Shown piece after piece: positions 1 to 32,000 of a DNA stretch of 32,000 nucleotides; position 1 is the first letter of the stretch; the number at the start of each line of letters is the position of its first letter. A model generated the notes under the pieces. That model worked only from the letters and a program-made list of their open reading frames with translations. It was not told the DNA's origin and did not search any database. The DNA is from Bremerella sp. P1 (GTDB lineage Bacteria; Planctomycetota; Planctomycetia; Pirellulales; Pirellulaceae): assembly GCF_028748185.1 (NCBI RefSeq), contig NZ_CP118164.1, positions 3,403,814-3,435,813 on the forward strand, given 5' to 3'. The position numbers and the translations under genes were made by a program.

Positions 1-2093
1 TCGTGTCCGATTTTCGCTTTGCCACTGGGACGCAGCGGTGTGAGAGCCAGGCCTGTGTTGCCGACCAGGTGACTCAGGTCGACGATCGTTTCGCGGCGGC
101 GAATTTCTTCCATTGCCTCGTCATCCGGAGCATCGAGCATCGTCTGATTCAAGAACGGCGTCTTCGGTAGAACGTGCTTCGCAAAGAAAGCCGCGGCTAT
201 CATTCCAGCAAATAAAACCAGGATCGTACCCAACGAGTATGGTACCTGGTCCAGTTCGTAGTCGGTCGTCGGCCAGATGAATGTCTGCATGGCCAGGACG
301 ATCCCGGCAATGAACATCGCGCCTCCTCCCAAGCCAAATATCCCGAAGCCTGGCAGTACGAGAAGTTCCAGCAAGATGAAGAAGAGGCCACCGATAATCA
401 GCATGGCTTCCAGCCAGCCGGCTGTCCCGTTGAGGAATCGACTCCAGAAGAAGAGCCCAAAGCACATCACCGCCACAAACCCAGGAATGCCCACACCAGG
501 CGCTTTAAACTCGCTGATCAACGCGATCACGCCGATGAACAAGCAGAACATGGCCAAGCCTGGTCTGGCCAGGATTTCAATAAACTGGTGAGCCCAATTC
601 TGCTTGGGGATCTCTAACTCATCAGGCAGGCCGTATCGCCGGGTAACATCGGAAACGCTGCTTGCATCTGCGTCGGCGACGCCCCAATCGAGTGCCTGAG
701 TACCGGTCAATTGCAGCGGTACGTCGGGCTGGGTGATCTCAGGGCCTTGCTTCCACTGATCGGCATCGGGAAGTTCCGCCGCTTCGCGCTCGCTAAGGTA
801 TTTGGTGAGCGTGGTGCCGGGACGTTGGTAGCGGAAGACCTTCAGGTCGGGATCATTCATCGCGCCCCAGACCGACCACGAGCGACTGGCTTCGACCGAG
901 ATCTTGGACAGGTAATTCTCCAGATCAGCTCGGCCTTGCTCGGTATAGCGATAGGTCCCCTCTCCACCGAGTCTGGAATTCGGGGCAATTGCAATCTCGT
1001 CGCAGGCCATCGCAATCAGCGAAGCATTGGAGGAGGCCTCTTCGGTGATCAAAACGACCGTATGCACGGTATCCGGCAAACCGAGAAGGAAGTTGACCAT
1101 GTTCTCGCAAGCGACCGGATCGCCTCCGCGCGACTTGAGCTCGATCAGGACGAAGTTCACGCCGCGCGTGACAGAATCCTGCATGGAAAGAGAGGTTCGC
1201 TGAACCATCCGATTGGAGATCTCGCCATCCATGACGAAGCGAGCCGCTTTCCAGTCTCGGTTGAGTCCCAGGTCTTGCGTGATCTGGTTTTCAGGGATTT
1301 CTAGCAGGTCTGCCAGTTGACGATAGTTTTCACTGACGTGGCTAATCAGTTGCAGGTCTTGCCGCAGCTGATTGGCAGTGAAGAGTGCCATCTTACCCCG
1401 AGGAACGAGTTTCTCGGAAGTTGCGACCTGACCATCATCTTTCAGCTGGGTGTACTCTTCACCACTGACGAAGCGACGATCGTTCACGCGGTAGAGTTCC
1501 AAGCTTGGGTCGAGCATCCCCAACGCCAGTTGCGAGGGCAGGACATTGCGGAACCCGGCGATCTCTTCGTAGGCATGTCGCATCGTGTTGGAAATCGCGG
1601 CTTCGTCGATTCCGGCGTTGCCGAGTTCCGCATCCGGATGCATTACGATCTGTTCGCATGCCAACGGAACGAGAACGGCATGCCCCTCGATCGGCCCCTT
1701 CAGATAAGCAACCGTCTTGAGCCGGGTCGCCTCTTTGGAAGTCAGAAAGCGCGCGATCGCCAGGCTGCGTTCAAATTCGCTGCCGCGCGACTGACCATCC
1801 GGGTCGGCTTCCAGTTCGAGAATCACGACCGGGCGCTCATCCTTGTCCGTGAGCCGAGAGACGAGCTTCTGAAGGCTCTTCTTAACATCGGTATCCACGG
1901 TGCCGCTGATCGGCAACGGAATCTTCAGGCGGACACCCTTTAGCTTCGGGGCCGCCCCTTGATTGGCCTGGTCCTTCTTCTCAGCGGCAAGTTCGTCCTG
2001 TTGGGACAGCACTGCCGAGGGGGACACTATGACTAGAGCCAGGAGCAGAAAAGCTTCTGCCCACCAGATCCAGGTGCCGCGAGCTTTCAACAT
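1..2093 (-). CDS. NfeD family / membrane-bound serine protease (ClpP class), C-terminus cut by window edge
   Basis: My own minus-strand reading (the frame is absent from the ORF track because it runs off the edge). It starts MLKARGTWIWWAEAFLLLLALVIV.., then two ClpP/SppA-like segments (e.g. VLITEEASSNASLIAMACDEIAIAPNSRLGG) and a multi-TM NfeD segment (PGVGIPGFVAVMCFGLFFW.., LVLPGFGIFGLGGGAMFIAG). Confidence 0.88.
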   Translation of the reverse strand, partial: MLKARGTWIWWAEAFLLLALVIVSPSAVLSQQDELAAEKKDQANQGAAPKLKGVRLKIPLPISGTVDTDVKKSLQKLVSRLTDKDERPVVILELEADPDGQSRGSEFERSLAIARFLTSKEATRLKTVAYLKGPIEGHAVLVPLACEQIVMHPDAELGNAGIDEAAISNTMRHAYEEIAGFRNVLPSQLALGMLDPSLELYRVNDRRFVSGEEYTQLKDDGQVATSEKLVPRGKMALFTANQLRQDLQLISHVSENYRQLADLLEIPENQITQDLGLNRDWKAARFVMDGEISNRMVQRTSLSMQDSVTRGVNFVLIELKSRGGDPVACENMVNFLLGLPDTVHTVVLITEEASSNASLIAMACDEIAIAPNSRLGGEGTYRYTEQGRADLENYLSKISVEASRSWSVWGAMNDPDLKVFRYQRPGTTLTKYLSEREAAELPDADQWKQGPEITQPDVPLQLTGTQALDWGVADADASSVSDVTRRYGLPDELEIPKQNWAHQFIEILARPGLAMFCLFIGVIALISEFKAPGVGIPGFVAVMCFGLFFWSRFLNGTAGWLEAMLIIGGLFFILLELLVLPGFGIFGLGGGAMFIAGIVLAMQTFIWPTTDYELDQVPYSLGTILVLFAGMIAAAFFAKHVLPKTPFLNQTMLDAPDDEAMEEIRRRETIVDLSHLVGNTGLALTPLRPSGKAKIGH

Positions 2094-2188
2094 CCGGGGA
2101 CCTATCTACGCAGGAAATGAGCGCTAGAACTAGCGTTCCTATTCTTAGATAACTGAATTATAGCGCGTGACGAAACAGGGCAAAAGAA

Positions 2189-2234
2189 AATCCACCTTTC
2201 CGATTCATGAAGTAATCGAGAAGGTGGATTTTGT
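2189..2234 (-). terminator. Candidate intrinsic terminator downstream of the TIGR03009-like gene
   Basis: 12-bp perfect arms AAAATCCACCTT / AAGGTGGATTTT with a 22-nt loop. On the minus strand the stem is followed by a T-rich stretch (TTTTCTTTTG). Confidence 0.6.
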
Positions 2235-2265
2235 GCGAATTAAGGCGATTTAGGCGGAATACACT

Positions 2266-3318
2266 TTAGCGAGGAATCGCCTGATTGGGACGAACCGCGT
2301 TGGCGGGTCCTTGCGGCTGTTGCTGAGCCCCAGGCGTCTGCTGAACGACTCGCTGCCAACCGCTGGGCAGTTGCGGCTGGTAGAACGAGCGTTTGAACAT
2401 CGCCTGCAGGCTGGCCGTCAGGCCTCCTTCTTCGTACGTCTTACGATCCGAAAACTGGTAGACCGTTCGCGAGTAGTTCGGCATGTTCGGTGGCGTGGCA
2501 TTCGGATTGTAGTTCCGGTCAAACACCGAGATGGCAAACGGCAGGAATTCTTCCCGATCGATCAGGATATCGATGTAGCGGTACTCGGCGGCATCTTGAG
2601 GACGCTTTGGCCATGCTTCCAGCCAGTATTCGTTGGGGTTGTTTGTTTGGTAAGGGGAGACACGTAGATGAAAGCGTTCTTTGATCTCTTCCTTTTTGGC
2701 ACCAAACAAAAATGGCAGAGGGCCATTGGTGATCGCCTGACCTTGTTGTTCTGGCGGTAGCGGCCAGATTTTCAGCTGCTTGGCAGCGACATCAAACTCG
2801 AAGATCGAAGCACCATCACAAACCCAGTGTTCCAGGACTTCGCTGGGACGGAACTCGTAGGTCGCCGGCTTGCCAGCTTCTTTGGCCGGCGTGAAATGCT
2901 GGATCGATTCGACTTTGAACAAGCCTTTGTCAGGCTGCTCGTACTTGATGGTGCCTTTGCTGTAGGTCTTGTGTGTATTGGCAGGGCCGAAGACCGAATC
3001 ATACTCCCAACGTTCAAAGTTAGCTTCGTAGTGATTGACCTTCTTACTGCGGAATTCCCAGAACTGCAGGATGTCGTCGATGTACTTCTGTTCCTGCGGA
3101 GTGACCTGGAACGGAGCCGGAATCATCTGGCCTTGGCCGGCTTGGGCCTGACCGCCAACCATGCCTGGCTGAAGATTCTGTTGCTGCGGATTGACCTGCT
3201 GCCCATTCTGGGCCAGTCCCAGAGGTTGGCCGGTGCCAGATTGAACCTGGGCAAAGCTGTTGCTGCTGACGAGGCCAACCATGGCCATGCACGCCGCGAG
3301 GAAGATTCCATTCTTCAT
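2266..3318 (-). CDS. Planctomycete TIGR03009-like secreted protein
   Basis: The ORF extends to 3351, but MKNGIFLAACMAMVGLVSSNSFAQ at 3318 gives a clean signal peptide. Conserved-looking core ANFERWEYDSVFGP...YEFRPSEVLEHWVCDGASIFEFD. Family assigned from memory. Confidence 0.75.
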   Translation of the reverse strand: MKNGIFLAACMAMVGLVSSNSFAQVQSGTGQPLGLAQNGQQVNPQQQNLQPGMVGGQAQAGQGQMIPAPFQVTPQEQKYIDDILQFWEFRSKKVNHYEANFERWEYDSVFGPANTHKTYSKGTIKYEQPDKGLFKVESIQHFTPAKEAGKPATYEFRPSEVLEHWVCDGASIFEFDVAAKQLKIWPLPPEQQGQAITNGPLPFLFGAKKEEIKERFHLRVSPYQTNNPNEYWLEAWPKRPQDAAEYRYIDILIDREEFLPFAISVFDRNYNPNATPPNMPNYSRTVYQFSDRKTYEEGGLTASLQAMFKRSFYQPQLPSGWQRVVQQTPGAQQQPQGPANAVRPNQAIPR

Positions 3319-3414
3319 CGAGGATTTCCGCTTTTGAGGGGGACCAAACACGACTGGGATGCCCCAGCCGATGGGGAAACGAGCCTGGATCGTATCACAT
3401 TGCCTGCATGCGAC

Positions 3415-4032
3415 CTAGATCGAATCTTCCCGCGGAGCTAGCAGGTGATAAAGCTCGTCGAAATGGGTCGCAACGTGCGTGGCAAGCTCGCTGCCGTCTA
3501 CGCTCGCGGGGTCTTTTCCTTCGGTAAAGAGAACGCTCGGACAGCCGGCGTTAATGGCCGATTGAATGTCGAGATCGTAGTCTCCCACCATCACGACCTC
3601 GTCGACGGTGAACTTCCAGCGGCGACAAATCTCGAGGATCGCCCACGGGTCAGGTTTGTGGGGGCCATCTTCCCGGCAGATGACGATGTCGAAGTAGTGT
3701 CCAATATTTAGAAACTTTAATGTGTGCCGAGTGGTCGCCGTACTGTTGCGTGTTACGATCGCCATCGGTCGACCCTCTCGAGCTAAAGCTTTCAGCAAGC
3801 GATCGGCTCCATCGATTATCGAGGCCCGGTTTGCACCCTCCATCTCATGGCGATGAAGAATCACTTCTTTCGCTGCTCGCTCGTCTTGGGACAGTTCGTC
3901 CAACTGCTCTAAGATAGGAATGCCAGGCTGCAGCCCCATATCGGCCTTCATTGCGGAAAAGTCGAGACCCGAATCGACCAGGGTCCCGTCCATATCGAAG
4001 ATGATGCCTTTGAGATGGGAAAGTGCCGTCAT
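3415..4032 (-). CDS. HAD-superfamily hydrolase (phosphoglycolate phosphatase-like)
   Basis: HAD motifs FDMDGTLVDS, IVTRNS, KPDPWAI and MVGDYDLDIQSAINAG. Confidence 0.9.
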   Translation of the reverse strand: MTALSHLKGIIFDMDGTLVDSGLDFSAMKADMGLQPGIPILEQLDELSQDERAAKEVILHRHEMEGANRASIIDGADRLLKALAREGRPMAIVTRNSTATTRHTLKFLNIGHYFDIVICREDGPHKPDPWAILEICRRWKFTVDEVVMVGDYDLDIQSAINAGCPSVLFTEGKDPASVDGSELATHVATHFDELYHLLAPREDSI

Positions 4033-4104
4033 GGTGAGTTGCTGTACTGCGAGTGTATGTAAAGAATCATGTTCCCTCGCCCGCTAGGGACAAGGCCATA
4101 AGAC

Positions 4105-5115
4105 TTGAAAGGAAACTCTGTGGAAGTTGCTGTCTTTGGAACGAAATCGTACGACCGTCAGTTTCTCCAGGCAGCGGCCCATGGGACCGATATCGAGTGG
4201 AGTTTTATTGAGCCTCGTCTGACGGAGACCACGGCACCCTTGGCCTCCCCTTTCGAGGCGATCTGCTGTTTCGTCAACGACGAGATCTCCGCAGGTGTGC
4301 TGCAAAAGTTGGCCGACGGGAAAACCAAACTAATCGCGATGCGCTGTGCCGGCTACAACAACATTGACCTGCCCGTGGCTCAGCAGCTGGGGATCCAAGT
4401 TGCTCGAGTCCCGGCATACAGCCCTTACGCTGTCGCTGAACATGCCGCTGGTTTAATCCTGACGCTCAACCGTAAATACCACAAGGCGTACAACCGAGTT
4501 CGTGAAGGGGATTTCTCGCTGGGCGGTCTGCTGGGCTTTGATCTACATGGCAAAACGGTCGGCGTGATTGGTACCGGCAAGATTGGCCAGATTTTCGCCC
4601 GGATCATGCACGGATTCGGGTGTGAACTGCTCGCTTACGATGTCCATCCGGCAGAGGAATGTCAGAAGCTCGGTGTGAAGTATGAAGCCCTGGAAGAGGT
4701 GCTTGCCCAAAGCGATATTATCTCGCTGCACTGTCCGCTGCTGCCGGCGACCAAGCATTTGATCGACGACCAGGCGATTGCCAAGCTGAAACCAGGGGCC
4801 ATGATCATCAACACCAGTCGCGGCGGCCTGATCGATACCAAAGCCGCGATCGGTGGTCTGAAGTCTGGTCAGATTGGCTCGCTGGGTATCGACGTCTACG
4901 AAGAAGAAGCCGACCTGTTCTTCGAGGACATGTCGGAGTCGGTTATTCAAGACGACGTTTTTGCCCGGCTGGTGACGTTTCCCAATGTCCTTGTGACCGG
5001 TCACCAGGGCTTCTTCACGCAAAACGCTTTGGAGGCGATCGCCAATGTGACGGTCGAAAATTTGAAGCAGTTCTCCGCCGGCGAAAACCTGGCCAATCAG
5101 GTGAAGGTGAGCTAG
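4105..5115 (+). CDS. D-2-hydroxyacid dehydrogenase (D-lactate dehydrogenase-like)
   Basis: KTVGVIGTGKIGQIFARIMHGFG Rossmann motif, AMRCAGYNNIDL, NTSRGGLIDTKA, GLGID..E and GHQGFFTQNAL, all typical of the LdhA branch. The start is a TTG at 4105; a GTG at 4120 is possible. Confidence 0.9.
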   Translation: MKGNSVEVAVFGTKSYDRQFLQAAAHGTDIEWSFIEPRLTETTAPLASPFEAICCFVNDEISAGVLQKLADGKTKLIAMRCAGYNNIDLPVAQQLGIQVARVPAYSPYAVAEHAAGLILTLNRKYHKAYNRVREGDFSLGGLLGFDLHGKTVGVIGTGKIGQIFARIMHGFGCELLAYDVHPAEECQKLGVKYEALEEVLAQSDIISLHCPLLPATKHLIDDQAIAKLKPGAMIINTSRGGLIDTKAAIGGLKSGQIGSLGIDVYEEEADLFFEDMSESVIQDDVFARLVTFPNVLVTGHQGFFTQNALEAIANVTVENLKQFSAGENLANQVKVS

Positions 5116-5126
5116 TTACGCGGCAT

Positions 5127-5597
5127 TCAGAGGATCACGCTGGCCAGCTTCAGTATCGCATCGAACTCTTTCTTCTTCACCGGCTGAACCGAAAGGCGCG
5201 AGCCTTTGCGCATGAGCTCCATGTCGGAAAGTGCCTTCACGCCGGTAAGTTCATTACGCCCCAGCGGTTCGGGGAACTTCTTTTTAAGCTTGATATCGAC
5301 CATGAACCACCGCGGCTTCTCTGGGGTGCTCTTTGGGTCGTAGTGGTGGTCGTTTTCGTCCCAAGAGGTGAAGTCGGGATAGCTTTCCTTCACCACTTCC
5401 GCCACGCCGACAATCGCCGGTGGGTTGGCATTGGAGTGGTAGAAGAGCACCAGGTCCCCCTTCTTCATGTCGTCTCGCATGAAATTCCGGGCCTGGTAAT
5501 TGCGTACACCGGACCAGAAGGTGGTCTTCTTCTTTTCCTTGGCCAGATCATCGATCGAGTACGATTCTGGCTCCGTTTTCATTAACCAGTAATTCAT
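5127..5597 (-). CDS. EVE domain-containing protein
   Basis: MNYWLMKTEPESYSIDDL...FWSGVRNYQARNFMRDDMKKGDLVLFYHSNANPPAIVGVAEVV is diagnostic of the EVE fold. Confidence 0.93.
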   Translation of the reverse strand: MNYWLMKTEPESYSIDDLAKEKKKTTFWSGVRNYQARNFMRDDMKKGDLVLFYHSNANPPAIVGVAEVVKESYPDFTSWDENDHHYDPKSTPEKPRWFMVDIKLKKKFPEPLGRNELTGVKALSDMELMRKGSRLSVQPVKKKEFDAILKLASVIL

Positions 5598-5784
5598 CGT
5601 TTGGTGCTATCACTTGGAGATTGGGCCGCGAATGCCGGCAGTTTTCATGTTTTATCCGGAACCGATAGAATAAACGACTCGACCATTGTTTGTCATGGGG
5701 CGCAAGCCGAGGTTGACTCACGCTCGACAATTCGGGAAAACGTCGCTCCCACTCCCTTCGTGGTCCCCTTAAGAGCTATCCCCG

Positions 5785-6693
5785 TTGAAAAGCAGGACGC
5801 AAAAAAGCGACGAAGTCTTAGCCATCCCCATGTTTGTGGCGACGGTGGCGATCCTTTCGTTCTTTGCGCTCACCGTCCAGGAGTTCATGACGCGGGAAGA
5901 GCATTTCTATGTCCCGCGGCTGATGGCCTTCTTCTGGCTGACGCTGGCCATGTACCCGATTTTTTGGGCGGAATCACTCTGGCACTTTGCGATCGATAGT
6001 CCTCGCAAATGGAAAACGCTCTACGCATGTGTCCTGCCACCACTGCGATTGGCCCGGCGAGACATGGAGGATGGCTCTCGGATGTGGCTGCCCATTTTGG
6101 GATGGCGACACATCGATGAAGACCTGCACGAAGAGGTCGAACGAGACCTGAGCGTGCCGATGATTATCGTGGCTGTCATGATCCTTCCGCTGCTGGCAAT
6201 GGATTTCGTATGGACCGCGCAGCTCGAGCGTTCGCGTGAATTGCAAATCGTGGTCGAGACAGGCTACAGCATCACTTGGCTGGCATTCACGATGGAATTC
6301 ATCGTGATGTTCTCGATCGTCGACAAGAAGATGCTTTACTTGAAGACCCATTGGGTCGACTTGCTCATTATCTGTCTGCCGCTGATCGCCTTTCTCCGGG
6401 CCTTCCGCGTTACCCAACTTGTGCGTCTGCAGCAGGTAACTCGAGCGACGCGTGTCTACCGGATGCGTGGCCTGGCGCTGCGTGTGTGGCGAGGACTCTT
6501 GGCGATGGACGTGATCAGTCGCCTGGCGCGTATGACGCCCGAGGCGAAGATCGAAACGCTGAAGAAGATGATCCAGGAGAAGGAACGCGAGATCGAAGAC
6601 CTCGAAGAGGAGATCACCGATCTGGAAACGCAGATCCAGCCGAAGCCTGAGGACGAGGCCGCTCAGGAAATCCGCGAGGGGGAAGCGGCCTAG
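5785..6693 (+). CDS. Membrane protein with a voltage-sensor-like four-helix region and C-terminal coiled coil, no recognisable pore
   Basis: Start is a TTG at 5785 or an ATG at 5830. Hydrophobic helices followed by FTMEFIVMF..DKKMLYLKTHWVDLLIICLPLIAFLRAFRVTQLVRLQQVTRATRVYRMRG (S2-S3-S4-like), then a charged heptad-rich tail KIETLKKMIQEKEREIEDLEEEITDLETQI. Confidence 0.75.
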   Translation: MKSRTQKSDEVLAIPMFVATVAILSFFALTVQEFMTREEHFYVPRLMAFFWLTLAMYPIFWAESLWHFAIDSPRKWKTLYACVLPPLRLARRDMEDGSRMWLPILGWRHIDEDLHEEVERDLSVPMIIVAVMILPLLAMDFVWTAQLERSRELQIVVETGYSITWLAFTMEFIVMFSIVDKKMLYLKTHWVDLLIICLPLIAFLRAFRVTQLVRLQQVTRATRVYRMRGLALRVWRGLLAMDVISRLARMTPEAKIETLKKMIQEKEREIEDLEEEITDLETQIQPKPEDEAAQEIREGEAA

Positions 6694-6746
6694 GGGTTTT
6701 CAATCGAAGCAATAGCAACCACGCGCATCCGCGGCTGCTTCGCCTG

Positions 6747-7439
6747 TTACTTTTCTTTGAGCGGCGACTTGTCGAGTTCTTCCTTGCCGTCCAGCTCACG
6801 CAGACGAATGCTACGGTACCAGACTGGGTCGCCGTGATCTTGAAGCTTTAGCTTCGCTCCACGATCAGCAAGCTTGGCGCCACGCTTTCTCAGCTTTTCC
6901 ACCTGTTGGGCAAGCTCGGGATTGGTGTAGTCGATGTCGACGACTTTCTCGCCGTTGAGCCAATGCTGGATGACGGTACCCTGGCAGACGATTCGCCCGG
7001 TGTTCCACTGGCCCGGCTCTTTGGTGGCATCATGCGAAGGCGCGATGCAGTAGTAGAGAGATGCGGCGGACGTGTCAGGCGTCTTGCCGTCACGATGCTT
7101 CTGGTTGTCGAGAATCTGGTACTCGTACTGACCAGGTCGATAGTAAACCCCGCTATTGCTGCCTGGAGCGACTTTCCACTCGAAGCGAAGTTCGAAGTCG
7201 TCTGGGATGGGCTTCACGTCGTAGATGATATCGCCGCCGCGGCCCGTTCGTTCGATAACGCCGTCGGTGGCCTTCCAATTGCCGTTCTGCTTCCAGCCTT
7301 CGAGGTCTGCTCCGTTGAAGAGTAGCTCGAAGCCTTGAGCTTTCTCATCGGGAGTTAGGTGGTTGGCTTCCTCGGCGCACAGCAGTGCCGTGGAGGCAGC
7401 GGTAAGGATCAGGGAAAGACACAAGCTAAGTCGATGCAT
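6747..7439 (-). CDS. DUF1080 (3-keto-disaccharide hydrolase / LamG-like) secreted protein
   Basis: MHRLSLCLSLILTAASTALLCAEE signal peptide. GFELLFNGADLEGWKQNG...DFELRFEWKVAPGSNSGVYYR is the classic DUF1080 motif. Confidence 0.92.
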   Translation of the reverse strand: MHRLSLCLSLILTAASTALLCAEEANHLTPDEKAQGFELLFNGADLEGWKQNGNWKATDGVIERTGRGGDIIYDVKPIPDDFELRFEWKVAPGSNSGVYYRPGQYEYQILDNQKHRDGKTPDTSAASLYYCIAPSHDATKEPGQWNTGRIVCQGTVIQHWLNGEKVVDIDYTNPELAQQVEKLRKRGAKLADRGAKLKLQDHGDPVWYRSIRLRELDGKEELDKSPLKEK

Positions 7440-7518
7440 GGGTGGGACCTTCTTGAAGTGAGTAGGAGTAGGCGTCACTTGGGACGACTCGCAAAACCTC
7501 ACGAAGATCCCAAATGCA

Positions 7519-8376
7519 TTAGCTCATGGTATGTTCCACGAAAAGCGCTTTCAACTTTCTGGTAATCGGGCCAGGCTTGCCGTCGCCGATTTCACGGTCG
7601 TCGACCTTCACCACACCAATCACTTCCGCGGCCGTACCGGTCATGAAGCACTCGTCAGCAACGTAGATGTCGTGACGGGTGAGCGTCTTCTCGAAGGTCG
7701 GAATACCGGCTGCTTGGGCCAATTCCAGGACGACATCGCGGGTGACGCCTTCCAGAATGCCGGCGTCGGTCGGTGGCGTCAGTAGGTTGCCGTCACGGAC
7801 GATGAAGATGTTATCCGCTGTGCACTCGGAAACTTCACCCTTGTGATTCAGCATCAAGGCTTCCAGGCAACCTGCGTTGCTGGCTTCGATCTTGGCCATG
7901 ATGTTGTTTAAGTAGTTCAGCGACTTGATCCGCGGCGAGAGGGCTGCTGGATGGTTGCGGATGGTCGCGGCCGTGATGATGGCCAATCCGTTGTCGTAGA
8001 ACTCTTGGGGGTAGAGCTTGATCTTGTCGACGATGATGATCACCTGGGGGTTTTCGGTTCGTTCAGGACCGAGCCCCAGCGTACCGGCACCACGCGTGAC
8101 GACCAATCGAATGTACCCATCGGTGAATTCGCTTTGCTTGACCGTTTCCAGGCAGGCCTCGGTGATTTCAGCCGTCGTCATCGGGATTTTCAGACAGATG
8201 GCCTTCGCCGAGTCGTAAAGCCGATCGATATGCTGTTCTAGGCGAAAGATCTTGCCGTTGTAGATCCGCAGACCTTCAAATACCCCGTCCCCGTACAACA
8301 GGCCATGATCAAAAACACTGACCATGGCTTCGTTGGGGGCGAAAAACTTCCCGTTGATATAGACTTTCGCGGACAT
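7519..8376 (-). CDS. ilvE: Branched-chain amino acid aminotransferase
   Basis: MSAKVYINGKFFAPNEAMVSVFDHGLLYGDGVFEGLRIYNG..., KSLNYLNNIMAKIEA and ECFMTGTAAEVIGV: class IV PLP aminotransferase, ilvE type. Confidence 0.93.
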   Translation of the reverse strand: MSAKVYINGKFFAPNEAMVSVFDHGLLYGDGVFEGLRIYNGKIFRLEQHIDRLYDSAKAICLKIPMTTAEITEACLETVKQSEFTDGYIRLVVTRGAGTLGLGPERTENPQVIIIVDKIKLYPQEFYDNGLAIITAATIRNHPAALSPRIKSLNYLNNIMAKIEASNAGCLEALMLNHKGEVSECTADNIFIVRDGNLLTPPTDAGILEGVTRDVVLELAQAAGIPTFEKTLTRHDIYVADECFMTGTAAEVIGVVKVDDREIGDGKPGPITRKLKALFVEHTMS

Positions 8377-8582
8377 GGGTATCTTACTGGGAGATTCGGG
8401 GTGTGGGGTGGAAACTCGCATTATACCCTAATCCTATGATGTTGCCCTAGAGCCCCCTGAGGGTCTCCCAGCCGGGAGTATTAAACTTCATACTTCCAGC
8501 AGACAGTCGAATTAGGGCGAGGTTCAGGACCTGCCAGAGTTTTGATAGAAAGAGCTGCCGTGGCCCAATAGGGGGGGGGTGG

Positions 8583-9218
8583 CTAGATGATGTTGATCGA
8601 CTTGCGGATCTCGGCCTGAACGATATCTACGGCCTGGGTTCCGTCGACCTCGACGACCAATTCCTTGCGGCGGAAGATTTCCAGCACCGGCTTGGTCTTC
8701 TCGTGGTATTCGGCCAGGCGATTGGCCAGAACTTCTTCGGTATCGTCTGCCCGGCGGATCAGCTTTCCGCCACAGATATCGCAGCGACCTTCGATCTTCG
8801 GACGGTGATCGATCACGTTGAAGTCGACGCCGCAGTCTTCGCACAGTCGCCGCGCGAGGACCCGCTTCTTGATCACATCGTCCGGAACCACGATGTGGAC
8901 GACGGCATCGATGTCGTAGCTTTCCAGGAAAAACGCGGCCTGATTGGCGTTGCGGGGAAAGCCGTCCAGGATGAAGCCAAAGTTCCAGTCGTGTTCCTGC
9001 AGACGACGCTGGACGATCTCCTCGACGATTTCGTCATCGACCAACTTGCCGGCGTTGAGAATACGCTTAATCTTTGCCGCTAACTTGGTGTGGTTCTTGA
9101 TGTTCCATCGCAAGATATCCCCGACACCAATGTGAGTCAGGTCGAGGTGCTGTTCTAATAGTTTGGCCTGAGTTCCTTTGCCGGAACCCTGTACGCCCAT
9201 GAACACATATTTGTGCAT
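8583..9218 (-). CDS. adk: Adenylate kinase, zinc-lid form
   Basis: FMGVQGSGKGTQAKLL P-loop, FILDGFPRN, and a four-Cys lid CEDCG...CDICGG. Confidence 0.93.
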   Translation of the reverse strand: MHKYVFMGVQGSGKGTQAKLLEQHLDLTHIGVGDILRWNIKNHTKLAAKIKRILNAGKLVDDEIVEEIVQRRLQEHDWNFGFILDGFPRNANQAAFFLESYDIDAVVHIVVPDDVIKKRVLARRLCEDCGVDFNVIDHRPKIEGRCDICGGKLIRRADDTEEVLANRLAEYHEKTKPVLEIFRRKELVVEVDGTQAVDIVQAEIRKSINII

Positions 9219-9394
9219 GGCGACGTCCTTGCGAAATCAATCAAGTCGTGGGGAATTTTTTATAGCAAGCCGTAGATTGTAGTGCTTTCAGAGTCTCAGC
9301 GGAATTGGCAAACGCGGGAAATATGGGGCAGACGTGCGAAGCGTGGCCAGTCGCGAAGAACGCATCGTCAAATAGGCATAGCTCAGACAAGATT

Positions 9395-9425
9395 CCTGGG
9401 CACCAATCCGTGGATTGCACCCAGG
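9395..9425 (-). terminator. Stem-loop just downstream of the AHSQG hydrolase gene
   Basis: CCTGGGCACCAAT..ATTGCACCCAGG imperfect inverted repeat directly after the stop codon at 9432-9434. Only a weak T-tract follows. Confidence 0.35.
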
Positions 9426-9431
9426 CTTGCG

Positions 9432-10295
9432 CTACTTGTTCACGCCAATCATCTTCATCGCATCTTCCGCCTTTTTAGCCGACTTTTCGAGGAAGTCGGG
9501 AGCGAAGTCTTTCGATTTGCCCAGGTCAGACCGGATCGATCGAAGGAAGTTCAGGGCGATGTTTTCGTTTACGGCGTGCGGAACAAGGCCGACCGCGCCG
9601 CCACCGGCATGTGTACGGAAATCGCCTTCATTTTGAAAGCGAGTTATGCCTACCTTGGCGGCCAGGTTGTGGGGCCGAAGCAAGGAGACCAGGTCATTCA
9701 TGAACGCGTTCTCCTGACGTCCACCGCCACCGTTGGTATGGCGAAGTCCCAACGGCCATGCTGGCGATGGAGAAGCCAAGGAGTAAACCCGTACGTATTT
9801 CAGCGCTGCCGAACCAAAGACACGTTCGATAAAGAACAACGCGTTCGAGGTGATCAGGTTCCCTTGGCTGTGGGCGACGATCAGCGTATTGCGCCCATAG
9901 TTATTCGCGACTTCGCGAAACAAGGTGACCGTAGCCTGATTCCAGACAAACGCACCTTTGATCGTTTCTTCGACAATCTTTTGGACTTCGTCGTTTCGAA
10001 GCGTCTTCCCTGGGACGAGTTTCCGGTTGCCAAACATTCGAGCCGTGGCATTTTGCGTGTAATCGAGTACGCATTGCCCCATGTCCAAGATTGCTCCGTT
10101 GGACAAGTTGTAAACACCGTAGACCGGGTGTTCGCAAACAATCGACAGAAGCGACGCCGTCAAGGCATGGTCTTTGGCACTGTTGCGAATTCCGTTGACG
10201 TAATACAGCCGAGGCGTATTCACCGGGATGTTCAACAAGTTGTACTTGTTGACCTCCCCATCTTTGTTCGGGACCGTAGGAATCGTAGGAGCCAT
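9432..10295 (-). CDS. Putative cytoplasmic alpha/beta-hydrolase-like protein
   Basis: RLYYVNGIRNSAKDHA... and GRNTLIVAHSQGNLITSNALFF, a nucleophile elbow (A-H-S-Q-G). No signal peptide. Confidence 0.65.
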   Translation of the reverse strand: MAPTIPTVPNKDGEVNKYNLLNIPVNTPRLYYVNGIRNSAKDHALTASLLSIVCEHPVYGVYNLSNGAILDMGQCVLDYTQNATARMFGNRKLVPGKTLRNDEVQKIVEETIKGAFVWNQATVTLFREVANNYGRNTLIVAHSQGNLITSNALFFIERVFGSAALKYVRVYSLASPSPAWPLGLRHTNGGGGRQENAFMNDLVSLLRPHNLAAKVGITRFQNEGDFRTHAGGGAVGLVPHAVNENIALNFLRSIRSDLGKSKDFAPDFLEKSAKKAEDAMKMIGVNK

Positions 10296-10720
10296 CGCTA
10301 GAGTTCCTCGGGAGTTTCAATTGTGGAGAAAAGGGTGAAGTTTGCTCTTCTCTATTACCCATCATATCAGGAGCTATCGATCATTAACGAACGAATCAGT
10401 GTTTGGTTGCCCAGATTTTTTGGGAATCGGGGAAATTCGTTGTGAGGTTGTCTCCGCTGCTCAAACGAGGACCTGCCTGGCGGCAAATAACGATACCTGT
10501 TTCTAGTTCGCAATGCTTGTTTTGCGTCATATTTGTGCCGTGCTTTATGAACTGGATTACTGAGAATCGTTCAGAAAATGGGGCATTGAACTGGGGCATG
10601 GAATAATGACAGTTTTTATGATACTTGTTTTGCGACATGTGAAAGAGGAATTCACGCGGGAGATAGACTAACCTAACACTCTGAAGGCACATCCCCGTTC
10701 GCCAAGCGAGTATCCGGCCC

Positions 10721-12019
10721 ATGAGCACAGCAACCGTTCGCACTGCCAATTCTCTTTCTGCTTTCGTTGTCTTGGGATGCCTGATGGCCGTCGGATCGGT
10801 CACTCAGGCCGAGCCAATGGATACTACGCAGGGTTGGCGGTTTGATCTTGGTAAAGGGCCGGCAGCGCCAGGATACGTGCAGGTACCTGCGTCACAGCGC
10901 CTGGATGAAGAACATGACTTTGGCTTCGACCTCGATTCAAAGCCTCGCGGACTTAAGCGTTCGACGAGCGATCTTCTTCGTGGCGATTTGGTAACGAGCG
11001 ACCAACCTTTCTTTTTCTCGATGAAGCTACCGGAAGGTAACTACCAGGTGACGCTTACGCTTGGTGATCCCGAGGAAGCGACATCGACCTACGTGAAAGC
11101 AGAGTCGCGGAGGCTGATGCTCCCGAAAGTGGAAACCAAGCCGGGTGACTTCGTGCAGGCAACGTTCACGGTGAATACGCGTACACCCATGATCCTCGGC
11201 GACGACCACGTCCGTCTGAAGTCGCGCGAGCATGGCGTACTGCACTGGGACGACAAGCTGACGCTCGAGTTCAGTGGCAAGCGTCCTGCGGTGTGTGCCA
11301 TTGAAATAACCCCGAACACGGAAGCGGTGACGGTCTTTGTTCTGGGGGATTCAACAGTCGCCGACCAGCCCCAAGAGCCGTGGAACAGCTGGGGGCAGAT
11401 GCTCACACGGTTCTTGGGGCCAGGGGTGGCAGTGGCCAACCACGCCGAATCTGGCGAGTCGATTAAAAGTTCTCTCGGAGCGCGACGCGTCAAAAAGGTC
11501 CTCACCTCGCTTAAGGAAGGGGACTACGTCCTGGTGCAGTTCGGGCACAACGACATGAAGGACAAAGATCCGGATGCCTTGGCCAAGTACAAAGCAAACT
11601 TCCAGCAGTTGATCGACGATGTTCGGGCCAAGGGGGCCCATCCGGTGCTCATAACTTCGATGGCACGCAAGGCCGGCGTCGAGCGCCCCACCCTGAAAGA
11701 TTACCCCGATACCGTCCGGGCGATTGCCCAAGAGAAGGACGTTCCATTGATCGATCTGAACATGATGAGTGTCACGCTTTATAAAGCTCTCGGGGACCAG
11801 CTCGACGCGGCTTTTCAAGACGGAAGCCATCACAACGCGTTTGGCAGCTATCTGCTGGCCAACTGCGTGGCGGAAGGAATTCGCGAGAATGTCCCTGAGT
11901 TGGCCAAGCATCTGCGAGCAGATGCCACGCCGTTCGACCCGAGCAAGCCGATGTCGCCGGAGGCCTTCGATGTGCCGGCGAGTCCAAGCGTTGATCTAAC
12001 GAAGCCGGACGGCAGTTAG
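10721..12019 (+). CDS. SGNH/GDSL hydrolase, rhamnogalacturonan acetylesterase-like, with an N-terminal beta-domain
   Basis: Signal peptide; TVFVLGDSTVADQP (block I), GESIKS, VQFGHNDMKD (block III) and DGSHHNAFGSYLLA (block V). Confidence 0.87.
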   Translation: MSTATVRTANSLSAFVVLGCLMAVGSVTQAEPMDTTQGWRFDLGKGPAAPGYVQVPASQRLDEEHDFGFDLDSKPRGLKRSTSDLLRGDLVTSDQPFFFSMKLPEGNYQVTLTLGDPEEATSTYVKAESRRLMLPKVETKPGDFVQATFTVNTRTPMILGDDHVRLKSREHGVLHWDDKLTLEFSGKRPAVCAIEITPNTEAVTVFVLGDSTVADQPQEPWNSWGQMLTRFLGPGVAVANHAESGESIKSSLGARRVKKVLTSLKEGDYVLVQFGHNDMKDKDPDALAKYKANFQQLIDDVRAKGAHPVLITSMARKAGVERPTLKDYPDTVRAIAQEKDVPLIDLNMMSVTLYKALGDQLDAAFQDGSHHNAFGSYLLANCVAEGIRENVPELAKHLRADATPFDPSKPMSPEAFDVPASPSVDLTKPDGS

Positions 12020-12020
12020 C

Positions 12021-13121
12021 CTACCGGCCAAAGTGCTGCTTGAGAAACGTCAGTGTTTTGTTGTTCGACCACACATGACCTCCCTCGAAGAAATCGGTGT
12101 CGACGTTTTCCGGCTGCCCGAGGACCTCGTAAACCTTCTTAAGACGTGCGTATTCCTTCCGCGCACCGTCGATCGGGAAGATGGGATCGTCGATACCATT
12201 GATCAGCAAGACCGGTCGCGGCGCGTATAGCCCGACCACATCCGCCATCTCTCCTTCTCGCATGATTCCTGGCAGGGTGTTGCAGATGCAGTGATGAATG
12301 GCATAGATGGACTGGCGGTATTCAGAGAAGGCTCCCGCGATCATGACCAGTTTCACTCGCTCGTCCAGAATCGGCAGGTACATGGTCAACGTGCCACCGC
12401 CAGACAGGCCACACGCTCCGATTCGCTCGGCATCGACTTCGTCTTGCGTCTGCAGGAAGTCGATCACTCGCATCGCATCCCAGCAGCGAATGCCTTGTGG
12501 CGTCATGCCCATCAGAAAGGCATTCATCGAGGTTTCGTAGCAACTTCGCGGCGGAGACTTCACGCCTGGGTCTTGTCGCCCCACCGTTTCATTCCAACCG
12601 CGTACGACGATCGCCGCCGTGATGTAGCCGTGCTCGGCCATGTAAACCGCATAGTCGAGGGCACTGTCGTCAGTCTTCTTCTTTTGAGCCGGCGTTTCGT
12701 TCAGGCGGATGTACGGATCGATACCACTATGTCCATGCAGGCAGACAATCGCCGGCGTTTTTCCCTGAAGCTCGTGCGGGACGAAGTAATAGACCGGTGC
12801 CCAATAGTTCCGCTCGGTATGCACGTAAATCTTATGCCGCGTGAACTTCTCGAACTTCTCCTCTTCGGTCCATTTTACTTCCAGCGGAACGGCTTCCGGC
12901 ATCTCGCCTAAGAGGTCAACCACGGTGGCGTGCATCTTCTTCCTCCACGCTTCATGCTGCTCGGGAGTCGTCGCGTTATATAGCTGGGCGGGAATTACCT
13001 GGTGGCCGAGAAGCTCGAAGCTGTGGGAAACGTTGTTGTCTTTAGGAAATTCCTGGGCTGTAGCGATTGAGGAAGAAAGCGCAATTGCACAGAGGAGCGT
13101 GGCGATGCGAAACGCGTTCAT
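12021..13121 (-). CDS. Secreted alpha/beta hydrolase (acetyl-xylan-esterase / dienelactone-hydrolase-like)
   Basis: Signal peptide MNAFRIATLLCAIALSSSIATAQ; PAIVCLHGHSG, GACGLSGGGTLTMY nucleophile elbow, PVLLINGIDDPIFP and EGGHVW. Confidence 0.86.
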   Translation of the reverse strand: MNAFRIATLLCAIALSSSIATAQEFPKDNNVSHSFELLGHQVIPAQLYNATTPEQHEAWRKKMHATVVDLLGEMPEAVPLEVKWTEEEKFEKFTRHKIYVHTERNYWAPVYYFVPHELQGKTPAIVCLHGHSGIDPYIRLNETPAQKKKTDDSALDYAVYMAEHGYITAAIVVRGWNETVGRQDPGVKSPPRSCYETSMNAFLMGMTPQGIRCWDAMRVIDFLQTQDEVDAERIGACGLSGGGTLTMYLPILDERVKLVMIAGAFSEYRQSIYAIHHCICNTLPGIMREGEMADVVGLYAPRPVLLINGIDDPIFPIDGARKEYARLKKVYEVLGQPENVDTDFFEGGHVWSNNKTLTFLKQHFGR

Positions 13122-13213
13122 AGGTAGGATCTCTGGCGGGAACAGGGAGGGATCGTTCGATACTAACTTGCCAGACTTCGCTGGTGATTGAAAGTGTTAT
13201 TCAATTGCACCAA

Positions 13214-13246
13214 CAAAAAAATGCCCACGCGCTAGACGTGGGCATT
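13214..13246 (-). terminator. Intrinsic terminator of the PhoH-family gene
   Basis: 10-bp perfect stem AATGCCCACG/CGTGGGCATT next to an A7 run (T7 on the minus strand), about 30 bp beyond the stop. Confidence 0.8.
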
Positions 13247-13275
13247 CGAGTGAACTTCGTGATTCGTAGACCGCA

Positions 13276-14619
13276 CTACAGCAGTTCGCTGGCGATGTCT
13301 GCCAGTTCCGAACGTTCGCCTTTCTCAAGCGAGATGTGAGCGTACAGGTCTTGCCCTTTCATGCGGTTGATCATGTACGACAAACCGTTGGACAAACTAT
13401 CCAGGTATGGATGGTCGATCTGGTTGATGTCGCCGGTGAAGACGATCTTGGTCCCCTCGCCTGCCCGGGTGATGATGGTCTTCACCTCGTGTGGGGTCAG
13501 GTTCTGGGCTTCGTCGACAATCATGTACATCCGCTGCAAGCTACGTCCGCGAATGTAGGCCAGCGGCGTAATGACCAGCTTTTCCTGCTCCAGCATACGG
13601 TTGATACGCTGGGCTTCTTTGTCGGTATCGTTGAACTGATGCCGGATCACTGAGAGGTTGTCGAACAGCGGCTGCATGTACGGATCCATCTTCGCCGAAA
13701 TATCGCCAGGCAAATAACCCAGGTCTCGGTTGGAAAGAGGAACGACCGGCCGAGCCAACAAGATCTGGCGATACGCCGATGAGCAAGCCAAGGCCGACGA
13801 AAGCGCGAGCAGTGTCTTACCGGTACCGGCCTTGCCGGCCAGGGTGACCAGCTTGATGTTGTCATCCATCAATGCCTTGATGGCGAACACCTGCTCAGCG
13901 TTGCGCGGCTTGATGCCGTACGGGCTGTACTTCTCGATTCGCCGCAGGACTTGTTCTTCGTGGTTGAAGGTCGCCAGAACCGACTTCGATCCGTTTCGCA
14001 GGACGAAGTTTTCGTTAGCGATCGGATCGCTCACTTCGGGAAAATCTTCCAGGTGAACGTTGCCAGAGTCCTGGTAGAAACGATCGATTTGTTCGGTCGT
14101 GATGTTCTCGAGGGTTCGGCGACCCGAGTAGAGGCTGTCGAAACTCTCGATCTTGTCGTTGATATAGTCTTGTGCCTGAAGGCCAAGGCTCTTAGCTTTC
14201 ATCCGCAGATTCACGTCCTTGGTGATCAGGATCACACGCCGATCGTTGACGTAACGTTGCAGATGGAGGGCCGTGTTCAGAATACGATTATCAGGCGAGT
14301 CGTGGAGAAAAACCTGATGGAGGCGAGCGTCTAATTCGTTGGTGATGATGACTCGGAGGCGGCCTTGTTCTTCGCCTAATGTGGCCCCTTCTTCAGAGAG
14401 TAGATCGCCGGTCATTTGGTCGATCTGGCGAAGAAACTCGCGGGCCTGGAAATTGATGTCCTCGTTGCCTTTTTTGAAGCGATCCAACTCCTCGAGGACG
14501 GTGATGGGCAAGGCCACATCGTGCTCCTCAAAATTTTGGAACGATCTTGCATCGTGCAAGATAACGTTGGTGTCGAGAACGAAAAGCTTCAACTGCGTCT
14601 GCACCGACTGACTAATCAT
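13276..14619 (-). CDS. PIN domain plus PhoH family ATPase
   Basis: N-terminal PIN domain ([11 protein letters not shown]..., [12 protein letters not shown]), C-terminal PhoH ([76 protein letters not shown]). Confidence 0.93.
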
Positions 14620-14695
14620 GCGTTCTCCGTTTGCACGGGACCATGGGCACGCGAGAGTGAAATGCCGAGTCGAAGGGCAACTGTGCGTCCCTTGT

Positions 14696-14728
14696 GGTCA
14701 CAATCCATTGCTTAGCTGGATTGTGACC
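14696..14728. repeat. Perfect 11-bp inverted repeat GGTCACAATCC-(11 nt)-GGATTGTGACC
   Basis: Read directly from the sequence; lies between the divergent phoH-type gene and the 15125 ORF, 77 bp upstream of the phoH-type start codon. Confidence 0.85.
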
Positions 14729-15124
14729 GAGGTGCCATCCTGGGAAAAGCCCGCTTTTTCCATGTCGTAACATTTTCAGGAAAATAGGCGAACTGCAGGA
14801 AATGGCCCCTCTGAGTATCTTCCGTGCGTTAATTGATTATACCGTATCGGACATATCCCTGTTTCTCAGGTTCGTCTCGTTTTAGCACTTAGACCTTTTG
14901 CACCAGTGACGTAACGTCTACTTACGAGAAACTTTGCGGAACCTTCGCCAGAATTTTGCCTCTCCGGAAAGTCTACCCAGGTGGACAGCGCAAAGATCGA
15001 AAAACTCCGGTCTTTGAGTTGCCGCCTATTGGGGGCAATGCCTACAATCGAGCAATACATGGAAGCGGTTTCGCGGATGGTTGCGAGATCCAAGTCGTGC
15101 ACCTTTTGAGACGAAAGGTTCTCA

Positions 15125-16639
15125 ATGGATTATGCGTCGATTCTGGCTCGTTACATCGGCAGGGAAGTTTATGTATCGACATTTGGCCACGTTCGCTTAC
15201 GTGGAGAATTGGTCGCAGTTTACGAAGACTGCGTCCGTCTAATTAATGCCTCGACTTCGCAAGAGTCTGAGGATGCCCCTTGGTCTAGTTCGGTGACGGA
15301 CTTTGGTGATGATGGACCCCAAACGGACGGCTCGGAAGCCCTGGTCCACTTTCATCACATTGTCGCGATCCGCTGTGCGGATGACGAATTGCTAGATGTT
15401 CCGGTGCTGCCGGAATTCAGTGCAGAGTCGTCTGAACCGATGGTCGAGAATGACACCACCACAGCCCAAGGGAGCACGCAGGAACCTTGGGAAGCGTTCC
15501 TCGAAGTGGATCGTTTAACCCTGGAATTGGGGCAAAAACTGGTCAAACTCGTGCATCCCGAGTCAACGGACATCATGCAGCGGACCTCTGCGATTCGCTG
15601 TCATTTGGCCGATTCGTTGGGGATGGTGATTCCGAGATTGCGCCTGCGTGATTCGCTTGATTTAGGGGATCAGGAATACCGAATCCTCATCGATCAATAC
15701 GAGGTCGCTCGCGGCCGACTGGGCCCTGGACAGTATCTGGCCCTCGACATGGGAACCTCCAGCGGAACGTTGCAAGGCGTCCGCGGGATCGATCCTACGT
15801 TTGGTGGACCAGGTATCTGGATCAAGTCCGATCAGCAGCAAGAGGCCGAGCAACTTGGCTATCTGGTTATCGATCCTTCGATGCTGGTGATTACGCATCT
15901 GCAGGAAACCTTGCGGCGACATGCCCACGAGATTCTGACGCTGGGCGACGTTCGTGAAATGCTCGAACGGCTGCGGGATCGCTCGCCGGGCGAGTTCGAC
16001 GAGATTCGCTCGAGCCCGATGACAGTGTCCATGTTGCACGCAGTTTTACGGCGATTATTAGAAGAAGGGGAGTCGATCAAGAACTTCTCGCGAATCGTCG
16101 AGATTCTGGCCCTGCACGGACACCGCAATCAAGACATTGAATCGCTGGTCGCGATGGTCCGCGTCCGACTCGGACGACAGTTAGTCCAGCGCTATATCGA
16201 TTCGGATGGGAAAGTCCATGCGATCGGTCTCGACCGAGAGTTGGAAGCTCCCCTACTGCAGATGAGCGACGAAGACGCTGGTCGGCACGTACGCGGCTGG
16301 ATGGAACGTCTTGTCGACGTATTGCGTGAAGCGTTCAATCGGCTCGACGAACAACAGCGACCGGTCGCGGTTATCGTTTCGTCCGATCTGCGGAATCGCT
16401 TGTGGCAAATCCTTTCGCCTCACTTCCCGCAGGTTACTGTCCTGAGCCTGGCGGAGATTCCGCGGGGGACCGACATCTACTGGCAGGTGATCATTTCGCC
16501 GGAAGAGGTCGGAGCCTTGGAAACGGCCGTCAAACGCCCACAGCACCCGGCGGTCGCGAAGGACACCACCTATCGTCCGAGCAAGAGCAAGATGTCCGAG
16601 CACATGGCGGAAGAATTGCCCCCGCGTCGGCCACGTTAA
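15125..16639 (+). CDS. Soluble protein with Sm-like N-terminus and FHIPEP (FlhA/SctV) cytoplasmic C-domain
   Basis: DYASILARYIGREVYVSTFGHVRLRGELVAVYEDCVRLINA...FHHIVAIRC (Sm-like pattern), followed by TLELGQKLVKLVHPESTDIMQRTSAIRCHLADSLGMVIPRLRLRDSLDLGDQEYRILIDQYEVARGRL..., GPGIWIKSDQQQEAEQLGYLVIDPSMLVITHLQETLRRHAHEILTLGDVREMLERL and SMLHAVLRRLLEEGESIKNFSRIVEILA, the FlhA_C signature. No TM segment. Confidence 0.85.
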   Translation: MDYASILARYIGREVYVSTFGHVRLRGELVAVYEDCVRLINASTSQESEDAPWSSSVTDFGDDGPQTDGSEALVHFHHIVAIRCADDELLDVPVLPEFSAESSEPMVENDTTTAQGSTQEPWEAFLEVDRLTLELGQKLVKLVHPESTDIMQRTSAIRCHLADSLGMVIPRLRLRDSLDLGDQEYRILIDQYEVARGRLGPGQYLALDMGTSSGTLQGVRGIDPTFGGPGIWIKSDQQQEAEQLGYLVIDPSMLVITHLQETLRRHAHEILTLGDVREMLERLRDRSPGEFDEIRSSPMTVSMLHAVLRRLLEEGESIKNFSRIVEILALHGHRNQDIESLVAMVRVRLGRQLVQRYIDSDGKVHAIGLDRELEAPLLQMSDEDAGRHVRGWMERLVDVLREAFNRLDEQQRPVAVIVSSDLRNRLWQILSPHFPQVTVLSLAEIPRGTDIYWQVIISPEEVGALETAVKRPQHPAVAKDTTYRPSKSKMSEHMAEELPPRRPR

Positions 16640-16660
16640 CGCAGCGAAGTAAACTTCAAG

Positions 16661-16704
16661 AGATGGCTACCGCCGGCTTCGGCGGTGGCCATCTTTCGTT
16701 TCTT
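16661..16704 (+). terminator. Strong intrinsic terminator of the 15125 gene
   Basis: 14-bp arms AGATGGCTACCGCC / GGCGGTGGCCATCT (one G-T wobble), 6-nt loop, then the T-rich TTTCGTTTCTT. Confidence 0.85.
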
Positions 16705-16712
16705 GACGCCCG

Positions 16713-17231
16713 CTAGTCTTCCAGTGCCTTACGTTCCTTCGGGTCAGGTACGACGTACGAGTCGACGATTTCCGATCTGCCCGGCGAGCTAGTGTAGGTG
16801 TGCGTTTCGCCATCCACGGTGGTCGTGGCCTGGATGTGGAACTTCGACTTGGCCCAGTTCAGGAAGCGTTTCTTCATCCATTCGCGGCAGGGCGGAATGA
16901 GCAAAGCGAAACCCAGCCCGTCGGTCAGCAGTCCTGGCGTCATCAAGAGAGCACCGGCCGCGAAGATCATCGCGGCGTCAGCCATCGCGCTGCCGGGCAT
17001 CTGTCCGGTCGCTAGCTGCGATTGAATCTTCTGCCAGGTCGAAAAACCTTGGCTGCGTGCCAGAAGCGTTCCCAGGATGCCAGTGAACAGCACGATGCCC
17101 AGCGTCACCAACCACCCTTCGTACTGGGCCAGCCACAGCAGCAAGGTGAGTTCCAGCAAGGGAACGGTGACGAAGAGAGCGAGTAGTATAGCAAAAACTT
17201 GAATGGTTCTAATCCGTGTTGAAAGGAGCAA
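16713..17231 (-). CDS. FxsA family membrane protein
   Basis: PLLELTLLLWLAQYEGWLVTLGIVLFTGILGTLLARSQG...GALLMTPGLLTDGLGFALLIPPCREWMKK. Confidence 0.9.
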   Translation of the reverse strand: MLLSTRIRTIQVFAILLALFVTVPLLELTLLLWLAQYEGWLVTLGIVLFTGILGTLLARSQGFSTWQKIQSQLATGQMPGSAMADAAMIFAAGALLMTPGLLTDGLGFALLIPPCREWMKKRFLNWAKSKFHIQATTTVDGETHTYTSSPGRSEIVDSYVVPDPKERKALED

Positions 17232-17282
17232 ATCGCCTACGGGAATGATAACACGCAGTTATTCGTCGCCAATCGCGGAAGC

Positions 17283-18446
17283 TTAGAAACGAAGTTGCCC
17301 GAGGGCCTCCACCAACGTGTCCAGGTGCTGCTGCGTGTGCCCCGAGGAAAGGCTGATTCGCAAGAGACACTCTCCGTCAGGCACCGAAGGAGGCCGAATG
17401 CCGGGGACCAGCATGCCGCGTTCAAACAACTTGGCAGAAAGCTCCATCACCAAGGCTTCTGTTCCGACGATCACCGGAATGATCTGGCTGTGACAGTCTC
17501 CCAGGCTCCAGCCTTGCCCTCGCAGTTCGTTTCGCAGAAACTCGGCACTGGCCATCAATTTTTGTCGACGCTCAGGCTCGTGCTGCACGATCTGCAGCGC
17601 GGCAACCATGGCCGCCGAATTGGCCGCCGGGGCGGCTGTCGAAAAGACATAAGGCCGCGAGCGATTCACCAGGTAATCGATCAGCATCTGGCTGCCAACG
17701 ACAAAGCCGCCATGTCCACCCAGCGCCTTGCTGAACGTCCCGACTCGCACTGGCACCCGATCTTCCACGCCGAAGTGTTCGCACAGGCCGTGACCATGCT
17801 GACCGAACACGCCGGTCGCGTGGGCTTCGTCGACCATCAGCATTGCTTCGTACTGTTCGGCTAGATCGACCAGTTCGGTCAGAGGAGCAATCGTGCCGTC
17901 CATGCTGAAGAGCGTATCGGTCACGATCAAGCGCCGCCGAAACGAGCCGCACTGCTTCAGTAGGTTTTCCAGGTAGTCGACGTCACGGTGAGGATAAACG
18001 CGAACGGTCGCTTTAGAAAGCCGCGTGCCGTCGATGATGCTGGCGTGGTTCTTCTCGTCGCTGAGGATCACATCGCCCCGATCGGTCAGCGCGTCGATTG
18101 TGCCGGCGTTGGCGGCAAAGCCGCTGGAAAACGTCAACGCGGCCTGGGTGTCTTCAAAGCGAGCCAGCTCTGCTTCAAGCCGGGCGTGCTCGCTGCCCCG
18201 GCCGGTGATCAGCGGACTGGCACCACTGCCCCACCCTTCGGCGACGATGGCCTTTTGTGCCGCATCTTGAAGACGAGGGTCAGCGGCCAGATCAAGATAA
18301 TCATTGCTGCCGAAGTTGATCAGGTGGTTCTCTTTCCACGAGACGGTGGCTCCCTGCTGGGTGGAGCGCACGTGGATCGCGCGCCGGCGCTCCATCGCAT
18401 GGAGCAGATCAAGTTGTTCGGGAATCCAAGCCAGAGAATCAAACAT
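17283..18446 (-). CDS. bioF: 8-amino-7-oxononanoate synthase
   Basis: NFGSNDYLDLAADPRL, GWGSGASPLITGRGSEHARLEAELARFE, DEKNHASIIDG, VDEAHATGVFG and GTFSKALGGHGGFV (PLP lysine). Confidence 0.9.
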   Translation of the reverse strand: MFDSLAWIPEQLDLLHAMERRRAIHVRSTQQGATVSWKENHLINFGSNDYLDLAADPRLQDAAQKAIVAEGWGSGASPLITGRGSEHARLEAELARFEDTQAALTFSSGFAANAGTIDALTDRGDVILSDEKNHASIIDGTRLSKATVRVYPHRDVDYLENLLKQCGSFRRRLIVTDTLFSMDGTIAPLTELVDLAEQYEAMLMVDEAHATGVFGQHGHGLCEHFGVEDRVPVRVGTFSKALGGHGGFVVGSQMLIDYLVNRSRPYVFSTAAPAANSAAMVAALQIVQHEPERRQKLMASAEFLRNELRGQGWSLGDCHSQIIPVIVGTEALVMELSAKLFERGMLVPGIRPPSVPDGECLLRISLSSGHTQQHLDTLVEALGQLRF

Positions 18447-18517
18447 GGGTTACTCGCGAAATAGAGGTCTACTCTTATTATTTCGCAAGCACGCCGATCG
18501 CTCAAACGGGCTTGACC

Positions 18518-19294
18518 CTACTTCAGCAGCTGCTTTTTGAGATAGTCGACCAGGTCGAGCTTGACCGTGCCGTTTTCCAGCTCTTTGGCGATTGCCTTGT
18601 TCGCTTCACGAACGAGCTTTTCCTCTTTGCTTGAGAGTTTCTTGGCGAGCGTGCCTTCGAGCTGTTCGCCGATTTGCTCGGCTACTTCGCCATGGGCCTT
18701 GCCGATACGATGAACATAGAATCGCTCGAGTTCGATCTGGCCGCCGGTCACTTTGGGCGTCAGTTCGGCCGTGGAAACCAACGTGGACATGTCCCATTTA
18801 CTTTCAAGCTGGACATCCAGACGAATCTTGACCGTCGCCTCGGCGACTACGCTCACACCGAGCAGGCGCACTCCGCGGACCCATTGTTGGAATTCGGCCT
18901 CGCCTTGGAACTCGACCCGGGCATGGATCTGGCACGTCGAACGCATGGGGCCGACGTTGAGATCCTCGATCCAAATCCGGACATGCTGATTCGGGTCTTC
19001 GATGTGCCCCAGGTAACGAACCCAGTCTCCGTGGTTCTTGGCTTCCTTCACGCGTTCCAGCTTCAAGCTATTCCACTTGCCGCGGACTTTCAGCCGCTTG
19101 GTGAAGTCGTGTGTGCGTCCCCAGTCCGATTCGTCTTTGAACGAGGACGGAAGCGACCGCCGGACGGCGTCTTCCAAAATGGGGGAGAGAATCTTCTCGA
19201 AGTCGGCCTTGGGGGCTGCTGCTAGCATCGACGGAACGAGCAAGCAGATGCCCATAACGAGCAGCGGCAACGTTCTCCAGATTCGCAGCGGCAT
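18518..19294 (-). CDS. Secreted hypothetical protein
   Basis: Intact 258-aa ORF with signal peptide MPLRIWRTLPLLVMGICLLVPSMLAAAPKA; no family recognised. Confidence 0.75.
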   Translation of the reverse strand: MPLRIWRTLPLLVMGICLLVPSMLAAAPKADFEKILSPILEDAVRRSLPSSFKDESDWGRTHDFTKRLKVRGKWNSLKLERVKEAKNHGDWVRYLGHIEDPNQHVRIWIEDLNVGPMRSTCQIHARVEFQGEAEFQQWVRGVRLLGVSVVAEATVKIRLDVQLESKWDMSTLVSTAELTPKVTGGQIELERFYVHRIGKAHGEVAEQIGEQLEGTLAKKLSSKEEKLVREANKAIAKELENGTVKLDLVDYLKKQLLK

Positions 19295-19471
19295 GAGCTT
19301 CTCCCCAAGAAGGTGTGGACACTAAGAGTGTTTATCGCAATTTTCTCGATTTGGTTCGCACGATTTCTCTAAAGTCGGACGAACCGGATTGGCACGGTTG
19401 TGCGAATTCTTCTAAGATTCCGTCCCGATTCTCGTACGATTCCCCCTCTCTCACCCATCGTGGTTTCACGA

Positions 19472-22400
19472 ATGAACGGACTCATTCCAAACGCCGGTCG
19501 ATTTCTCACGTGCGCGCTGCTGTGGACCTCTCTGACGATGCTAGCGTCGTCGGTCCAGGCCGAGGTGCCAGGCACCTGGTATTTGGATGCGCAGCTGAAC
19601 GACGTGACCTTCGTGGATGACCGGCATGGCATCGCGGTGGGCGATCATGGTGCCATCTGGCAAACCGATGACGGCGGACGCGAGTGGCGACAGATTCCCT
19701 CGGGCACCGATGCGCATCTCGCGAGCGTCTATTTCACCGACGCTCAGCACGGCTGGGCGGTTGGTGGTCATCAGCAACCCTACAGCACTCAAACGCGTGG
19801 TGTTGTTCTGGCGACCAGCGATGGCGGGATGACCTGGAAGACGATGCCGGAGCAGTCGCTGCCGAAACTGACCGGTGTACGCTTTGAAGATACCCGGCAC
19901 GGCTGGGCCGTGGGGCATGGTTCGCACATGTTTCCAACCGGACTGTTTGAAACGACCGATGGCGGTCGCAGTTGGCGAAGCTTGCCAGGCACCCAGAACA
20001 CACGCTTTCAAAAGTTTGCAGTACTAACCGGTGGCGAACTGTTATTGGCCGGTGTGAAGGGTAATCTTTCACTGGCCGATCGCGGCGGAATTCGCAAGCC
20101 GACGATTCTCGTCGACCCACTCAGGGACATGCAGGATATCGTCGTGGCCGGTGCCAAGGACGCGACGGCTGTCGGTGAAGGTGGCCTCATCCTCAATTCG
20201 ACCAACGCCGGGACTTCCTGGGAAGTCATCGCGCCGGGACAACTCCAGCAAACCGATCGACAGGTCGACTTCTACGCGGTCGAACGTCTGGGCAAGCACG
20301 TCTGGATTGCCGGCGACCCTGGTAGTTTCGTGCTGCACTCGGCCGACGGCGGGCAATCATTCCAAACACAAAAGTTACCCACCACAGCGACTATTCGAGC
20401 CATCTTCTTTCGCAGTGAAACGACTGGCTGGGCTGTTGGCTCGCTGGGAACGATTTTGCATACGCAAGATAGTGGGCAGACGTGGAAGGTACAGCGACAA
20501 GGTGGCCAACGCCTGGCACTGCTGGGAATCTTTCATGATGCCTCGATCATTCCATACGAACTGGTGAGTTACCACGCTGGTTCCCAGGGATATCTCACCG
20601 GCATGGAAGTGATCAACCGACCGATGCCGCAAACCGGTAAGCCTCGGCTACCACTGGACGATGCCCTGCTGCATAGCGGAGCAAATGTCGGGCACACGGC
20701 CTGGCAGTTCCCAGCCTACGACGCCAAGCTCAAGCTGACCGGTGATCAAATGGCCAAGACCTGGGACGCCGCCAACGACGGTCAGGGTCTTGCTGCTGCC
20801 GAAAGCTACCTGGTCCAACGCATTCGACAATGGAAGCCCACCGTCGTTTTGACCGACTACGCCGATCCAACCGGCAAAGATCCGCTGGCCTACATGGTGA
20901 ACCAGTTGGTGCTTCGCGCCGTCGAGAAAGCGGGCGATGCCGATAGTTTCCCGCAGCACCAGTCCGAACTGGGACTCGCTCCGTGGACAGTTGCCAGGGT
21001 GTGTAGCGTCGTACCGGAAGGCCAGAACGGCTCGATCACGTTGAACGCGACGCAGATCTCTCCGCAGCTGGCGATGTCTCTGTCCGAGCACGCTGGCGTC
21101 TCGCGGGGGATCGCTACAGGCCAATTGATCGAAACGCCTTCGACATTAGAAATGAAAGTCTTGCGTTCGTCGGGGCTGATCGAAGGTCGCTTGAGCGATA
21201 TCTTCACCGGCCTTTCCGTGCCAGCTGGCAAAGGAGCACGGCGACCACCGCAGCAAATGTCGCTGGTCGATCTGGCTCAGCTACAGCGAGCAGCACAGAA
21301 ACGCCGCAACATGTTCGAGATGATCAATCACGCCGTCCAAGATGAGCAGCGCGGCGCGTTGCTCTTGGGGCAGATGCTCAAGCTATCGGAAGACTTGCCG
21401 CCGGCACGTAGCGTCGAAGTCCTTTCGCACCTGGCCGAGAAGGCCAATGAAAGCGGTAACCTGTCTCTAGCGGCTGACATGCATCACCAGATTGTCAGCA
21501 CCTATCCATCGCACGTCCTGGCCGAGCGTTCCGCCGCTTGGCTATTGGCGTACTACGCAAGTAGCGAGATGCAGTTTCTGAATCGCAGCTCGGTGGAATT
21601 CGCCACTCCCACCGCACCCACGGAAACGCCAGAAGAAGAGACGGACGAGCAGAGTGGGGTCGCAACGGTATCGTTCGATGATCCCAACAACTACCGGCGT
21701 CCAACCAAGTCGCCTGAGCGTGCTGCCAAGTTGATTGCCCAGTTGAACCAGACGATGCCTCAAGTATTGGCTGACCCATCCTTAGCGTTCCTGTTGGAGC
21801 GTTTGCATTCCGAGCAAGGACACTCGCGTCAAGGCGAATCGTACATCCGACGTTTATTGAACTTGGGACAGGAAAACCCCTGGTGCCGTCGCGCCCAATG
21901 GGAACTTGTCCTCGGGCGAGGCAACAGCCGCGTCGATGCCCCGGTCGTGGCGGCCAACTATGAAGAGTCGAAGCCAGTACTCGATGGCCGATTGAATGAC
22001 CGGATCTGGCAAACGGGCAAGCCGGTCGACTTCCAGGCAGGTACCTTGTCACCGGAATCGGGCGCGCCCCCAGCCGCAATGATCGTGGGCTTTGACGAGG
22101 ACTATCTCTACCTGGCAATTCGGTGCATGAAGTCGAAGAACTTCCGCTACGAAGCCCCAGGGCAACGCGCACGCGAACGCGATGCCGATCTTCAGACAAG
22201 TGATCGCGTTCATATCTATCTCGATCTCGATCGCGACTACGCGACCTCGTATTGCTTGTCGGTCGACTATCGCGGTAGGACCGCCGATTCGCTGGTGGGC
22301 AACCTGGCATGGAACCCCAACTGGTATGTCGCCGCGGATCAGGATGCAACGACTTGGACCATCGAAGCGGCCATTCCTTTCAAGGAACTGTCAGGCCAGA

Positions 22401-22531
22401 TGCTTCAGCCGGGCGATACCTGGGGAATGGCCGTCCAACGCGTGATGGTCAGCGAAGGAACCGAGGCGTGGCCTTCCAGTGCCCTCTATGAAATGGGACC
22501 GAGTGAGTTCGGTCTCTTGCAATTTCAATAA
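19472..22531 (+). CDS. Secreted Ycf48/BNR-type beta-propeller protein with C-terminal CBM9-like domain
   Basis: Repeated HGWAVG(G/H)..T(D/T)DGG..W units (e.g. FTDAQHGWAVGGHQ, TTGWAVGSLGTILHTQDSGQTWK). C-terminal KPVLDGRLNDRIWQ...TSDRVHIYLDLDRDYATSY...WTIEAAIPFKEL resembles CBM9. The ORF could start at GTG 19400; ATG 19472 is nearer the signal peptide. Confidence 0.85.
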   Translation: MNGLIPNAGRFLTCALLWTSLTMLASSVQAEVPGTWYLDAQLNDVTFVDDRHGIAVGDHGAIWQTDDGGREWRQIPSGTDAHLASVYFTDAQHGWAVGGHQQPYSTQTRGVVLATSDGGMTWKTMPEQSLPKLTGVRFEDTRHGWAVGHGSHMFPTGLFETTDGGRSWRSLPGTQNTRFQKFAVLTGGELLLAGVKGNLSLADRGGIRKPTILVDPLRDMQDIVVAGAKDATAVGEGGLILNSTNAGTSWEVIAPGQLQQTDRQVDFYAVERLGKHVWIAGDPGSFVLHSADGGQSFQTQKLPTTATIRAIFFRSETTGWAVGSLGTILHTQDSGQTWKVQRQGGQRLALLGIFHDASIIPYELVSYHAGSQGYLTGMEVINRPMPQTGKPRLPLDDALLHSGANVGHTAWQFPAYDAKLKLTGDQMAKTWDAANDGQGLAAAESYLVQRIRQWKPTVVLTDYADPTGKDPLAYMVNQLVLRAVEKAGDADSFPQHQSELGLAPWTVARVCSVVPEGQNGSITLNATQISPQLAMSLSEHAGVSRGIATGQLIETPSTLEMKVLRSSGLIEGRLSDIFTGLSVPAGKGARRPPQQMSLVDLAQLQRAAQKRRNMFEMINHAVQDEQRGALLLGQMLKLSEDLPPARSVEVLSHLAEKANESGNLSLAADMHHQIVSTYPSHVLAERSAAWLLAYYASSEMQFLNRSSVEFATPTAPTETPEEETDEQSGVATVSFDDPNNYRRPTKSPERAAKLIAQLNQTMPQVLADPSLAFLLERLHSEQGHSRQGESYIRRLLNLGQENPWCRRAQWELVLGRGNSRVDAPVVAANYEESKPVLDGRLNDRIWQTGKPVDFQAGTLSPESGAPPAAMIVGFDEDYLYLAIRCMKSKNFRYEAPGQRARERDADLQTSDRVHIYLDLDRDYATSYCLSVDYRGRTADSLVGNLAWNPNWYVAADQDATTWTIEAAIPFKELSGQMLQPGDTWGMAVQRVMVSEGTEAWPSSALYEMGPSEFGLLQFQ

Positions 22532-22590
22532 ATCTGCTTAGAACGGTGCGAGATGAAACCAGTAGAGTTCTCTCGCAAACGGCATTAAGC

Positions 22591-23559
22591 GTGGCATATC
22601 TGATCGGAATCGATGAAGCTGGATACGGCCCCAACCTGGGACCGTTGGTCATCGGTGGAACCGTATGGCACCTCGACGACCGCCACGACGATCTCGACGG
22701 TATCGAACTGTACGACCTGTTGAAAGAAGCCATCGCGCGTAAGCCAAGTCGTAAGCATTTGGCGATTGCGGATTCAAAGGTCGTGTACGGTAAGCGAGAC
22801 GATCTCTCGCTGCTGGAAGAAGCCGTGCTCGCAACCGGCGATCATCTGGCCCATGTCCATCCGATCTGGGATGGATGCTGTGAGCCCGACCTGGGGGACG
22901 CCGCACCACAGGACCTGGCCCCATGGTATTTGGGGTGGCAGCATGTGTGCCCGCTGCACGCCGCGAGCGACACGGTCGCCGAGCGAACGACGCAGTTCGC
23001 CAGTGCCTGTCAGGCATGTGGCGTGTCGCTGAGCCAGGTGCGAAGCGTCTTTCTGACGGAGAAATCGTACAACGAGCGTCTCGCTAGAATCGGTAACAAG
23101 AGCACCGTGCTCTCGCACGCATCGCTCGGTTTGGTGCGGCGGCTGCTCGAAGAGATCGAGTCCCCGACTCCCCAGGCCGTACGCATCGTGTGTGACAAGC
23201 ATGGCGGGCGAGACTACTACGCCGGGCTCTTGCAGCACTTCTTCCCCGAAACGTGGTGGCAGATTCAAGAGGAGTCGCGCAGTGTCAGCCGTTATTTCGG
23301 CGAGTTCGGCCCGTTGGAAGTGTCGATCGAGTTTCGCTCGAAAGGGGAAGGCTTTCTCCCCACCGCGCTGGCGTCGATCTACGCCAAGTTCCACCGCGAG
23401 GTCGCGATGCGGGCCATCAATGCCTACTGGGCGAAACAGATTCCAGGAATCGCCGAGACCGCCGGGTATCCGGTCGACGCGGCTCGCTTTGCCGACGAGA
23501 CCGAAGCAAGCCGTAAGGAACTGAATATTCCGTGGGAAACATTCTGGCGACTCAAATAA
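22591..23559 (+). CDS. Divergent ribonuclease HII-like protein
   Basis: LIGIDEAGYGPNLGPLVIGG, LAIADSKVVY, RIVCDKHGGRDYY and ALASIYAKFHREVAMRAINAYW align by eye with RNase HII motifs. The ORF extends to GTG 22546. Confidence 0.75.
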   Translation: MAYLIGIDEAGYGPNLGPLVIGGTVWHLDDRHDDLDGIELYDLLKEAIARKPSRKHLAIADSKVVYGKRDDLSLLEEAVLATGDHLAHVHPIWDGCCEPDLGDAAPQDLAPWYLGWQHVCPLHAASDTVAERTTQFASACQACGVSLSQVRSVFLTEKSYNERLARIGNKSTVLSHASLGLVRRLLEEIESPTPQAVRIVCDKHGGRDYYAGLLQHFFPETWWQIQEESRSVSRYFGEFGPLEVSIEFRSKGEGFLPTALASIYAKFHREVAMRAINAYWAKQIPGIAETAGYPVDAARFADETEASRKELNIPWETFWRLK

Positions 23560-23673
23560 TGGTCGCGAACCGCTCGTTGTCGATCTGGGGCCAGGGGAAT
23601 AAAATAACCAAAGTATGTGAAAAATAGGCGGCGAGCGAATTCGTCGTTTTCCCCCCAACAGAATCACAAGTTT

Positions 23674-24921
23674 ATGGCTACTTTCGACGTGGAATCGCAA
23701 TTGGATGTCGAACGCATCCGGGCCGATTTCCCCATTCTCCACCAGGTTGACGAAGAACAGAATCCCCTTGTTTACCTCGACAATGGTGCGAGTAGCCAGC
23801 GCCCGAAGTCGGTGATCGATTGCCTAAGTAACGTCTACGAAAAGCATTACGCCAATGTGCATCGTGGTGCCCATCGACTTAGTGGCGAGTCGACCGATCT
23901 ATTTGAAGAGGCCCGGCGTGCCGTTCAGCGGTTCATCGGTGCGTCTTCCGAGAATGAGGTGATCTTCACCAGCGGAACCACCATGGGCATCAACCTGGTG
24001 GCGCGCAGCTGGGGGGACGCCAACGTCACCGCTGGCGACGAGATTCTGCTGACCGAGATGGAACATCACTCCAATCTCGTGCCGTGGCATCAACTTGCGG
24101 AGCGAACCGGGGCCACGATTCGTGCGATTCCGGTCACCGTGGATGGGCAGTTGGATCTCAATGCACTTCCCGCCCGTCTCTCTGAGCGAACCAAGATTGT
24201 CGCCTTTGCGGCCGTTTCCAATGTGCTGGGGACGATCAACCCGGTGCGCGAGATTACCGAGGCAGCCCATGCGGTGGGGGCCAAGGTATTGGTCGACGCG
24301 GCCCAGTCGGTGCCGCACGAAGCGATCGATGTCGTTGGCTGGGATGCCGATTTCGTGGCTTTCAGCGGTCACAAAATGTTAGGGCCATCTGGCGTGGGGG
24401 TACTTTACGGCAAACAGTCGCTATTGGAAGAGATGCCACCGTTTTTGGGTGGCGGCAGCATGATCGATGTGGTCGAGATTGATCGCTTCACGCCTGCGAT
24501 GTTGCCAGCCAAGTTTGAAGCCGGTACGCCCCCAATCGCCGATGCGATTGCCATGAAACCGGCGATCGAATACCTGGAACAAGTTTGTTTGGCTCGTATC
24601 CTGCAACACGAACAATCGCTGGCCGCATACGCTCACGAGCTATTGGCCGATGTGCCGGGCCTGAAGATCTTAGGCCCGGATGTCAGTAAGAAGGCCGGCA
24701 TTGTCAGCTTTGTCATCGATGGCCTGGCCGCGAGTGACATCGCGACGTTTCTGGATGGACGCGGGATTGCCGTTCGCGAGGGGCATCATTGCACCCTGCC
24801 GCTGCATAAGAAGCTGGGAATCAGCGCGAGCGTGCGAGCCAGTTTCTATCTGTACAACACGCGGGAAGAGGTCGAAAAGCTGGCGGATGCTGTACGGACG
24901 ACGGTCGAGTTTTTCGGTTAA
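23674..24921 (+). CDS. sufS: SufS-family cysteine desulfurase
   Basis: YLDNGASSQRPKSVID, GTTMGINLVA, EHHSNLVPW, FSGHKMLGPSGVGVLYG and REGHHCTLP active-site Cys motif. Confidence 0.9.
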   Translation: MATFDVESQLDVERIRADFPILHQVDEEQNPLVYLDNGASSQRPKSVIDCLSNVYEKHYANVHRGAHRLSGESTDLFEEARRAVQRFIGASSENEVIFTSGTTMGINLVARSWGDANVTAGDEILLTEMEHHSNLVPWHQLAERTGATIRAIPVTVDGQLDLNALPARLSERTKIVAFAAVSNVLGTINPVREITEAAHAVGAKVLVDAAQSVPHEAIDVVGWDADFVAFSGHKMLGPSGVGVLYGKQSLLEEMPPFLGGGSMIDVVEIDRFTPAMLPAKFEAGTPPIADAIAMKPAIEYLEQVCLARILQHEQSLAAYAHELLADVPGLKILGPDVSKKAGIVSFVIDGLAASDIATFLDGRGIAVREGHHCTLPLHKKLGISASVRASFYLYNTREEVEKLADAVRTTVEFFG

Positions 24922-25020
24922 ACCGGATCGAAGATTACCAGACGCGGCATCCTAAATTCGCTAGACTGGTCGTTAGGCACGTTCAACATCTCGCTTCTTT
25001 TCGGACAGGAATTCAGGCAA

Positions 25021-25473
25021 ATGTCTCAAAAAGATTACACCCGACGCGACTTTCACAAGCTTTCCGCTGCTGCCCTGAGTGGGATGATGGCGGCCGGCAC
25101 GATCGGTTGTGGTGCGAAGCCCGATGCTACCGGTAACGGCGATGCTTCGCCCGAAGGCGAAGGCACTTCCACCGTCGCCAAGCATGCTTGTCGCGGATTG
25201 AACGAATGCAAAGGCCAAGGCGCCAAGGGCACCAACGAATGTGCTGGTGCCGGAGCGTGTGCGACCGTCGAACATCACGTATGTGGTGGCCACAACGAGT
25301 GCAAAGGCCAAGGCGGCTGCGGTAAGACGCCGGGGGCCAATGATTGCAAAGGGCAAGGTGGCTGCCATGTCCCGATGAGCGGCGGCATGTGGACCAAGGC
25401 CCGCGAGCTGTTCGAAGAGCAGATGAAAGAAAAGGGCCTCGAACTGAAGCCTGCTCCGGAACCGGCTGCCTAA
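25021..25473 (+). CDS. Cys-rich bufferin-like RiPP precursor (bufA-like), predicted Tat-exported lipoprotein
   Basis: TRRDFHK Tat motif, lipobox-like TIGC, then nine further Cys in NxC-xGxG units (HACRGLNECKGQGAKGTNECAGAGACATVEHHVCGGHNECKGQGGCGKTPGANDCKGQGGC). Directly followed by DUF692 and DUF2063 genes. Confidence 0.82.
   Translation: MSQKDYTRRDFHKLSAAALSGMMAAGTIGCGAKPDATGNGDASPEGEGTSTVAKHACRGLNECKGQGAKGTNECAGAGACATVEHHVCGGHNECKGQGGCGKTPGANDCKGQGGCHVPMSGGMWTKARELFEEQMKEKGLELKPAPEPAA
25190..25368 (+). repeat. Cys-rich repeat region inside the precursor gene
   Basis: TGCAAAGGCCAAGGCG at 25207-25222 and 25300-25315; variant TGCAAAGGGCAAGGTGGCTGC at 25345-25365. Confidence 0.8.
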
Positions 25474-25506
25474 GACACCGCTCGCCCAAGACTCTGAGTA
25501 GCGATT

Positions 25507-26418
25507 ATGCCTCAGCCACGGCTTGGCCACGAAAACCTGGGACTGGGGGTCGGACTGCGCGCCCCTCATTTCTCTTACATACTTGAGCACTGGCCGAAGG
25601 TCGACTGGTTCGAGATCATCTCGGAGAATTACATCGACTCGCAGGGACGCCCTCGGTATGTCCTTGATCAAATCGCCGAACGTTATCCGGTGGTGATGCA
25701 CGGCGTATCGCTCTCGATCGGCAGCACCGATCCGCTCGACTTCGATTATCTTGCCAAACTGAAGTCGCTATCGCAGGCGATTGGTGCCCGATGGATCTCG
25801 GATCATGTCTGTTGGACCGGCGTGTCCGGGCAGAATACGCACGATCTGTTACCAATTCCGTACAACGAAGAGTCGCTCAAGCACGTTGCCCAGCGGGTAC
25901 GCCAGGTGCAAGAGTTCCTTGAGCGTCCGCTGATCCTGGAAGATCCCAGCAGCTATGTCACCTTCGCCGCGTCAACGATGAGCGAGTGGGAATTCTTAAC
26001 GGCTTTGACCGAAGAGACTGGCTGCGGGCTGCTGCTCGATGTGAATAACGTTTATGTTTCGGCCGTGAATCACGACTTTGATCCGGTCGAGTACATCGAG
26101 AATCTTCCGTCGGAGAGCATCGTTCAGTTTCACCTGGCGGGGCATACCAACATGGGTGACTACTGCATCGACACACACGACGGCCACGTGATCGATCCCG
26201 TGTGGAAGCTGTATCGCCTGACTCACGAGCGAACTGGAGGCGTATCGACGTTGTTGGAATGGGATGCCAACATTCCCGACTTTCCGACGCTGCATGCCGA
26301 GGTTCTCAAGGCGAAGCGGTTTATCCAAGGGGAAACGATTACCGTCGATGAACCTGTCGGCAACGGCCACACGGCTGTTCCGCACCCGGCGCATCGTATC
26401 GAGCACGAAGTGAGCTAG
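25507..26418 (+). CDS. DUF692 / MNIO family multinuclear non-heme iron enzyme (BufB-like)
   Basis: [84 protein letters not shown] and DTHD.. are the conserved DUF692 motifs with metal-ligand candidates. Confidence 0.95.
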
Positions 26419-26422
26419 ATCG

Positions 26423-27325
26423 ATGACCGACAGTAAACAGAATTTGCACGACTTGCCGGTGCTTCAAAAGTGGATGCAGTCGGTGATCACTCATGTGGAC
26501 GGCGTGGTGGAAGGAATCCATTCGCCGGAGGCCCAGCAGCAGATCCCGGTAGACGCGTCCCAGATCGAGTCGGTCGTCACGCCCAGTCAGCGACGCACCA
26601 GCACCGAGCGACTGGAAGTGTACGCCCACGCTTACTATGCCAGGTTGGTCGAATGTTTGAAGTCGATCTATCCCCTGTTTGCCAAGACGGTTGGGGATGA
26701 ACTATTCGATCAGTTCGCGATTGCCTACTTGCAACAGCATCCGTCACGATCTTACACGCTGAATCGGCTGGGAGATCAGTTTCCCGATTTCCTGGAAGAG
26801 ACGAGCCCGACCCGCGGAACCGATCAGCTGGGATTCGAGGACTTCCTGGTCGAGTTGGCCGTTGCGGAACGCACCATTGATGCGATCTTCGACGGGCCTG
26901 GTGTCGAGCAGACGGACGTGCTCTCGCCGTCGGAGTTGGAAGGCATCTCGCCCGATCAGTTTGCCGAGGCTACGTTCCAGATGGTGCCCTGTCTGCGGCT
27001 GCACTCGTTTGCTTTCCCGGTGAGTGACTTCATCACCGCGATCAAGCAAGATCCCCAAGCTGATATGCCAGAAGCTTCACCCAGTTGGTTGGCTTTAACG
27101 CGGAGGGACTACGTCGTACGGAGGGTGCCACTTTCGCGCTGGCAGTATCATCTGCTGGTGCGGCTTGCCGAGGGGCAGAGTGTTTCCCAGGCGATCGCAG
27201 GAGCGGTCGTCGAAGTCGTTCCGTCAGAAGATATTACGGAATTGCTAGCGGCTGCTTTCCAGAAATTCACCAGCGAGCAGTTCTTTCTGGCAATTGAAGT
27301 CCCTTCGGAGCGAAGAGATGGATAG
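26423..27325 (+). CDS. DUF2063 N-terminal domain protein (BufC-like RiPP partner)
   Basis: ERLEVYAHAYYARLVECLKSIYPLFAKTVGDELFDQFAIAYLQQHPSRSYTLNRLGDQFPDFLEE is DUF2063-like; 4 bp downstream of the DUF692 gene. Confidence 0.9.
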   Translation: MTDSKQNLHDLPVLQKWMQSVITHVDGVVEGIHSPEAQQQIPVDASQIESVVTPSQRRTSTERLEVYAHAYYARLVECLKSIYPLFAKTVGDELFDQFAIAYLQQHPSRSYTLNRLGDQFPDFLEETSPTRGTDQLGFEDFLVELAVAERTIDAIFDGPGVEQTDVLSPSELEGISPDQFAEATFQMVPCLRLHSFAFPVSDFITAIKQDPQADMPEASPSWLALTRRDYVVRRVPLSRWQYHLLVRLAEGQSVSQAIAGAVVEVVPSEDITELLAAAFQKFTSEQFFLAIEVPSERRDG

Positions 27326-27580
27326 GCGATTCATTGCCCTTTGCCAGTGATCTTCACCAACGCATAAACGTTCCCCTCCCGGATCCCGAGAATGGGTAAA
27401 TCTTATGTAAGAAGCGAGGAAATGGAGGGGGAATGGGGTGCACTGTGGCTTGTGATCGGCCCAAGAGCCCCTACAATCAATGAGTTACTTTGGGGTTCTG
27501 ATTCTAGAGCTCCGTGAATTGGCAGGGTTACCCATCCGGTTTCCCCCATCCTTGCCTGATCTAGTTCTTTGAGGGCCGCA

Positions 27581-28780
27581 ATGGCATTGGTTAGCTGGGT
27601 TCGAGGTCGTGTTTTTAACTTCGTTCACCGTAACAACTTAGTGTACAACACGTGCTGGGAAGACCCCCGTTTGGACCGGGTCGCCCTGGAGATTCAACCT
27701 CACCACAATGTGATGGTCATCACGTCGGCAGGTTGCAACGCGCTAGACTACGTTCTGGCCGGCGCAAACCACGTTTATGCCGTCGACATGAATCCACGGC
27801 AAAACGCCCTGTTGGATCTCAAGAAGGCGGCCATCCAGAACCTGGAGTATGAAGACTTCTTCTCCATGTTCGGCAAAGGGCAGCTGCTCGACTTCAAGGA
27901 TACGTACAAGTCGCAGCTGCGTGGCTCGCTGCCGGAATGGTCTCGCAGCTATTGGGATCGGAAGATCAAGTACTTCCGCCCTCGCAAGAAACGCAGCTTC
28001 TATTTTCGCGGTACGTCCGGTGCGTTCGCCAAGGTGGTGAACATGTACGTCGAGAACGTCTTGCGGATGCGACCGCTGGTTCTCGACTTGCTCGATGCGA
28101 AGAACCTGGACGAGCAGAAAGAGATCTTTGAGGTCATCGACCGAAAGTTGTGGACCGGGCCGCTCAAGTTTGCCATGAGCCGCGACACGACCTGGAGCCT
28201 GGTCGGTGTGCCACGAGCCCAGCGCGAGCACTTGGAGAAGCAATACTCCAACGGCATCGTCGACTTCGTGCAGGACAACATGCGAGCCGTCTTCGCCGAG
28301 TTGCCAATCCAGGACAACTACTTCTGGCGCGTCTACGTCACCGGCCAGTACACCGAACAGTGTTGCCCCGAGTACCTCAAGCCTGAAAACTTCCAGAAGT
28401 TGAAGGACGGATTGGTACATAAGGTCAGCACGCATACCGACTCGGTACAGCACTTCCTCGAGAAGCACGACGGGCATCCAATTCATCGCCTGGTGCTGTT
28501 GGATCATCAAGACTGGCTGACCGACAAGCTCTACTTTGCCTTGGAAAACGAATGGCAGGCCATCGCCAACCGGATGGAAGGGGAAGAAGATGCCCGCATC
28601 ATCTGGCGCACCGGCGGCTTGAACACGGACTTCATCGACGAAGTCGAGATCACTCATAACGGTCAAAAGAAGCAGGTTGGCGAACTGTTGACCTACAACC
28701 AGCCACTGGCCGACGAGCTTCACGTCAAGGATCGCGTGCATACCTACGGGGCGTTCCGAATCGCGGACATCGCTGCCTAA
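27581..28780 (+). CDS. btaA: DUF3419 family, BtaA-like S-adenosylmethionine:diacylglycerol 3-amino-3-carboxypropyl transferase
   Basis: VYNTCWEDPRLDRVAL, VMVITSAGCNALDYVLAGANHVYAVDMNPRQNALLDLKKAAI and HRLVLLDHQDWL, characteristic of BtaA/DUF3419. Confidence 0.88.
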   Translation: MALVSWVRGRVFNFVHRNNLVYNTCWEDPRLDRVALEIQPHHNVMVITSAGCNALDYVLAGANHVYAVDMNPRQNALLDLKKAAIQNLEYEDFFSMFGKGQLLDFKDTYKSQLRGSLPEWSRSYWDRKIKYFRPRKKRSFYFRGTSGAFAKVVNMYVENVLRMRPLVLDLLDAKNLDEQKEIFEVIDRKLWTGPLKFAMSRDTTWSLVGVPRAQREHLEKQYSNGIVDFVQDNMRAVFAELPIQDNYFWRVYVTGQYTEQCCPEYLKPENFQKLKDGLVHKVSTHTDSVQHFLEKHDGHPIHRLVLLDHQDWLTDKLYFALENEWQAIANRMEGEEDARIIWRTGGLNTDFIDEVEITHNGQKKQVGELLTYNQPLADELHVKDRVHTYGAFRIADIAA

Positions 28781-28807
28781 GTCACGCCAATCTTTGAGGA
28801 GCATCGG

Positions 28808-29542
28808 ATGAGTCTGGCTTCGGACCTGAAAGTCTTGTATCACCTTGCCGTGAAGCCGGTGAAGGGTGACAACCACGCCGAGCGACTGGACAGCTTTTAC
28901 AGCGGTCAGGCAGGCGCGTACGACGACTTTCGCAAACGCCTGCTCAAAGGGCGGGAAGAGATGTACCGCTCGATCGATCCGCCACAAGATGCCGTGTGGG
29001 TCGACATGGGAGGTGGAACTGGCTCGAATCTCGAGTTCATTTCCGATCGCATTGGCCAGCTGAAGCAGGGCTATGTGGTCGATCTGGCATCGTCTCTCTT
29101 GAAAGTCTGTGATGACCGCATCCAGGAACGCGGTTGGAACAATGTGAAGACGGTCGAAGCGGACGCCACGACCTGGACGCCTGACGAAGGGTACGCCGAC
29201 GTCGTGACGTTTTCCTACTCGCTGACGATGATTCCGGATTGGTTCGCGGCAATCGACAACGCGCTGCGGATCTTGAAGCCAGGCGGAACGATCGGTGTAG
29301 TCGATTTCTACGTTTCGCGCAAGTTCCCGGATGAGGCTCTCAAGCGACATTCGTGGTTCACGCGAAGTTTCTGGCCGGTCTGGTTCGCGTCAGATAACGT
29401 CTTTCCTTCGCGGGATCACGTCCCCTATTTGCAGCGACACTTTGAAACCACCAAACTAGAAGAGAATCGCGCCAAGGTTCCTTACTTGTTGTGGTTCAAG
29501 ACGCCGTACTACATCTTCACTGGTACGAAACGCGAGTCGTAG
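28808..29542 (+). CDS. btaB: Class I SAM-dependent methyltransferase, BtaB-like
   Basis: [57 protein letters not shown]. 27 bp downstream of the btaA-like gene on the same strand. Confidence 0.8.
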
Positions 29543-29600
29543 GTCCGCATGTGGCCTTTGTTAGCCCAATGGAACTTCCACTAGCGAAATAGGTAAGCCC

Positions 29601-30254
29601 GTGGCGAAATCGGTTCTCTCACCATCCTTCCTGTTTCAGTATTCGGTCCCGCTGAACTATCGCGAGAAGATCTGGCAGCAAAAGCCGCTGGCCTACTCCG
29701 ACGACTACAAGCTGCGCGGGTTCGGAGAACTCGACAGCCGGAAGCAGTTTGCCGATGTCCGTGGTGGGTGGAACGAGCGAGGCGTTTCTTTCTCAGTGCT
29801 GGTCTCTGGGAAACGTCAGCCGGTATGGTGCCGCGAGAGTCGCGTTGACGAGAGTGATGGCTTTCAACTCTGGATTGATACTCGGGCAACGCACAACGTG
29901 CACCGCGCGACGCGGTTCTGCCATCGGTTTGCCTTCCTGCCCATCGGTGCCGGCCCAAGCTACCGCGACCCGGTTGGCGATCAGCTGCTAATCAATCGGG
30001 CACGAGAGAATGCGAATCCGGTCCGCCCTGGTGATTTGCGGGTCCGCGGAACGTTGACCAAAGATGGCTACCTGCTGGAGTGCTGCGTGCCGGCGACTAG
30101 CCTGACCGGGTATGATCCGAGCGAATACGACAAGCTCGGTTTCTTTTACGCCGTTATGGATCGCGAACTGGGATGGCAGACGCAGAGCGTCAACACGCAG
30201 TTTCCCATCGACGAAGATCCCAGCATCTGGACGACGCTCGAGCTGGTTCGTTAG
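29601..30254 (+). CDS. CBM9/DOMON-like hypothetical protein
   Basis: 217-aa ORF with VDESDGFQLWIDTRATHNVHRATRFCHRF and YLLECCVPATSLTGYDPSEYDKLGFFYAVMDRELG, resembling CBM9-type beta sandwiches. Confidence 0.6.
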   Translation: MAKSVLSPSFLFQYSVPLNYREKIWQQKPLAYSDDYKLRGFGELDSRKQFADVRGGWNERGVSFSVLVSGKRQPVWCRESRVDESDGFQLWIDTRATHNVHRATRFCHRFAFLPIGAGPSYRDPVGDQLLINRARENANPVRPGDLRVRGTLTKDGYLLECCVPATSLTGYDPSEYDKLGFFYAVMDRELGWQTQSVNTQFPIDEDPSIWTTLELVR

Positions 30255-31876
30255 TAGTCACGCAGGATCTCAACGGCGGCGTTCTTGCCGCATGCTCCCA
30301 TCACGCCACCACCGGGATGGCTGGCAGCTCCGCAAAGGTAAAGCCCCTTCACCGGCGTGCGATGATCGGCCCAGCCTGGAATCGGCCGCATAGCGAAGAG
30401 CTGGTTGAAGTTCATTGCCCCTTGCATGATGTTCCCGCCGGTCAGCCCGTAGACGCGTTCGAGATCCAGTGGCGAAAGGACTTGGCGATGCATGACCGCG
30501 CCGGGCACGTTTGGGGCGTACTGTCCAATTTTGGCGATGCAGCGATCGGCAAACGATTCTTTGATGTCGTCCCAGTTGGCGTCGCGCAGGTTATAAGGAG
30601 CGTACTGGACGAAGATCGACAGAATGTGCTTCCCTTCCGGGGCAATGGTTTTATCGACCGATGTGGGCATCGTCATTTCCAGAATCGGTTCTTCACTCGC
30701 ACGACCATACTTGGCGTCGTCGTAGGCGCGTTCGATGTAGTCCATCGTCGGCGAGATGTGCATCGTCCCGCGATGAATGGGACTGAGACCCGATTCTGGA
30801 TAAGCCGTAAACTGCGGCGGCTCGGCTAGTGCCAGGTTGATCTTGGCGGAGGCGGAAGCATAGTCGATATTCGAGATGGCCCGCAGGAAGTCGGCCGGCA
30901 GTTGATCCGGCGAAAGGAACTTGCGGAACGTCAGGTTCGCGTCCACGCTCGAAGCCACCACCTTGGATTCGTAGGTCGTGCCATCTTCGAGCTCAACCCC
31001 TTGGATCTTGCTGTCGCTGGTGTGGATCTTCGCGACCGGTGCCTCGCGGACGATCGTCACGCCCATCTCTTCGCACGTCTTGGCCAACGACGCGGCGATG
31101 CCGCCCATGCCTCCTTCGACGAACCCCCACACGCCCCGTTTGCCGCCAGCTTCTCCCATCACGTGATGCAGCAGCACGTAAGCGGTCCCGGGTGCCGAGA
31201 TCGATGCGAACGCGCCGATGATGGCGTCGGTTGCCAGGGTTGCTCGAAGCGGTTCGCTTTCAAACCACCGTTCCAGAATCGGTCGGGCAGCGCCTGAGAG
31301 AAGCTCGATTGCTTCCGGGATTTCTCCGCCGAGTTTGCCGAACGTTTGATAGAAGCTCCACAGTCGCGATGTATCGCGAAGTCGCTTGGTAAGCGGAATG
31401 CTGCGCCAATCTTTGGGCATCGGTAGCGGATCAGGTGCCGTCTTCATCAGGATCGGTTCGACGACCGCGGCAATACGTTCCAGCAGCTCGTTGTACTTCG
31501 GATACTGCTGGGCGTCTTGCTGGCTGAACTTGGCGATTTCCTTCGTGTTACTGGCGACGTCGTGCCCCAGCAGCAAATAGCGACCGTCGTCGGTAGGGGT
31601 GAACGAAGCCGGGTCACGCGGCAGGATCTTCAGGCCGTTTTGTTTCAGCTTCAGGTCACGAATGATCTCCGGCAGCAGCAGGCTGACGACGTACGAGGCG
31701 GTCGAGACCTTGAAGCCGGGCCAAAGTTCTTCACTAGTCGAGCAGCCCCCGAGCACGTGCCGACGTTCGAGTACGGCGACTCTCTTACCGGATTTGGCCA
31801 GATACGCAGCGGTAATTAAGCCGTTGTGTCCAGCGCCGATTACGACGCAATCATAGTGCCCGCCACCAGATGCCAT
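30251..31876 (-). CDS. NAD(P)/FAD-dependent oxidoreductase, PYROXD2 / phytoene-desaturase-like
   Basis: YDCVVIGAGHNGLITAAYLAKSGKRVAVLERRHVLGGCS dinucleotide-binding motif; C-terminal GLYLCGAASHPGGGVMGACGKNAAVEIL. Confidence 0.9.
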   Translation of the reverse strand: MASGGGHYDCVVIGAGHNGLITAAYLAKSGKRVAVLERRHVLGGCSTSEELWPGFKVSTASYVVSLLLPEIIRDLKLKQNGLKILPRDPASFTPTDDGRYLLLGHDVASNTKEIAKFSQQDAQQYPKYNELLERIAAVVEPILMKTAPDPLPMPKDWRSIPLTKRLRDTSRLWSFYQTFGKLGGEIPEAIELLSGAARPILERWFESEPLRATLATDAIIGAFASISAPGTAYVLLHHVMGEAGGKRGVWGFVEGGMGGIAASLAKTCEEMGVTIVREAPVAKIHTSDSKIQGVELEDGTTYESKVVASSVDANLTFRKFLSPDQLPADFLRAISNIDYASASAKINLALAEPPQFTAYPESGLSPIHRGTMHISPTMDYIERAYDDAKYGRASEEPILEMTMPTSVDKTIAPEGKHILSIFVQYAPYNLRDANWDDIKESFADRCIAKIGQYAPNVPGAVMHRQVLSPLDLERVYGLTGGNIMQGAMNFNQLFAMRPIPGWADHRTPVKGLYLCGAASHPGGGVMGACGKNAAVEILRDY

Positions 31877-32000
31877 ACGAAACCAATCCTTGCTGAGGGA
31901 AGTCTGCGACTGAGGGATATCAATCTAGACTTCGCCAGAAGCAGGCAGGAAAGTTTACCTTGGCGCTGGGAATCGAATCGATCGGTACAACCGCGATAAG

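What the first reader, a model, noticed from the sequence alone, without database searches (positions are those of the whole stretch)
15125..16639. Orphan soluble FlhA/SctV C-terminal domain fused to an Sm-like N-terminus
Residues from about 125 on match the cytoplasmic domain of the flagellar/type III export gate FlhA/SctV motif by motif (RLRIRD-like, EVARG, P.FGGPGIWI, AEQLGYLVIDPSMLVITHL.E..RRHA.E, SIKNFSRIVEILA). The eight-TM FHIPEP channel domain is absent. It is replaced by a short segment, ILARYIGREVYVSTFGHVRLRGELVAVYEDCVRLINA..FHHIVAIRC, that reads like an Sm/LSm fold. No flagellar or T3SS gene is in the window, and the gene has its own strong terminator, so it looks monocistronic. FlhA_C normally forms a nonameric ring that binds chaperone-substrate complexes, and Sm domains also form rings. 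A repurposed ring adaptor, scaffold or RNA/peptide-binding device is a testable idea.
Basis: partly seen in the sequence, partly recalled or inferred. Interest (0 to 1): 0.8.

Follow-up and report, generated by a model that had tools for sequence, protein, structure and literature searches.

The report
Soluble Sm-fold FlhA paralogue in planctomycetes
This gene encodes a membrane-less copy of the cytoplasmic ring domain of the flagellar export gate FlhA with an Sm-fold domain where the membrane channel should be; it belongs to an undescribed protein family of planctomycetes that databases label simply as "FlhA".

Summary
ORF 15125-16639 (+) encodes 504 aa. Residues ~107-448 match only the C-terminal half of FHIPEP/FlhA (Pfam E=4e-75, profile 309-655 of 657; Salmonella FlhA_C structures E~1e-50). 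There is no TM segment. With a 51-sequence alignment, AlphaFold2 models residues 1-86 as helix + five strands (core pLDDT >90), and the top 50 PDB fold matches listed are all Sm/LSm proteins.

It is not a one-off. An exhaustive profile search found the N-domain in 66 clusters (50% identity), always N-terminal; 58 also carry FlhA_C. Named members are all Pirellulaceae, and the window is ~91-92% identical to Bremerella.

The FlhA chaperone-binding dimple (Salmonella D456/F459/T490) is conserved family-wide. The canonical Sm2 "RG" motif is not.

No flagellar or T3SS gene lies near any of the 14 family loci examined. The gene has its own conserved sigma-70-type promoter and a terminator hairpin.

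My best reading: a cytoplasmic FlhA_C paralogue, oligomerised or positioned by its Sm domain, that binds chaperone-type ligands.

Untested: whether the same genomes also hold a full-length FlhA (paralogue) or only a TM-only half (split gene), the oligomer state, and RNA binding.

The parts
15019..15048 (+). Sigma-70-type promoter (TTGCCG, 18-nt spacer, TACAAT), about 77 nt upstream of the ATG
   Evidence: Consensus scan. Both hexamers lie in blocks that stay conserved in 7 orthologous intergenic regions, including Blastopirellula where the rest has diverged (one Blastopirellula sequence has one change in the -10 hexamer). No sigma-28 or sigma-54-like site was found.
15125..16639 (+). CDS of 504 aa: Sm-like domain, acidic linker, FlhA_C, and a basic C-terminal tail
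15125..15382 (+). Sm-fold N-terminal domain (aa 1-86): helix 3-8, strands 14-19, 23-32, 36-46, 71-75, 79-84
   Evidence: AF2 with alignment A4, mean pLDDT 77 and core above 90. Foldseek PDB top 50 are all Sm/LSm. Pfam tally. PDB profile search.
15254..15334 (+). Long loop between strands 3 and 4 (aa 44-70) carrying a conserved acidic-Trp motif (E-x-D/E-D-x-x-W; W53)
   Evidence: Low pLDDT for residues 48-64. W53 is kept in 49 of 56 diverse members and E47 is E or D in 48 of 56.
15383..15499 (+). Acidic linker without basic residues (aa 87-125). It ends in the FlhA-linker-like 'EPWEAF', where W122 aligns with Salmonella W354
   Evidence: Composition: 10 D+E, 0 K+R, 4 P. Alignment to 6AI0. The linker Trp is retained in only 7 of 56 family members.
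15500..16474 (+). FlhA_C cytoplasmic domain (aa 126-450, subdomains D1-D4) with the chaperone-binding dimple D223/F226/T257
   Evidence: Pfam and TIGRFAM. PDB FlhA_C matches at E about 1e-50 with residue alignment. Dimple conservation across the family.
16475..16636 (+). Family-specific C-terminal extension (aa 451-504) ending in R-R-P-R
   Evidence: It lies beyond the end of the FHIPEP profile. 32 of 56 diverse members end in P-R or P-K. R501, P503 and R504 are invariant in the Bremerella/Blastopirellula clade.
16659..16696 (+). Terminator-like hairpin (17-bp stem, 10 G-C pairs) between this gene and the convergent FxsA gene
13276..14619 (-). Divergent neighbour: a PIN+PhoH (PhoH2-type) protein. 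The synteny is conserved, but no functional link is shown
   Evidence: Pfam. It is present upstream and divergent in all 8 orthologue loci with at least 50% identity, and absent next to more distant members.

Best explanation
The gene encodes a soluble cytoplasmic paralogue of the flagellar export-gate protein FlhA. The eight-helix membrane engine is replaced by an Sm-fold domain, joined to a complete FlhA_C domain (D1-D4) by a flexible acidic linker.

Shown:
- The architecture.
- The Sm fold (predicted structure plus fold search).
- Retention of the FlhA residues that bind export-chaperone/substrate complexes.
- Independent sigma-70-type transcription away from any flagellar operon.
- Conservation as a family in Pirellulaceae and in unnamed metagenome lineages.

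Inferred:
- Isolated FlhA_C is monomeric and needs help to form its nonameric ring. The Sm domain, a fold that typically self-assembles into rings, could supply the oligomerisation or positioning that the membrane domain normally gives.
- The FlhA_C dimple would then bind FliS/FlgN/FliT-type chaperone-substrate complexes, or peptides that mimic them, in the cytoplasm.
- The protein would act as a holding or sorting platform, or as a decoy, that tunes delivery of late flagellar substrates. This could be linked to the sessile-mother/flagellated-daughter life cycle of these bacteria.
For: Architecture.

Sm fold.

Family: 66 representative clusters carry the N-domain, always at the N-terminus; 58 of them carry FlhA_C. 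Named genomes are all Pirellulaceae.

Conserved sites across 56 diverse members:
- Salmonella D456 is E or D in 47.
- F459 is F, Y or W in 49.
- T490 is T in 36.
- R391, G399 and P403 are invariant or nearly so.

Roles of these residues, and the monomeric state of free FlhA_C, come from PMC5916509.

Own conserved promoter and terminator.

No flagellar genes next to members from six distinct clades.

The protein scores closer to flagellar FlhA than to SctV. B. marina DSM 3645, which carries a member (L009), is flagellated with a dimorphic life cycle (PMC7716919) and has no virulence T3SS (PMC2702493).
Against: - No binding partner, oligomer state or phenotype is known.
- I could not show that the same genomes also encode a full-length FlhA.
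- Known Sm rings have five to eight subunits (my recollection of the literature) and FlhA_C rings have nine, so a simple stacked-ring model has a symmetry mismatch.
- The FlhA linker motif that drives ring cooperativity is kept in only 7 of 56 members.
- Gene neighbourhoods give no flagellar association at all, so the ligand could be non-flagellar.
Confidence: 0.45

Rival explanations
1. Split FlhA. The export gate's membrane half is encoded elsewhere as a TM-only FHIPEP gene. This protein is the one and only FlhA_C of the flagellar export apparatus and docks on the gate through its Sm domain instead of a covalent linker.
For: The chaperone-binding dimple and the D1 basic residue R391 are conserved as in functional FlhA. 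In this clade the linker Trp is kept. I never recovered a named full-length FlhA from Blastopirellula or Bremerella, although that search is insensitive.
Against: Nothing adjacent supports it: no TM half lies within 15 kb in the window or within 10 kb in relatives. The linker motif needed for FliJ binding and ring cooperativity is lost in 49 of 56 members. Transcription comes from a housekeeping-type promoter far from flagellar genes. Family-specific additions (the Sm-loop motif and the P-R tail) suggest a new function. FlhA is normally single-copy and intact in flagellated bacteria (general knowledge).
Confidence: 0.12
2. RNA-linked regulator. The Sm domain binds RNA (for example flagellin or other mRNAs, or small RNAs) and FlhA_C senses chaperone or substrate occupancy. 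This would couple translation or RNA turnover to secretion status, possibly together with the conserved neighbour PhoH2 (PIN RNase plus PhoH helicase).
For: The Sm fold is supported. The divergent PIN-PhoH neighbour is conserved in all 8 orthologue loci with at least 50% identity. A precedent for secretion-translation coupling at FlhA_C is the FliS/flagellin/FliW system (PMC6070490, listed; abstract only read).
Against: The canonical Sm2 Arg-Gly of the uridine pocket is replaced: H77 is present in 35 of 56 members. The N-domain is net acidic, with 14 D+E against 6 K+R. PhoH2 synteny is lost in more distant members. Many Sm-fold domains, such as RimP_C and the Edc3 LSm domain, are protein-binding modules (general knowledge).
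Confidence: 0.13
3. Fully repurposed scaffold. The family no longer has anything to do with flagella, and FlhA_C serves as a generic peptide-binding or ring scaffold in another cellular process.
For: No flagellar neighbour was found in any context. A second unrelated architecture also recruits part of FlhA_C (P0031 family), which shows the domain is reusable. Family-specific motifs exist.
Against: Unlike the P0031 family, this family keeps the specific chaperone-binding dimple. The named hosts include a flagellated species.
Confidence: 0.22
4. Artefact: a truncated or pseudogenised flhA with a spurious upstream reading frame.
For: None beyond the missing TM domain.
Against: The N-terminal domain is the most conserved part of the protein. 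The start codon and full length are conserved from 93% down to about 22% identity in 58 representative clusters. The domain folds confidently.
Confidence: 0.01

Closest known systems
FlhA (flagellar type III export gate; Pfam PF00771 FHIPEP, TIGR01398), cytoplasmic domain FlhA_C (PDB 3A5I, 6AI0, 6CH1, 3MIX, 3MYD)
   Same: All of FlhA_C (the end of the linker plus D1-D4) aligns at E about 1e-50. The chaperone-binding dimple D456/F459/T490, R391, G399 and P403 are conserved. The protein is closer to flagellar FlhA than to injectisome SctV.
   Different: It has no membrane domain (profile positions 1-308 are missing and there is no TM helix). It is not in a flagellar operon. It has an Sm-fold N-terminus, a variable acidic linker and a roughly 55-aa C-terminal extension ending in P-R. 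The score is far below the TIGR01398 full-length cut-off.
Sm/LSm proteins (Pfam PF01423; archaeal SmAP such as 1I4K and 1M8V; eukaryotic Lsm1-7; Hfq) and Sm-clan domains (DUF6897/MM0924 family, RimP C-terminal domain, Edc3 LSm, PDB 1YCY)
   Same: The topology is an N-terminal helix plus five bent strands. The Sm1-like pattern G..(L/V)..V..D..RL has an invariant Gly. Foldseek probability is 1.0 with target-normalised TM up to 0.79. Weak but consistent sequence-profile hits were found.
   Different: All sequence hits are below the curated thresholds. The Sm2 RG motif is absent. A long loop between strands 3 and 4 carries its own conserved acidic-Trp motif. The domain is fused to a 325-aa FlhA_C, an architecture I found in no paper searched.
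Orphan flagellar FlhA/FliI/FliF homologues of Chlamydia (PMC2830194, listed)
   Same: These are FlhA homologues kept outside a flagellar operon and possibly serving another role.
   Different: From general knowledge, not checked here: the chlamydial FlhA is a full-length membrane protein with no Sm domain.
P0031/P0115/P0116 family found here
   Same: It is another protein family that carries FlhA_C sequence without the FHIPEP membrane domain, and it is encoded away from flagellar genes.
   Different: Only profile positions about 262-547 are present (no D4). The N-terminal region is a different 450-aa segment with hydrophobic stretches and a zinc-finger-like motif. The dimple motif is not conserved.

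Membership tests
FlhA / FHIPEP (PF00771, TIGR01398) | N-terminal polytopic membrane domain (about 8 TM helices, with the FHIPEP cytoplasmic loop) | tested here: not met
   The Pfam match starts at profile position 309 of 657. TIGR01398 scores 276 bits against a cut-off of 772. The highest 19-residue hydropathy mean is 0.94, so there is no TM segment.
FlhA / FHIPEP (PF00771, TIGR01398) | C-terminal cytoplasmic domain FlhA_C with subdomains D1-D4 | tested here: met
   Residues 107-448 match profile 309-655 at E=3.8e-75. Salmonella, Bacillus, Helicobacter and Vibrio FlhA_C structures match at E=1e-31 to 1e-50.
FlhA / FHIPEP (PF00771, TIGR01398) | Conserved hydrophobic dimple that binds export chaperones (Salmonella D456, F459, T490) | tested here: met
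   D223, F226 and T257 align to these residues. Family-wide they are kept in 47, 49 and 36 of 56 members. Their role is cited from PMC5916509. Binding itself was not tested.
FlhA / FHIPEP (PF00771, TIGR01398) | Linker FlhA_L motif (E351/W354/D356) that binds the neighbouring subunit and FliJ | tested here: inconclusive
   W122 aligns with W354 in this clade, but E351 aligns with Q119 and D356 with A124. The Trp is present in only 7 of 56 family members.
FlhA / FHIPEP (PF00771, TIGR01398) | Encoded with other export-apparatus genes (flhB, fliPQR) or within a flagellar or T3SS regulon | tested here: not met
   No such gene is in the window or in the flanks of relatives. Canonical FlhAs P0022 and P0025 sit in fliPQR-flhBA operons. 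The promoter is sigma-70-type, not sigma-28.
FlhA / FHIPEP (PF00771, TIGR01398) | Nonameric ring assembly | not testable with these tools
   No multimer prediction tool is available. It needs AF-Multimer, SEC-MALS or cryo-EM.
Sm / LSm (PF01423 and Sm clan) | Sm fold: N-terminal alpha-helix followed by a strongly bent five-stranded antiparallel sheet | tested here: met
   The AF2 model has H3-8, E14-19, E23-32, E36-46, E71-75 and E79-84, with core pLDDT above 90. The top 50 Foldseek PDB hits are all Sm/LSm. This rests on a predicted structure, not a solved one.
Sm / LSm (PF01423 and Sm clan) | Sequence membership at the curated Pfam threshold | tested here: not met
   The best LSM hit among 51 members is E=4.2e-4, and only 12 of 51 match at E<=1. 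DUF6897 matches 18 of 51 and RimP_C 17 of 51. For the window protein the hits are all below the gathering scores (11.8-16.4 bits against cut-offs of 23.9-26.3).
Sm / LSm (PF01423 and Sm clan) | Sm1 motif (conserved Gly and Asp, then Asn) and Sm2 motif (I/V-R-G) forming the uridine pocket | tested here: not met
   G27 is invariant and D35 is kept in 39 of 56, but the Sm2 position carries H77 (35 of 56) with no Arg-Gly. The Asn equivalent appears to be R38 by my reading of the sequence; no structural superposition was done.
Sm / LSm (PF01423 and Sm clan) | Homo- or hetero-oligomeric ring (five to eight subunits) and RNA binding | not testable with these tools
   It requires multimer modelling or biochemistry.

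The most novel reading that the evidence does not exclude
The Sm-FlhA_C protein assembles into a free cytoplasmic ring, a membrane-less 'export gate platform'. It captures chaperone-substrate complexes through the FlhA dimple while its Sm ring binds RNA or a partner. This would couple flagellin synthesis to the cell-cycle switch between sessile mother and flagellated daughter. In most members the conserved acidic-Trp motif in the Sm loop would replace the lost FlhA linker as the inter-subunit latch.
Probability: 0.12. Interest if true: 0.85.

Novelty: new variant of a known kind. Interest (0 to 1): 0.62.

Why it matters
FlhA/SctV is regarded as an obligate membrane component, and its cytoplasmic ring is the substrate-sorting hub of every type III secretion machine. 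A conserved, independently transcribed, soluble version with an Sm-fold domain in place of the membrane engine would show that the sorting ring can work, or be regulated, off the membrane.

It offers a natural system for asking how FlhA_C rings assemble without a membrane anchor, and what else the chaperone-binding dimple can recognise.

It also corrects annotation. NCBI and UniRef name these proteins 'flagellar biosynthesis protein FlhA' or 'FHIPEP family type III secretion protein'. That could mislead flagellar gene inventories in Planctomycetota.

Tried and rejected
1. AF2 on the N-domain with a shallow 15-sequence alignment gave pLDDT 49 and a wrong helix. I discarded it, and the 51-sequence alignment resolved the fold.
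2. phmmer of the N-domain alone against PDB sequences found nothing. Only the profile search did.
3. A genome scan with the 56-member alignment failed because there was no conserved stretch. The narrower alignment A5 found only 8 loci, because its search patterns were clade-specific.
4. The search for homologous proteins with the family profile returned the same set as the first search.
5. P0031 as bait for planctomycete FlhA gave 3 hits. P0031 then proved not to be a canonical FlhA, so my assumption was wrong and the question of a full-length FlhA in the host remains open.
7. Rfam on 14500-16800 gave only sub-threshold noise.
8. The PADLOC defence models gave no hit for this protein.
9. No sigma-28 or sigma-54 promoter patterns were found.
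10. Literature searches found no description of this architecture. DOI 10.1073/pnas.0700266104, which I looked up hoping for planctomycete flagellar gene data, is not held.
11. I rejected the pseudogene or truncation reading because of the conservation pattern.
Full report
**Observation**

- Pfam FHIPEP matches residues 107-448 at E=3.8e-75, but only over profile positions 309-655 of 657.
- TIGR01398 (FlhA) gives 276 bits against a full-length cut-off of 772. It clearly beats the injectisome models (SctV/HrcV, 123 bits), so the domain is of the flagellar type.
- Hydropathy shows no transmembrane segment; the highest 19-residue Kyte-Doolittle mean is 0.94.
- phmmer against PDB sequences returns Salmonella, Bacillus, Helicobacter and Vibrio FlhA_C structures at E=1e-31 to 1e-50.

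In the residue alignment to Salmonella FlhA_C:
- The linker Trp354 aligns with W122.
- The chaperone-binding dimple residues D456, F459 and T490 align with D223, F226 and T257.
- R391, G399 and P403 align with R158, G166 and P170.

The roles of these residues come from Terahara et al. 2018 (PMC5916509). That paper also reports that isolated FlhA_C is a monomer in solution and that ring formation depends on the linker.

**The N-terminal domain**

Single-sequence searches gave only weak hits: RimP C-terminal SH3 domain, DUF6897 and the MM0924 family. There was nothing in PDB by phmmer. A first AF2 model from 15 close orthologues was poor, with pLDDT 49.

An exhaustive HMM search of 1.84 billion representative proteins with the N-domain profile found 66 clusters. 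The domain is always at the very N-terminus, and the proteins are nearly all 427-569 aa. By phmmer, 58 of the 66 also carry FlhA_C. The other eight are 110-243 aa; they may be fragments, which I did not resolve.

With 51 diverse N-domains (A4), AF2 gave mean pLDDT 77, with the core above 90. The model is helix 3-8, strands 14-19, 23-32 and 36-46, a disordered loop 48-64, then strands 71-75 and 79-84. That is the Sm topology.

- Foldseek against the PDB returned only Sm/LSm proteins in its top 50: Lsm1-7, SmF and archaeal SmAPs, with probability 1.0 and target-normalised TM up to 0.79.
- A per-member Pfam tally gave sub-threshold hits, the most frequent of them Sm-type families: DUF6897 18, RimP_C 17, LSM 12 (best E=4e-4), SM-ATX 4, DUF2642 2, plus single hits to LSM14 and Gemin7.
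- A profile search of PDB sequences found 1ycy (E=5e-4), the Edc3 LSm domain, SmD1, SmG, LSm3/8 and Hfq.

There are two caveats. The curated LSM threshold is not reached. The Sm2 Arg-Gly of the uridine pocket is replaced: H77 is present in 35 of 56 members. RNA binding therefore cannot be assumed.

**Family anatomy**

Across 56 diverse members (A3, 21-76% identity to the window protein), the conserved features are as follows (unless stated).

- Sm core residues: G27 invariant, R9, Y10, L39, E71, C84 and D86.
- An acidic-Trp motif in the long loop between strands 3 and 4: E-L-D-D-x-G-W-F/Y, with W53 kept in 49 of 56.
- A 30-80-aa acidic, variable linker.
- FlhA_C with a conserved dimple: acidic 47 of 56, aromatic 49 of 56, Thr 36 of 56.
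- An invariant R158, equivalent to R391.
- A family-specific C-terminal extension that ends in P-R or P-K in 32 of 56 members.

The canonical FlhA-linker Trp survives in only 7 of 56 members, including this window's clade.

**Genomic setting**

The window has no flagellar or T3SS gene in the 27 other large ORFs scanned. Neighbours are housekeeping or metabolic.

- Upstream lies a divergent PIN+PhoH gene, across a 505-bp gap.
- Downstream lie a 17-bp-stem hairpin and the convergent FxsA gene.
- A TTGCCG-N18-TACAAT promoter sits at 15019-15048. Both hexamers lie in blocks conserved across seven orthologous intergenic regions, even where the rest has diverged.
- No sigma-28 or sigma-54 pattern is present.

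The genome scan found eight loci, all in Pirellulaceae: Bremerella sp. JC770 (91%), a Bremerella MAG (92%), B. cremea (79%), B. marina DSM 3645 (56%) and several MAGs. The window therefore comes from a Bremerella-like planctomycete.

PIN-PhoH synteny holds in all eight orthologue loci with at least 50% identity, but not next to more distant members. None of the contexts, from six distinct clades, contains flagellar genes. By contrast, canonical full-length FlhAs retrieved in the same search sit in fliPQR-flhBA-flhF operons.

**What remains open**

This is excluded for the window and for the 10-kb flanks of relatives.

I could not test whether the same genomes also hold a full-length FlhA elsewhere. 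My bait P0031 turned out to be another non-canonical FlhA_C protein.

B. marina DSM 3645 carries a family member (L009). It is flagellated with a dimorphic life cycle (PMC7716919) and lacks a virulence T3SS (PMC2702493). An FHIPEP membrane domain must therefore exist somewhere in that genome. Whether it is part of an intact FlhA (making this gene a paralogue) or a TM-only half (making it a split gene) is the decisive missing computation.

**Mechanism**

Shown: the architecture, the fold, the conserved dimple and independent transcription.

Inferred:
- Free FlhA_C does not ring up by itself (PMC5916509), and Sm domains typically self-assemble. The Sm domain therefore most plausibly replaces the membrane domain as the oligomerisation or docking module.
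- The conserved dimple implies binding of export-chaperone-type ligands in the cytoplasm.
- I favour a soluble holding or sorting platform, or a decoy, acting on late flagellar substrates (confidence about 0.45).

Rivals:
- A fully repurposed scaffold (0.22).
- An RNA-linked regulator (0.13).
- A split FlhA (0.12).
- An artefact (0.01).

Two points weigh against a simple stacked-ring model: the mismatch between known Sm rings (five to eight subunits, from my recollection of the literature) and nonameric FlhA_C rings, and the loss of the linker motif in most members.

**Novelty**

Both domains are well known. I found no description of an Sm-FlhA_C fusion or of a soluble FlhA_C paralogue family in the held literature. 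Databases label these proteins as FlhA or FHIPEP. I rate it a new variant of a known kind, with interest 0.62.

Noticed in passing
L016:10001-12226 (P0031), L020:10001-12103 (P0116), and P0115: A second non-canonical FlhA_C family of 700-741 aa. FHIPEP matches only profile positions about 262-547, at the C-terminus. An unrelated ~450-aa N-terminal region has 1-3 hydrophobic segments and a weak C2H2 zinc-finger-like motif. The FlhA dimple is not conserved. Synteny with Ku/LigD, amine oxidase, a spermine-synthase-like gene and DUF4178 is conserved, and there are no flagellar neighbours.
   Followed up: partly
window 25507-27325 (+): A DUF692 MbnB/TglH/ChrH-type enzyme (E=7e-111) is directly followed by a DUF2063/NGO1945_C protein. 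This is the two-gene core of RiPP-type clusters. A small precursor ORF may lie just upstream.
   Followed up: no
window 13276-14619 (-) and intergenic 14620-14800: The PIN+PhoH (PhoH2-type) gene is 77-98% identical across Bremerella and Blastopirellula and always lies divergent to the Sm-FlhA_C gene. The ~180 bp next to its start codon are strongly conserved within Bremerella, and include an imperfect inverted repeat GTGGTCACAATCCA...TGGATTGTGACC. No Rfam match was found.
   Followed up: partly
window 16475-16636 (aa 451-504) and family-wide: The extreme C-terminus ends in R-x-P-R or K-x-P-K in 32 of 56 diverse family members. The tail is otherwise variable. No known recognition motif comes to mind; it could be a degron or a docking tag.
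   Followed up: partly
L015:11522-13523, and the contig of P0037: In the P0036/P0037 clade, the Sm-FlhA_C gene is followed on the same strand, 7-25 bp downstream, by a UbiE-type methyltransferase and an Amidohydro_1 gene. This may be an operon there. P0076 has a UbiE-type methyltransferase and an Aminotran_4 gene divergently upstream.
   Followed up: no
L004:2004-3905: In a canonical flagellar operon from a metagenome, one 633-aa gene product carries both FliF (YscJ_FliF) and FliG (N, M, C) domains. This is a natural FliF-FliG fusion.
   Followed up: no
P0014, P0015, P0007, P0016, P0017: NCBI and UniRef name these TM-less proteins of roughly 490-503 aa 'flagellar biosynthesis protein FlhA' or 'FHIPEP family type III secretion protein'. 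This annotation could be mistaken for the real export-gate gene in flagellar inventories.
   Followed up: yes
P0038, P0040, P0065, P0073, P0089, P0090, P0096: Some representatives with the Sm-like N-domain are only 110-243 aa and have no FlhA_C hit. P0096 (215 aa) still ends in K-P-R. They may be contig-end fragments or genuine short stand-alone forms.
   Followed up: no
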